Shown here: positions 1 to 64,000 of the stretch, piece by piece | Layout: the number at the start of each line of letters is the position of its first letter | How positions within the stretch are numbered: the stretch's first letter is position 1 | NCBI RefSeq assembly: GCF_046105845.1 | Contig: NZ_CP151004.1 | From: Escherichia coli | GTDB lineage: Bacteria; Pseudomonadota; Gammaproteobacteria; Enterobacterales; Enterobacteriaceae | DNA: 64,000 nt | Reading direction: 5' to 3' (one strand) | Made by a program: the position numbers and the translations under genes | The notes under the pieces: generated by a model | Databases searched by the model: none | What the model saw: only the letters and a program-made list of their open reading frames with translations | What the model was told of the DNA's origin: nothing

Positions 1-11595: not shown

Positions 11596-13509
11596 TTACT
11601 TACGACCAGCCAGCAGTTCCAGCACTTCATCCACGCTGGTGGTGTGTGCCAGACGCTCGATGACAGTCTCATCATCCAGTGCATTGGTCAGGCTGGTGAT
11701 AACCTGAATGTGCTCGTTGTTACGGGCAGCAATACCAATCACCAGACGGGCAATGTCATCTTCTTCTTCACCGAAGCGCACGCCTTCCGGGTACTGGCAG
11801 AACACGACGCCCGTTTTGAGTACGCGATCTTTCGCTTCAACCGTACCGTGTGGCACCGCGATAGACTCACCCAGATAAGTCGGGGTCAGTTTTTCACGAT
11901 CCAGCATCGCCTGAACATATTCCGGCTCAACGTAACCGCCTTTCACCAGTTGCTCACCAGCAAAACGAATCGCTTCTTCTTTGGTGGCCGCTTTGCGACC
12001 GAGGAAGATGTTCTCCGCGCCTAGCTTGAACAGGTTAGCACTGGAATCGTCAAAGCTGTCTTTCAGACTGTCTTTCACTTTTACTTCGTTTTCAGTATGG
12101 CGCTGGGCAGCAACCAGACGTTCGGTCAGGCTGGTGTACAGGCCGCTGTCGAGGAAGTTGGTCAGCGAAATATGCTGTGCCTGCGGAACCTGGCGCATAG
12201 CGCGTTCGGTCAGGTCACGGTGAGTGATGACCAGGTCCACATCTGGCGGCAGGTTGTTGATCGCGCTGTTAGTGACCGAAATCTGCGACAGACCTGCATC
12301 CTGAATTTTCTTACGCAGCACGCCTGCGCCCATCGCACTGGAACCCATACCGGCGTCACAGGCAACGATGATTTTACGTACGTGGCTCAGGTCGTTAGTC
12401 ACATCGCCCGCAGACAGCGGGGACGCACCTTTAGACTCAGCTTTCATGTCCTGCATACGACGAGTTGCTGCTTCAATATCATCTTCTTCTTTCACTTTGC
12501 TGGTTTTCAGCAGAATGGCAGAGACAACGAAGGAGACAGCCATCGCCGCACACACACCCGCGATGTTAGCGAAATAAGCACCTTTTGGTGTCATCGCCAG
12601 TACAGCAAGGATAGAACCCGGAGATGCCGGAGAAACCAGACCACCGCCCAGGATAGTCAGCGTGAACACGCCAGTCATACCGCCGAGAATAACGGCCAGA
12701 ATCAGACGTGGATTCATCAGCACATACGGGAAGTAGATTTCGTGGATACCACCCAGGAAGTGGATGATTGCCGCACCGCCCGCAGATTGTTTAGCACTGC
12801 CACGACCAAAGAACATGTACGCCAGCAGCACGCCCATACCTGGACCTGGGTTAGCTTCAATCAGGAAGAAGATGGATTTACCCAGTTCATGGGACTGCTG
12901 AATACCCAGCGGCGAGAAGATACCGTGGTTAATGGCGTTGTTGAGGAACAGGATTTTCGCCGGTTCAACAAAGATAGACGCCAGCGGCAGCATGTCATGG
13001 ACAACCATGAAGTTAACGCCCGCAGCCAGCATTTTGGACAGGGCTTCAACAATCGGGCCAATGCCGAGGAATGCCAGAATAGCGAGGATCATCCCGATGA
13101 TGCCAGCGGAGAAGTTATTCACCAGCATCTCAAAACCGGATTTGATCTTACCGTCTACCCAGCGGTCGAAGTGCTTAATGCACCAGCCGCCCAGCGGACC
13201 TGCAATCATAGAACCGAGGAACATCGGCATGTCTGCGCCGACGATAACGCCCATGGTGGTAATGGCACCGACTACGCCGCCACGTTCGCCGCCTACCAGC
13301 TTACCACCGGTATAACCGATCAGCAGCGGCAGGAGATAAGTGATCATCGGCCCGACCAGCTTCGCCAGCGTTTCGTTCGGTAACCACCCTGTTGGAATAA
13401 ATAACGCGGTGATGATACCCCACGCGATAAACGCGCCGATATTTGGCATCACCATGTTGCTGAGGAAACGACCAAAGCTTTGCACTTTGATCTTAATATC
13501 GGATGACAT
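11596..13509 (-). CDS. mtlA: PTS mannitol-specific EIICBA
   Basis: 637-aa product [33 protein letters not shown]...; IIC membrane domain followed by IIB and IIA domains. Confidence 0.95.
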
Positions 13510-13652
13510 AAAAACACCCCTTCTTATGTTTGCTGTCGCGCAGGCTGGAAGCCCGAGGTTTTTTGTTAATGTGGCGGCAGAGGTAGCCGGACCTTGTAGA
13601 TACTGCGAAATCTGGCACTGAATCGGTTAACTGTCCAGTCGACGGCCTTTTG

Positions 13653-13829
13653 TGTGATATCGGTCACATAAATATAGGGGGTAGAGAGGTAATTGACGTG
13701 ATACTCATCACAAAACGCTTGTGTAAAAAAGCAACAAGGCGGCGATTTTCGCTAAAAATGGCATTTAAATGTGAGTAATGTCACATTTTTGTTTTGTTGG
13801 TTTGTTGAATCTTTGTGATCTGAATCACA
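13653..13829. promoter_or_regulatory. mtl promoter region with several CRP-type sites
   Basis: TGTGA-N6-TCACA matches: tgtgatatcggtcaca (13653-13668), gtgatactcatcaca (13698-13712), tgtgagtaatgtcaca (13770-13785), tgtgatctgaatcaca (13814-13829). Confidence 0.7.
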
Positions 13830-14045
13830 AGATATTTTTTTACGGCGTTCACCTGATGTGATCTACAGCATGTTATGCCTTCGTCATAAAATCGTTATGT
13901 AACTAAGCAACTCATCACCTCTAAAAATTATTCTTTGGTGTTATGGCGAGAATCGCGAACCCGAATTATTGTCAAAATATCAGCCTGACTCCCTTCTGGC
14001 TGCCAGCCAAAAAACAACACCGATAAACGTGAATCCGAGGCAGAT

Positions 14046-14408
14046 ATGTTTCTAAACTATTTCGCGTTGGGAGTGCTGATCTTCGTCTTTCTGGTGATTT
14101 TTTATGGAATCATCGCGATACATGACATCCCTTATCTGATTGCCAAAAAGCGCAACCATCCCCATGCCGACGCTATTCATACGGCGGGCTGGGTGAGCCT
14201 GTTTACTCTGCATGTTATCTGGCCGTTTCTGTGGATCTGGGCGACGCTCTATCAACCGGAGCGTGGCTGGGGTATGCAGTCACATGTTGCGTCGCAGGAG
14301 AAAGCGACTGACCCGGAAATCGCCGCACTTTCTGACCGAATTTCCCGGCTGGAGCATCAACTCGCCGCCGAGAAAAAGACTGACTATTCCACGTTCCCGG
14401 AGATCTAA
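14046..14408 (+). CDS. yibI: YibI inner-membrane protein
   Basis: 120-aa ORF with hydrophobic N-terminal half; divergent from mtlA, followed at 3 bp by yibH. Confidence 0.75.
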
Positions 14409-14410
14409 TT

Positions 14411-15547
14411 ATGGATCTATTGATCGTTTTAACTTACGTGGCGCTGGCGTGGGCGGTCTTTAAAATCTTCCGCATTCCGGTAAATCAGTGGACGCTGGCG
14501 ACGGCGGCGCTGGGAGGCGTGTTTCTGGTGAGTGGTTTGATTTTGTTGATGAACTACAATCACCCTTACACTTTTACCGCGCAAAAGGCAGTGATTGCGA
14601 TCCCTATCACGCCACAGGTGACGGGAATTGTTACTGAAGTCACCGACAAAAATAATCAGCTTATTCAAAAGGGCGAGGTGCTTTTTAAGCTCGACCCGGT
14701 TCGTTACCAGGCGCGAGTTGACAGACTTCAGGCTGACCTGATGACGGCGACGCATAATATAAAGACGCTGCGCGCGCAGCTCACTGAAGCGCAGGCCAAC
14801 ACCACCCAGGTTTCAGCGGAGCGCGACCGTCTGTTTAAAAATTATCAACGTTACCTGAAAGGCAGCCAGGCGGCGGTGAATCCGTTCTCGGAACGTGACA
14901 TCGACGATGCGCGGCAAAACTTCCTCGCGCAGGACGCGCTGGTGAAAGGCTCGGTGGCGGAGCAGGCGCAGATCCAGAGCCAGCTCGACAGTATGGTTAA
15001 CGGCGAGCAATCGCAGATTGTGAGCTTAAGAGCGCAACTTACTGAAGCAAAATATAACCTTGAGCAGACTGTCATTCGCGCACCGAGCAATGGCTACGTC
15101 ACTCAGGTACTGATCCGCCCAGGTACATACGCCGCTGCCTTGCCGCTGCGTCCGGTGATGGTCTTCATCCCCGAGCAAAAACGGCAAATTGTCGCCCAAT
15201 TTCGGCAAAACTCGCTGTTACGTCTGAAACCCGGCGATGATGCGGAAGTGGTGTTTAACGCGCTACCTGGGCAGGTGTTCCACGGTAAACTGACCAGTAT
15301 TTTACCTGTCGTGCCAGGCGGTTCGTATCAGGCGCAAGGGGTATTGCAATCATTAACGGTCGTGCCCGGCACGGACGGTGTGCTGGGAACCATTGAACTG
15401 GACCCCAACGATGATATCGATGCTTTACCTGACGGCATCTACGCCCAGGTGGCAGTTTACTCCGACCATTTCAGCCATGTTTCGGTGATGCGGAAGGTGC
15501 TGCTGAGAATGACCAGTTGGATGCATTATCTTTATTTGGATCATTGA
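14411..15547 (+). CDS. yibH: YibH, HlyD-family membrane fusion-type protein
   Basis: 378-aa ORF with N-terminal TM segment, long coiled-coil region and C-terminal beta-barrel-like region. Confidence 0.8.
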
Positions 15548-15617
15548 GACTTATATCACCTGTGTTTTGCGTGAGCCTGAGCCATACTGATATTTTTCCT
15601 CGCACAAAGGACTCGGC

Positions 15618-16226
15618 ATGAAACTCGTCGGTAGCTACACCAGCCCGTTTGTACGCAAACTTTCTATTCTGTTGTTAGAAAAGGGTATAACTTTCGAATT
15701 TATTAATGAACTGCCCTATAACGCGGACAACGGCGTGGCGCAATTTAACCCGTTAGGGAAAGTGCCGGTGCTGGTGACCGAAGAGGGCGAATGTTGGTTT
15801 GATTCGCCGATCATCGCTGAATATATTGAATTAATGAATGTCGCTCCGGCGATGTTGCCGCGCGATCCGCTGGAGTCGTTGCGGGTGCGCAAAATTGAGG
15901 CGCTGGCGGATGGCATTATGGATGCCGGGCTGGTATCGGTGCGTGAACAGGCGCGTCCGGCGGCGCAGCAGTCTGAAGATGAATTGTTACGCCAGCGGGA
16001 GAAAATCAACCGCAGTCTGGATGTGCTGGAAGGATATCTGGTCGATGGCACACTCAAAACCGATACGGTCAATCTGGCGACTATCGCCATTGCCTGTGCC
16101 GTCGGATATCTCAATTTCCGCCGCGTTGCGCCAGGTTGGTGTGTCGACCGCCCACACTTAGTCAAACTGGTCGAAAACCTGTTTAGCCGCGAAAGTTTTG
16201 CTCGCACCGAACCGCCAAAGGCTTGA
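15618..16226 (+). CDS. yibF: glutathione S-transferase-like protein YibF
   Basis: 202-aa [34 protein letters not shown]..., GST N-terminal thioredoxin-fold signature. Confidence 0.85.
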
Positions 16227-16323
16227 TGCGCGATATGTCCTCCTGACCCATCTCACGTTACAATCCGTGGTTATGTTAAACGCCCTTCTCCGTGTGAGAG
16301 GGCCTTGATCAGCCAGGTTTCCT

Positions 16324-17715
16324 ATGACAACCGAAACGCGTTCCCTCTATAGTCAACTTCCGGCTATTGATCGCTTATTGCGCGATAGCTCCTTCCTTTC
16401 TTTGCGTGATACTTATGGCCACACCCGCGTAGTGGAATTGCTGCGTCAGATGCTTGACGAAGCGCGAGAAGTGATTCGTGACAGCCAGACGCTGCCCGCA
16501 TGGTGTGAAAACTGGGCGCAAGAAGTCGATGCCCGACTGACGAAAGAGGCGCAGAGCGCGCTGCGTCCGGTGATCAACCTGACGGGAACCGTGCTGCATA
16601 CCAATCTTGGGCGAGCTTTACAGGCAGAAGCCGCGGTGGAAGCCGTTGCGCAGGCTATGCGTTCGCCAGTGACCCTCGAGTACGATCTGGACGACGCCGG
16701 ACGCGGACATCGCGATCGGGCGCTGGCGCAGCTGCTGTGCCGCATTACGGGAGCGGAAGATGCCTGTATCGTTAATAACAATGCGGCGGCGGTGTTATTG
16801 ATGTTGGCGGCCACTGCCAGCGGGAAAGAGGTGGTGGTATCTCGCGGCGAACTGGTGGAGATTGGCGGCGCGTTTCGTATTCCTGATGTCATGCGTCAGG
16901 CAGGCTGCACCCTACACGAAGTGGGGACCACCAACCGCACGCACGCTAATGATTATCGTCAGGCGGTGAATGAAAATACCGCGCTGTTGATGAAAGTACA
17001 TACCAGTAACTACAGCATTCAGGGATTCACCAAAGCGATAGATGAAGCGGAACTGGTGGCGCTCGGCAAAGAGCTGGATGTTCCCGTAGTGACTGATTTA
17101 GGCAGTGGCTCGCTGGTTGATCTTAGCCAGTACGGTTTGCCGAAAGAGCCAATGCCGCAGGAGTTGATTGCGGCGGGCGTCAGTCTGGTGAGCTTCTCCG
17201 GCGACAAGTTGTTAGGCGGGCCGCAGGCAGGAATTATTGTTGGTAAAAAAGAGATGATCGCCCGCCTGCAAAGCCACCCGCTGAAGCGTGCATTACGCGC
17301 GGATAAAATGACCCTCGCGGCGCTGGAAGCCACGTTGCGTCTTTATTTACACCCTGAGGCGCTGAGTGAAAAATTACCGACCCTGCGTCTGCTTACCCGC
17401 AGCGCAGAGGTCATTCAAATCCAGGCACAACGTTTACAGGCCCCCCTTGCGGCACATTACGGCGCGGAGTTTGCGGTACAGGTTATGCCATGTCTTTCGC
17501 AGATTGGCAGTGGTTCGCTGCCGGTTGATCGCCTGCCGAGTGCGGCATTAACGTTTACACCCCATGATGGACGCGGTAGCCACCTTGAGTCATTAGCCGC
17601 CCGCTGGCGTGAATTGCCAGTGCCGGTGATTGGTCGTATTTATGACGGACGATTGTGGCTGGATTTACGCTGCCTAGAAGATGAGCAACGGTTTTTGGAG
17701 ATGTTGTTGAAATGA
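16324..17715 (+). CDS. selA: L-seryl-tRNA(Sec) selenium transferase
   Basis: 463-aa [24 protein letters not shown]...; stop overlaps selB start (ATGA). Confidence 0.95.
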
Positions 17716-19556
17716 TTATTGCGACTGCCGGACACGTTGACCACGGCAAAACAACCTTATTGCAGGCGATTACTGGCGTAAATGCCGATCGTCTGCCGGA
17801 AGAAAAAAAGCGCGGCATGACTATCGATCTCGGCTATGCCTACTGGCCGCAGCCGGATGGTCGCGTGCCTGGTTTTATCGACGTACCCGGTCATGAAAAG
17901 TTTCTTTCCAACATGCTGGCGGGCGTTGGTGGTATCGATCACGCGCTGTTGGTGGTGGCGTGCGATGACGGCGTGATGGCACAGACCCGTGAGCATCTGG
18001 CGATTTTGCAGCTGACCGGTAATCCGATGCTGACAGTGGCGCTGACCAAAGCCGATCGCGTGGACGAAGCGCGTGTTGATGAGGTTGAACGCCAGGTAAA
18101 GGAGGTGCTGCGGGAATACGGTTTTGCTGAGGCAAAACTGTTTATCACCGCAGCAACCGAAGGTCGGGGAATTGATGCCCTGCGCGAGCATCTGCTTCAG
18201 TTACCAGAACGCGAACACGCCAGCCAACATAGTTTCCGCCTCGCGATCGACCGCGCATTTACCGTAAAAGGTGCCGGGCTGGTCGTCACCGGTACGGCGT
18301 TAAGCGGGGAAGTGAAGGTAGGCGATTCACTATGGCTGACTGGTGTAAATAAACCGATGCGCGTGCGTGCGCTACATGCGCAAAATCAGCCAACAGAAAC
18401 TGCCCATGCCGGGCAGCGTATCGCGCTTAACATCGCGGGTGATGCGGAAAAAGAGCAGATTAACCGTGGCGACTGGCTGCTTGCCGATGCGCCGCCGGAG
18501 CCGTTCACACGGGTGATTGTCGAGCTTCAAACCCATACACCGCTGACCCAGTGGCAGCCGCTGCATATTCACCACGCCGCCAGCCACGTCACGGGACGCG
18601 TTTCGCTGCTGGAAGATAACCTTGCCGAGCTGGTGTTCGACACGCCGCTGTGGCTGGCGGATAACGATCGCTTAGTGCTGCGCGATATCTCGGCCCGCAA
18701 CACGCTGGCGGGGGCGCGTGTGGTGATGCTTAACCCGCCGCGTCGCGGTAAACGTAAGCCGGAATATCTGCAATGGCTGGCGTCACTGGCACGGGCGCAG
18801 AGCGATGCCGATGCGTTATCTGTTCATCTGGAACGCGGCGCGGTTAACCTTGCCGATTTCGCTTGGGCACGGCAGCTCAACGGCGAAGGGATGCGCGAAC
18901 TATTGCAACAGCCTGGCTATATTCAGGCTGGTTATAGCTTGTTGAATGCGCCGGTTGCCGCCCGCTGGCAGCGGAAAATTCTCGACACATTAGCGACTTA
19001 TCATGAGCAACATCGCGATGAACCTGGTCCTGGGCGCGAACGTCTGCGACGTATGGCGTTGCCAATGGAAGATGAAGCGCTGGTACTGTTGCTGATTGAA
19101 AAGATGCGCGAAAGCGGCGACATCCTCAGTCATCACGGCTGGCTGCATCTGCCAGATCACAAAGCGGGATTCAGCGAAGAGCAGCAGGCCATCTGGCAAA
19201 AAGCAGAGCCGCTGTTTGGTGACGAGCCGTGGTGGGTGCGTGATCTGGCAAAAGAGACGGGAACCGACGAGCAGGCAATGCGCCTGACGCTACGCCAGGC
19301 GGCGCAGCAAGGAATTATTACCGCGATCGTTAAAGATCGTTATTACCGTAACGATCGGATTGTCGAGTTTGCCAATATGATCCGCGATCTCGATCAGGAG
19401 TGTGGTTCAACCTGCGCGGCGGATTTCCGCGATCGCTTAGGTGTAGGCCGAAAGCTGGCAATTCAGATTTTGGAATATTTTGACCGCATTGGCTTTACGC
19501 GGCGTCGTGGAAATGATCATTTATTGCGCGACGCATTATTATTTCCGGAAAAATAA
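17712..19556 (+). CDS. selB: selenocysteine-specific elongation factor
   Basis: 614-aa ORF with GTPase motifs [10 protein letters not shown] and DVPGH; C-terminal winged-helix extension. Confidence 0.95.
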
Positions 19557-19614
19557 TGAGATAATTAATTAAGATTAATTAGGAAACACTCTAAAAATCT
19601 TATTAATTTTTAAA

Positions 19615-19641
19615 AAAGCACATTCGGATGTGCTTTTTTTA
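19615..19641 (+). terminator. rho-independent terminator after selB
   Basis: agcacattcggatgtgct stem-loop followed by a T7 run. Confidence 0.6.
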
Positions 19642-19734
19642 TGGCCTCTTATAAAAAGAGCAATAGCGGTCATGTTTTCAAATAAAAACACTTCGTAAGC
19701 TTCTCGCCCTTTTATACTCGTTCAGGAGTGTGTT

Positions 19735-20884
19735 ATGGCTGCTTCCACCTTTTTTTATTCCTTCCGTTAATGTCATTGGTGCAGATTCTTTTAAAGATGC
19801 GATGAATATGATGGCGGAATATGGTTTTCGCCGTACATTAATTGTGACTGATAGTGTGCTAACAAAATTAGGTATGGAGGGTGATGTACAAAAAGCATTA
19901 CAGGAACGTGATATTTTTAGCGTAATTTATGATGGTACGCATCCTAACCCGACCACAAAAAACGTCGCAGAAGCTCTTAAAATGCTGACGGAAAATAATT
20001 GCGATAGCGTGATTTCTTTAGGTGGTGGTTCCCCGCACGACTGCGCAAAAGGCATTGCGCTGGTGGCAGTTAACGGCGGCGATATTCGCGATTACGAAGG
20101 CGTGGATCGCACGGCGAAACCGCAACTACCGATGATTGCCATCAACACCACGGCGGGTACTGCATCAGAAATGACCCGTTTTTGCATTATCACCGACGAA
20201 GCACGCCACATCAAAATGGCGATTGTGGATAAACACGTCACCCCGCTGCTTTCTGTGAACGATTCGACTCTGATGATGGGTATGCCGAAGCCGTTAACCG
20301 CCGCCACCGGGTTGGACGCGCTGACTCACGCCATCGAAGCGTATATCTCTATTGCGGCAACGCCGATCACTGACGCCTGCGCGCTGAAAGCAATGACCAT
20401 GATCGCGGAAAACTTACCGATAGCGGTTGAAGATGGTCACAACGGCAAAGCGCGTGAAGCAATGTCTTACGCTCAGTTCCTCGCGGGCATGGCGTTTAAT
20501 AATGCTTCACTGGGATACGTACACGCGATGGCGTATCAGTTGGGTGGCTTCTATGACCTGCCGCACGGCGTTTGTAATGCCATTCTGCTGCCGCACGTTC
20601 AGTTATATAACAGCAAAGTTGCCGCCGCACGCTTTGACTGCGCGGCGGCTATGGGCGTGAATGTCACAGGCAAAAACGACGCGGAAGATGCGCAAGCCTG
20701 CATTAAAGCGATTCGCGAACTGGCGAAGACAGTGAATATCCCGGCAGGCCTGCGCGATCTGAATGTGAAAGAAGAAGATTTTGCGGTGCTGACCACCAAT
20801 GCCCTGAAAGATGCGTGTGGATTCACTAACCTTATTCAGGCAACCCATGAAGAAATTGTGGCGATATATCGCGCCGCAATGTAG
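19735..20884 (+). pseudogene. iron-containing alcohol dehydrogenase (YiaY/FucO family) paralog with an apparent +1 frameshift after codon 7
   Basis: ATG at 19735 with RBS aggag reads [15 protein letters not shown]; removing one T from the 7-T run restores [18 protein letters not shown]...; rest of ORF 19730..20884 is a full-length Fe-ADH (GGGSPHD motif, His-rich metal site). Confidence 0.6.
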
Positions 20885-21244
20885 TTCTCTTCCCGCAACG
20901 GCTGGCGCGTTGTCAGCCGTTTTGCTGAAGATATTACTGTATTTATGATATGGATATCAGACTATTAAAATATATTCAGACCTGTTTTGGAATATCTCAA
21001 TAATATTCGTTTCATTTGCGGTCGGGGGAAGAATTACCTACTATTCGCTGAGCGTTAAGGCCTGCTAATTGATCAACTTATGATCAATCAATATGGAAAA
21101 GTTATTGTTAAATAAATAACATATCGCACGCTGAATACGTCATGAATTTTTTTCAAGAAATATGTTATTAATAGTAAAGATGATCAAATTTATAAGCTTT
21201 TTTTATCTGTAAGCTGCGCCCCTTTTTCATATGGAGATAAAAAC

Positions 21245-22396
21245 ATGGCAGCTTCAACCTTTTTCATTCCCTCTGTGAATGTAATTGGCGCGGATTCATT
21301 AAAAGATGCAATGAATATGATGGCGGATTATGGTCTGCGTCGTACATTAATTGTGACAGGCCGTGTAATGGGCAAGAGCAGCGTGTTGGTGCAACTCCAA
21401 CAAGCCTTGCAGGAACGCAATATCGTAAGCGTTGTTTATAATGGCTCCCAACCGAACCCAACGACGAAAAACGTGGCTGCGGGTTTAAAAATATTGCAGG
21501 AAAATAATTGTGATAGCGTTATCTCCTTAGGCGGCGGTTCTCCACATGACTGTGCAAAAGGGATTGCGCTGGTGGCAACCAACGGCGGCGATATCCGGGA
21601 TTACGAGGGCGTAGACCGCTCGGCGAAACCGCAATTGCCAATGATTGCCATCAACACCACGGCGGGTACGGCGTCTGAAATGACCCGTTTCTGCATCATT
21701 ACCGATGAAACGCGCCACATCAAAATGGCAATTGTGGATAAACACGTCACCCCAATTCTTTCTGTTAATGATTCTACGTTAATGATGGGGATGCCGGAGT
21801 CACTGACCGCCGCCACTGGGATGGACGCATTAACCCATGCCATCGAAGCATATGTCTCTATTGCGGCAACGCCGATCACTGATGCTTGTGCATTGAAAGC
21901 GGTCACCATGATTGCTGAAAACCTGCCGCTGGCAGTAGCAGACGGAAGCAATGCCCAGGCGCGTGAAGCTATGGCTTACGCCCAGTTCCTCGCGGGTATG
22001 GCGTTCAACAACGCATCGCTGGGTTACGTTCATGCAATGGCGCACCAGTTAGGTGGTTTTTACAACCTGCCTCACGGGGTGTGTAATGCTGTTTTGCTGC
22101 CGCATGTTCAGGAGTTCAACAGCAAAGTTGCCGCTGCACGCCTGCGTGACTGCGCGGCGGCAATGGGTGTGAATGTAATGACAATGAACGAAGCTGAAGG
22201 TGCGCAAGCTTGCATTAATGCCATTCGCGAGCTGTCGAAGAAAGTGAATATCCCGGCAGGCCTGCATGAACTGGATGTTAAAGAAGAAGATATTCCGGTA
22301 CTGGCCACCAATGCCCTGAAAGACGCATGTGGGTTTACAAACCCAATTCAGGCAACCCACGAAGAAATTATGGCGATTTATCGCGCCGCAATGTAA
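21245..22396 (+). CDS. yiaY: iron-containing alcohol dehydrogenase (YiaY family), intact, 383 aa
   Basis: [26 protein letters not shown]...; Fe-ADH motifs; length matches what I recall for K-12 YiaY; which of the two copies is the true ortholog is uncertain. Confidence 0.8.
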
Positions 22397-22410
22397 TTAC
22401 CCTTCCTCCA

Positions 22411-22440
22411 GCGGCTGGCGTTTTGTCAGCCGTTTTTTTA
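22411..22440 (+). terminator. terminator hairpin after the second alcohol dehydrogenase gene
   Basis: cggctggcgttttgtcagccg followed by a T run; a related hairpin follows the first copy at about 20893-20915. Confidence 0.5.
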
Positions 22441-22521
22441 ACTATCTCAAAATTCGCGTTTTTTGAGATAGTTTCTCTTTCCTGCTATACACTATCTCAA
22501 TATTACGCTTTTTTGAGATAG
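22441..22521. promoter_or_regulatory. two copies of a 31-bp palindromic element upstream of the fic gene (candidate operators)
   Basis: actatctcaaaattcgcgttttttgagatag (22441-22471) and actatctcaatattacgcttttttgagatag (22491-22521); each is an inverted repeat tatctcaa...ttgagata; 50-bp spacing; ends 5 bp before the fic start. Confidence 0.6.
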
Positions 22522-22525
22522 GCAA

Positions 22526-23821
22526 ATGGTTATCAAATCACCTCCCACGCTGATTCCTTTATCACACTTATCGGGTGAGGAACTCCAGGCCCACCTGCGC
22601 TTTAACCGGGTTACCGATGAAAAAGGACGTTATCTACCTTTTGATGAGTTGCAGTACCGCATCAAAAAAGGAGAAAACGTCGAAGTGGCGTGGACGCTTA
22701 CCCGTCTGGCGCGCAACGCGGCGATCCAACGAATCAATTATTGCAATGAAGCGGGTGAACAGGCCGGATACAACATTACCCCGGTGATTGCAGAAGCGTG
22801 CGAGCTTGTCGACAAACGTGCTACCGCGCTGGCGCTGAAAGATCAGACTGAACGGTTACGCGGGGCCGGAGCCGAGTTAAGCCAGTTACGCCTGGAAGAG
22901 CCGATCACCAGCTCCCAGCTGGAAGGTGCGAATACTACAACGCTGGTGGCGAGAAAAATGCTGGAAACAGGGCGGTCGCCACGCACTGAAGACGAGCATA
23001 TGATTGCAGGAAATGCCCGACTGATGGCGGAAATTCCGCACTTACTCGCAGAACCGCTGACACCTGCGCTTATTCGCCAGTTACATGCCATTGGTATGGG
23101 TGGAATCAATGACGCGAAATATCGTCCGGGAGAATTTCGTGAAACAGATGATGTTGTGATCGCCGACTATGACGGCAATATTGTGCACCAACCGCCCGCT
23201 GCGGCATTGTTGCCGGAACGGCTGGAAAAAGTTTGCCAGTGGTTAAACAGCCATGAAGGGTATATTCACCCGTTAATCCGTGCCTGCATTCTGCATTTTA
23301 TGCTGGCCCATGAACATCCATTTCGCGATGGCAACGGGCGCACCAGTCGGGCACTGTTTTACTGGTATATGCTGAAATCGGGCTACGATGTTTTTAAATA
23401 TATTTCCATCAGCCGTTTTCTTCATGCTGCGCCAGTCAAATATGCTGCCAGCTACCAGTACACTGAATCAGACGGTATGGATCTGACTTATTTCCTTGAG
23501 TATCAGGCGGGTGTCATTAAACGTGCTTTGCAAAACTGGCAGCAGCATATTGATGAAATTATGCAACGAAGTGCAAAACTCGATAGTGTGCTGTTTAGCT
23601 CTGGTGTGCTTAAACGCCTGAATCCGCGCCAGGTAACGCTCCTGAATGTGATGCTCGCCAATCCGGGGAAAGAGTACACAGTTGCTGAAATTAGCGCGAG
23701 CCTGGGCGTCTCTGATAATACGGCTCGAGCTGATTTACGGACAATTGTTAAAGAAGGGTTTGCGCAAGAGAAAAGAATTAATAACCAGCAAGCAGTGTAC
23801 GTCGCACACTACCCGCTGTAG
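22526..23821 (+). CDS. Fic-domain protein (putative AMP-transferase), 431 aa, with N-terminal inhibitory-type motif and C-terminal HTH-like region
   Basis: Canonical Fic motif [12 protein letters not shown] at residues 264-275; S-x-x-x-E-G match (SSQLEG) at residues 129-134; C-terminal about 70 aa resembles a winged helix-turn-helix. Confidence 0.85.
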
Positions 23822-23928
23822 CTTTTGCCCGTAAATTCGTGATAGCCGTCGTAAAGCTGTTACCGACTGGCGAAGATTTCGCCAGCCACGTCTACCCTTG
23901 TTATACCTCACACCGCAAGGAGACGATC

Positions 23929-25467
23929 ATGACCAATAATCCCCCTTCAGCACAGATTAAGCCCGGCGAGTATGGTTTTCCTCTTAAGTTAAAAGCCCGT
24001 TATGACAACTTTATTGGCGGCGAATGGGTAGCCCCTGCCGATGGTGAGTATTACCAGAACCTGACGCCGGTGACCGGGCAGCTGCTGTGCGAAGTGGCGT
24101 CTTCGGGCAAACGAGACATCGATCTGGCGCTGGATGCTGCGCACAAAGTGAAAGATAAATGGGCGCATACCTCGGTACAGGATCGCGCGGCGATTCTATT
24201 CAAGATTGCCGATCGGATGGAGCAGAACCTCGAACTGTTGGCGACGGCAGAAACCTGGGATAACGGCAAACCCATTCGCGAAACCAGTGCTGCCGACGTG
24301 CCGCTGGCGATTGACCATTTCCGCTATTTTGCCTCGTGTATTCGGGCGCAGGAAGGCGGGATCAGTGAAGTCGATAGCGAAACCGTGGCCTATCATTTCC
24401 ACGAACCATTAGGCGTGGTGGGGCAGATTATCCCGTGGAACTTCCCGCTGCTGATGGCGAGCTGGAAAATGGCCCCTGCGCTGGCGGCGGGCAACTGCGT
24501 GGTGCTGAAACCCGCACGGCTTACCCCGCTTTCTGTACTGCTGCTAATGGAAATCGTCGGTGATTTACTGCCGCCGGGCGTGGTGAACGTGGTCAACGGC
24601 GCGGGTGGGGAAATTGGCGAATATCTGGCGACCTCGAAACGTATCGCCAAAGTGGCGTTTACCGGCTCAACGGAAGTGGGCCAACAAATTATGCAGTACG
24701 CCACGCAAAACATTATTCCGGTAACCCTGGAGCTGGGCGGCAAGTCGCCAAATATCTTCTTTGCTGACGTGATGGATGAAGAAGATGCCTTTTTCGATAA
24801 AGCGCTGGAAGGCTTTGCACTGTTTGCCTTTAACCAGGGCGAAGTTTGCACCTGTCCAAGCCGTGCTTTAGTGCAGGAGTCTATCTACGAACGCTTTATG
24901 GAACGCGCCATCCGCCGTGTCGAAAGCATTCGTAGCGGTAACCCGCTCGACAGCGTGACGCAAATGGGCGCGCAGGTATCTCACGGGCAACTGGAAACCA
25001 TCCTCAATTACATTGATATCGGCAAAAAAGAGGGCGCAGATGTGCTTACCGGCGGGCGGCGCAAGCTGCTGGAAGGCGAACTGAAAGACGGCTACTACCT
25101 CGAACCGACGATTTTGTTTGGTCAGAACAATATGCGCGTGTTCCAGGAGGAGATTTTTGGCCCGGTGCTGGCGGTAACCACCTTCAAAACGATGGACGAG
25201 GCGCTGGAGCTGGCGAATGACACGCAATATGGCCTGGGCGCGGGCGTCTGGAGCCGCAACGGTAATCTGGCCTATAAGATGGGGCGCGGCATTCAGGCCG
25301 GGCGCGTGTGGACCAACTGTTATCACGCTTACCCGGCACATGCGGCGTTTGGCGGCTACAAACAATCAGGTATCGGACGCGAAACCCATAAGATGATGCT
25401 TGAGCATTACCAGCAAACCAAGTGCCTGCTGGTGAGCTACTCGGATAAACCGTTGGGGCTGTTCTGA
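23929..25467 (+). CDS. aldB: aldehyde dehydrogenase B
   Basis: 512 aa from [17 protein letters not shown] (RBS aggag upstream); aldehyde dehydrogenase family with catalytic Cys region; the 542-aa ORF is a 5-prime extension. Confidence 0.9.
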
Positions 25468-25744
25468 TATAAGAAGCTGGTCGCATTGGGTATTCATTGC
25501 CTGATGCGACGTTTGCGCGTTTTATCAATTCAAATGTCTACGTCTTGAATGACTGAATATTGATTGAACTTAATTACGAGTCTCCTCGCATATTTTCTAC
25601 CAATTACTGCACACCGTTATTCTTCTTCCGAGTGGCATTCCTGAGTCAACTTTATCCCCCTGACGGCCCATATAAATCGCGCTATCGTGATTGTTATCGC
25701 TAATTGTGTGTGTATCGTGTGTATAATCATGGAAGGGCAGGGAT

Positions 25745-25930
25745 GTGAAAAGTGCAGACGTGATCGCCATCCTGAAGCAGCATGGCTGGGAACATATTCG
25801 AACCCGTGGCAGTCATCATCAGTTCCGCCACCCTGTTCATCCGGGTCTGGTGACGGTTCCGCACCCTAAAAAAGATATTAAGCCCGGTACGCTGGCGCAA
25901 ATTGGGCGTCAGGCTGGTTTAACATTTTAA
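25745..25930 (+). CDS. hicA: HicA-family toxin
   Basis: 61-aa basic protein (GTG start) ...LKQHGWEHIRTRGSHHQFRHP...; size and G-S-H-H motif fit HicA; immediately followed by hicB. Confidence 0.75.
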   Translation: MKSADVIAILKQHGWEHIRTRGSHHQFRHPVHPGLVTVPHPKKDIKPGTLAQIGRQAGLTF

Positions 25931-25946
25931 AATTTCAGGAGGCAAT

Positions 25947-26357
25947 ATGTTTTATCCCGCCTATATCCACAGTGATCCTGACGGCAGCGCCAGCGGTTTT
26001 TTCCCTGATGTTCCAGGCTGTTATTTTGCTGGTGATACGCTGGACAACGCTTTCCAGGATGCGCGAAGTGCACTGGTCGCGCACTTCGAAACCTTATGCG
26101 AGATGAATGAAGAGTTGCCGCTTCCAGGCTCTGTGGAAACACATCTGGTCCAGCGTGCGCAGGACTTTATTGGCGGGCAATGGTTGCTGGTGGATATCAA
26201 TATGAATCAATTCGAAGGTCGGGCTGAACGTATCAATATTACGATGCCAAAAAGATTACTGAACAAGATTGATACCTACGTGCGCAATAACCCAGACTAT
26301 GCCAACAGAAGTGCGTTTCTGGCGGAAGCTGCCCGGCGTGTATTGCCGGGCGTTTAA
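25947..26357 (+). CDS. hicB: HicB-family antitoxin with C-terminal ribbon-helix-helix-like region
   Basis: 136 aa; N-terminal HicB-like fold; C-terminal RINITMPKRLLNKIDTYV...RSAFLAEAARR resembles an RHH DNA-binding domain; 16-bp gap after hicA. Confidence 0.75.
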   Translation: MFYPAYIHSDPDGSASGFFPDVPGCYFAGDTLDNAFQDARSALVAHFETLCEMNEELPLPGSVETHLVQRAQDFIGGQWLLVDINMNQFEGRAERINITMPKRLLNKIDTYVRNNPDYANRSAFLAEAARRVLPGV

Positions 26358-26402
26358 TCTCGCGTTTCGATGGTTGGCGGGCAACCGCACCGATATGTTG
26401 AT

Positions 26403-26432
26403 ACTGATAAGACGCGTTAAGCGTCGCATCAT
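26403..26432. repeat. REP-like element at the hicB / glycosidase 3-prime junction
   Basis: ctgataagacgcgttaagcgtcgcatcatg resembles a REP unit; a partial REP-like gcctgatgcgacg lies near 25500 after aldB. Confidence 0.5.
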
Positions 26433-28393
26433 GCGCTGGTTTCCTCATTCACCCAGATCCGCATTTCGCCTTCACCCCGGTTGGCCCAGCTAAACCACGG
26501 GATAAAGGTCAGGGTTTGCGGCTGGCGTTTGGCTGGCGCACTGTCGTAATGCCACAGCGGTTGTTGTTCTGGATTGCTCTGTTCATACCGGTAACCCGGT
26601 GCCTGGATTAAGATCTTATGGCTGAACAATCCCTTACCTTCAAATGTCGTAAATGGCGCATCGGCGGGCAGCCACAGATTATGCAGTGACTCGCCGTTGT
26701 CGGCCTGTTCCAGGCAATACACCAGCGGGCCGCGCTGAATCGCCACTTTTCCGGCGACGTGACGCACCAGCGGGTTACCGTAAACGCGGCGTACCGGCAT
26801 CGGCAAAGTCAGATTCAGCGTATCGCCCTCCTGCCATTCGCAGGTAATGTGCAAATACCCTTTACGAATATCCTGCTCGACCTCTTCCCCATTCAATATG
26901 ATCTGCGGCTGTGTGCACCAGTCCGGCAGACGTAAAGCCAGCGTATGACGCACCGGCTGGGGCGATTCAACCGCAATTGTCACCTGTTCCTGCCACGGAT
27001 AGTTTCCGCTAACCCGCAGACGCAGCGTGCCATTTTCTACCGGCACTTCCATGCTGTTTCCTGCGTAGATGTTGATATACAACGCATCTTCACGCGGCGT
27101 GTAGAGATAATGACCAATCGAGGTTAGCACGCGGGCGATATTTGGCGGACAACAAGCGCAACCAAACCAACGCTGGCGGATCGGCTTAACGTGATCGTAG
27201 ATATGGTTGAATTTTAACGTTTTTGGATGCACTTCCAGCGGATTAACGTAGAAGAAATGTTTGCCATCCAGCGCCATGCCGCCGAGCACGGTGTTGTACA
27301 GTGCGCGCTCCATCACATCGGCATATTGACTGTCGCCTTCCATTTCCAGCATTCGCCGGGCGAACATCATCAGGCCGATGGAAGCACAGCTTTCGGCGTA
27401 TACCGTGTCATTCGGCAGATCGTAATCGCTGCTGAACGCTTCGCCGCTGCTTTGTGAGCCAATGCCGCCGGTAATATATAACTGACGCTGGGCCATATTG
27501 TTCCACAGCCGCAGGCAGTCCTGACGCTTGCTTTCATCGTGACTTAAACGCGCGAGATGCGCGACACCGGTCATCAGATATACAAAGCGTACTGCATGTC
27601 CGATGGCGGTTTGTTGCTGTGCGATGGGCAAATGCGCCTGGCTGTAGGCTTTATCTTTCACCATCCACGCCGGGCCGTAGGTGTGCCAGTGCGAGGTCTG
27701 CCCGCGCTTTTCATATTCCTGGTCGTAATAGTGCGGTTGCGCACCACGCTGTTCGACAAAATAGTTCGTCAGCGCCAGGTAGCGCGGCTCTTCGGTCACT
27801 TCATACAGGCGCATTAGTGCCAGTTCAATTTCCGGGTGACCAGGATAACCGTGTAACTTACTTTCACCTGGACCAAATACGCTGTCGATATGATCGGCCA
27901 GACGGCAAACCACTTCCAGCAAGCGCCGCTTGCCCGTGGCCTGGAGGAAGGCGACTCCGGCTTCAATCAGATGACCGGCGCAGTAAAGTTCATGACACTC
28001 CGCCAGATTGCTCCAGCGTTCTTCGGGCGCTTTTACCGTAAAGTAAGTATTGAGATAGCCATCTTCGCACTGGGCGGAAGCGACCAGTTCGATTACCTCG
28101 TCAGCGGTTTTTTCCAGTTCGGCATCCGGCTTCTGGCACAGCGACCAGGCTACCGCTTCCAGCCATTTGGCGACGTCGCTGTCCTGAAACACCATCCCGT
28201 AAAATTCACCGTCTTGCAGTCCTGCGGCAATGCGAAAGTTTTCAATCGCATGGCTGGGTTCCGCTTCTGGGATACGATCGTTCAAGGCATCCCACTGATA
28301 AGGAATCACCACGTCGCGGACCAGTTGTTGGTACTGACCGAGGAACGGATCGCTGACCGTCAGTTTATGCAGATCGACTTCCGAAATGTTCAT
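26429..28393 (-). CDS. glycoside hydrolase family 127-like protein (DUF1680 / beta-L-arabinofuranosidase-like)
   Basis: About 654 aa from MNISEVDLHKLTVSDPF; AAGGAG RBS 6 nt upstream of this start; Cys-rich C-terminal half as in HypBA1-type enzymes; assignment is from family resemblance by eye. Confidence 0.65.
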   Translation of the reverse strand: MNISEVDLHKLTVSDPFLGQYQQLVRDVVIPYQWDALNDRIPEAEPSHAIENFRIAAGLQDGEFYGMVFQDSDVAKWLEAVAWSLCQKPDAELEKTADEVIELVASAQCEDGYLNTYFTVKAPEERWSNLAECHELYCAGHLIEAGVAFLQATGKRRLLEVVCRLADHIDSVFGPGESKLHGYPGHPEIELALMRLYEVTEEPRYLALTNYFVEQRGAQPHYYDQEYEKRGQTSHWHTYGPAWMVKDKAYSQAHLPIAQQQTAIGHAVRFVYLMTGVAHLARLSHDESKRQDCLRLWNNMAQRQLYITGGIGSQSSGEAFSSDYDLPNDTVYAESCASIGLMMFARRMLEMEGDSQYADVMERALYNTVLGGMALDGKHFFYVNPLEVHPKTLKFNHIYDHVKPIRQRWFGCACCPPNIARVLTSIGHYLYTPREDALYINIYAGNSMEVPVENGTLRLRVSGNYPWQEQVTIAVESPQPVRHTLALRLPDWCTQPQIILNGEEVEQDIRKGYLHITCEWQEGDTLNLTLPMPVRRVYGNPLVRHVAGKVAIQRGPLVYCLEQADNGESLHNLWLPADAPFTTFEGKGLFSHKILIQAPGYRYEQSNPEQQPLWHYDSAPAKRQPQTLTFIPWFSWANRGEGEMRIWVNEETSA

Positions 28394-28403
28394 CTTGTGC
28401 TCC

Positions 28404-29804
28404 TTAAGGCTGTACATGACGCTGACGCAGGTCGCTAGCTATGCGTGACATCATAGGGTTATTGAGTTTGCAAAAGCGGATCGCCATCGCCAGCAGCAGG
28501 TGGAATAGCGCAGGCAGCAATGTTTCCATCGCCGCGATCCCGCCAAGCGAACTGGCGGTCTGGTTTTCCACGCCTGGCTGGTAGGCGACAAAAATAAACA
28601 GCAGGCTGATGATCCCGGCGCTGGAGGCCCAGGCCAGCTTGATGAAAAACAGATTGAAGGCGAAGTTCATGCCGGAAGAACGTACGCGGGTTTTCCACTC
28701 GCCGTAGTCATCGGCAAAGGCCATCAATGAGAAGTGCAGTGGCAATGTGAAGCCAAGAATCACGCCATTACCGAGGATCACCGCCAGCCACAGCGTTTGA
28801 TAAGCCGGGCCGGAGGGCAGGAACCACATCAACACCGCCAGCGCGGCGAGGAGCAGGTTGGTGTAGTAGTAAATTTTGACGGTATCGAAACGCCGCGTTA
28901 ACGGGCTGACAATCACCGAGCCGATAATGGAGGCGAAGGTGACCATGGTGAAGAACAGCGACGTGTAGCCCGTACTGCCTTGTAAGACGTAGGTAATGAA
29001 GTACATATACCCACCGCCGCGAATATTAAAGACGTTAATCAGCAGGAAAGACATGACCAGCATCAGCAGCAGTTGGTCGTTGTTCCGCAGCCCGGCAAGA
29101 TGTTCGCGCAGGGTAAATTTCCCCATTGTGGAGAGTGGCACCCGTTCACGAACCCAGAAGAAACAGCACAGGAACATCACCACGGCAATGGCGCACAATA
29201 CGCCGACGCCCAGTTGATAGCCGCGCGCGGCATTACCCTGACCGAAGAGATCCACCATCCACGGCAGGCCAACCGAAACCAGAAATCCCGCTACGCCGCA
29301 GAGAACGAATCGCCAGGACTGGCAGGAGATCACTTCATTGTGGCGGGTGGTCATGGTGTTGATCAGCGCGCAGTACGGCACGTTGATGACGGTATAACCG
29401 ACTGAAAGGAGCAGGTAAGTGCCGAACGCCCAGGCGATTTTTACTCCCATGCTGGCATCTGGCACGGTGAACGTCAGGATGCCGATAATGCCGATGGGAA
29501 TGGCAATCCACAACTGCCACGGACGAAAGCGCCCCCAGCGACTTTGCGTCCGGTCGGCAATGACGCCCATCACCGGGTCGGAGATGGCATCAAACACGCG
29601 CAGTGCAATAAACAGCGTGCCGACCAGCGCCGGAGTTAAGCCAAAAACGTCGGTGTAGAAAAAGGTGAGAAAGTTCATGATCAGGCAAGTTATTACGGTG
29701 CCGCCTGCGTCACCCAGGCCGTAGCCTATTTTTTCCCGTACAGATAACGCATCGTCAATTTTACCTTTAGCGATATCAGCGGTAGTAATCGGTGTAGAGG
29801 TCAT
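28404..29804 (-). CDS. GPH-family (glycoside-pentoside-hexuronide) cation symporter
   Basis: 466-aa 12-TM protein; N-terminal GYGLGD motif and overall MelB/YicJ/XynT-like pattern. Confidence 0.8.
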
Positions 29805-30029
29805 AGATATTCCTCGTGAATAGGGAGCAATTTTTAGTTTTATTGCAATGACCTGATTAATTCTGCCGTGAACGGGAATATCAACAAGGCGAGAAAAGAG
29901 TAAAAAAAGGTGACGATTCCGACCTGAATTTAAAAGTGTGAATTGGATCAGGTGAAATTAATGTTTTTGATTAATAATCAAAAGGTAATGTGTTTAATCA
30001 TTAATGAATAAGCGGGAAATTACATATCA

Positions 30030-30845
30030 ATGCTCGAATTATCCATGACGTTACCGATTAAAGTGCAAAATGGTGGATTATTTATTTCCCGTGGCGTAGG
30101 GAGGCATCCGGCAAGGCGGCTGGAGTCATGGGAAATTATCTTTGTCGAAAAAGGTCGATTAACGATTCAGGAAGAAGAGCGGATATTTCTGGTCGATGCG
30201 GGAGAGAGTTTATTACTCTGGCCGAACCGACAGCATGTTGGGGTAGAGGATTTTCCCGCCGATCTCAAATTTTACTGGCTGCATTTTGAGGTTAAAGCGC
30301 CGGATAGCGACCCGCGCTGGCTCACTCATCTTAGCGTGCCGCAACAAACGAAGGTTGCCGATCCGCAGGCGCTGGTGGCCCTGTTTCGCCAGTTCTTAAG
30401 CGAACAGGAAAAGCATCAGCGCACTCCGGCGCTGGAGTTTATTGTGCTGCTGATTTTGCAGCAACTCACCCGTGACGCGCGTCTTGATGAACAGGCCGAT
30501 GCCGCAGGTACCACGCTTGCCTGGAAAGCGCAGAAACTGATCCGCACGCAATATCATCGCCCGCTTTCCACGGCGCTTTTAGCCCGCGAGCTGTACTGCA
30601 ATGCCGATTATCTTGGGCGCGTCTATCGGCGGGTGTTTCATCTGACGTTAACAGAAGCAATCCATCGCCAGCGAGTGCGCGAAGCCGAAAAGCTGTTAAT
30701 TAGCGAAGCGCGATCGCTCACTGAAGTGGCTGCGTTGTGCGGGTTTAATGACGTTGGCTATTTCCGGCAGATTTTTCGCAAACACACCGGTTTAACGCCA
30801 GCAGCGTGGAAGCGGCGTTACAGCAAGGAACATATCAATTCGTAG
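30030..30845 (+). CDS. AraC/XylS-family transcriptional regulator
   Basis: 271-aa ORF with cupin-like N-terminal sugar-binding region and C-terminal AraC-type HTH; divergent from the symporter. Confidence 0.8.
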   Translation: MLELSMTLPIKVQNGGLFISRGVGRHPARRLESWEIIFVEKGRLTIQEEERIFLVDAGESLLLWPNRQHVGVEDFPADLKFYWLHFEVKAPDSDPRWLTHLSVPQQTKVADPQALVALFRQFLSEQEKHQRTPALEFIVLLILQQLTRDARLDEQADAAGTTLAWKAQKLIRTQYHRPLSTALLARELYCNADYLGRVYRRVFHLTLTEAIHRQRVREAEKLLISEARSLTEVAALCGFNDVGYFRQIFRKHTGLTPAAWKRRYSKEHINS

Positions 30846-30846
30846 T

Positions 30847-30868
30847 GCCGGGGCGATGAAGCCCCGGC
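30847..30868. terminator. GC-rich hairpin between convergent AraC-family gene and sgbE
   Basis: gccggggcgatgaagccccggc perfect stem-loop; no T-run. Confidence 0.4.
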
Positions 30869-30876
30869 GTGAGGGA

Positions 30877-31572
30877 TTACTGCCCGTAATAGGCATTGGC
30901 CCCATGTTTACGCAGGTAGTGCTTATCCAGCAGTTCGTTTTGCATCGCAGGGAGCTGCGGCGCAAGCTGGCGCGAGAACAGGCCCATATAGGCGCACTCT
31001 TCCAGCACTACGGCATTATGCACCGCATCGGCGGCGTTTTTACCCCAGGCGAACGGGCCGTGAGAATGCACCAGTACCGCCGGGATTTGCGCCGGACTCC
31101 TGCCGCGTTCTTCGAAAGTTTCAATGATCACTTCGCCGGTCTGGTATTCATACTCGCCGTTGATCTCCTCTGCGGTCATCTGTCGCGTGCAGGGGATGGC
31201 ACCATAGAAATAATCAGCGTGCGTGGTGCCCCAGGCGGGGAGATCCAGCCCGGCCTGCGACCAGATGGTCGCGTGGCGCGAGTGGGTATGCACAATGCCA
31301 CCGATTTCGGCATAGCGACGGTAAAGCGCCAGATGCGTTGGCGTGTCGGACGAGGGCTTTTTGCTGCCTTCTACCACCTTACCGCTGGCTATCTCAACCA
31401 CCACCATATCGTCGGCGGTCATCACGTCGTACTCGACGCCGGAAGGTTTGATTACCATCCATTGCCGCGCTTCGTCTACCGCGCTGACATTGCCCCAGGT
31501 GAACGTCACCAGATGGTGAGCGGGAAGCGCCAGATTCGCCGCCAGCACGTCGGCTTTCAGTTGCTCTAACAT
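30877..31572 (-). CDS. sgbE: L-ribulose-5-phosphate 4-epimerase
   Basis: 231-aa class II aldolase/epimerase [30 protein letters not shown]... Confidence 0.9.
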
Positions 31573-32426
31573 ATAAAACCTGCCTCCTGCATACGCGCTT
31601 CAATCCAGCGCCGCGCCTGAATAATCTCCAGCACCGGCTCTTTGGCTTTTTCGGTCCACATCTCAATCAGGAAAGAACCGCGATAGTTCAGTTCATGCAG
31701 CGTTTTGAAGATGCCAACGAAATCGACGCAGCCTTCGCCAAACGGCACATCACGGAACTGTCCGGGGCTTTGCTCGGTAACTGGCTGGGTGTCTTTCAGG
31801 TGGATCGCGGCGATACGATCAATGCCCAGTTTCAGTTCGGCGGGAACATCATTGCCCCAGGCGCTGAGGTTGCCGACGTCCGGGTAGACGGTGAACCACG
31901 GCGAGGCGAGCCTCTCGTCCCATTTTTTCCATTTGCTGATGGAGTTCATAAACGCGGTATCCATAATCTCCACCGCCAGCATTACTTGTGATGCCGCCGC
32001 CTGTTCGACCGCCCACGCCAGCCCTTCAGCAAAACGTTGCTGGGTGCCTTCGTCGTGGTCTTCGTAATAGACGTCATAACCCGCCAGTTGAATGGTGCGA
32101 ATGCCGAGATCGCGCGCCAGGCGAATCGCTTTACTCATGATTTCCCGCGCCCGTTCGCGCACCGCCTCGTCCCGGCTGCCAAAGGGAAAGCGACGATGTG
32201 CGGACAGGCACATTGACGGAATGGCAACACCCGTTTCGATCATCGCAGTGACCAGCGAAGCACGTTGTGCGGCGCTCCAGTCAAGGCGTGACAAACGTTC
32301 GTCAGTTTCATCCACCGACATTTCGACAAAATCAAAACCGCAGCTTTTCGCCAGCACCAGCCGCTCGGGCCAGGAGAGATCTTTCGCCAGCGCTTTTTCA
32401 TAAATCCCTAACGGATGATTACGCAC
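31566..32426 (-). CDS. sgbU: L-xylulose-5-phosphate 3-epimerase
   Basis: 286 aa from GTG start (M)[22 protein letters not shown]; the ORF track begins 30 codons upstream. Confidence 0.85.
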
Positions 32427-33081
32427 GCGCGCCTCCCCAGATGGCATCAATTTGCGCATGGAAATCGCCTGCCACCTGTGCCGGATTTGCCGCGCCTGCC
32501 AGCGCCCGTCCGGCAATAAACGCCTTTACGCGGATATCTTTAAACAGTGGCAGATCAGCAGGAGTAATACCGCCGGTAATGGAAAGCTCAAAGCCGATAT
32601 CGGAAAGCGCCTTCATGCGTGCCAGATCGGCTTCGCCCCACTGTTGCCCGCTGGCCTGCGCGTCACGACCGCGATGATAAATGGCCTGCCGCACGCCAAT
32701 ACGATGCCAGTCGCGGGCGTCGTCCAGCGTCCAGTTACCGAACAGCTCTATCTGAATTTCACCACCGCAGCGTTGCGCCATGGCGTGGCCTTTTTCCACC
32801 GTCGCGAGCGGCGCGGCGCAGATGATGGTCATCCAGTTAGCGCCTGCGCCAAACGCCTGTTGCGCGAGCGTTTCACCAGCGTCGGCGACCTTCCAGTCAG
32901 CAACGATGATTTTGTCCGGGCACTGTTCGCGCAAGGCTTTCACCGCGCCAAGCCCTTCGTTTAAACAGAGAATGGTGCCCGCTTCGACGATATCGACGCT
33001 GTCTTTTAACAGCGTCACGTCGCGCTGCGCGGCTTCAAGTGATGAGTGGTCGAGGGCCAGTTGCAGAAGTGGTCGGCTCAT
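32419..33081 (-). CDS. sgbH: 3-keto-L-gulonate-6-phosphate decarboxylase
   Basis: 220-aa OMP-decarboxylase-fold protein [19 protein letters not shown]... Confidence 0.9.
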
Positions 33082-34574
33082 AATGTGTGCTCCTTGATGC
33101 GGGCGTGATAACCCTGAAGTGCGGCAATGAGATGCTGATAACGTTGATATTTTTGTTGATAAAGCTGATGGGCGGTCATATCCGGCAGCAGTGTGCGCAC
33201 CGGGTGCTGCAAGTCACGTTGGGCTTCGCTGAAATCGCGATAAACCCCGGTGCCGACGCTGGCGGCAAGCGCCGCGCCAAAACAGCCGGTTTCTTCCACC
33301 TGCGGCAGTTCGATACGCAGCCCGCTGACGTCCGCCAGCATTTGCATCCAGACATCGGAATGCGCCGGGCCGCCAGTGACGCGCAGGGTGTGCACATCAG
33401 TAAAACGTTCGCGCATTCGGTTGAGATGGGTCATATGGCTGAACACCACGCCTTCATAAATGGCCTGCAACAGGTGTGCGCGGGTGTGAATGGCCTGCAT
33501 CCCGTAGAAACCGCTGGTCATCTCGAGTCCGGCGTTGCTGCCGTACAGGAACGGCAGGAAAAAGAGATCGCCCCCAGCCTTCGGCAAGCTGGCAACGGCC
33601 TGGTTGATCTCTGCAAATGAGATTTCTCCCCACTGTGCGGTAAACCATTCGAGGTTGCCGGAAGAGGTGGGGCTGGCTTCGTGAACGATAAATTGACCAT
33701 CGTTAACGTAGCGACCATAGACATACGGATGCGCTTCACCGTCACGTAAACCACGGGTTATGCCGCTGGTCACCGCCCAGGTGCCCATCACCGCATTAAG
33801 GGTAAATTCGTCTTCGATCCCGGCACAGAGTGCGGTGGAAACCACATCAAACAGGCCGCCGACAACGGGCGTGCCCGCTTTCAGACCGGTCAGTGCGGCT
33901 GTCTGAGCGGTGATCTCCCCGCAGATTTCGGCAGATCCGACAACAGGCGGCAGGGCGTGGTTGATTTCAGCGATCCCAAGCCAGTCGGTGAGGCACGGGT
34001 CATATTCCCCAAGACTCATGTTGTAGAGATTGGACTCAGAAATATTGCTCTCTTCGCAACCTTTGACGCCGGTTAAACACCAGCGCAGGTAGTCGTGCGT
34101 CATCATCACGCAGCCAATTTGCGCGTAGCGTTCCGGTTCGTGCTCTTTCAGCCAGCGTAACAGCGACACCGGATGCCCGGTCCACAAGGTTTGTCGGGTC
34201 AGCGGGTAGAGTTTTTCCGGGATGCCATCTTCCTGCCAGCGACGAACGATTTCCATCGCCCGGCGATCCGAGGACAAAATGGCGTTACCGAGCGGCTTGT
34301 TGTTTTTATCCAGCAAAAACAAGCCCTTTCCCTGCGCGGAGATGCCGATACCGACAATTTGTTCCCCGCTGACGCCGGAATGGGTAAGCAGGGCGCGAAT
34401 GACAGCCATGCAGCATTGCCACAGCTCTGCCATGTCGCGCTCTGCCCAGCCTGGCTGTGGACTTAATGCGCACAGCGGCAGGCGCTGCACGCCCGCCTCC
34501 CGGCCTTCTCGGTCATACAGCCCGGCTTTCAGCCAGCTACCGCCACAATCTAACCCCAGCCAGTATTGCGTCAT
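33078..34574 (-). CDS. lyxK: L-xylulose kinase
   Basis: 498-aa FGGY-family kinase MTQYWLGLDCGGSWLKAGLYD... Confidence 0.9.
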   Translation of the reverse strand: MTQYWLGLDCGGSWLKAGLYDREGREAGVQRLPLCALSPQPGWAERDMAELWQCCMAVIRALLTHSGVSGEQIVGIGISAQGKGLFLLDKNNKPLGNAILSSDRRAMEIVRRWQEDGIPEKLYPLTRQTLWTGHPVSLLRWLKEHEPERYAQIGCVMMTHDYLRWCLTGVKGCEESNISESNLYNMSLGEYDPCLTDWLGIAEINHALPPVVGSAEICGEITAQTAALTGLKAGTPVVGGLFDVVSTALCAGIEDEFTLNAVMGTWAVTSGITRGLRDGEAHPYVYGRYVNDGQFIVHEASPTSSGNLEWFTAQWGEISFAEINQAVASLPKAGGDLFFLPFLYGSNAGLEMTSGFYGMQAIHTRAHLLQAIYEGVVFSHMTHLNRMRERFTDVHTLRVTGGPAHSDVWMQMLADVSGLRIELPQVEETGCFGAALAASVGTGVYRDFSEAQRDLQHPVRTLLPDMTAHQLYQQKYQRYQHLIAALQGYHARIKEHTL

Positions 34575-34577
34575 GGT

Positions 34578-35564
34578 TTATTGCACCTCATCCACGGCTT
34601 TCAGCAGATCAGCTCCCTGCGGCACATCTTTAACAAACATGTCGCGAACCTGATTCCCCAGTGCGTCGCTAAAGGCTTTGCGGTCGAGATCGGTGATGAC
34701 TTCCACGCCCGCTTCTTTCATGCCATCGATGATTTTTTGCTGATCTTCGGCAACCAGTTTGCGCTGGTAGTTACCCGCTTCCTGCGCAGATGAGATCAGC
34801 GCCTGCTGGAACTCCGGGGTTAAGCCGTCAAACTTCGCTTTGTTGATCACCACCAGAAGCGGGGAGTAGGCGTGGTGCGTCAGAGAAAGGTACTTCTGTA
34901 CTTCGAAAAATTTTGCTGACCAGACGACGTTGATCGGGTGTTCCTGAGCGTCGATAGTGCGCGTTTCCAGCCCGGTATAGACTTCGGCAAACGGCATCGG
35001 GATCGGGTTAGCGCCAAAGACTTTGAATGCGGCGATATTCATCGGGCTATTGTTGGTGCGAATTTTCAGCCCTTTCAGGTCGGCGGGGGTTTTAACCGGT
35101 GCGCGCGAGTTGGTGACATCGCGCCAGCCGTTTTCCCAGTAGGCAAGTACTTTCAGTCCTTTACCTTCAAGTGATGCTTTCAAATCATCACCGACTTTGC
35201 CGTCGAGCGTTTTATGCGCGTGAGCGGTATCGCGGAACAGGAAAGGGACATCAAGCAAGTTCATCACTGGTGATAACCCGGCAAAGTTATTCGAGCCGGA
35301 CATTTCCATATCGATGGTGCCGCCACGTACGCCGCTGATCATCGCCTGCGCGTTACCGAGAGTGCTGTCCGGGAACAGTTTTAATTTCAGCTCGCCTTTG
35401 GTTCTCTCCTGCAATAAATCATTGAATTTTTTCGCCGCAATATGTTGCGAGTCGGTTTGTGAGGTTTCATAACCGAAACGTAAAGACTGCGCCGCCATTG
35501 AAGATGTACTAAATGCAGCCAGGCCAGCAATGAATAATGCGTAGGTTACAGAGCGTAATTTCAT
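34578..35564 (-). CDS. yiaO: TRAP transporter substrate-binding protein (2,3-diketo-L-gulonate)
   Basis: 328 aa with signal peptide; DctP-type periplasmic binding protein. Confidence 0.9.
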   Translation of the reverse strand: MKLRSVTYALFIAGLAAFSTSSMAAQSLRFGYETSQTDSQHIAAKKFNDLLQERTKGELKLKLFPDSTLGNAQAMISGVRGGTIDMEMSGSNNFAGLSPVMNLLDVPFLFRDTAHAHKTLDGKVGDDLKASLEGKGLKVLAYWENGWRDVTNSRAPVKTPADLKGLKIRTNNSPMNIAAFKVFGANPIPMPFAEVYTGLETRTIDAQEHPINVVWSAKFFEVQKYLSLTHHAYSPLLVVINKAKFDGLTPEFQQALISSAQEAGNYQRKLVAEDQQKIIDGMKEAGVEVITDLDRKAFSDALGNQVRDMFVKDVPQGADLLKAVDEVQ

Positions 35565-35576
35565 AATATTTTCCTT

Positions 35577-36854
35577 TTAATTAATCCATTTCAAAGGGAG
35601 GATGATGAGATCGGGAATAAAAACAAATACGACTAATAATGAATATAAAACCAGGACGTAAGGGAAAACGCCTCTGACTGCATCATCGAATTTGAGTTTT
35701 GCCACCCCTGAAATAACGTTAAGCACATTACCGATAGGCGGTGTAATTAAGCCGATTGAGCAGTTAATGATAAACATGACACCGAAATAAATCGGATCGA
35801 TTCCTGCCTCTTTAACTAAAGGCATTAATACCGGGGTAAGAATTAATACCGTCGGCGTTAAATCCATGACCATGCCGACAATCAGGATAGCCACCATAAT
35901 GACGATAAACAGCAGACGCGGTGAATCGACCAGCGGTTGCAGTAAATCAGAAACCATCATCGGCAGTTCAGCAATGGTGATCAGCCAGGCGGAAACTTGT
36001 GCCGAGGCCACCAGAAACATCACCACTGAGGTCGTTTTCGCTGCGCCAATGAGCACATGCCAAAGTGTGGCGAAGGTCATTTCACGGTAAATAACTGTGG
36101 CGACAAACAGCGCATAGAAAGCAGCAACGGCCCCGGCTTCGGTAGGGGTAAACAGACCGGAGCGAAACCCGCCAATAATGATGACTGGAAGAAACAGCGC
36201 CCAGATACCGGAGACAAAAGAGTGCCAGATTTCCTGCATCGTTGCTTTTTGCTGGCGGGGTAAATTAAGGCGACTGGCCTGCCACCACCAGGTAAGCATC
36301 AGCGTTGCGCCCATCATCATGCCAGGGGCAATGCCCGCCATAAACAGCTTACTGATGGATAATCCGCTGGAAACGCCGAAAATAATAAACGGAATGGAAG
36401 GGGGAATAATTGGCGCGATAATGCCGCCAGAGGCAATCAGCCCCGCCGCCCGGTTGACCGGGTAGTTGGCGCTGCGCATCATCGGCACCAGTAGAGCGGC
36501 AACGGCGGCGGTATCCGCAACGGCAGAACCAGAAAGGCTTGCCATAATCATAGCCGCCAGCACGCCGACGTAGCCCAGCCCGCCTGGTTTATGCCCCACC
36601 AGTTTCATCGGCAGGTCAACAATGCGTTTTGACAAGCCGCCCGCATTCATGATTTCACCCGCCAGCACAAAGAACGGAATCGCCAGCAGGGAGAAGCTGT
36701 CGGCTCCGTTCACCAGCGTTTGTGCCATGATCTGGACATCAAACATATCCAGCCAGAACATTAACGCCGCCCCGCACAACAAAAGTGCCCAGGCAATAGG
36801 CAAACCGATAGCAATGCCACCCAACAGGCAGCCCAGAAAAATCAGCACAGCCAT
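35577..36854 (-). CDS. yiaN: TRAP transporter large permease
   Basis: 425-aa polytopic DctM-type membrane protein. Confidence 0.9.
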   Translation of the reverse strand: MAVLIFLGCLLGGIAIGLPIAWALLLCGAALMFWLDMFDVQIMAQTLVNGADSFSLLAIPFFVLAGEIMNAGGLSKRIVDLPMKLVGHKPGGLGYVGVLAAMIMASLSGSAVADTAAVAALLVPMMRSANYPVNRAAGLIASGGIIAPIIPPSIPFIIFGVSSGLSISKLFMAGIAPGMMMGATLMLTWWWQASRLNLPRQQKATMQEIWHSFVSGIWALFLPVIIIGGFRSGLFTPTEAGAVAAFYALFVATVIYREMTFATLWHVLIGAAKTTSVVMFLVASAQVSAWLITIAELPMMVSDLLQPLVDSPRLLFIVIMVAILIVGMVMDLTPTVLILTPVLMPLVKEAGIDPIYFGVMFIINCSIGLITPPIGNVLNVISGVAKLKFDDAVRGVFPYVLVLYSLLVVFVFIPDLIILPLKWIN

Positions 36855-36856
36855 GA

Positions 36857-37330
36857 TTAAGCTCCTTGCGGTGGCGGAGTTAGAGAATTACTACGCGTGA
36901 TGAGTTGATATAAATGACGCAGTTCAAAGAATGCGATAACGAGGCTGGTGGGCAGACAAGCGGCATACATCAGGCCGATAGGCAAACCGAGGATCGGTGA
37001 ATAATCGCTCCAGTCCTGAATTGTTTTTAGCGTTGCGCCCCAGGCCAGTGCGCCACAAATAAATAAGATTAAGGAATGGGTAACCAGAGCGACTCGTCGC
37101 TGCCATGCGGGGGAGAGTTTCTCCACCAGAAAGGTGACCTGAACGTGGGCGTTATCCATAAAAGCCACAATCGCGCCAATAAATGTTAACCAGACAAATA
37201 AATAACGTGACAATTCATCTACAGATAAAATGCTTGTCTGAAAACCATATCTTAAAATAATGTTTATAAACACAATACAGGAAAGTACGGCGAGATTAAT
37301 CGCCAGTATTGCTTCAAGTATTTTTTTCAT
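36857..37330 (-). CDS. yiaM: TRAP transporter small permease
   Basis: 157-aa DctQ-type four-TM protein. Confidence 0.85.
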
Positions 37331-37447
37331 AGCTATTCCTTGAGGCTATGTCTGTCATAATTCAAGTTGCATGTGCAGCAACCTAAATTATTAATATAGT
37401 TAGAGCAATAACATTACCCAGGCGTTCTGGCGTAGACGATTATTCGA

Positions 37448-38924
<1,477 letters not shown>

Positions 38925-39125
38925 CCCTGGCTTCCTTGTTTTTTTTGATCGCTTTTTTGGCTTAAAATTTCAATATGCGAAATCTGATTTCAAATATATC
39001 GATCGCTTTTTAACAAAGCAATCTGATTGATGAATTTCAAAAAACTTAAAAATCAAGTGGTTATAAATTATCTGTCGAGATCGTGAACTACGACACACTT
39101 TGCGCTACCATCAGGACGCGACAAA

Positions 39126-39974
39126 ATGGGGAAAGAAGTGATGGGAAAAAAAGAGAACGAGATGGCGCAGGAAAAAGAGCGTCCAGCCGGAAGCCAGAGT
39201 CTGTTTCGCGGGTTGATGCTGATTGAGATTTTGAGCAACTATCCAAACGGTTGTCCGTTGGCGCATCTTTCGGAACTGGCTGGTTTAAATAAGAGTACCG
39301 TCCATCGCTTATTGCAGGGATTACAGTCCTGCGGCTATGTGACCACCGCGCCCGCCGCAGGGAGTTACCGCCTGACTACCAAATTTATTGCCGTCGGGCA
39401 GAAGGCGCTGTCTTCGCTGAATATCATTCATATCGCCGCTCCGCATCTTGAGGCACTGAACATCGCCACTGGTGAAACCATTAACTTCTCCAGCCGCGAA
39501 GACGATCACGCTATTTTGATTTATAAGCTGGAACCCACAACCGGGATGCTGCGAACCCGTGCCTATATAGGCCAGCATATGCCGCTCTACTGTTCCGCAA
39601 TGGGCAAGATCTACATGGCGTTTGGTCACCCGGACTACGTGAAGTCATACTGGGAAAGCCATCAGCATGAGATCCAGCCGTTAACCCGCAATACCATTAC
39701 CGAGCTGCCCGCGATGTTCGACGAACTGGCGCACATTCGTGAAAGCGGAGCGGCGATGGACAGAGAAGAAAACGAACTCGGCGTCTCCTGTATTGCTGTT
39801 CCGGTGTTTGATATTCATGGGCGGGTGCCGTACGCCGTGTCGATTTCTCTTTCGACATCACGTCTGAAACAGGTGGGGGAGAAAAATCTCCTGAAACCAC
39901 TGCGTGAAACCGCGCAGGCTATTTCTAATGAACTGGGATTTACTGTCAGGGACGACCAGGGCGCGATCACATAA
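39126..39974 (+). CDS. yiaJ: IclR-family repressor of the yiaK-S operon
   Basis: 282-aa ORF with N-terminal HTH and C-terminal IclR effector domain; divergent from yiaK. Confidence 0.9.
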   Translation: MGKEVMGKKENEMAQEKERPAGSQSLFRGLMLIEILSNYPNGCPLAHLSELAGLNKSTVHRLLQGLQSCGYVTTAPAAGSYRLTTKFIAVGQKALSSLNIIHIAAPHLEALNIATGETINFSSREDDHAILIYKLEPTTGMLRTRAYIGQHMPLYCSAMGKIYMAFGHPDYVKSYWESHQHEIQPLTRNTITELPAMFDELAHIRESGAAMDREENELGVSCIAVPVFDIHGRVPYAVSISLSTSRLKQVGEKNLLKPLRETAQAISNELGFTVRDDQGAIT

Positions 39975-40075
39975 CCCTTTGGACAAGTGCCAAAACTTTA
40001 ACATTTCCTTCGTTGGATCAAAGCAGTAGAGACGCGCTCTCTGGCACTCTGCTGTTTTAGTGCAAAGGAGTGATC

Positions 40076-40549
40076 ATGAACCGGTTTATTATTGCGGATG
40101 CGACGAAATGTATCGGTTGCCGTACCTGTGAAGTGGCTTGCGCAGTGTCGCATCAGGAGAATCAGGATTGCGCTGCGTTGTCACCAGACGAGTTTATTTC
40201 CCGTATTCGTGTTATTAAAGACCACAGCTGGACCACGGCTGTAGCCTGCCATCAATGTGAAGATGCACCGTGCGCGAATGTCTGCCCTGTTGACGCGATA
40301 AGCCGCGAACATGGGCATATTTTCGTTGAACAATCACGTTGCATTGGCTGTAAAAGCTGTATGCTGGCTTGCCCGTTTGGTGCGATGGAGGTCGTTTCTT
40401 CGCGCAAAAAGGCGAGGGCGATTAAGTGCGATCTGTGCTGGCATCGGGCGACGGGACCGGCCTGTGTTGAAGCCTGCCCGACAAAGGCGTTGCAGTGCAT
40501 GGATGTCGAGAAAGTGCAGCGACATCGGCTACGGCAGCAGCCTGTTTGA
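40076..40549 (+). CDS. ysaA: 4Fe-4S ferredoxin-type protein
   Basis: 157 aa from MNRFIIADATKCIGCRTCEVACA; several CxxCxxCxxxCP cluster motifs. Confidence 0.85.
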   Translation: MNRFIIADATKCIGCRTCEVACAVSHQENQDCAALSPDEFISRIRVIKDHSWTTAVACHQCEDAPCANVCPVDAISREHGHIFVEQSRCIGCKSCMLACPFGAMEVVSSRKKARAIKCDLCWHRATGPACVEACPTKALQCMDVEKVQRHRLRQQPV

Positions 40550-40596
40550 AACGTTTTTCCGGCGTTTCTCAACGCCGGGATAGTGCGCTTTGTTTA

Positions 40597-40694
40597 TGCC
40601 GGATGCGGCTAAAACGCCTTATCCGGCCTACAAATTCTACCAAATTCAATATATTGCAGAAATCATGTAGGCCTGATAAGCGTAGCGCATCAGG
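40597..40694. repeat. REP/BIME element (two inverted REP units)
   Basis: gccggatgcggctaaaacgccttatccggcctac and gtaggcctgataagcgtagcgcatcaggc between ysaA and avtA. Confidence 0.7.
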
Positions 40695-40700
40695 CAATTT

Positions 40701-41954
40701 TTAGTGACTTTCAGCCCAGGCTATTTCTATCTCTTCTGCCAGAATCTTCACACCCGCCTCAATTTTCTCCGGCTCCGGCACGTAGTTCATGCGCATACAT
40801 TGATGTGTATGTGGCCACGGTTTATCCAGCCCTGGGAAGAAGTTGTGCCCCGGCACCATCAGCACGCCCCGTGCTTTCAGGCGCTGGTAGAGCTGCTCGG
40901 TCGTAATTGGCAAATCCTTAAACCATAGCCAGAGGAAAATGGCTCCTTCGGGTTTATGAATCAGGCAGCGATCTTCCGGTAAATAGCGGCGAATGATAGC
41001 GATAGTTTCCTGAACACGCTGGTAGTAAAACGGTTTGATGACTGTTTCAGACAGGCGCAGCAGATCGTTACGCTTAATCATTTCACACATCATCGCCGGA
41101 CCAATACCGCCAGGTGCCAGGCTGATAATGCCGTTCATATTGGTGATGGCGGTGATGATTTTTTCATTGGCGATGATAATGCCGCAGCGGGAGCCAGGTA
41201 GCCCCAGCTTGGAAAGACTCATGCACAGTACGATATTCGGATTCCACAGCGGGCGCGCTTCGCTGAAGATGATACCCGGGAACGGGACGCCATAAGCGTT
41301 ATCAATCACCAGCGGAATGCCGTGTTGATTCGCCAGCGCGTCAAGCTTCAGCAACTCTTCGTCAGTAATCACATTGCCTGTTGGATTCGTCGGCCGGGAG
41401 ACGCAAATCATCCCGGTTTCTTCGCCAATATGCAGATGCTCAAAATCGACGTGGTATTTAAACTGGCCTTCCGGCAGCAGTTCAATATTCGGACGCGCAG
41501 AGACAAACAGATCTTCTTCCAGTCCGGCGTCAGCGTAGCCAATGTATTCCGGTGCCAGCGGAAACAGCACTTTTTTGACCCGACCATCGGCACGGCGTCC
41601 GGCGAACAGATTAAATAAGTAGAAAAACGCGCTCTGGCTGCCGTTTGTTAGTGCAATATTCTGTGGTTCGATATCCCAACCCAACTTATCGCGCAGCATT
41701 CCGGCAAGCAGTGTGAGTAGCTCCGTTTTCCCCTGTGGACCGTCGTAATTGCACAGTGCATCAGTCGCTTTGCCACTTTCCAGCATGTCGGTCAGTAGCG
41801 TCTGGAAGTAGTCCTGCATTTCCGGGATCTGCGCTGGATTACCGCCGCCGAGCATAATCGCGCCAGGCGTGCGTAAACCGTCGTTCAGATCTTCCATCAG
41901 CAGCGTAATGCCGGAGTGGCGGGTAAATTTGTCACCAAAAAGGGAGAATGTCAT
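40701..41954 (-). CDS. avtA: valine--pyruvate aminotransferase
   Basis: 417 aa from MTFSLFGDKFTRHSGITLLMEDL; the ORF track begins at an upstream TTG. Confidence 0.9.
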   Translation of the reverse strand: MTFSLFGDKFTRHSGITLLMEDLNDGLRTPGAIMLGGGNPAQIPEMQDYFQTLLTDMLESGKATDALCNYDGPQGKTELLTLLAGMLRDKLGWDIEPQNIALTNGSQSAFFYLFNLFAGRRADGRVKKVLFPLAPEYIGYADAGLEEDLFVSARPNIELLPEGQFKYHVDFEHLHIGEETGMICVSRPTNPTGNVITDEELLKLDALANQHGIPLVIDNAYGVPFPGIIFSEARPLWNPNIVLCMSLSKLGLPGSRCGIIIANEKIITAITNMNGIISLAPGGIGPAMMCEMIKRNDLLRLSETVIKPFYYQRVQETIAIIRRYLPEDRCLIHKPEGAIFLWLWFKDLPITTEQLYQRLKARGVLMVPGHNFFPGLDKPWPHTHQCMRMNYVPEPEKIEAGVKILAEEIEIAWAESH

Positions 41955-42131
41955 AGCGGGATATCTGTCGAACTCTGTAGCAAGGAAGGTAACAATAACG
42001 CTACATTTGCTGGGGTGCAAATCGCTCTGTTGAAGAGGGAGCGGTGCTTTATCCTGCAACGCTGATTAAAGCTGACATTTTATCCTGGTTGGCGGCTTCC
42101 CGAGGTACTGACGAACGGGAAGCCGGAAAAG

Positions 42132-44162
42132 TCACTGTTGCCCAGCCCAGATGACCAGCACTTTATCGTCGCCATGCTCACGAACAAAGCCGTAGCCCTG
42201 CTTCAGTGAAAGTGTCGTTTGTTTGCCCGCGCCAATTGCGGGATGGCGGGCGCGGAACTGGCTGATTTTCTGCCAGTGCGCGACGCTGGCGGCAGATTTA
42301 CCGCTAACATCCTGCCAGTTCATATCCGAACGCGTACCTTGCAGCGGATCCGAACCGGTGGGGCCGAACGGACGCGAGGATTCATCACCATAAAAGATTT
42401 GTACCGCGCCTGGCGCTAATAATAATAACTCTGCTGCTTTGTCGCCCCCTTCACGGAACAGGCGGGTATCATGCGATGAGAGGTAGCTCAACACGTTGAA
42501 ATCCTGCAATTTCTCCGCCATTTGCTGCCAGGTAGTATCCATCTGCGCCAGACAATCGACTGCTTTCGCCGCCTGCTCCTGATAATCGAAATTGATCATC
42601 GCATCGAAGCCGTGGCGATAGTAGTCACTTTGCATCACGCCGTGGCCCCAGGCTTCACCGGTCATCCAGAAAGGTTTGTCATCTAATGCTTTGTCGGGGT
42701 TAGCTTTTTTCCATTCGCGAAGCGCGGCGCGGGCTTCGGTTTTCAGTTGCTGCCAGGCGGGCAACTCAACATGTTTGGCGGTGTCGACCCGAAAACCATC
42801 AATCCCATAGTCGCGGACCCACTGACTTAACCAGTGGGTTAAGTAATCGCGAGGGGTAAAGCCGTCGATGACTTTAGCGTGGGTATCCGTTTTGTTTTTA
42901 TAGAACACCGGCAGACCAGAAGCGGTCGTTGATTCGGTTTTGATATCCGGCAAAAAGGCCAGCGACATAGTGAGATCGTCGAATCCAGGATTGTCGTAAT
43001 CGCCGATATCGGTTCTGATCCAGTTTTTTCCCCACCATTTATCCCAGCCTGTTTTGTCGCTGAAATTAATGTAATCGTTAAAGCTATGCCAGGTTTGCCC
43101 GGCGGCAGGTTTCCAGTCGCTCCAGCGTTCACCCAACGTTTTTTTCACTTCGTCACCAGAAAGATATAACGCGCCAAACTGATACTCCTGCATATCCGCC
43201 AGCGTGGCATAGCCAGTGTGGTTCATCACGACATCAAAGAGAATACGAATACCGCGCTGATGCGCGCTATCAACCAGCGTCCGTAGATCGGCTTCGCTGC
43301 CCATATTGGCATCAAGGTTCGTCCAGTCCTGTGTGTAATAACCGTGGTAGGCATAATGCGGGAAATCACCTTTTGTACCGCCGCCGACCCAGCCGTGAAT
43401 TTGCTCAAATGGGGCACTTATCCATAAAGCATTGACGCCCAGCTGCTGGAGGTAATCCAGTTTGTTGGTCAGGCCGCGTAAATCGCCGCCGTGAAAAGTG
43501 CCAATTTCTGCCATACCGTCTTTATGACGTCCGTAACTCTGGTCATTACTGGGATCGCCGTTTTCGAAACGATCTGTCAGCACAAAGTAAACCGTGGCGT
43601 TATGCCAGTCGAAAGGGGCAGGGGCGTCAGTTTCTGCCCGTTCCAGCAGGAGTAAACCGTTGCTGGTGGCAGCGGGTTGTAACGTTATTTGACCGTTCTT
43701 CACTATCGCAATTTGCTGGCTGTAATAATCCCGGACTGCGGCTCCCTCCGGAAAAGTGGCGCTGACATCCAGTGTGAGCGGTAATCCATCCCATTTCGGG
43801 CATTCACGGACCAGGCTTGCTACCGGTTCGACGGCGTTCTGGATGGAAATCATCAATGTTGGTGTACCGGAGCGGGTGTCTAGTTGCAGCGTATATTCGC
43901 CGTCCCTGAACAATCGCCATTGAGGTGGCGTGTTGCTACAAGGTTGCAGGGAAAGCATCTGATTGAGTTTTATCGCATCCGCAGGCTGCCAGCACTGTTG
44001 GTCAAAATTTAGCGTTAGTGGACGCGTACCTTTGGGCAACTGCGCGTGGCTGACAAATGTTCCCGTCCCCTGTTCGCTAAAGGCGGGAAACCCCGGAGAA
44101 GTCCAGCTGGCGGCAACGGCGAAGCCAGGAAGGAGTGTCAGAAAACAGGCGGCGAGTTTCAT
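42132..44162 (-). CDS. malS: periplasmic alpha-amylase
   Basis: 676 aa with signal peptide MKLAACFLTLLPGFAVA; GH13 catalytic motifs (GFRVDTAKH, FDVVMNH). Confidence 0.9.
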   Translation of the reverse strand: MKLAACFLTLLPGFAVAASWTSPGFPAFSEQGTGTFVSHAQLPKGTRPLTLNFDQQCWQPADAIKLNQMLSLQPCSNTPPQWRLFRDGEYTLQLDTRSGTPTLMISIQNAVEPVASLVRECPKWDGLPLTLDVSATFPEGAAVRDYYSQQIAIVKNGQITLQPAATSNGLLLLERAETDAPAPFDWHNATVYFVLTDRFENGDPSNDQSYGRHKDGMAEIGTFHGGDLRGLTNKLDYLQQLGVNALWISAPFEQIHGWVGGGTKGDFPHYAYHGYYTQDWTNLDANMGSEADLRTLVDSAHQRGIRILFDVVMNHTGYATLADMQEYQFGALYLSGDEVKKTLGERWSDWKPAAGQTWHSFNDYINFSDKTGWDKWWGKNWIRTDIGDYDNPGFDDLTMSLAFLPDIKTESTTASGLPVFYKNKTDTHAKVIDGFTPRDYLTHWLSQWVRDYGIDGFRVDTAKHVELPAWQQLKTEARAALREWKKANPDKALDDKPFWMTGEAWGHGVMQSDYYRHGFDAMINFDYQEQAAKAVDCLAQMDTTWQQMAEKLQDFNVLSYLSSHDTRLFREGGDKAAELLLLAPGAVQIFYGDESSRPFGPTGSDPLQGTRSDMNWQDVSGKSAASVAHWQKISQFRARHPAIGAGKQTTLSLKQGYGFVREHGDDKVLVIWAGQQ

Positions 44163-44481
44163 GGCGGATGAGTCCTTATTGCTGCGATTTCAGACAGTTT
44201 GCCAGCGATAAGCCAGACAAAACTCATCCCTGAGCGGTAAGTCCACAGGATGAGAAGCAAGGGTGAGCGATCGCGCGCAAAAAACGGCTGAATTTTGCGA
44301 TAACCCCCACATTTTCTGCGATTTAGCGCCAATCTGAATCGTTAACACGTGACATAGTTTCAGATTTGGACTATTCCTTGGGGTGCTCTTGACAGCTATT
44401 TTTGATATGATTTGAGATTCAACTCTCAAATTTGTGAAAAATATAAGGTGTTGGAATGATTAAATCCGACCAGGAGACCTG

Positions 44482-45306
44482 ATGATTTTGACTCCCATAC
44501 GACGATATGGGGCGATGATTCTTATGTTACTCACTCTGGTGTTTTCGAGTGAGGTGTTAGCGAAGACGCACACAACAACAGCGAGTCAAAAGTCCCACTT
44601 AACTAAAGCTAGTAATAAACAGGTAAGCAGTAAACAAGAGTATTCTCGCAATAGTGCAAAGAGTAGTTCACTTCCTGATTTGCGAAAATACCCTTCCGGA
44701 ACACCAAGGAAAAAGGCGTTTCTCCGGACTGTAATGCCTTACATTACCAGCCAAAATGCGGCCATTACTGCGGAACGTAACTGGCTGATTTCAAAACAGT
44801 ATCAGGGCCAATGGTCACCTGCTGAGCGTGCGCGTCTGAAAGACATCGCCAAACGCTACAAGGTGAAGTGGTCTGGTAATACGCGAAAAATCCCGTGGAA
44901 TACCTTGCTTGAACGCGTAGACATTATCCCCACCAGTATGGTAGCGACGATGGCTGCAGCAGAAAGCGGTTGGGGAACGTCGAAGCTGGCGCGCAACAAC
45001 AACAATCTGTTCGGCATGAAATGCATGAAAGGACGTTGTACTAATGCGCCGGGTAAAGTGAAGGGGTACTCACAGTTTAGTTCTGTCAAAGAATCGGTGA
45101 GCGCCTATGTTACTAACCTGAATACGCATCCGGCTTACTCTTCGTTCCGTAAATCGCGTGCACAGCTGCGTAAAGCGGATCAGGAAGTGACTGCCACAGC
45201 GATGATTCACAAGCTGAAGGGCTACTCGACCAAAGGGAAGAGTTATAACAACTACCTGTTCGCAATGTACCAGGATAACCAACGGTTAATCGCGGCACAT
45301 ATGTAA
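44482..45306 (+). CDS. bax: Bax protein (glucosaminidase-domain protein)
   Basis: 274-aa ORF with N-terminal signal/TM segment; position between malS and xylR. Confidence 0.8.
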   Translation: MILTPIRRYGAMILMLLTLVFSSEVLAKTHTTTASQKSHLTKASNKQVSSKQEYSRNSAKSSSLPDLRKYPSGTPRKKAFLRTVMPYITSQNAAITAERNWLISKQYQGQWSPAERARLKDIAKRYKVKWSGNTRKIPWNTLLERVDIIPTSMVATMAAAESGWGTSKLARNNNNLFGMKCMKGRCTNAPGKVKGYSQFSSVKESVSAYVTNLNTHPAYSSFRKSRAQLRKADQEVTATAMIHKLKGYSTKGKSYNNYLFAMYQDNQRLIAAHM

Positions 45307-45413
45307 TTGCATTTCCTCGAGCCTTATCCGACTTGTCGGTCGGATAAGGCTTTTGCTCGCATCAGGTGATTGTGCTGAGTTACCTGATGCGACGCCGACA
45401 ATTCTCATCATCG

Positions 45414-46592
45414 CTACAACATGACCTCGCTATTTACATCGCGATACTCTTTTGGCGTCGTGTCATATGCTTTTTTAAAAACAGAGTAGAAATATTGCAG
45501 CGATGGATAACCGCACATTTGCGATATCTCATTGATCGACAAGGTGGTTGAAATCAGCAGACTGCGCGCTTTCTCCAACTTCTCGGCATGAATCATGGCA
45601 TGGATGGTTTCACCCACCTCTTCTTTAAAACGCTTCTCAAGATTGGAGCGCGAGATCCCGACCGCATCGAGTACCTGATCCACTTTAATCCCTTTACAGG
45701 CGTGATTACGAATGTAATGCATGGCCTGAATAACGGCGGGATCGGTCAGCGAGCGGTAATCTGTTGAGCGCCGTTCAATGACGCGAACTGGTGGGACCAA
45801 AATCCGCTGTAGCGGCATTTCTTCTTTATCTAATAATCGATGCAACAGTTTTGCCGCCTGATAGCCCATTTGCCGCGCGCCCTGAGCGACCGAAGAAAGG
45901 GCGACACGCGACAGATAGCGGGTCAGTTCTTCGTTATCGATGCCAATCACGCATAATTTTTCCGGTACGGGAATATGTAGATGTTCACATACTTGCAGAA
46001 TATGCCGCGCCCGGGCGTCAGTAACGGCAATAATCCCGGTTTGCGGTGGCAGCGTTTGTAGCCAGTCTGCCAGCCGATTTTGCGCGTGTTGCCAGTTCTC
46101 TGGCGCGGTTTCTAACCCCTGATAAACCACTCCGCGATACTTTTCTTCGGCGACAAGCTGACGAAATGCATATTCGCGTTCAGTGGCCCAACGTTTACCG
46201 CTTGATTCCGGAAGACCATAAAAAGCAAAGCGGTTAATGCCTTTCTCTTTTAAATGCAAAAATGCGCTTTCAACCAGCGCATAGTTATCGGTGGCAATGT
46301 AATGAACGGGTGGGTAACTTTCGGCAAGGTGATACGAGCCACCAACCCCAACAATGGGGACGTCGACATCAGCCAGCGCTTGCTCGATTTGTTTGTCGTC
46401 GAAGTCGGCAATGACGCCATCTCCTAACCAGTCCTTGATTTTATCAATGCGGGCGCGGAAATCTTCTTCAATGAAAATATCCCATTCCGATTGTGACGCC
46501 TGTAAATATTCCCCTACGCCTTCTACTACCTGCCGGTCATAGGCTTTATTGGCATTGAACAGTAATGTGATGCGGTGACGTTTAGTAAACAT
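45414..46592 (-). CDS. xylR: xylose operon activator (AraC family with periplasmic-binding-like domain)
   Basis: 392-aa ORF with C-terminal AraC HTH. Confidence 0.9.
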   Translation of the reverse strand: MFTKRHRITLLFNANKAYDRQVVEGVGEYLQASQSEWDIFIEEDFRARIDKIKDWLGDGVIADFDDKQIEQALADVDVPIVGVGGSYHLAESYPPVHYIATDNYALVESAFLHLKEKGINRFAFYGLPESSGKRWATEREYAFRQLVAEEKYRGVVYQGLETAPENWQHAQNRLADWLQTLPPQTGIIAVTDARARHILQVCEHLHIPVPEKLCVIGIDNEELTRYLSRVALSSVAQGARQMGYQAAKLLHRLLDKEEMPLQRILVPPVRVIERRSTDYRSLTDPAVIQAMHYIRNHACKGIKVDQVLDAVGISRSNLEKRFKEEVGETIHAMIHAEKLEKARSLLISTTLSINEISQMCGYPSLQYFYSVFKKAYDTTPKEYRDVNSEVML

Positions 46593-46669
46593 GGTTCTTT
46601 TCCTGCTGAATCATGCAAAAACTCAAAACCGGTAATACGTTACCGGCTTTGAGAAAATTTTTATCAAAA

Positions 46670-47851
46670 TCAAGAACGGCGTTTGGTTGCGGAGTCCATC
46701 CATACTGCCAGCAACAGAATCGCACCTTTAACGATATACTGCCAGAAGGTCGGTACATCCATCATACTCATGCCGTTATCCAGTGAAGCCATGATGAATG
46801 CCCCCATTACCGCTCCGGCCACGCTCCCGACGCCGCCTGCCAGACTGGTGCCGCCAATCACGCATGCTGCAATTGCGTCCAGCTCGGCGATATTCCCCGC
46901 AGAAGGTGAACCAGCGCCAAGTCGAGAACTGAGGATTAATCCGGCGATGGCTACCATTAATCCGTTAATTGCGAACACGGCAAGTTTGGTGCGTTCAACG
47001 TTAATCCCGGAGAGCCGTGCTGCTTCCAGATTGCCGCCGATGGCATAAATGCGTCGTCCAAATGCCGTCCGCGTTGCCATAAACATTCCGCCGAGTAACA
47101 GCAACGTCAGCAGCAGAACAGGAGTGGGAACGCCACGGTAATCGTTCAACAGCCAGATTGCGCCTAAGACGATAATCGCCGTTAATGCCTGGCGACCGAC
47201 AACTGCGGTAGAGGCCGGAGACTGCAAACCCAAAGCCTGACGGCGCATTCTTCCGCGCCATTGCCAGCCAACAAAAGCCATTAAGCCAAGCGCGCCAATG
47301 ATGAAGCCGGTGCTGGCGGGTAGATAGCTTTGCCCGATTTGTGACATCGTGGCGCTGGTGGGGGAAACAGTCGTGCCGTTGGTGATGCCAATGAGTATGC
47401 CGCGAAATGCCAACATGCCCGCGAGGGTGACAATAAATGAAGGGACTTTGCGGTAAGCGACCCACCATCCGTTCCAGGCACCGAGAAGCAGTCCCAGAAC
47501 CAAAGTCACAATGATGGTAAGTGGCAAAGGCCAGCCTAACCAAACGTCACAAATCGCCGCGACGCCACCTAATAGCCCCATCATTGAGCCGACGGAAAGG
47601 TCGATTTCAGCAGAAATTATGACGAACACCATTCCTACCGCGAGGATGCCGGTAATCGCGGTCTGGCGTAACAGGTTGGAGACGTTACGAGCGCTTAAGT
47701 AGGCACCATCGGTGGTCCAGGTAAAGAACAGCATGATTGCGATGATAGCTGCAATCATCACGAAGACCTGCAAATTCAGTGACTTCAGCCCGGAAAAGCC
47801 ACCGGATGTCGGTACGGCCAATTTCACTTCAGACGGATTGCTTTTCGACAT
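46670..47851 (-). CDS. xylH: xylose ABC transporter permease
   Basis: 393-aa polytopic membrane protein. Confidence 0.9.
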
Positions 47852-49370
47852 GATGTTCGCTCCTCAATGCGGCTTCCATCACCTGCTCCTGAGTCAGGTT
47901 ATGATTTATCAGGTTGGCTTTTAGTTTCCCTTCATGCATCACCAGTACACGATCGCTAAGGCCGAGCACTTCAGGTAATTCGGAAGAGATGACAATAACG
48001 GCAATACCCTGCTGGACGAGTTGGTTAATTAATTTGTAGATCTCGTATTTCGCGCCAATATCGATACCCCTGGTAGGTTCATCAAGAATGAGAATGCGCG
48101 GGTTGAGTAACAGACAGCGAGCGAGGATCGCTTTTTGCTGATTGCCGCCGCTCAAACGTCCAATAGCAAGGTCGGGGGACGACGTTTTAACTTTGAGTTG
48201 CTGGATTGATTCCAGAATACATTTTTGCTCTGCCGCGTCATCAAGCTGGCTAATACCGCCGGTAAATTTATTGAGTGCGGCGAGGGTAATATTTTTACCA
48301 ACCGCCATTACCGGAACGATGCCGTCGCGCTTTCTGTCTTCGGGGACCATCGCAATCCCCTGGGCGATGGCTTGCTGACAGTTACGAATATCTACCTGTT
48401 TGCCATCAATATAAATTTTTCCTTCCCATTGTCCGGGCCACACGCCAAACAGGCACTGAATGGTCTCGGTACGTCCGGCACCAACGAGTCCGGCAATACC
48501 CAGTATTTCGCCACGTTTCAGGGAAAACGAGACATCATTAACTCGTTTAATATGACGATTAACCGGATGCCATGCCGTCAGATGTTCAATACGTAATATT
48601 TCATCTCCGGTGGTATGTGGTTCATTTGGGTAAAGCGCGGTTAACTCTCGCCCGACCATCATGGTGATAATATCGTCTTCACTCATTCCGGCAGCATCAC
48701 GCGTACCAATGTGCTGACCGTCGCGAATAACGCAAATCGTATCGGAAATCGCTTTGACTTCGTTGAGTTTGTGCGAAATATAAATACAGGCGATACCGTG
48801 CTGTTGTAGATCGCGAATAATATCCAGTAAAACCGACGTTTCCTGCTCAGTTAATGAGGCTGTCGGCTCATCGAGAATTAACAAACGCACCTGTTTATTA
48901 AGTGCCTTGGCAATTTCAACCAGTTGTTGTTGCCCAAGCCCTAAATCGCCAACGCGGGTATCGGGTGAAATAGATAAACTGACCTGTGCGAGCAGCTTCT
49001 GACAGCGTAGCGTCATCAGATCATAATCCATAATGCCATTATGGGTTATTTCGTTACCCAGGAAGATATTTTCCAGCACGGTCAATTCTTTCACCAGCGC
49101 CAATTCCTGGTGAATGATGGCGATACCTTTGCGTTCGGTATCGCGGATGTGACTCGCCTGAATCTCTTCTCCCGCAAAAATAATTTCGCCTTCGTAGGAG
49201 CCATGGGGATAAATACCACACAGCACTTTCATCAGCGTTGATTTACCAGACCCATTTTCCCCACAGAGTGAGACGATTTCGCCAGCATTCAACCGCAAGC
49301 TGACGTTATCAATCGCCTTCACACTGCCGAAGGTTTTGGTAATGTTCTTCATTTCAAGTAGATAAGGCAT
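47829..49370 (-). CDS. xylG: xylose ABC transporter ATP-binding protein
   Basis: 513 aa from [15 protein letters not shown]; two ABC domains with Walker [10 protein letters not shown] and GLVGAGRTE. Confidence 0.9.
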
Positions 49371-49447
49371 AACGACTCCACCTAAGCCAATTAATTCACG
49401 CGGCATGGAGAGAAATCACGCCCCCGCTCCTCGCCGGGGCGTAACGC

Positions 49448-50440
49448 TTACAGCTCGCTCTCTTTGTGGAATCCGTCTTTAACTACCGTATCTTTGATGT
49501 TGTTTTTATTCACATCGATCGGTGTCAGCAGGCGGGAGGGAACATCTTTCAGACCATTATTCAGAGTGGTATCTGCTTTTGGTTCCTGACCATTGCCCAA
49601 CTCAACGGCAATTTCTGCGGCAGTATTTGCCAACAATGTAATAGGTTTATACACCGTCATAGTTTGCGTACCGGCAGCAATACGTTTAATACCTGCGAGA
49701 TCCGCATCCTGGCCGGAAATTGCTACTTTCCCTGATAAACCTTGCGCGCTTAATGCCTGAATTGCCCCACCTGCGGTGGCATCGTTTGAGGCAACTACAG
49801 CATCAATTTTGTTATTATTGGCGGTTAGCGCGTTTTCCATAATTTTCAATGCGTTTTCCGGTAACCAGCCATCAACCCATTGGTCACCAACGACTTTAAT
49901 TTTTCCGGAATCAACGTAAGGTTTTAACACTTTCATTTGCCCGGCGCGGAACAGCTTGGCGTTGTTATCTACCGGCGAGCCGCCCATCAGGAAGTAATTA
50001 CCTTGCGGAACAATATCGACCAGGGCTTTTGCCTGCAGTTCACCGACTTTTTCGTTATCGAAAGAAATATAAAAATCGATATCCGCATCGTTAATCATAC
50101 GGTCGTAAGCTAATACTTTAATACCTTCTTGTTTGGCTTCTTTTACAACGTTACTTAATACCTGACCGTTATACGGAATAATGACAAGAACATCGACGCC
50201 CCGGTTAATCATGTTTTCAATCTGCGACATTTGTGTTTCTTCATTGCCATTTGCAGACTGTACAAATACTTTCGCGCCGAGAGATTCTGCCTTTTTCACA
50301 AAAATATCTCGATCTTTTTGCCAGCGTTCAAGACGGAGATCATCAATCGCCATACCTATTTTGACTTCTTTGGCGTGTGCAGCAACGTTGGTAAGCAGGA
50401 GTGAGGTGCAAAGGGTGAGTAGAATGTTCTTTATTTTCAT
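49448..50440 (-). CDS. xylF: D-xylose-binding periplasmic protein
   Basis: 330 aa from MKIKNILLTLCTSLLLTNVAAHA (signal peptide); the ORF track has a 5-prime extension. Confidence 0.9.
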   Translation of the reverse strand: MKIKNILLTLCTSLLLTNVAAHAKEVKIGMAIDDLRLERWQKDRDIFVKKAESLGAKVFVQSANGNEETQMSQIENMINRGVDVLVIIPYNGQVLSNVVKEAKQEGIKVLAYDRMINDADIDFYISFDNEKVGELQAKALVDIVPQGNYFLMGGSPVDNNAKLFRAGQMKVLKPYVDSGKIKVVGDQWVDGWLPENALKIMENALTANNNKIDAVVASNDATAGGAIQALSAQGLSGKVAISGQDADLAGIKRIAAGTQTMTVYKPITLLANTAAEIAVELGNGQEPKADTTLNNGLKDVPSRLLTPIDVNKNNIKDTVVKDGFHKESEL

Positions 50441-50805
50441 GGTGTAGGGCCTTCTGTAGTTAGAGGACAGCTTTAATAAGTAACAATCACCGCGATAAAC
50501 GTAACCAATTTTTAGCAACTAAACAGGGGAAAACAATTACAGATTTTTATCTTTCGATTACGATTTTTGGTTTATTTCTTGATTTATGACCGAGATCTTA
50601 CTTTTGTTGCGCAATTGTACTTATTGCATTTTTCTCTTCGAGGAATTACCCAGTTTCATCATTCCATTTTATTTTGCGAGCGAGCGCACACTTGTGAATT
50701 ATCTCAATAGCAGTGTGAAATAACATAATTGAGCAACTGAAAGGGAGTGCCCAATATTACGACATCATCCATCACCCGCGGCATTACCTGATTATGGAGT
50801 TCAAT
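50441..50805. promoter_or_regulatory. divergent xylFGH / xylAB control region
   Basis: Intergenic between divergent xylF and xylA; CRP-like half-sites around tgtgaattatctcaatagcagtgtgaaat; XylR and CRP binding here is established for E. coli. Confidence 0.6.
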
Positions 50806-52128
50806 ATGCAAGCCTATTTTGACCAGCTCGATCGCGTTCGTTATGAAGGCTCAAAATCCTCAAACCCGTTAGCATTCCGTCACTACAATCCCGACGAACT
50901 GGTGTTGGGCAAGCGTATGGAAGAGCACTTGCGATTTGCCGCCTGCTACTGGCACACCTTCTGCTGGAACGGGGCGGATATGTTTGGTGTGGGGGCGTTT
51001 AATCGTCCGTGGCAGCAGCCTGGTGAGGCACTGGCGTTGGCGAAGCGTAAAGCAGATGTCGCATTTGAGTTTTTCCACAAGTTACATGTGCCATTTTATT
51101 GCTTCCACGATGTGGATGTTTCCCCTGAGGGCGCGTCGTTAAAAGAGTACATCAATAATTTTGCGCAAATGGTTGATGTCCTGGCAGGTAAGCAAGAAGA
51201 GAGCGGCGTGAAGCTGCTGTGGGGAACCGCCAACTGCTTTACAAACCCTCGCTACGGCGCGGGTGCGGCGACGAACCCAGATCCTGAAGTCTTCAGCTGG
51301 GCGGCAACGCAAGTTGTTACAGCGATGGAAGCAACCCATAAATTGGGCGGTGAAAACTATGTCCTGTGGGGCGGTCGTGAAGGTTACGAAACGCTGTTAA
51401 ATACCGACTTGCGTCAGGAGCGTGAACAACTGGGCCGCTTTATGCAGATGGTGGTTGAGCATAAACATAAAATCGGTTTCCAGGGCACGTTGCTTATCGA
51501 ACCGAAACCGCAAGAACCGACCAAACATCAATATGATTACGATGCCGCGACGGTCTATGGCTTCCTGAAACAGTTTGGTCTGGAAAAAGAGATTAAACTG
51601 AACATTGAAGCTAACCACGCGACGCTGGCAGGTCACTCTTTCCATCATGAAATAGCCACCGCCATTGCGCTTGGCCTGTTCGGTTCTGTCGACGCTAACC
51701 GTGGCGATGCACAACTGGGCTGGGACACCGACCAGTTCCCGAACAGTGTGGAAGATAATGCGCTGGTGATGTATGAAATTCTCAAAGCAGGCGGTTTCAC
51801 CACCGGCGGTCTGAACTTCGATGCCAAAGTACGTCGTCAAAGTACTGATAAATATGATCTGTTTTACGGTCATATCGGCGCGATGGATACGATGGCGTTG
51901 GCGCTGAAAATTGCAGCACGCATGATTGAAGATGGCGAGCTGGATAAACGCATCGCGCAGCGTTATTCCGGCTGGAATAGCGAATTAGGCCAGCAAATCC
52001 TGAAAGGCCAAATGTCACTGGCAGATTTAGCCAAATATGCTCAGGAACACAATTTGTCTCCGGTGCATCAGAGTGGTCGCCAGGAGCAACTGGAAAATCT
52101 GGTAAACCATTATCTGTTCGACAAATAA
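50806..52128 (+). CDS. xylA: xylose isomerase
   Basis: 440 aa from [31 protein letters not shown]. Confidence 0.95.
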
Positions 52129-52199
52129 CGGCTAACTGTGCAGTCCGTTGGCCCGGTTATCGGTAGCGATACCGGGCATTTTTTTAAGGAACGATCGAT

Positions 52200-53654
52200 A
52201 TGTATATCGGGATAGATCTTGGCACCTCGGGCGTAAAAGTTATTTTGCTCAACGAGCAGGGCGAGGTGGTTGCTTCGCAAACGGAAAAGCTGACCGTTTC
52301 GCGCCCGCATCCACTCTGGTCGGAACAAGACCCGGAACAGTGGTGGCAGGCAACTGATCGCGCAATGAAAGCCCTGGGCGATCAGCATTCTCTGCAGGAC
52401 GTTAAAGCATTGGGTATTGCCGGCCAGATGCACGGTGCAACCTTACTGGATGCCCAGCAACGGTTATTACGCCCTGCCATTTTGTGGAACGACGGGCGCT
52501 GTGCGCAAGAGTGCACTTTGCTGGAAGCGCGAGTTCCGCAATCACGGGTGATTACCGGTAACCTGATGATGCCCGGATTTACTGCGCCTAAATTGCTATG
52601 GGTTCAGCGGCATGAGCCGGAGATATTCCGTCAAATCGACAAAGTATTATTACCGAAAGATTACTTGCGTCTGCGTATGACGGGGGAGTTTGCCAGCGAT
52701 ATGTCTGACGCAGCTGGCACCATGTGGCTGGATGTCGCAAAGCGTGACTGGAGTGACGACATGCTGCAGGCTTGCCACTTATCTCGTGACCAGATGCCCG
52801 CATTATACGAAGGCAGCGAAATTACTGGTGCTTTGCTACCTGAAGTTGCGAAAGCGTGGGGTATGGCGGCGGTGCCAGTTGTCGCAGGCGGTGGTGATAA
52901 TGCAGCTGGTGCGGTTGGTGTAGGAATGGTTGATGCTAATCAGGCAATGTTATCGCTGGGGACGTCGGGGGTCTATTTTGCTGTCAGCGAAGGGTTCTTA
53001 AGCAAGCCAGAAAGCGCCGTACACAGCTTTTGCCATGCGCTACCGCAGCGTTGGCATTTAATGTCTGTGATGCTGAGTGCAGCGTCGTGTCTGGATTGGG
53101 CTGCGAAATTAACGGGCCTGAACAATGTCCCAGCTTTAATCGCGGCTGCTCAACAGGCTGATGAAAGTGCCGAGCCAGTTTGGTTTCTGCCTTATCTTTC
53201 CGGCGAGCGTACACCACACAATAATCCCCAGGCGAAGGGGGTTTTCTTTGGTTTGACTCATCAACATGGCCCCAATGAACTGGCGCGAGCAGTGCTGGAA
53301 GGCGTGGGTTATGCGCTGGCAGATGGCATGGATGTCGTGCATGCCTGCGGCATTAAACCGCAAAGTGTTACGTTGATTGGTGGCGGGGCGCGTAGTGAGT
53401 ACTGGCGTCAGATGCTGGCGGATATCAGCGGTCAGCAACTCGATTACCGTACGGGGGGGGATGTGGGGCCAGCACTGGGCGCAGCAAGGCTGGCGCAGAT
53501 TGCGGCGAATCCAGAGAAATCGCTCATTGAGTTGTTGCCGCAGTTACCGTTAGAACAGTCGCATCTACCAGATGCGCAGCGTTATGCCGCTTATCAGCCA
53601 CGACGAGAAACGTTCCGTCGCCTCTATCAGCAACTTCTGCCATTAATGGCGTAA
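52200..53654 (+). CDS. xylB: xylulokinase
   Basis: 484-aa FGGY kinase MYIGIDLGTSGVKVILLNEQGEV. Confidence 0.95.
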   Translation: MYIGIDLGTSGVKVILLNEQGEVVASQTEKLTVSRPHPLWSEQDPEQWWQATDRAMKALGDQHSLQDVKALGIAGQMHGATLLDAQQRLLRPAILWNDGRCAQECTLLEARVPQSRVITGNLMMPGFTAPKLLWVQRHEPEIFRQIDKVLLPKDYLRLRMTGEFASDMSDAAGTMWLDVAKRDWSDDMLQACHLSRDQMPALYEGSEITGALLPEVAKAWGMAAVPVVAGGGDNAAGAVGVGMVDANQAMLSLGTSGVYFAVSEGFLSKPESAVHSFCHALPQRWHLMSVMLSAASCLDWAAKLTGLNNVPALIAAAQQADESAEPVWFLPYLSGERTPHNNPQAKGVFFGLTHQHGPNELARAVLEGVGYALADGMDVVHACGIKPQSVTLIGGGARSEYWRQMLADISGQQLDYRTGGDVGPALGAARLAQIAANPEKSLIELLPQLPLEQSHLPDAQRYAAYQPRRETFRRLYQQLLPLMA

Positions 53655-53822
53655 ACGTTATCCCCTGCCTGACCGGGTAGGGGATAATTCACATCTATAT
53701 ATCTCAGTAATTAATTAATATTTAGTATGAATTTATTCTGAAAATCATTTGTTAATGGCATTTTTCAGTTTTGTCTTTCGTTGGTTACTCGTAATGTATC
53801 GCTGGTAGATATGGAGATCGTT

Positions 53823-54164
53823 ATGAAAACCTCAAAGACTGTGGCAAAACTATTATTTGTTGTCGGGGCGCTGGTTTATCTGGTTGGGCTATGGATCTCA
53901 TGCCCATTGTTAAGTGGAAAAGGCTATTTTCTTGGCGTATTAATGACAGCAACTTTTGGCAACTATGCATATCTTCGCGCAGAAAAACTCGGGCAACTGG
54001 ATAATTTTTTTACCCATATCTGCCAGTTAGTTGCGTTAATCACTATCGGTCTCTTGTTTATCGGTGTTTTAAATGCACCTATCAATGCTTATGAAATGGT
54101 GATCTACCCCATCGCCTTTTTTGTCTGCTTGTTTGGTCAAATGCGTTTGTTTCGCCCGGCATGA
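53823..54164 (+). CDS. yiaB: YiaB inner-membrane protein
   Basis: 113 aa from MKTSKTVAKLLFVVGALVYL; paralogous to yiaA. Confidence 0.7.
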   Translation: MKTSKTVAKLLFVVGALVYLVGLWISCPLLSGKGYFLGVLMTATFGNYAYLRAEKLGQLDNFFTHICQLVALITIGLLFIGVLNAPINAYEMVIYPIAFFVCLFGQMRLFRPA

Positions 54165-54205
54165 GCAACATAAAGCTCTTACACATTCAGGAATGAAGGA
54201 ATACT

Positions 54206-54646
54206 GTGATGGACAACAAAATATCAACCTATTCACCGGCCTTTAGTATTGTGTCATGGATAGCTCTCGTTGGTGGTATCGTTACCTATCTGTTAGGGCT
54301 ATGGAATGCAGAGATGCAGTTAAATGAAAAAGGATATTATTTTGCCGTACTGGTATTAGGACTGTTTTCTGCTGCGTCTTATCAAAAGACCGTTCGGGAC
54401 AAGTATGAAGGCATACCGACCACTTCCATTTATTATATGACCTGCCTGACTGTCTTTATTATCTCTGTTGCATTACTGATGGTAGGTCTGTGGAATGCGA
54501 CATTATTACTCAGCGAGAAAGGTTTTTATGGACTAGCTTTCTTCTTAAGCTTGTTTGGTGCAGTAGCGGTGCAGAAGAATATTCGTGATGCCGGAATAAA
54601 CCCACCAAAAGAAACACAGGTTACCCAGGAAGAATACAGCGAATAA
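54206..54646 (+). CDS. yiaA: YiaA inner-membrane protein
   Basis: 146-aa hydrophobic protein with duplicated YiaAB-type two-TM module. Confidence 0.75.
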
Positions 54647-54687
54647 TTCACATAAGCCCGGTCAGTCCAATGTGACCGGGCCTTTAT

Positions 54688-55683
54688 TTAACTCACTAGT
54701 CTGTTTCTGTCGATTCGTTGTACCAGCATAGAAAGTAACAAACTCGCTGCCAACGTCGCGCAAAAGATCCAAATAATATCGAGTATTGGCCAGTTCTTAA
54801 GCTCAATCCCCCGGGTGCGCAGTGCATGGATAATCAAGGCGTGGAATCCGTATATACCCAACGAATGGCGGGAGATTAAGCCAAGTCCGCGAATGGTACG
54901 CGTATCCAGCGTGTTTTTAACCAGAGTCAATAGCGTGATTGCGCAGATAAAAACCATCGGCCCACAGTAAAGATACCAGGTATCGGCAAAATTTCCGCGC
55001 CACTGCAATTCATATAATGTCCCGCGAGAGATAATAAAAACCCCCGTCGCAAACAGTGCGGCGCACACCCACGACAGTGCTTTATGCTGTGTGTCCATCA
55101 TCCCTATAGCGCGGCCCAACATGCCATACAGGATGTAGTAAAAAGTATCGCCATTGATATATAAGTTAATTGGCAGCCATTCAAAACCGTCAATTTTCTG
55201 CGGCACTGTGTTTGGGTTAGCGATAATGCCAATCACCACCATTAGCACCAGCAACATTTTTCCGCCGACGTTCTTCACCTGAATCAGCGGTGAAACCAGA
55301 TAAATCACCGCAATCGCGAAGAAAAACCACAAGTGGTAAAACACTGGCTTTTGCAGCAGGTTTTTCAGCGCTAACTCCATATTGATGGAGGTAAACAGCG
55401 CAATGTAGAGCAGTGCGATTGCGCTATAAAAAAGCAGACATAAGCCGATACGCAAGAAATGGCGCGGCTGGGCGCTGCGTTCGCCAAAAAAGAGATAGCC
55501 GGAAATCATGAAAAATAGCGGCACGCTGACACGAGAGGCAGAATTCAGAACATTGGCGATATCCCATGTGACGGGGCTAACACTATGAGCATTGGTCACA
55601 TACCAGGTAGTGGTGTGAATCATCACCACCATTAAACACGCTATCCCTCGCAGGTTATCAATCCAGTAAATTTTGGGCTGCAT
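54688..55683 (-). CDS. wecH: O-acetyltransferase (acyltransferase-3 family)
   Basis: 331-aa polytopic acyltransferase-3 family protein; position matches wecH (yiaH). Confidence 0.8.
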
Positions 55684-55857
55684 CTGTGTCTCTGTATCTG
55701 GTTAAAAAAAGTCTGACCGATAAATCATTCGGTTGGCGCACTGGAATAATCTGAGTTTTATCACTACAGCTTATAGAGGCTTAAGGAAATTCGTAAGATA
55801 TCAGCCACTATACCGATATAAATAATAAGACTCACCTGCAAACCAGACGGTAATTTA

Positions 55858-56166
55858 ATGATGATGAACTCTTTCTTTCCGGCAATGGCGCTTATGGTGC
55901 TTATGGCGCTAGTGGGTTGTTCTACACCGCCACCCGTGCAGAAAGCACAACGGGTAAAGGTTGATCCTCTGCGTTCGTTGAATATGGAAGGGCTATGCAA
56001 AGATCAGGCGGCAAAACGCTATAATACAGGTGCGCAAAAAATCGACGTCACCGCATTTGAACAGTTCCAGGGGAGCTACGAAATGCGCGGTTATACCTTC
56101 CGTAAAGAGCAGTTTGTCTGTTCTTTTGACGCAGATGGCCATTTTTTGCATCTTTCCATGCGTTAA
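55858..56166 (+). CDS. ysaB: YsaB putative lipoprotein
   Basis: About 100 aa with signal peptide and lipobox LVGCS. Confidence 0.7.
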   Translation: MMMNSFFPAMALMVLMALVGCSTPPPVQKAQRVKVDPLRSLNMEGLCKDQAAKRYNTGAQKIDVTAFEQFQGSYEMRGYTFRKEQFVCSFDADGHFLHLSMR

Positions 56167-56260
56167 GCCCTGCTTTTTCCCGTTTCGTACTGTATATCTT
56201 CCATCCAGCGGGTATACTGATCCCTTCCTTTAAATCCACACGTATCCAGCACGAAATAAT

Positions 56261-57172
56261 ATGCAAAAGTTTGATACCAGGACCTTCCAGGGCTTGATCC
56301 TGACCTTACAGGATTACTGGGCTCGCCAGGGCTGCACCATTGTTCAACCATTGGACATGGAAGTCGGCGCGGGAACCTCTCACCCAATGACCTGTCTGCG
56401 CGCGCTGGGGCCAGAACCGATGGCGGCTGCTTATGTTCAGCCTTCTCGTCGCCCGACCGATGGTCGCTACGGCGAAAACCCCAACCGTTTACAGCACTAC
56501 TATCAGTTCCAGGTGGTCATTAAGCCATCTCCGGACAATATTCAGGAGCTGTACCTTGGTTCTCTGAAAGAGCTGGGCATGGATCCGACCATCCACGACA
56601 TCCGTTTCGTGGAAGATAACTGGGAAAACCCGACGCTGGGTGCCTGGGGGCTGGGCTGGGAAGTGTGGCTGAACGGCATGGAAGTGACGCAGTTCACTTA
56701 CTTCCAGCAGGTTGGTGGTCTGGAGTGTAAACCGGTTACCGGCGAGATCACCTACGGTCTGGAACGTCTGGCAATGTACATTCAGGGCGTAGACAGCGTT
56801 TACGACCTGGTCTGGAGCGACGGTCCGCTGGGTAAAACCACCTATGGCGACGTGTTCCATCAGAACGAAGTGGAGCAGTCCACTTACAACTTCGAATACG
56901 CGGATGTGGACTTCCTGTTCACCTGCTTCGAGCAGTACGAGAAAGAAGCGCAGCAGCTGCTGGCGCTGGAAAATCCGCTGCCGTTGCCAGCCTACGAGCG
57001 TATTCTGAAAGCCGCCCACAGCTTCAACCTGCTGGATGCGCGTAAAGCCATCTCCGTCACCGAGCGTCAGCGCTATATTCTGCGCATTCGCACCCTGACC
57101 AAAGCAGTGGCAGAAGCATACTACGCTTCCCGTGAAGCCCTCGGCTTCCCGATGTGCAACAAAGATAAGTAA
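56261..57172 (+). CDS. glyQ: glycine--tRNA ligase alpha subunit
   Basis: 303 aa [30 protein letters not shown]. Confidence 0.95.
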
Positions 57173-57181
57173 GAGGCGGCC

Positions 57182-59251
57182 ATGTCTGAGAAAACTTTTC
57201 TGGTGGAAATCGGCACTGAAGAGCTGCCACCAAAAGCACTGCGCAGCCTGGCTGAGTCCTTTGCTGCGAACTTTACTGCGGAGCTGGATAACGCTGGCCT
57301 CGCACACGGCACCGTTCAATGGTTTGCTGCTCCGCGTCGTCTGGCGCTGAAAGTAGCTAACCTGGCGGAAGCGCAACCGGATCGTGAAATCGAAAAACGC
57401 GGCCCGGCGATTGCCCAGGCGTTCGACGCTGAAGGCAAACCGAGCAAAGCGGCAGAAGGTTGGGCGCGTGGTTGTGGTATTACCGTTGACCAGGCTGAGC
57501 GTCTGACTACCGATAAAGGCGAATGGCTGCTGTATCGCGCCCACGTGAAGGGCGAAAGCACCGAAGCTCTGCTGCCGAATATGGTTGCGACTTCGCTGGC
57601 GAAACTGCCGATCCCGAAACTGATGCGTTGGGGCGCAAGCGACGTGCACTTCGTGCGTCCGGTGCACACCGTGACCATGCTGCTGGGCGACAAAGTCATT
57701 CCGGCAACCATTCTGGGCATTCAGTCCGATCGCGTGATTCGCGGCCACCGCTTTATGGGCGAGCCGGAATTCACTATCGACAATGCCGATCAATACCCGG
57801 AAATTCTGCGTGAGCGCGGGAAAGTCATCGCCGATTACGAAGAACGTAAGGCGAAGATTAAAGCCGATGCCGAAGAAGCAGCGCGTAAGATTGGCGGTAA
57901 CGCTGACTTAAGCGAAAGCCTGTTGGAAGAAGTGGCTTCGCTGGTGGAATGGCCGGTTGTGCTGACCGCAAAATTCGAAGAGAAATTCCTCGCGGTGCCG
58001 TCTGAAGCGCTGGTTTACACCATGAAAGGTGACCAGAAATACTTCCCGGTGTATGCGAACGACGGCAAACTGCTGCCGAACTTTATCTTCGTTGCCAACA
58101 TCGAATCGAAAGATCCGCAGCAAATTATCTCTGGTAACGAGAAAGTCGTTCGTCCACGTCTGGCGGATGCCGAGTTCTTCTTCAACACCGACCGTAAAAA
58201 ACGTCTGGAAGATAACCTGCCGCGCCTGCAAACCGTGTTGTTCCAGCAACAGCTGGGTACACTGCGCGACAAAACTGACCGCATCCAGGCGCTGGCTGGC
58301 TGGATTGCTGAACAGATTGGCGCTGACGTTAACCACGCAACCCGTGCGGGCCTGCTGTCCAAGTGCGACCTGATGACCAACATGGTCTTCGAGTTCACCG
58401 ACACCCAGGGCGTTATGGGGATGCACTACGCGCGTCACGATGGCGAAGCGGAAGATGTTGCAGTGGCGCTGAACGAGCAGTATCAGCCGCGCTTTGCCGG
58501 TGATGACCTGCCGTCTAACCCGGTAGCCTGTGCGCTGGCGATTGCTGACAAGATGGATACTCTGGCGGGTATCTTCGGTATCGGCCAGCATCCGAAAGGC
58601 GACAAAGACCCGTTTGCGTTGCGTCGTGCCGCACTTGGCGTACTGCGTATTATCGTTGAGAAGAACCTCAACCTTGATCTGCAAACGCTGACCGAAGAAG
58701 CAGTGCGTCTGTATGGCGATAAGCTGACTAATGCCAACGTGGTTGATGATGTTATCGACTTTATGCTTGGTCGCTTCCGCGCCTGGTATCAGGACGAAGG
58801 TTACACCGTTGACACCATCCAGGCGGTACTGGCGCGTCGTCCGACGCGTCCGGCTGATTTCGATGCCCGTATGAAAGCGGTATCGCACTTCCGTACCCTG
58901 GAAGCAGCTGCAGCACTGGCGGCGGCGAACAAACGTGTATCCAACATTCTGGCGAAATCTGACGAAGTGCTGAGCGACCGCGTGAATGCCTCTACTCTGA
59001 AAGAGCCGGAAGAAATTAAACTGGCGATGCAGGTGGTTGTGCTGCGTGACAAGCTGGAGCCGTACTTTGCGGAAGGTCGTTACCAGGATGCACTGGTCGA
59101 ACTGGCTGAGCTGCGTGAACCGGTCGATGCTTTTTTCGATAAAGTGATGGTAATGGTTGATGACAAAGAATTGCGTATCAACCGTCTGACCATGCTGGAG
59201 AAACTGCGCGAACTGTTCCTGCGAGTTGCGGATATTTCGCTGTTACAGTAA
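57182..59251 (+). CDS. glyS: glycine--tRNA ligase beta subunit
   Basis: 689 aa [27 protein letters not shown]. Confidence 0.95.
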
Positions 59252-59269
59252 TAATGCCGTTATTAAATA

Positions 59270-59295
59270 GCCTGCCATCTGGCAGGCTTTTTTTA
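59270..59295 (+). terminator. rho-independent terminator of glyQS
   Basis: gcctgccatctggcaggc stem-loop followed by a T7 run. Confidence 0.75.
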
Positions 59296-59573
59296 TCGCT
59301 AAATAATACAGCAACCTTTAATAATCTTCTGATGAATAAAGATTATCTCATATATTAATTTTATGAGATTTTTTTAGGATTATATCAAGGAGAAGAAACG
59401 AACTTATTAAGCTAGAATAGCCACGGGTGCTTGAGACTGTTTGTCTCAGGTATTCACCGAAAGGCAGACAGAGAAAAGCCCCACCTGACTATAAATCAAA
59501 GTGAGGCCCCTCTATGCATAGACACCATAAGGTTAGCCTCTTACTCGTTGGAAATCAACACAGGAGGCTGGGA

Positions 59574-59726
59574 ATGCCGCAGAAATATAGATTACTTTCT
59601 TTAATAGTGATTTGTTTCACGCTTTTATTTTTCACCTGGATGATAAGAGATTCACTGTGTGAATTGCATATTAAACAGGAGAGTTATGAGCTGGCGGCGT
59701 TTTTAGCCTGCAAATTGAAAGAGTAA
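59574..59726 (+). CDS. hokA: Hok-family type I toxin (small membrane peptide)
   Basis: 50 aa MPQKYRLLSLIVICFTLLFFTWMIRDSLCELHIKQESYELAAFLACKLKE; overlapping upstream frame 59514.. corresponds to mok. Confidence 0.85.
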   Translation: MPQKYRLLSLIVICFTLLFFTWMIRDSLCELHIKQESYELAAFLACKLKE

Positions 59727-59857
59727 GCGTCTTCGGCGGGAAATTATTCCCGCCTTTCTTACGGTGTTGCGCATTCTCATTGCACCCAAATTTATTCTTC
59801 ACAAAAATAACACTAGATTCTATTACGCGATCGATTATTTATTTCCTGAAAAACAAA

Positions 59858-59888
59858 TAAAAAAATCCCCGCCAAATGGCAGGGATCT
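59858..59888 (-). terminator. rho-independent terminator of cspA
   Basis: Minus strand reads atccctgccatttggcgggga followed by T run, just downstream of the cspA stop. Confidence 0.55.
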
Positions 59889-59913
59889 TAGATTCTGTGC
59901 TTTTAAGCAGAGA

Positions 59914-60126
59914 TTACAGGCTGGTTACGTTGCCAGCTGCCGGGCCTTTAGCGCCGCTTTCGATGGTGAAGGACACTTTCTGACCTTCGTCCAGAGATTT
60001 GTAACCATCGTTCTGGATAGCAGAGAAGTGTACGAACACGTCTTTAGAGCCATCGTCAGGAGTGATGAAGCCGAAGCCTTTGTCAGCGTTGAACCATTTT
60101 ACGATACCAGTCATTTTACCGGACAT
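59914..60126 (-). CDS. cspA: major cold-shock protein
   Basis: 70 aa [37 protein letters not shown] with RNP1/RNP2 motifs. Confidence 0.95.
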
Positions 60127-60290
60127 AGTGTATTACCTTTAATAATTAAGTGTGCCTTTCGGCGATATGGCGTGCTTTACAGATTTTGAAGCGTTAAAGG
60201 AATGTGCACTACGAGGGGTATCAACGATAACTCTTGAAGAGGACTTGCCTTACTACACTGCTTTAATGGTCTGTACGTCAAACCGTTGAG
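60127..60290 (-). promoter_or_regulatory. cspA long 5-prime UTR region (cold-box / thermosensing leader)
   Basis: About 160 nt non-coding leader upstream of cspA; function from established knowledge, boundaries approximate. Confidence 0.5.
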
Positions 60291-60406
60291 TGCATTAAGC
60301 CACGCATTGGCGGGTGATGCAACAATTATTTTTCATATTTATGATTAATCGGTTGGAAAACGGTCCTGTCATCAGGACCGTAAACAGCAATAAAGTGGAT
60401 AAAAGT

Positions 60407-60697
60407 CTATTCCATCAACTGCTTACTTAATGCCGGGTTGGCTTGAATCAAACGCATCAATTTTAGTTCGGCACTTGAAGGCTTCACGCGTCTGGATTCC
60501 CATTCCTTTACCATGGCGACTGATACGCCCAAAACCCGGGCGAAATCATCGATTTTTAACCCTGTCCCTTTTCGTAACTGCTCAATTTCGGTACAGGATG
60601 TTGTTCTGTGCGTCAGGGTAATTTTCTGCGTTTCATCTTTAAAAACAATCTGTTCCAGGCTGCTCAACAGCTCATGCATTGGATCTTTATATTCCAT
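60407..60697 (-). CDS. yiaG: XRE-family HTH transcriptional regulator
   Basis: 96 aa MEYKDPMHELLSSLEQIVF... with HTH LKIDDFARVLGVSVAMVKEWE. Confidence 0.8.
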   Translation of the reverse strand: MEYKDPMHELLSSLEQIVFKDETQKITLTHRTTSCTEIEQLRKGTGLKIDDFARVLGVSVAMVKEWESRRVKPSSAELKLMRLIQANPALSKQLME

Positions 60698-61130
60698 TGA
60701 AAACTCCTCAAATCACACTGCGGGATCGTGAATTGCATCGAAGCTCATTAAGAATAGTCGGGAAAAGCAGACACAGCGGGGTGAAGTCAGGGCATGCTCT
60801 GGCTATGATTCGATTCAGCCAGTCATTTAGCGTGACTTATAGCCACCTAACGATCTGATAAATGCCGATATATCTCTTACCACTCCCGGTTTGTAAAGAT
60901 TTCGAAAATCTAACGTTCTGAGAAGGTGTAAATCTCTGGCAACAAAAAAAGCAACGGCACTATCATTTTTTAACAATGAAACAACAAATTAACCTTGTTT
61001 CATTTTCTCCATGATTTTACCAGGAAGATTACGTAGAAAGGGTATCCTGCAAGCCTGTCCTGGACTATCCTTGTCACGTCAGACACGCGTGTGTCGTTGT
61101 GCGCTTTTTTTGGGTGAAAGGAGTAAGAAA

Positions 61131-61841
61131 ATGGCGACAGGAAAGTCCTGCTCTCGCTGGTTTGCGCCTCTTGCGGCGTTATTAATGGTAGTTAGCCTGA
61201 GTGGGTGTTTTGATAAAGAAGGCGATCAGCGTAAAGCGTTTATCGACTTCCTGCAGAATACAGTGATGCGTAGCGGTGAACGTCTACCAACCCTGACTGC
61301 CGATCAGAAAAAACAGTTTGGTCCTTTTGTCTCTGATTACGCGATTCTGTATGGTTATTCTCAGCAGGTGAATCAGGCGATGGATTCCGGTCTGCGCCCG
61401 GTCGTAGACAGCGTTAACGCAATTCGCGTACCGCAGGATTACGTTACGCAAAGCGGCCCACTGCGTGAAATGAACGGTTCTCTGGGCGTACTGGCGCAAC
61501 AGCTGCAAAATGCGAAGTTGCAGGCCGATGCTGCGCACTCTGCGCTAAAACAGAGCGATGACCTGAAACCGGTTTTCGATCAGGCATTCACCAAAGTGGT
61601 AACGACGCCAGCTGATGCATTGCAACCGTTGATTCCGGCGGCACAAACTTTCACGCAACAACTGGTGATGGTTGGAGACTACATTGCTCAGCAAGGTACT
61701 CAGGTGAGTTTTGTCGCAAATGGCATCCAGTTCCCGACTTCGCAGCAGGCAAGTGAATATAACAAACTGATTGCGCCATTACCGGCACAACATCAGGCGT
61801 TTAATCAGGCCTGGACTACAGCAGTTACTGCAACCCAATAA
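61131..61841 (+). CDS. yiaF: YiaF (DUF3053) putative lipoprotein
   Basis: 236 aa from MATGKSCSRWFAPLAALLMVVSLSGCFD (lipobox); the ORF track has a 40-codon extension. Confidence 0.8.
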   Translation: MATGKSCSRWFAPLAALLMVVSLSGCFDKEGDQRKAFIDFLQNTVMRSGERLPTLTADQKKQFGPFVSDYAILYGYSQQVNQAMDSGLRPVVDSVNAIRVPQDYVTQSGPLREMNGSLGVLAQQLQNAKLQADAAHSALKQSDDLKPVFDQAFTKVVTTPADALQPLIPAAQTFTQQLVMVGDYIAQQGTQVSFVANGIQFPTSQQASEYNKLIAPLPAQHQAFNQAWTTAVTATQ

Positions 61842-61890
61842 AGAGTAAAAGCCCGGGCGATTATCGGGCTTTACTCCACGCAGTCGCGGC

Positions 61891-62865
61891 TTAGTCCGCG
61901 ACGTGCGGATTCACACAGTTCTTCTCAACCTTTCCTTGTAACGCATCAATCAAATTATCCACGGCACAGGCGGCCATGCCATAACGCGTCTCATGGGTGG
62001 CAGATCCAATATGCGGTACTGCGACGACGTTGGCCATTGAGAGCAACGGCGAATCTACGGAAAGTGGCTCTTGTTCGAAGACATCCAGCCCGGCGGCGTG
62101 AATTTCCCCTTTCTGCAATGCAGCAATCAGTGCATTTTCATCAACCACCGGGCCACGTCCGGCATTAATGAAAATGGCGGAGGATTTCATTTTGGCGAAT
62201 TGTTCTGCGCCAAACAGATGATGCGTTTCATCAGTTAACGGCAGGATCAGGCAAACGAAATCTGACTCTTGTAACAGTGTATCCAAATCGCAGTAGCGGG
62301 CGTTGAAGCGTTCTTCTGCTTCTTTATGGTGGCGGCGCGCGTTATAGAGGATGGGCATGTTGAAGCCAAAGTGCGCACGTTGTGCCAGCGCCATGCCGAT
62401 CCGTCCCATCCCGACAATGCCCAGTGTTTTATGGTGAACGTCAGTGCCATACCAGTCCGGACCTATGCTCGCGGTCCATTCGCCTGCTTTTACTCGTTCT
62501 GCTACCTCCACAACCCGACGAGCGGTAGACAACACCAGCGCCATCAGCGTATCGGCGACGGTTTCTGTTAATACGGTTGGCGTGTGCATCAGCAGAATTT
62601 TTCGGGCGGTAAGCGCATCGACATCAAAATTGTCATAGCCGACGGAGATCGTTGATGTGGCACGCAGTTTCGGCATTTTTTCCAGCAATGCGGCATCAAC
62701 ATTCTCGTTTGAACCCAGTAAACCTTCAGCTTCGGCAAAAATTGCTGCATTTTGTTCGACGGTTTGTGGGCTGAGGTTTGCCACCTGGTGAACGGTGAAA
62801 TGCTCTTGCAGGCGTTGCAGTAAATCATCAGGTAAGGCTTTGTAGAGGATAACGGACGGCTTCAT
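61891..62865 (-). CDS. ghrB: glyoxylate/hydroxypyruvate reductase B
   Basis: 324 aa from [24 protein letters not shown]-2-hydroxyacid dehydrogenase fold with GxGxxG (GIVGMGRIG). Confidence 0.9.
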
Positions 62866-62968
62866 GCTTCTCTCCATTCACTGATAAGGCGATCACCTTA
62901 GCCTGAAATATGATGAAGGAAAACTGAAGAATGCCAGGTGATTTCTGCATCACCTGGCATGAAAGGGA

Positions 62969-63628
62969 TTACAGCGGGCTTAAGGTAATTTCTACACGGC
63001 GGTTTTGCGCCTTACCTTCTGCGGTGCTGTTGCTGGCGATTGGGTTAGCCGGGCCAAGGCCCTGAGTACGGATGCGGCTGGCGTCCACGCCCTGGGTGAT
63101 CAACGCGCTGGCAACGGAATCCGCACGCTGCTGGGAGAGACGCATGTTCAGGTCGTGACCACCCGTGCTGTCGGTATAACCAATCACGTTAACCGCCGTT
63201 TTCGGATACTCTTTCAGCACCATTGCCACGCCGGTCAGGGTGTTAGCGCCCGCCGGTTTCAGGGTCGCGCTGCTGCTGTCGAAGGTCACATTGTTCGGCA
63301 TATTGAGGATAATGTTATCCCCGCTGCGGGTTACGCTAACACCAGTGCCGCGCATTTTGTCACGCAGCTTCGCTTCCTGTACATCCATGTAATAACCAAC
63401 GCCGCCGCCCAGAGCTGCACCCGCTGCTGCGCCAATCAGCGCGCCTTTACCGCGATCTTTCTTCGAAGAAGAGAGCGCACCAATACCCGCGCCAACGAGA
63501 GAGCCCAGACCTGCGCCGATAGCAGATTTACCTGCTTCGCGTTCGCCAGTGTAAGGGTTAGTTGTGCAGCCAGATACCGCCAGAGCGCCACTCACTACGG
63601 CGGCAATAAGATAAACACGTTTCTTCAT
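62969..63628 (-). CDS. yiaD: OmpA-family lipoprotein
   Basis: 219 aa with lipobox AVSGC, Gly-rich segment and C-terminal OmpA-like domain. Confidence 0.85.
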   Translation of the reverse strand: MKKRVYLIAAVVSGALAVSGCTTNPYTGEREAGKSAIGAGLGSLVGAGIGALSSSKKDRGKGALIGAAAGAALGGGVGYYMDVQEAKLRDKMRGTGVSVTRSGDNIILNMPNNVTFDSSSATLKPAGANTLTGVAMVLKEYPKTAVNVIGYTDSTGGHDLNMRLSQQRADSVASALITQGVDASRIRTQGLGPANPIASNSTAEGKAQNRRVEITLSPL

Positions 63629-63780
63629 TGTTAATCCTTAATAAACTTTTTATTCTTTGCCACGGGTTCCGTGGCGGGAGATTATGCCGCGTGAACATGA
63701 AGATTATTCCTGGGAATACTCGGAAATTTGTAAGTAATATTTAACTGCTCAATACATCTAACCTTTCAGGAGTCTTCGGT

Positions 63781-64000
63781 TTGGCCAACTCATCCTCACG
63801 ATATTCCGTTCTGACTGCCGCCCACTGGGGGCCCATGCTGGTTGAAACCGACGGCGAAACCGTGTTTAGCTCGCGTGGCGCGTTAGTCACAGGAATGGAA
63901 AACTCCTTGCAGAGCGCGGTTCGCGACCAGGTTCACAGCAATACGCGGGTACGATTTCCAATGGTGCGCAAAGGCTTTCTCGCGTCACCGGAAAACCCGC
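63781..64000 (+). CDS. bisC: biotin sulfoxide reductase, N-terminal part only; gene runs off the window end
   Basis: From TTG (RBS aggag 9 nt upstream) translation reads (M)ANSSSRYSVLTAAHWGPMLVETDGETVFSSRGALVTGMENSLQ..., matching the BisC N-terminus; not in the ORF track because of the non-ATG start and truncation. Confidence 0.7.
   Translation, partial: MANSSSRYSVLTAAHWGPMLVETDGETVFSSRGALVTGMENSLQSAVRDQVHSNTRVRFPMVRKGFLASPENP

Follow-up and report, generated by a model that had tools for sequence, protein, structure and literature searches.

The three-gene cassette described here, located in a 64-kb stretch of Escherichia coli DNA (hereafter, the window), probably constitutes an autonomous locus for the scavenging of small beta-L-arabinofuranosides. 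It encodes an intact GH127 hydrolase, a symporter of the GPH (glycoside-pentoside-hexuronide:cation) family and an AraC-family transcriptional regulator, a combination that agrees with the glycoside uptake-and-cleavage architecture proposed in the first-pass annotation. Our literature search revealed no experiment on any enterobacterial member of this system, nor on its function in E. coli.

Organization of the Locus

The cassette and its neighbors are arranged in the window as follows:

aldB, ending at 25467: on the opposite flank of the cassette from sgbE
25745-25930: hicA, between aldB and the hydrolase gene
25947-26357: hicB, between aldB and the hydrolase gene
26429..28393, minus strand: GH127 hydrolase gene, 654 aa, predicted cytoplasmic beta-L-arabinofuranosidase
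28394..28403, minus strand: 10-nt spacer between symporter and hydrolase genes, read directly as GGAGCACAAG; the Shine-Dalgarno sequence TAAGGAG overlaps the symporter stop
28404..29804, minus strand: GPH-family symporter gene, 466 aa
29805..30029: divergent regulatory region, 225 bp, A+T-rich by composition (GC about 0.40)
30030..30845, plus strand: AraC-family transcriptional regulator gene, 271 aa
30877-31572, minus strand: sgbE, 31 bp past the regulator gene

The hydrolase and symporter genes are co-oriented and separated by exactly 10 nt, and the regulator gene diverges from them, both as previously noted; the divergent spacer measures 225 bp. The location of the cassette between sgbE and aldB holds on the sgbE side, but on the aldB side hicA and hicB intervene. 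All three reading frames are intact. For the hydrolase, the start codon that is conserved lies at 28393 (ATG; MNISEV...) and is preceded by TAAGGAG, in which TAA is the symporter stop codon; a longer frame of 662 aa (26429-28417, minus strand), overlapping the symporter gene, was rejected because it starts merely at the mechanical first ATG. The 10-nt gap and the strong ribosome-binding site imply that the two genes are probably co-transcribed and coupled in translation, and a spacing of about 10 nt recurs in orthologous loci (e.g., GPH gene ending at 7987 plus stop, GH127 gene starting at 8001). The GC content of the cassette (0.52-0.56) is similar to that of its flanks, and purifying selection is strong on all three genes (dN/dS 0.03-0.12 overall; 0.03-0.06 for the hydrolase, 0.06-0.10 for the symporter and 0.05-0.12 for the regulator).

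The GH127 Hydrolase

The hydrolase matched all three Pfam domains of GH127 (formerly DUF1680), namely PF07944 (residues 12-427, E = 4e-111), PF20736 (438-532) and PF20737 (534-649), in the catalytic, middle and C-terminal arrangement of the family. Its closest solved relative, co-linear over the full length, is Ara127N from Geobacillus stearothermophilus T6 (PDB 4QJY/4QK0), deposited as a GH127 beta-L-arabinofuranosidase; for 4QJY the E-value was 7e-234, with 54% identity over 630 aligned residues. HypBA1 of Bifidobacterium longum, a member of the same family, was also matched (E = 1.7e-152). These best two solved relatives are both beta-L-arabinofuranosidases and scored 782 bits (Geobacillus enzyme) and 513 bits (HypBA1, which has an N-terminal insertion missing here), versus 388 and 317 bits for others. 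The assignment to GH127 made at first pass is thus confirmed by profile and by homology.

In HypBA1, C417 is the Zn-coordinated cysteine nucleophile, E338, C340 and C418 are Zn ligands, and E322 is the acid/base residue (PMC10728902). Residues E318, E334, C336, C412, C414 and C415 of the hydrolase correspond to E322, E338, C340, C415, C417 and C418 of HypBA1, and all six are invariant in 84 aligned sequences; the catalytic set of nucleophile (C414), Zn ligands (E334, C336 and C415) and acid/base (E318) is therefore complete, as are the HypBA1 residues in general. The N-terminus, MNISEVDLHKLTVSDPF, is hydrophilic, and inspection revealed no signal-peptide-like stretch in it. The 54% identity to 4QJY suggests that the enzyme hydrolyzes terminal beta-L-arabinofuranosides (EC 3.2.1.185); at this level specificity is likely conserved, albeit without guarantee.

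The Symporter and the Regulator

The symporter belongs to the GPH family, as proposed earlier, with a score of 333.7 bits against TIGR00792 gph (cut-off 231.35) over residues 25-462, and with the Pfam domain MFS_2 at residues 27-448. Its best NCBIfam subfamilies are YagG-like and PRK11462-like, yet it falls below the cut-offs of every named equivalog model, which indicates a distinct orthologous group. The nearest non-orthologous relatives adjoin genes for a GH51 alpha-L-arabinofuranosidase (62% identity) and for GH43 (42% identity), families that include arabinofuranosidases, and more distant relatives are paired with other glycosidases. The glycosidase genes adjoining it here and beside its relatives point to a glycoside as the probable substrate class, taken up by cation-coupled transport. 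Pairing of this symporter clade with GH127 was observed within Enterobacterales only, where it could reflect common descent; the Bradyrhizobium homologs (72% identity) stand alone.

The regulator has the AraC/XylS layout of an N-terminal ligand-binding cupin (AraC_binding, residues 26-132, E = 2.5e-9) and a C-terminal double helix-turn-helix (HTH_18, residues 184-263, E = 4e-19; HTH_AraC), in agreement with its first-pass family assignment. The best NCBIfam match was AraC itself (NF007860), but at only 61.5 bits, where the cut-off is 208; the protein is therefore only distantly related to AraC and is a different family member rather than its ortholog.

The Divergent Regulatory Region

A conservation footprint based on 70 orthologous spacer sequences revealed strongly conserved blocks in the spacer, and the following elements were delineated:

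29860..29908, minus strand: promoter-proximal footprint blocks TTTTT(A/T)TACT (29908-29899), CCTTGTTG (29889-29882) and GCAGAAT (29866-29860)
29909..29925, minus strand: conserved 17-mer AGGTCGGAATCGTCACC, candidate operator of the AraC-family regulator
29937..29952: candidate CRP site, TGTGAATTGGATCAGG on the plus strand, two mismatches to TGTGA-N6-TCACA
29965..29983: perfect palindrome TTTTGATTA-T-TAATCAAAA (inverted repeat I3), on the regulator-proximal side

The core of the 17-mer, GTCGGAAT, is kept in at least 95% of the 70 spacers, from Escherichia to Rouxiella, and this conservation makes the 17-mer a plausible operator of the divergently encoded regulator. The motif GATC-N5-TCACA-N-TTT, which includes a CRP-like half-site, is likewise kept in at least 95% of the spacers, and the palindrome is conserved at 80% or above. 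CRP-like matches numbered 34 in the window versus 26 expected, so that a single match is not significant alone; we infer a CRP function for the site at 29937..29952. No sigma-70 consensus promoter was found in the 225-bp spacer (5.3 expected in shuffles), which fits activator-dependent promoters. Tentatively, TTGTTG may serve as the -35 element and CAGAAT as the -10 element, with a 16-nt spacer between them and the CRP-like site near -91.

Distribution and Evolutionary History

The cassette is present in 2312 of 5426 complete E. coli genomes (about 43%), always on the chromosome, with no plasmid matches; carriers include strains of O157:H7 and ST131, whereas K-12 lacks it. Among species-representative loci, the three genes stay together in 69 of 80, whatever the flanks, and in Pantoea they persist amid unrelated neighbors; aldB adjoins them in 42 of the 69. 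Our analysis shows that the triplet is old, vertically inherited and ancestral to Enterobacterales in the sgbE-aldB region.

This history contradicts the earlier view that the cassette stands in place of yiaTUVW. Many E. coli carry both, and in E. coli O157:H7 Sakai and EC17CM2 the order is aldB-yiaW-yiaV-yiaU-yiaT-GH127-GPH-AraC. A strain-specific island replacing yiaTUVW was accordingly rejected, given this coexistence, the synteny across genera, the absence of plasmid matches and the flank-like GC content. The variable slot is instead the gap between the hydrolase gene and aldB, occupied by hicAB in the window and by yiaTUVW in K-12.

At the position of the cassette itself, K-12 has the annotated pseudogenes ysaD (b4649) and ysaC (b4648), which align to 26531-26720 (90% identity) and 30742-30845 of the window, respectively; the ysaC-sgbE stretch of K-12 is 95.7% identical. 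Hence, of the three genes that the first-pass annotation had supposed lacking there, two do persist in K-12, as scars only. One deletion, spanning 4,021 bp in K-12, removed the cassette from this strain and from about 45% of complete E. coli genomes.

Proposed Function and Known Systems

According to the proposed scheme, the AraC-family protein would sense the glycoside or the released L-arabinose via its cupin domain and, probably together with CRP, activate the divergent promoter of the two-gene operon. The symporter, judging by its family and the gene neighbors of its relatives, would use a cation gradient to import a short arabinofuranoside, likely beta-L-Araf-(1,2)-L-Ara or similar fragments, which other microbes or plant enzymes would release from extensins, arabinogalactan-proteins or pectin. 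In the cytoplasm, the GH127 enzyme is predicted to remove non-reducing beta-L-arabinofuranose by a retaining cysteine-glycosidase mechanism, in which Zn-bound Cys414 would act as nucleophile and Glu318 as acid/base. The L-arabinose would then enter the established AraA/AraB/AraD pathway. No extracellular GH121/GH43 releasing enzymes were noticed in the cassette or its annotated flanks, on the basis of annotation that is not GH121-specific; without a secreted releasing enzyme in the locus, the cell would depend on others for its substrate.

The cassette represents a known kind of system: its enzyme class, transporter class and regulatory principle are not new. The same two-gene logic of a GPH transporter and a cytoplasmic glycosidase is found in yicJ-yicI, yagG-yagH, melA-melB and uidA-uidB of E. 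coli; in the cassette the partner is a GH127 enzyme. With the AraC/CRP-dependent araBAD, rhaBAD and melAB promoters the cassette shares a divergent cupin AraC-family regulator, a weak target promoter, conserved upstream blocks and a CRP-like site about 90 bp upstream of the putative start. The Ara127N gene is part of a large L-arabinan utilization cluster with ABC importers, and its host, unlike E. coli, is a Gram-positive thermophile. The import-then-cleave logic is also that of B. longum, where a short beta-L-arabinooligosaccharide is imported and then cleaved intracellularly by GH127 (PMC7263609). The B. longum importer is an ABC transporter, whereas the cassette has a single GPH symporter, and the AraC-type regulator of the cassette further distinguishes it from the HypBA1 system.

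Alternative Explanations

The first-pass annotation suggested that the cassette and the yiaK-sgbE operon form one functional unit, in which the glycoside would be cleaved to an L-pentose for further conversion by LyxK, SgbU and SgbE. The two are physically adjoining in the window, 24 of 68 species-level loci, from several genera, have sgbE directly beside the triplet, and SgbE is by family a genuine L-ribulose-5-P 4-epimerase, the activity that completes L-arabinose catabolism. We nevertheless consider such a unit very improbable, as the two occur independently: in O157:H7 Sakai the cassette abuts ysaA and the whole yiaJ-to-sgbE region, including the yiaK-sgbE operon, is missing; about 430 E. 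coli genomes (2312 minus 1885) have the cassette without adjacent sgbE; and about 2470, K-12 among them, keep sgb and bear only scars of the cassette. The 24 of 68 loci are a minority, while 40 of 68 have the triplet with sgb missing for at least 5.5 kb around it. The cassette operon and sgbE are separated by the regulator gene, which is convergent with sgbE; this arrangement indicates that cassette and sgb are not co-transcribed, and no second copy of the operator-like 17-mer was found in the 64-kb window, the yiaK promoter region included (up to three mismatches allowed). Since aldB adjoins the triplet more often than sgbE does, the adjacency here reflects inherited synteny. Furthermore, dedicated araBAD genes exist in E. 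coli, and L-arabinose, once released, passes through AraA/AraB/AraD with no need for the Sgb enzymes.

An unlikely but appreciable alternative retains import and cytoplasmic hydrolysis and assumes another furanoside or an unusual sugar as substrate. GH127 is functionally heterogeneous and also includes 3,6-anhydro-D-galactosidases; PDB entries 6EX6 and 5MQO are related to the hydrolase as well, and the NCBIfam model of aceric acid hydrolase, a GH127 subgroup (NF049879), matched with E = 6e-135. However, that match reached 451 bits, well under the cut-off of 950, and assignment as aceric acid hydrolase was rejected; the top two solved relatives share beta-L-arabinofuranosidase activity, and the symporter's nearest relatives adjoin GH51 and GH43 genes. 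Least probable of all, by a little, is that the E. coli cassette is a remnant, silent or in decay, heading to loss as in K-12 and with no present role. It is missing from the majority of complete E. coli genomes, its spacer yielded no sigma-70-like promoter, and no phenotype has been reported for it. Against decay stand the intact reading frames, dN/dS of about 0.06 per gene in a comparison with another E. coli locus, the invariant catalytic residues and the regulatory blocks kept across genera, while the ysaD scar of K-12 has drifted to 90% identity, compared to 95.7% in the stretch alongside. Scavenging of beta-L-arabinofuranosides by an autonomous locus thus remains our preferred explanation.

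Significance

The analysis revises the view of the sgbE-aldB region, in which the cassette is ancestral and the hydrolase-aldB gap variable, and supplies an origin for the K-12 pseudogenes ysaC and ysaD, recorded without product. If the proposed function is true, the locus would represent a carbohydrate-utilization trait of E. coli and related bacteria that work on K-12 is unable to detect, and it would have been overlooked because this laboratory strain carries only the scars. In one study, the GH127 gene co-segregates with the invasiveness of IBD-associated isolates (PMC11879602). With somewhat less than even confidence, we propose that E. coli strains with the cassette (roughly 43% of complete genomes) may import and grow on beta-L-arabinofuranosides, which would make the locus an overlooked factor in cross-feeding and in the plant/gut niche. 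Fragments freed by bifidobacteria and plant enzymes from extensins and arabinogalactan-proteins would then be growth substrates, with possible implications for the way in which commensal and pathogenic E. coli exploit plant glycans released by other gut or phyllosphere microbes.

Gene layout and identity of the hydrolase

Between aldB and sgbE lies a cassette of three intact reading frames, encoding a GH127 hydrolase, a GPH-family symporter and a divergent AraC-family regulator.

Genes of the sgbE-aldB junction
aldB, ending at 25467, beyond hicA, on the side of the cassette opposite sgbE
25745-25930, + strand, hicA, between hicB and aldB
25947-26357, + strand, hicB, between the hydrolase gene and aldB
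26429-28417 (longest frame; start used, 28393), - strand, GH127 hydrolase
28404-29804, - strand, GPH symporter (transporter)
30030-30845, + strand, AraC-family regulator
30877-31572, - strand, sgbE, 31 bp past the regulator gene and convergent with it

The hydrolase ATG at 28393 is the RefSeq start and agrees with all orthologues. A 662-aa product starting at the first ATG (28417) was rejected, since that start overlaps the transporter gene and the conserved one has a Shine-Dalgarno sequence. On the minus strand the transporter-hydrolase junction reads ...CAG CCT TAA GGAGCACAAG ATG AAC ATT..., and the TAAGGAG Shine-Dalgarno sequence of the hydrolase gene contains the transporter stop codon; exactly 10 nt separate the two genes, in agreement with the first-pass annotation.

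The same annotation had proposed GH127 membership, and this was borne out by matches to all three Pfam domains of the complete GH127 architecture (PF07944, PF20736 and PF20737). The best solved-structure match was 4QJY, a Geobacillus GH127 beta-L-arabinofuranosidase (E 7e-234 over the full length; 54% identity across 630 aligned residues), followed by Bifidobacterium HypBA1 (E 1.7e-152); the GH127 structures 6EX6 and 5MQO scored much lower. The NCBIfam equivalog for the aceric-acid hydrolase subgroup gave 451 bits, its cut-off being 950, so the hydrolase lies outside that subgroup. In HypBA1, the nucleophile C417 sits on a Zn centre with E338, C340 and C418, and E322 is the acid/base partner (PMC10728902). 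Their counterparts here are C414, E334, C336, C415 and E318, and C412 corresponds to HypBA1 C415; all six residues are invariant among 84 aligned sequences, so that the catalytic cysteine and the Zn-binding residues, which had been singled out for checking, are all kept. Inspection of the N-terminus revealed no hydrophobic stretch resembling a signal, and the hydrolase is therefore predicted to be cytoplasmic.

Transporter and its relatives

The transporter passes the GPH family model TIGR00792 (333.7 bits, cut-off 231.35), and Pfam MFS_2 spans its residues 27-448; the nearest subfamilies are YagG-like and PRK11462-like, with scores under their cut-offs. A direct homologue search returned only near-identical enterobacterial sequences, and informative relatives were reached through representatives clustered at 50% identity, among which the family thins fast.

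Transporter relatives and their adjoining glycosidases
P0122, 62% identity, GH51-type alpha-L-arabinofuranosidase (PF22848 and PF06964) directly upstream
P0127, 42% identity, GH43, 4 bp downstream
P0133, 39% identity, GH31
P0131, 37% identity, GH101-like
P0132, 36% identity, GH3

The families partnering the immediate relatives (GH51 and GH43) include arabinofuranosidases, so, by analogy with these neighbourhoods, an arabinofuranoside would fit as the substrate class of the transporter.

Regulator and regulatory region

The regulator combines an AraC cupin ligand-binding domain with HTH_18 and HTH_AraC; it is distinct from AraC proper, scoring 61.5 bits where the cut-off is 208. It is separated from the divergent transporter gene by a 225-bp spacer in which GC drops to about 0.40. 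An alignment of 70 orthologous spacers gave a footprint with five strongly conserved blocks upstream of the transporter gene.

Conserved blocks, read in the transporter sense
29937-29952, GATC-N5-TCACA-N-TTT (+ strand TGTGAATTGGATCAGG), two mismatches to the CRP core
29909-29925, 17-mer containing GTCGGAAT
29908-29899, TTTTT(A/T)TACT
29889-29882, CCTTGTTG
29866-29860, GCAGAAT

The CRP pattern is not significant by itself (34 matches in the window, 26 expected), and the candidate site at 29937-29952 is retained only because of its conservation across genera. The 17-mer occurs as a single copy in the 64 kb. A scan of the regulatory region revealed no consensus sigma-70 promoter, so promoter positions were deduced from conservation only: TTGTTG may act as a weak -35 element, separated by 16 nt from CAGAAT as the -10, with putative activator sites immediately upstream. 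The candidate CRP site would then fall near -91, a predicted layout that matches araBAD- and rhaBAD-type promoters. On its regulator-gene side the spacer also contains a perfect palindrome that is conserved, TTTTGATTA-T-TAATCAAAA (29965-29983). An A+T-rich imperfect direct repeat of 23 nt with 27-nt spacing (29959-30008) overlaps it near the regulator gene and may serve as the promoter of that gene or in its autoregulation. Between 25400 and 31000, a search against Rfam with E values up to 1 yielded no riboswitch or sRNA, only one chance-level match.

Elsewhere in the window, four CRP core sites, each perfect or nearly so, are packed into 180 bp (13653-13829); they probably mark a promoter under heavy CRP control, which may be that of mtlA.

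The sgbE-aldB junction within E. coli

In K-12 MG1655 the order is sgbE, ysaC, ysaD, yiaT-yiaU-yiaV-yiaW, aldB, where ysaC (b4648, 102 bp) and ysaD (b4649, 192 bp) are already annotated as pseudogenes. By BLAST, ysaC corresponds to window 30742-30845, the final 104 bp of the regulator gene, and ysaD, with 90% identity, to window 26531-26720, which is internal to the GH127 gene. K-12 thus bears two deletions, one of 4,021 bp corresponding to window 26721-30741 and a second of 210 bp at the 3' terminus of the hydrolase gene. The cassette had been thought to stand in place of yiaTUVW, a reading that fails because both coexist side by side (aldB-yiaW-yiaV-yiaU-yiaT-GH127-GPH-AraC) in E. coli strains including O157:H7 Sakai and EC17CM2; they are thus neighbours and not alternatives. 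In the window, the slot that elsewhere carries yiaTUVW is filled by hicAB, a toxin-antitoxin pair (25745-26357, + strand) sitting in the gap between aldB and the GH127 gene. A HicB homologue also immediately follows the hydrolase gene in other genera, for example Yokenella (L048), Pluralibacter (L037), Lelliottia (L049) and Enterobacter (L060).

Among 5426 complete E. coli genomes searched, 2312 contained at least 80% of the cassette, always on the chromosome and with no plasmid copies. About 2470 retained at most a two-piece scar of some 294 bp, and about 640 had no match whatever, as in locus L003, where aldB lies directly beside sgbE. When the query was extended into sgbE, at least 80% of it was found in 1885 genomes; by this comparison of coverage classes, an estimated 430 genomes or so have the O157:H7-type arrangement. 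In Sakai itself (L005, 12591-14123), ysaA abuts the cassette regulator gene and the entire yiaJ-yiaK...sgbE block is missing.

On the far side of aldB, a Fic-family ORF (22526-23821, + strand) lies between yiaY and aldB. It is present in some E. coli loci (L003, L005 and L006) and absent from others (L001 and L002) and from K-12; its position is a second variable slot of the region. The window has two yiaY-like iron alcohol dehydrogenase genes in tandem (19730-20884 and 21245-22396, both + strand), each scoring above the threshold of NF007363, the L-threonine dehydrogenase equivalog; the E. coli loci L001-L006 have a single yiaY between selB and aldB or Fic.

Distribution and evolution beyond E. 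coli

When one genome was scanned per species, 80 loci with hydrolase identities of 72-97% were obtained, and these were re-annotated by tblastn. The AraC-GPH-GH127 triplet was intact in 69 of them, including Citrobacter, Klebsiella, Raoultella, Enterobacter, Lelliottia, Kluyvera, Salmonella diarizonae, Kosakonia, Phytobacter, Buttiauxella, Pantoea, Mixta, Rouxiella and Enterobacillus. In 42 loci aldB lies downstream, at 97 bp to 5.1 kb from the hydrolase gene; given this range, the gap is a variable insertion slot, occupied by hicAB in several genera. The dN/dS values of all three genes were 0.03-0.12 against orthologues from Escherichia, Citrobacter, Salmonella, Klebsiella, Enterobacter and Pantoea, the between-genus values being rough owing to saturated dS, and about 0.06 within E. 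coli. The conservation across species and the low dN/dS show that the triplet is an old, selected, self-contained unit. A horizontal island was rejected in view of composition, synteny and the absence of plasmid copies.

In Pantoea the triplet is flanked by unrelated genes. In Bradyrhizobium spp. (L078-L082, L085) the hydrolase gene, whose product shares 72% identity with the enterobacterial one, stands alone: its neighbours are unrelated and include neither a GPH nor an AraC gene. This may reflect transfer between bacterial classes. The flanks in these two genera (diguanylate cyclase, ABC transporter subunits, histidine kinase, peptidase) offered no hint of the substrate. The locus labelled Chryseobacterium sp. 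18061 (L031) has an enterobacterial gene order around the cassette, and its triplet shares the coordinates and nearly the identities of that of Citrobacter sp. 18056 (L028); mislabelling or contamination of the assembly is the probable cause.

Proposed function and relation to the sgb operon

We propose that a short beta-L-arabinofuranoside would be imported by the GPH symporter and cleaved in the cytoplasm by the Zn/Cys GH127 enzyme, and that the released L-arabinose would be catabolised by AraA, AraB and AraD, the established pathway for this sugar. The AraC-family regulator would induce the cassette, with catabolite control. No secreted releasing enzyme is apparent in the cassette or its annotated flanks, as judged by general annotation that is not GH121-specific; the substrate would therefore have to come from plants or from other microbes. 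A precedent is the B. longum system, in which an extracellular enzyme shares the work with an importer and the intracellular HypBA1 (PMC7263609).

The first-pass annotation had joined the cassette and the adjacent sgb operon (yiaK-sgbE) into one functional unit. Their adjacency in the window is real, but the two are transcribed convergently, share no conserved operator there, and have each been lost without the other, within E. coli as well as between species. Moreover, sgbE abuts the regulator gene in only 24 of the 68 loci with enough flank; aldB adjoins the cassette more often than sgb does, so the adjacency to sgb is read as inherited synteny. A joint unit is accordingly very improbable, and we favour the self-contained arabinofuranoside cassette. 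In Escherichia whittamii (L008, about 4657-6364), sgbU abuts the regulator gene and sgbE was not detected, which suggests a lineage-specific loss of sgbE beside an intact cassette.

RefSeq already labels the three products "glycoside hydrolase family 127 protein", "MFS transporter" and "AraC family transcriptional regulator". Within the literature searched, no functional study of the cassette in any enterobacterium was found; the Sakai locus tags ECs4457-4459 had zero occurrences, and matches to ysaC/ysaD were unrelated. In one paper the GH127 gene is listed as an accessory gene correlating with the invasiveness of IBD isolates, and cleavage of beta-Ara2 was assumed there by analogy (PMC11879602). 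Although not surprising, the cassette described here is of use to the study of E. coli physiology and helps to read the sgbE-aldB region correctly.

Follow-up and report, generated by a model that had tools for sequence, protein, structure and literature searches.

The 225-bp gap between a GPH-family symporter gene and an AraC-family regulator gene in the DNA analyzed here (a 64,000-nucleotide stretch of Escherichia coli, referred to as the window) is, in our judgment, reasonably likely to be a divergent promoter region that combines an AraC-type regulator with CRP, in the design of araC-araBAD, rhaSR-rhaBAD, and melR-melAB, and that serves a GPH-GH127 cassette. The initial annotation had described a divergent AT-rich control region between the GPH symporter and AraC-family genes. 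Its coordinates were right, and the low GC content and the presence of conserved blocks agree with this description. The main element of the gap, a 47-bp block referred to as F2 (29882 to 29928), was overlooked in that annotation. The gap and its neighboring genes are as follows.

26429 to 28393, minus strand: GH127 gene, gene 2 of the operon (PF07944, PF20736, PF20737)
28404 to 29804, minus strand: GPH-family (MFS_2) sugar:cation symporter gene, gene 1 of the operon (TIGR00792, PF13347)
29805 to 30029: divergent control region (intergenic), 225 bp, 32% GC (51% across the window)
30030 to 30845, plus strand: AraC/XylS-family regulator gene (PF02311, PF12833, PF00165)

Regarding the flanking genes, the symporter scored 333.7 bits against TIGR00792 (gph; cut-off, 231) and also matched PF13347. 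The start of the GH127 gene (28393) is the RefSeq-annotated start in L001, transferred to window coordinates; the longest open reading frame (ORF) extends to 28417. The nearest solved structure is 4qjy (GH127 beta-L-arabinofuranosidase; E = 8e-234), followed by HypBA1 (3wkw; 1.8e-152), and the GH127 product is probably a beta-L-arabinofuranosidase on the basis of sequence similarity. The regulator has the AraC/XylS-type architecture of an N-terminal ligand-binding/dimerization domain (PF02311, AraC_binding cupin, residues 26 to 132) and a C-terminal double helix-turn-helix (HTH) domain (PF12833, residues 184 to 263; PF00165 also matched), and it scored below the cut-off of every NCBIfam equivalog. 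Its gene is adjacent and divergent to the transport/catabolic operon, and the same order is found in distant homologous loci.

The window is a piece of E. coli chromosome that is 98.6% identical to many complete genomes, with the cassette located between hicAB/aldB and sgbE. The gap was found in 2,313 of 5,426 complete E. coli genomes (~43%) with an identity of at least 98.8%. In K-12, the segment corresponding to window positions 26721 to 30741 is deleted; the regulator gene survives there as its 3' end (pseudogene ysaC) and the GH127 gene as a piece (pseudogene ysaD). Given that the cassette also adjoins sgbE in 35 of 80 orthologous loci of other genera (described below), its position is ancestral and the K-12 state a deletion. 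The GPH-GH127-AraC cassette is itself ancestral and occurs widely in Enterobacterales, with the aldB/sgbE position retained in many genera. The K-12 deletion accounts for the absence of the cassette from regulatory databases. Literature searches that combined GH127 with E. coli, AraC, or Enterobacteriaceae brought up no work on the locus; one preprint describes the prevalence of GH127 in E. coli as clade dependent.

To locate conserved elements in the gap, we scanned one genome per species and obtained 80 orthologous loci, including those of Citrobacter, Salmonella diarizonae, Enterobacter, Klebsiella, Raoultella, Kluyvera, Leclercia, Lelliottia, Kosakonia, Pantoea, Buttiauxella, Cedecea, Hafnia, Mangrovibacter, and others. 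Their regulators were 57 to 94% identical to that of the window. The complete gap could be extracted from 77 loci, all 77 of which had the divergent arrangement, and the window was aligned with these 77 other Enterobacterales species using MAFFT (78 species in total). A majority base was shared by at least 90% of the species at 52 of the 225 gap positions, which were grouped in four blocks (F1 to F4). As the neutral reference, fourfold-degenerate sites were taken from the first 150 codons of the two flanking genes, and 3 of 72 reached this level. It is the conservation of the gap, rather than the statistics of any single motif, that places the gap above the chance level. The conserved stretches were contiguous invariant blocks of 5 to 14 bp. 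The single nucleotide polymorphisms (SNPs) among E. coli genomes and all 22 gap differences in the sister species Escherichia whittamii missed the positions conserved at 90% or more. Footprinting within E. coli alone was powerless because the copies are too alike. The start codons and Shine-Dalgarno sequences of both flanking genes were also conserved among the 77 loci. The elements of the gap are as follows.

29810 to 29815, minus strand: transporter Shine-Dalgarno sequence GAGGAA, kept together with the ATG in orthologous loci
29851 to 29866, minus strand: F1, putative core promoter/start-site region, AC....TT.ATT.TGC; 8 of 16 positions conserved at 90% or more
29860 to 29865, minus strand: predicted -10 element CAGAAT of the transporter-GH127 promoter; A2 and T6 in 96% of species
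29882 to 29887, minus strand: predicted weak -35 element TTGTTG, with a 16-bp spacer to the -10 element; TTG 100% conserved
29882 to 29928: F2, 47-bp near-invariant block, CAACAAGG..A...AAAAGTA.AAAAAG.TGA..ATTCCGAC.T; 30 of 47 positions conserved at 90% or more
29900 to 29926, minus strand: putative high-affinity (I1-like) regulator box, CAGGTCGGAATCGTCACCTTTTTTTAC
29909 to 29925, plus strand: core of the box, G.GAC.ATTCCGACCT
29934 to 29955: F3, CRP-like 22-mer AAGTGTGAATTGGATCAGGTGA; 16-bp core at 29937 to 29952, center at 29944.5
29968 to 29981, plus strand: F4, T..TTAATAATCA, ~85% conserved; contains the predicted -10 element AATAAT of the regulator gene (29973 to 29978)
29998 to 30007: palindrome tcattaatga, of neutral conservation and with no sign of function
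30012 to 30017, plus strand: regulator Shine-Dalgarno region GCGGGA; AGCGGGAAAT conserved at 70 to 88%

The blocks are held at fixed distances from one another. In the raw sequences, and counting from TGTGA of F3, ATTCCGAC was located at -21 (76 of 77 species), ACAAG at -53, and ATT.TGC at -77 (72 of 77), while AATAATCA was located at +36 in 60 of 77 species. Depending on the species, TGTGA was 122 to 290 bp away from the transporter ATG, and this variation in length was confined to the stretch between the ATG and F1, which fits a 5' untranslated region (5'UTR) with a start site near F1.

The most conserved of the four blocks, F2, is probably the operator of the AraC-family regulator, and the argument comes mainly from distant relatives of the cassette. 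We searched 1.84 billion representative proteins without a profile and looked up the genomic context of the matches, which revealed that regulators 41 to 59% identical to that of the window still adjoin GH127 genes. The box G.GAC.ATTCCGACCT is kept at these loci, including those of genomes with 61 to 70% GC that are otherwise unlike the window in this region. Its retention alongside the regulator in genomes as different as these makes the box the probable operator. Read from the box toward the enzyme gene, the window contains AGGTCGGAATCGTCACCTTTTTTTAC-N12-TTGTTG-N16-CAGAAT. The corresponding sequences are AAGTCGGAATCGCCACGCTTTTGTAC-N12-TTACTC-N18-TAAAAT at L086, AGGTCGGAATTGTCTCTATTTTATAC-N12-TTGCCG-N17-CAAGAT at L094 (61% GC), and AGGTCGGAATCGTCCCGC...TTGCCA-N17-CAAGAT at L089 (70% GC), where a second copy of the box is present; L091 has the promoter elements of the window and also its box, the latter altered at a few bases. 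The pattern TTGnnn-N16-18-(C/T)AnnAT therefore recurs at a 39-nt offset from the box in distant loci, and this reproduction at an equal offset supports the assignment of the -35 and -10 elements.

The TGTGA element was absent from the high-GC homologous loci, at which the regulator ATG directly follows the box. At L086, where a GPH fragment is 65% identical to the transporter of the window, TGTGATGCAGTTCAAT (TGTGA-N6-TCAAT, without GATC) lies 22 bp from ATTCCGAC and is nearer to the CRP consensus. Given that the box is kept where F3 is absent, F3 is a separable module outside the operator. The spacer at L086 differs by 2 bp and the CRP offset by 1 bp, which would amount to a change in helical phase if the promoter assignment is right.

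Relative to the predicted leftward start, F2 would extend from about -30 to -76 and overlap the -35 element. AraC-family proteins normally bind asymmetric half-sites of ~17 to 18 bp arranged as repeats, and the period of AraC I1-I2 is 21 bp (i.e., 17-bp half-sites, 4 bp apart) (PMC11983282). The best internal direct repeat of F2 (AACAAGGgaA versus AAAAAGaTGA) also has an offset of 21 bp, and the proximal part of the block (29882 to 29902), which overlaps the -35 element, has a weak likeness to the distal box in the form of an AA.AAGG..A repeat. Being rich in A, this 21-bp repeat may be a chance likeness. When we looked for other members of the regulon, the F2 motif occurred a single time at each locus and in each E. 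coli genome, and the regulon appears, from motif occurrence, to be local to the cassette. A reading of ACGATTCCGAC as a GalR/LacI-type operator was rejected, as the block has no dyad symmetry by eye or by inverted-repeat scores.

Regarding the promoters, an unbiased scan for -10-like hexamers in which A2 and T6 are kept identified CAGAAT (minus strand) and AATAAT (plus strand; 85%) as the best conserved. TTGTTG (minus strand) holds the only 100% conserved TTG in the gap, and AATAAT is the best mean match to TATAAT in the whole gap (4.31 of 6). The promoter of the regulator gene has no conserved TTG where a -35 element would lie. Fifteen species (the Buttiauxella, Cedecea, Hafnia, and Mangrovibacter group) lack F4, and all of them keep F2 and F3. 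From these elements, we infer a leftward start at ~29852 to 29853 and a rightward start at ~29985 to 29986, ~133 bp apart. A scan of the gap for consensus sigma-70 promoters and terminators found nothing; promoters that depend on an activator would be expected to lack a consensus sigma-70 sequence. We also considered whether the invariant GC at -13/-12 could belong to a sigma-54 promoter and rejected this, as no conserved GG was seen by eye 12 bp upstream.

F3 is likely a cAMP-CRP site. The initial annotation had quoted aaagtgtgaattggatcaggtga, which is present at 29933 to 29955, as a "CRP-like half-site." The element is conserved, with TGTGA and the TC of the second half invariant at a fixed spacing in the 78 species, which is the outcome that the proposed comparison of orthologous loci called for; the term "half-site" undersells it, since the key bases of its two halves, G and C, are both there. 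The conserved pattern AAAnTGTGAnnnnGATC occupies 29933 to 29949. Within it, TGTGA (29937 to 29941) and GATC (29946 to 29949) were 99 to 100% invariant, and the neighboring positions were neutral. The right half of F3 is TCAGG, and GATC includes the TC that forms its conserved part. The G at position 4 of the CRP box corresponds to G29940 and the C at position 13 to C29949, both of which were 100% invariant; genomic SELEX identified this G and C as the key CRP bases (PMC3105977). The right half was never TCACA (A17, 4%; C18, 6%; and A19, 15% of species). With a weight matrix built from 68 RegulonDB CRP sites (Table S4 in PMC3105977), F3 scored 8.3 bits, corresponding to the 71st percentile of the 68 sites, and the median of its orthologs was 6.5 bits. 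By itself, the match does not exceed the chance level: equal or better matches to the matrix numbered 35 in 64 kb (i.e., ~0.12 expected per 225 bp), F3 was the top-scoring 16-mer of its own gap in 34 of 78 species with another scoring higher in 44, and TGTGA-N6-TCACA with up to two mismatches occurred 34 times in the window compared with 26 ± 5 times in shuffled sequences.

The position of F3 is consistent with this assignment. Its center would be at -91.5/-92.5 from the predicted leftward start and at -40.5/-41.5 from the predicted rightward start, and RegulonDB places CRP at -93.5 at araBAD, -92.5 at rhaBAD, and -41.5 at melR (Table S4 in PMC3105977). At PBAD and PRha, CRP lies just upstream of the half-sites that overlap the -35 element and also enhances the divergent regulator promoters (PMC11983282). 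Of the expectation that the cassette is under catabolite control, which had also been put forward in the initial annotation, the conserved CRP-like site is what we could confirm; binding of CRP to it is a prediction. We also considered a CRP-S (Sxy-dependent) site. Such sites have TGCGA half-sites (C6/G17) and retain C18 (PMC1635313). F3 has T6 in the left half in 100% of species and, in the right half, G17 in 65% and C18 in 6%, and this candidate was rejected.

G29946 and A29947 were invariant, and the preference of CRP at these positions is close to nil (0.03 to 0.08 bits), which indicates that something besides CRP constrains F3. One explanation is that F3 is an additional site of the cassette's own regulator, used for autoregulation or looping in the manner of araO1/O2 or MelR site R, or a site of another, possibly Dam-sensitive, factor. 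The invariant GA of GATC and the AAA flank exceed what the CRP matrix explains, CRP consensus bases are scarce in the second half-site, and the location of F3 at about -48 to -32 of the predicted regulator promoter is a plausible place for autoregulation; there is also a weak likeness between AAAAGaTGA in F2 and AAAnTGTGA in F3 at a 28-bp offset. We nevertheless consider this explanation unlikely. F3 is unlike the box G.GAC.ATTCCGACCT that accompanies the regulator, the distant loci retain that box without F3, and the sole non-enteric locus with an element at this place has a form that is nearer to CRP and that does not include GATC. The two HTH motifs of an AraC-family monomer are expected to be ~10.5 to 12 bp apart, as at AraC and MarA sites, and the conserved segments of F3 are only 8.5 bp apart from center to center. 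Furthermore, TGTGA-N6-TC retains exactly the two key CRP contacts. A related reading, to which we assign a low probability, is that F3 is a composite element whose occupancy is tied to the neighboring regulator and may be linked to Dam methylation; it is prompted by the invariant GA that CRP does not explain and by the second half-site being kept weak. Wang and Church are said to have described, in 1992, CRP-protected nonmethylated GATC sites upstream of mtl, gut, and cdd. If the composite/Dam reading were true, it would imply obligate codependence, or heritable on/off heterogeneity, of a clade-variable cassette.

Other readings concern the remainder of the gap. The transporter promoter might instead use TATACT inside F2 (minus strand; 29899 to 29904; start at ~29892), which would shift F3 to ~-52 and make F1 an operator or an element of the 5'UTR. 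TATACT, with five of six consensus matches, is present in the majority sequence, and F1, which could be a second operator, has a sequence (ATTcTGCac) similar to that of the box core ATTCCGACC at an offset of 56 bp. However, the key -11 A of this hexamer is the least conserved position of F2 (T in Escherichia, C. amalonaticus, C. sedlakii, and S. diarizonae), and the mean match of the hexamer to TATAAT is 2.87. In addition, distant homologs place TTGnnn-N16-18-CAnnAT at the F1 and -35 positions, outside the box, and the segment of variable length starts just downstream of F1. This promoter thus seems improbable to us. We consider it very unlikely that the palindromes gattaataatc (29969 to 29979) and tcattaatga are sites of a sugar-responsive regulator, as the initial annotation had suggested. 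Both are present as quoted, and the right part of gattaataatc falls in a block that is 85% conserved, but neither is conserved as a palindrome in the orthologous gaps. The left arm of gattaataatc (G29969/A29970) has a majority of 38 to 47%, the conserved unit there being T..TTAATAATCA with the -10-like TAATAATCA, and the sequence is absent from the 15 species that keep F2 and F3. In E. whittamii, tcattaatga, which is otherwise neutral, is destroyed by changes at 7 of its 10 bases. The number of palindromes with arms of at least 5 bases is not significant (3, compared with 0.77 ± 0.93 expected; 5.7% of shuffled sequences reach 3; P of ~0.06), and AraC-family regulators use asymmetric half-sites arranged as repeats, with the distant homologs sharing a different box. 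Conservation arising from a transcribed element (i.e., a structured leader, small RNA, or small ORF) has hardly any probability in our view. Part of the region must be 5'UTR, and a 22-codon ORF with a TTG start occurs at 29943 to 30011; it is the only ORF in the gap, however, and its 3' two-thirds is unconserved. The invariant blocks have no three-base periodicity. Rfam gave no match to the gap at E values up to 1, and with RNAalifold neither strand yielded a consensus structure, the energy (0.0) being equal to that of column shuffles.

We therefore return to the divergent AraC-plus-CRP arrangement, which would operate as follows. A weak sigma-70 promoter (TTGTTG and CAGAAT; start at ~29852/3) would drive the transporter-GH127 operon and would require the cassette's own AraC-family regulator. 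The regulator is predicted to occupy F2 through two half-sites, the distal one strong (G.GAC.ATTCCGACCT) and the proximal one degenerate and overlapping the -35 element, and the sugar-bound form would presumably activate, rather than repress, the operon. The sugar is likely to be an L-arabinofuranoside, an arabino-oligosaccharide, or a product of one; the combination of GH127 with a GPH transporter suggests a beta-L-arabinofuranoside as the inducer. The putative cAMP-CRP site lies 4 bp upstream of F2, with its consensus TGTGA half toward the operator and a weak half that keeps only TC. From near -92, CRP would coactivate the operon and place it under catabolite control. The same CRP dimer, near -41 of the regulator promoter (AATAAT, without a -35 element), would make that promoter Class II CRP dependent, as at melR. 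This Class II arrangement at the regulator promoter does not extend to all species, given that 15 species have F3 without F4.

Among the well-known systems, araC-araBAD is similar to the cassette in its divergent genes, in a regulator with cupin and double-HTH domains, and, as predicted for the cassette, in an operator of ~45 bp overlapping a weak -35 element. In both systems a single CRP site just upstream of the operator serves, or in the cassette would serve, both divergent promoters. The araBAD CRP site (TGTGACGCCGTGCAAA) has a left half and flank (AAAGTGTGA) identical to those of F3, in the same orientation and with one degenerate half. The two systems differ in that the cassette regulator is just a remote relative of AraC (61.5 bits, compared with a cut-off of 208 for the AraC equivalog) and its probable operator is unrelated in sequence to that of AraC (TAGC-N7-TCCATA). 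Unlike the araC region, the cassette has no counterpart of araO2, as a gap of 225 bp leaves no room for such a distal site and a search of the vicinity gave none, and CRP is at -72.5 of araC but would be at ~-41 of the predicted regulator promoter.

The melR-melAB region likewise has an AraC-family gene divergent from an operon for a GPH symporter (MelB) and a glycosidase (MelA), and CRP acts there together with the regulator at the structural operon, as proposed for the cassette. The melR promoter lacks a -35 element, and its activity requires CRP, whose site at -41.5 covers that position (PMC2377442). However, mel has two CRP sites and five 18-bp MelR sites over the 237 bp between its starts, whereas the cassette has one CRP-like site, and no conserved site comparable to MelR site R lies over the predicted start of the cassette's regulator gene. 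At rhaBAD, as predicted for the cassette, CRP directly precedes a ~50-bp footprint of the activator, which extends over the -35 element; the -35 and -10 elements are weak, and the CRP position (-92.5) equals that predicted here. The RhaS half-sites are inverted repeats 14 to 16 bp apart, in contrast to the 21-bp direct repeat of F2, and rha uses a cascade of two regulators, compared with one in the cassette. Regarding the enzyme, the putative beta-L-arabinofuranosidase of the cassette has the full three-domain architecture of HypBA1 and of the Geobacillus GH127, and its nearest structure, 4qjy, is of the Geobacillus type. The GH127 systems of Bifidobacterium and Geobacillus are under other types of regulators and are not known to involve CRP.

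The proposed design repeats that of araBAD, rhaBAD, and melAB and changes no concept; the cassette itself is unstudied. The map predicts a sugar-inducible, catabolite-repressible use of plant-derived L-arabinofuranoside by enteric bacteria. Given at base resolution, it may aid annotation and the finding of the inducer, and the gap may provide a new orthogonal inducible promoter.

The GATC at 29946-29949, a Dam site within the CRP-like element (29934..29955) of the control region, was kept in 77 of the 78 species (the window included); S. diarizonae carries GGTC in its place. CRP preferences do not account for the conservation of the GA of this tetranucleotide. Elsewhere in the window, four near-consensus CRP boxes (TGTGATATCGGTCACA, CGTGATACTCATCACA, TGTGAGTAATGTCACA, and TGTGATCTGAATCACA) were detected inside 180 bp at 13653-13829, and these were the top four matches of the whole window to the CRP matrix (10.7 to 14.1 bits). 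Judging from the K-12 gene order, these boxes presumably belong to the promoter region of mtlA.

In the alignment of the orthologous loci, a GC-rich hairpin of 25 to 40 nt (e.g., CCCGC...GCGGG) was found inserted in the transporter 5' untranslated region of many genera, between aligned window positions 29831 and 29832. The carriers include Klebsiella, Raoultella, the Citrobacter freundii group, Pantoea, and Kosakonia; Escherichia is without it. Either a REP-like insertion or a structure in the leader could account for the hairpin.

The following window coordinates concern the loss of the cassette from K-12 and a neighboring gene pair.

25745-26357, HicA/HicB toxin-antitoxin pair, between aldB and the GH127 gene
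26531-26720, first segment remaining in K-12
30742-30845, second segment remaining in K-12

The two remaining segments together correspond to positions 4814-5110 of the K-12 locus (L085), where two pseudogenes survive: ysaD is a relic of the GH127 gene, and ysaC is what is left of the AraC-family gene at its 3' end. The sequence at 26721-30741, and the entire control region with it, is deleted in K-12. Furthermore, the position of hicAB in the window strain is occupied by yiaTUVW in K-12; among the other loci, 11 have a hicB homologue beside the cassette. The window also contains, at 14037-15545, a membrane-fusion/DUF3302 pair (probably yibH-yibI) that is paralogous to K-12 yiaV-yiaW (69% DNA identity).

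In the locus of E. coli ETEC4071, an IS1 junction falls at window position 29903, about halfway through the conserved block that is the probable operator (29882-29928). This IS1 directly follows selB, and the region from selB to the control region is therefore gone, including the transporter and GH127 genes, hicAB, and aldB. The regulator gene of this strain retains only half of its control region.

A distant homologous locus on a metagenomic contig with 70% GC (L089, positions 4374-4500) contains the regulator box in two direct copies approximately 76 bp apart. Between these copies lie two overlapping promoters that face each other (TTGACG-N17-CAAGAT on one strand and TTGCCA-N17-CAAGAT on the other), a sequence layout that suggests a looping or repression design, unlike the enteric one.

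Follow-up and report, generated by a model that had tools for sequence, protein, structure and literature searches.

An IS-free and apparently complete hokA/mokA/sokA type I toxin-antitoxin locus between glyS and cspA of Escherichia coli

Introduction

The hok/mok/sok locus (parB) of plasmid R1 and its relatives on other IncF plasmids share with the chromosomal hokA locus described here the overall architecture, the order of elements, homologous promoters, the leader and the fold-back inhibition element (fbi). Post-segregational killing is a property of the R1 locus and is not known for chromosomal hokA. The antisense RNA Sok of R1 has a length of 64 nt. In the R1 system, trimming of the mRNA at its 3' end replaces the pairing of the translational activator (tac) with fbi by a pairing of tac with the upstream complementary box (ucb). 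For an R1-like rearrangement see also PMC9841398.

On the chromosome, hokC (gef)/mokC/sokC and the other hok paralogues belong to the same family as hokA, follow the same leader design and have repeatedly been hit by IS elements. hokC resides at another site (nhaA side) and its toxin and leader are divergent, with about 86% identity to hokA over a leader stretch of 45 bp. IS elements, point mutations or rearrangement are held to have inactivated the hok loci of strain K-12, and IS-free hok copies, hokA included, occur in other strains such as NRG857c (PMC7232551; PMC6733600). For hokA, both the IS inactivation in K-12 and the existence of intact alleles elsewhere are credited to Pedersen and Gerdes (1999) in the citing literature (PMC7232551; PMC6733600; bioRxiv 10.1101/2025.08.07.668861).

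The hokA/mokA/sokA locus of E. coli C (Pedersen and Gerdes 1999, Mol Microbiol 32:1090) occupies the same glyS-hokA-cspA site with the same IS-free spacing of 322 bp as the locus under study; its elements are the same, and so is the tac-fbi fold predicted for its mRNA. Overexpression of the HokA coding sequence is toxic (bioRxiv 10.1101/2025.08.07.668861). According to the summary of the 1999 study in the same preprint, rifampicin did not activate the IS-free hokA of E. coli C, and the locus conferred no post-segregational killing. In the following, we analyse the corresponding locus in a stretch of 64,000 nucleotides from another E. coli chromosome (contig NZ_CP151004.1), hereafter called the window.

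Results

The gene order in the window, glyQ-glyS-hokA-cspA-yiaG-yiaF-ghrB-yiaD, is that of K-12 and of all other records compared, and a hokA locus was found in all but one of 5,426 complete E. coli genomes (5,425). The upstream neighbour is glyS (57182-59251, plus strand), a 689-aa ORF for the glycine-tRNA ligase beta subunit; every matching E. coli record carries the glyS annotation. A terminator scan located the intrinsic terminator of glyS, a hairpin followed by a T-run, at 59269-59288 (plus strand). The stretch that separates this terminator from the hokA promoter contains, at 59347-59378 (plus strand), an inverted repeat rich in A and T (CTCATA...TATGAG) and followed by seven T residues; it may serve as a second, weak terminator that shields hokA from glyS read-through. 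Calculated from the ORF coordinates, 322 bp lie between the glyS stop codon (59251) and the hokA start codon (59574), in good agreement with the interval of about 320 bp given in a first-pass annotation made from the sequence alone.

The toxin gene hokA (59574-59726, plus strand) encodes 50 amino acids. The protein matched the Pfam family HOK_GEF (PF01848) over all 42 profile positions (E = 1.4e-21, 76.2 bits, cut-off 22) and the NCBIfam HokA equivalog NF007290 with 129.7 bits (cut-off 89). The mokA frame in the ORF list (59514-59726, plus strand) comprises 70 codons and forms an in-frame N-terminal extension of hokA with a common stop codon. The Mok of the R1-type locus is likewise an in-frame toxin extension of 70 codons, and the same arrangement was found in nine of the ten other alleles translated. 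Both genes, which the first-pass annotation had described as intact, proved to be so by the in-frame ORF and the family matches above the cut-offs.

Several features of the surroundings were recorded. The cspA thermoregulator/mRNA was matched over its full length at 59859-60287 on the minus strand (Rfam RF01766, 491 bits). The terminator hairpin of cspA, at 59862-59889, could act bidirectionally and is the sole strong hairpin downstream of the hokA fbi; no canonical terminator was found between fbi and this hairpin. An intact small ORF homologous to ysaE (23 aa, 59703-59774, minus strand) runs antisense to the 3' end of hokA and differs from K-12 YsaE in three residues (MRNTVRKAGIISRRRRLLFQFAG in the window, MRNAVSKAGIISRRRLLLFQFAG in K-12). 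Farther away, at 40632-40674 (plus strand), a match to the sRNA ES036 (CssrF) of Rfam barely exceeded the gathering score (38.9 bits versus 37.6). Over the 24 kb from 40001 to 64000, the window was at most 99.0% identical to any of the 5,426 complete RefSeq E. coli genomes; the best matches include phylogroup-D-like strains, e.g. PCN033.

The interval of 322 bp contains no transposase-sized ORF in the ORF list, as the first-pass annotation had noted, and a blastn search of the full 64 kb for IS150, IS1 and IS421 was negative. The leader is continuous from 59465 to 59575 and includes the hairpin of the mok start region, and neither the K-12-type junction nor that of a second interrupted allele, both described below, is present. 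One might suspect an assembly artefact, in which an IS copy was collapsed or skipped and the locus is in reality interrupted. Apart from the general difficulty of assembling repeats nothing speaks for this explanation, which is extremely improbable: the junction is identical or nearly identical to that of 2,800 independently assembled complete genomes, and a collapsed IS normally leaves IS ends or a contig break, while the window is devoid of IS150, IS1 and IS421 sequence. The observation of an intact locus is confirmed and is far more than chance. We consider it highly probable that the window carries an IS-free, structurally complete hokA/mokA/sokA type I toxin-antitoxin module between glyS and cspA, and that its allele is the presumably ancestral one.

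An IS150 next to hokA in K-12, which the first-pass annotation had mentioned, is real. In the K-12 derivative XL1-Blue, an IS150 of 1,443 bp is located between glyS and hokA, with the transposase antisense to hokA, and MG1655-derived records showed the same split match to the window. K-12 and the window have the same hokA coding sequence, and the flanks are about 98% identical. These flanks match the window up to position 59502 and again from 59542; in K-12 the inverse IS150 takes the place of 59503-59541, in contrast to the window, in which the alignment detected neither an IS nor any other disruption. The stretch absent from K-12 consists of the GAGGC...GCCTC hairpin and one further base, and it includes the mok start, the Sok target, the Sok -10 hexamer and the predicted Sok start. 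The insertion also parts hokA from its promoter. The junctions of the K-12 element show no recognisable target duplication, and the left one contains one extra, unexplained T (1057-2500 in locus record L001 versus 59503-59541 in the window). No reconstruction derived the K-12 allele from a simple insertion through one contiguous deletion, since the extra T at the left junction was left over.

A second allele, found for instance in strain RIVM_C037134, has IS150 in the orientation of hokA at the trinucleotide AAG (59499-59501, plus strand), which is duplicated there (3 bp; junctions in locus records L002, L019 and L020) and represents an unoccupied target in the window. In the complete-genome database, a non-random sample of E. 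coli for which allele frequencies are descriptive only, the leader 59465-59575 was uninterrupted in 2,800 of 5,426 genomes (51.6%) and the K-12-type junction was present in 1,644 (30.3%). The second type together with rare others (IS1, truncated IS150) accounts for at most 977 genomes (18%), an upper bound obtained by subtraction (5421 - 2800 - 1644 = 977), the junction counts of the second hokA allele and of the hokC insertion contaminating each other because their leaders plus IS end match to about 86%. The IS-free hokA is an already known form, described in 1999 (Pedersen and Gerdes), and the majority state among complete E. coli genomes. The impression that it is unusual, implied by the first-pass annotation, did not hold in view of these frequencies and of the publication in 1999.

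The IS-free state of the window could also be derived, if a former IS150 had excised precisely or an IS-free allele had replaced it by recombination. The second-type IS150 was found on three leader haplotypes, evidence of recombination in its vicinity or of repeated gain. The window, however, has a single AAG at 59499-59501, bears no footprint and contains the whole hairpin missing from K-12, and IS-free alleles are present in all sampled haplotypes and form the majority. A recombinational replacement would, moreover, be traceless and without functional consequence. We regard a derived state as very unlikely and retain the reading of an allele that is presumably ancestral.

The leader (59425-59576, plus strand) matched the Rfam model sok (RF01794) over the full model length with 119.3 bits (gathering score 59, E = 3e-28). 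Both promoters were placed by homology to the R1-type locus; in a generic sigma-70 promoter scan, both stayed below the threshold. The putative hokA/mokA promoter has the -10 hexamer TAGAAT (59413-59418, plus strand), 7 nt upstream of the presumed start and aligned with the -10 TATGAT of R1-type plasmid hok, and a poor -35 (GAGAAG). The predicted full-length mRNA extends from 59425 to 59790 (plus strand), with a 5' end placed by homology at the start of the Rfam sok model and an approximate 3' end just past fbi.

On the minus strand, the putative sokA promoter (59530-59558) consists of the -35 hexamer TTGATT (59558-59553), a 17-nt spacer and the -10 hexamer TAACCT (59535-59530), position-for-position homologous to TTGCGC-17-TATCCT of the R1-type locus. 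The predicted SokA RNA (59470-59523, minus strand) is antisense to the Rfam sok match and, with these presumed ends, would comprise about 54 nt: a single-stranded 5' tail of 10 nt, a long hairpin and a U-rich end. Its fold of -22.3 kcal/mol (z = -3.75) displayed the 5' tail and the terminator hairpin. The mok region thus harbours, on sequence, a cis-encoded gene with its own promoter for a predicted Sok RNA, close to the place on the opposite strand, around 59480-59560, where the first-pass annotation had expected it; the promoter that this annotation had named as a check is identifiable.

The mRNA begins with tac (59425-59436, plus strand; GGGTGCTTGAGA), which was recognised by its pairings in the folds and aligns with GGCGCTTGAGG of the R1-type locus. 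It is followed by ucb (59476-59482, plus strand; AAGCCCC), the predicted partner of tac after 3' trimming, of which AGCCCC is conserved in the R1-type alignment. The hairpin GAGGC...GCCTC (59503-59540, plus strand), delimited by the Rfam structure line, the fold of the shortened mRNA and the K-12 junctions, contains the Sok target and the mokA start codon, and the latter is antisense to the predicted 5' tail of Sok. The Shine-Dalgarno sequence of hokA (AGGAGG; 59562-59567, plus strand) was sequestered in all folds by pairing with the downstream complementary box (dcb; 59696-59713, plus strand), which lies inside hokA and also pairs with the hokA start region. Downstream of hokA, the terminator scan detected a GC-rich hairpin, GGCGGGAAATTATTCCCGCC, followed by TTTCTT (59735-59754, plus strand), of which CCCGCCTTT is conserved in R1-type hok; this hairpin may halt the trimming of the 3' end or terminate some of the transcripts. 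The last element, fbi (TCTCATTGCACCC; 59775-59787, plus strand), was identified in the folds and is complementary to tac.

Folding of the 366-nt RNA 59425-59790 yielded a minimum free energy (MFE) of -137 kcal/mol compared to -94 +/- 5.9 kcal/mol for shuffled sequences (z = -7.28). In the MFE as well as the centroid structures, 11 of the 12 tac bases paired with fbi at 59775-59787 for every 3' end tried that includes fbi, and the same pairing was predicted for the E. coli C allele. When the 3' end was cut at 59760, the predicted fold of 59425-59760 switched to the pairing of tac with ucb at 59476-59482 and the mok hairpin formed. The long-range pairing and its alternative, both found in predicted MFE folds, answer to the fold-back structure that the first-pass annotation had suggested to look for. 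Counting against this model, the hairpin plus TTTCTT at 59735-59760 resembles a terminator; if most transcripts stopped there, the mRNA would lack fbi.

An element-by-element alignment with the R1-type IncFII hok/sok locus covers the -10 hexamer, the 5' end, ucb, the mok hairpin, the -35 and -10 hexamers of Sok with their 17-nt spacer, the 3' hairpin and fbi, at a column identity of about 72% (DNA). The R1-type locus is plasmid-borne and that of the window chromosomal. The leader of the window is 18 nt shorter in the first stem-loop, and its predicted Sok of about 54 nt is shorter than R1 Sok. Compared to E. coli C, 17 differences were counted within the mRNA region. Six of them are clustered in the loop of the mok start and Sok target (59508-59521) and change Mok residues 2-3 from PE to HR. 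Others affect the Shine-Dalgarno sequence, which reads AGGGGG in E. coli C instead of the AGGAGG of the window (A/G at 59565), and the HokA residues E36 and K47 of the window, which are G36 and N47 in E. coli C.

Allelic variation was assessed in a set of 11 intact E. coli alleles. Between 59355 and 59934 the window has no private base change with respect to the 11 other alleles compared; HokA is the same protein as in K-12, and Mok the same as in strain HH97. None of the 11 intact alleles varies in the Sok promoter region (59522-59564). The predicted fold has 20 base pairs that vary among the alleles. Pairing is preserved throughout the set in 11 of these: in ten the change is one-sided (G-U/G-C/A-U) and in one it is double, from C:G to T:A. 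Several predicted pairs are broken in single alleles. This pattern gives weak but consistent support to selection on RNA structure, the covariation evidence within E. coli being thin owing to low divergence and several broken pairs.

Two divergent leader haplotypes were observed among IS-free E. coli. They are separated by six substitutions in 59508-59521, in the loop and stem of the Sok-target hairpin, differ at Mok residues 2-3 (HR or PE) and are about 94% identical over 111 bp, which is unusually divergent for intergenic DNA of E. coli. The ST131 allele (L007) is missing one A before the hokA start codon, homologous to 59573 (GGGAATG to GGGATG). This loss shifts mok out of frame, leaving a 29-codon ORF that ends inside hokA, and shortens the spacing between Shine-Dalgarno sequence and ATG. 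The same allele has a G to A change in fbi at 59782, which breaks one tac-fbi pair.

A query with the junction of the second hokA allele also matched further hok loci. IS150 was observed at the homologous leader position of three hok loci, namely hokA, hokC of strain LR4 and the plasmid-borne hok of pHZ13-NDM, in the same orientation each time (L002, 1562-3004; L016, 2547-3989; and L018, about 2229-3671, respectively). The insertion point lies one base before (T/C)GAGGCC, and the 3-bp target duplication reads AAG in hokA and ACC in both hokC and plasmid hok. The right end of IS150 adjoins the foot of the mok-start/Sok-target hairpin in all three loci. The junction in the LR4 hokC leader is ...CATCAACC|IS150|ACCCGAGGCC, that in the hok leader of pHZ13-NDM ...CAATTAACC|IS150|ACCCGAGGCC and that in the second hokA allele ...ATCAAAG|IS150|AAGTGAGGCC. 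As flanks and duplications differ among the three loci, the insertions are independent of each other. The IS150 of K-12 hokA lies in mirror orientation and ends one nucleotide beyond the opposite foot of the hairpin; its right end again faces the position of the hairpin. Downstream of hok, an IS421 (IS4 family, IS186-like) was noted in both LR4 hokC (L016, 4293-5093) and plasmid hok (L018, 4097-4472). These positions echo the IS186 elements downstream of hokC and hokE in K-12.

Discussion

Every element of a hok/mok/sok system is present, intact and conserved in the window, and the alternative pairings of its mRNA appear in the predicted folds. The ends of the transcripts, their 3' processing, the coupling of translation and any phenotype are inferred from these elements as follows. 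A weak promoter with the -10 hexamer TAGAAT would give rise to an mRNA of about 365 nt that starts near 59425. In the full-length form tac would be paired with fbi, the mok start buried and the ribosome-binding site of hokA paired with dcb; such a locked mRNA would be neither translated nor bound by Sok. Slow trimming at the 3' end would take off fbi, upon which tac would pair with ucb and the hairpin with mok start and Sok target would form. A short, unstable SokA, transcribed from about 59523 to 59470 on the opposite strand, would then bind the leader and block translation of mok and of hokA, which is presumably coupled to it. Once Sok is lost, Mok and HokA would be made, and the small membrane toxin HokA would damage the inner membrane.

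The locus might alternatively be intact in appearance only, a decayed or permanently silent relic from which HokA is never made, with or without Sok, for example due to a promoter that is too weak or an over-stabilised inhibitory pairing. This possibility deserves consideration, since the IS-free hokA of E. coli C, as far as the 1999 results are relayed in the preprint (bioRxiv 10.1101/2025.08.07.668861), showed neither killing nor activation by rifampicin. The -35 of hokA is poor and both promoters remained below the threshold of the generic scan. Furthermore, IS disruption is tolerated in nearly half of the E. coli genomes, which marks the locus as dispensable. Against a relic, however, divergent alleles have kept all regulatory elements and both ORFs, the Sok promoter is invariant and many of the substitutions preserve pairing, a pattern unexpected under neutrality. 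HokA is toxic on expression (bioRxiv 10.1101/2025.08.07.668861), and the Shine-Dalgarno sequence of the window is a perfect AGGAGG compared to AGGGGG in E. coli C. Given the 17 differences in the mRNA, including those in the Shine-Dalgarno sequence and in two HokA residues, the negative result obtained with E. coli C may or may not apply to the allele of the window. On balance we hold a silent relic to be the less probable reading, though one with some weight. The locus is best regarded as structurally intact; it is probably expressed, though under tight repression, and has no established role in physiology.

The suggestion of the first-pass annotation that an undisrupted locus may still be functional therefore stands in part: the elements are intact and HokA is toxic on overexpression, but the IS-free locus of E. 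coli C, the nearest case with experimental data, caused no post-segregational killing in the 1999 work as cited. Taken as a whole, the interpretation offered there is partly supported.

The recurrence of IS150 next to the mok hairpin raises the question of targeted insertion. That the hok leader is a specific hot spot for IS150, with the window as its unoccupied form, is a tentative proposal whose chances we see as somewhat short of even. If IS150 recognises the sequence or structure of the leader, recurrent targeted insertion would explain the roughly 48% of disrupted hokA loci, instead of or besides selection against the toxin. The idea is probably not new and in part known already: Schneider in 2000 and Woods in 2006 reportedly found IS150 insertions in hokB/sokB in Lenski's long-term experiment. 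Our literature searches on hokA with IS150 and on hokB/sokB with IS150 returned nothing relevant.

As a discovery the finding carries little weight, the IS-free hokA and the disruption by IS150 in K-12 having been known since 1999. Its use lies in annotation, since the strain possesses a complete hokA/mokA/sokA locus of which sokA and mokA are unlikely to be annotated automatically. With the IS-free form as the majority state, K-12 is an atypical reference for hokA. Whether chromosomal hok loci are lethal without Sok is a question still open (PMC6733600). The allele of the window combines the HokA protein of K-12 with a perfect Shine-Dalgarno sequence and an intact leader, and would thus be a reasonable template for testing the lethality of a chromosomal hok upon removal of Sok.
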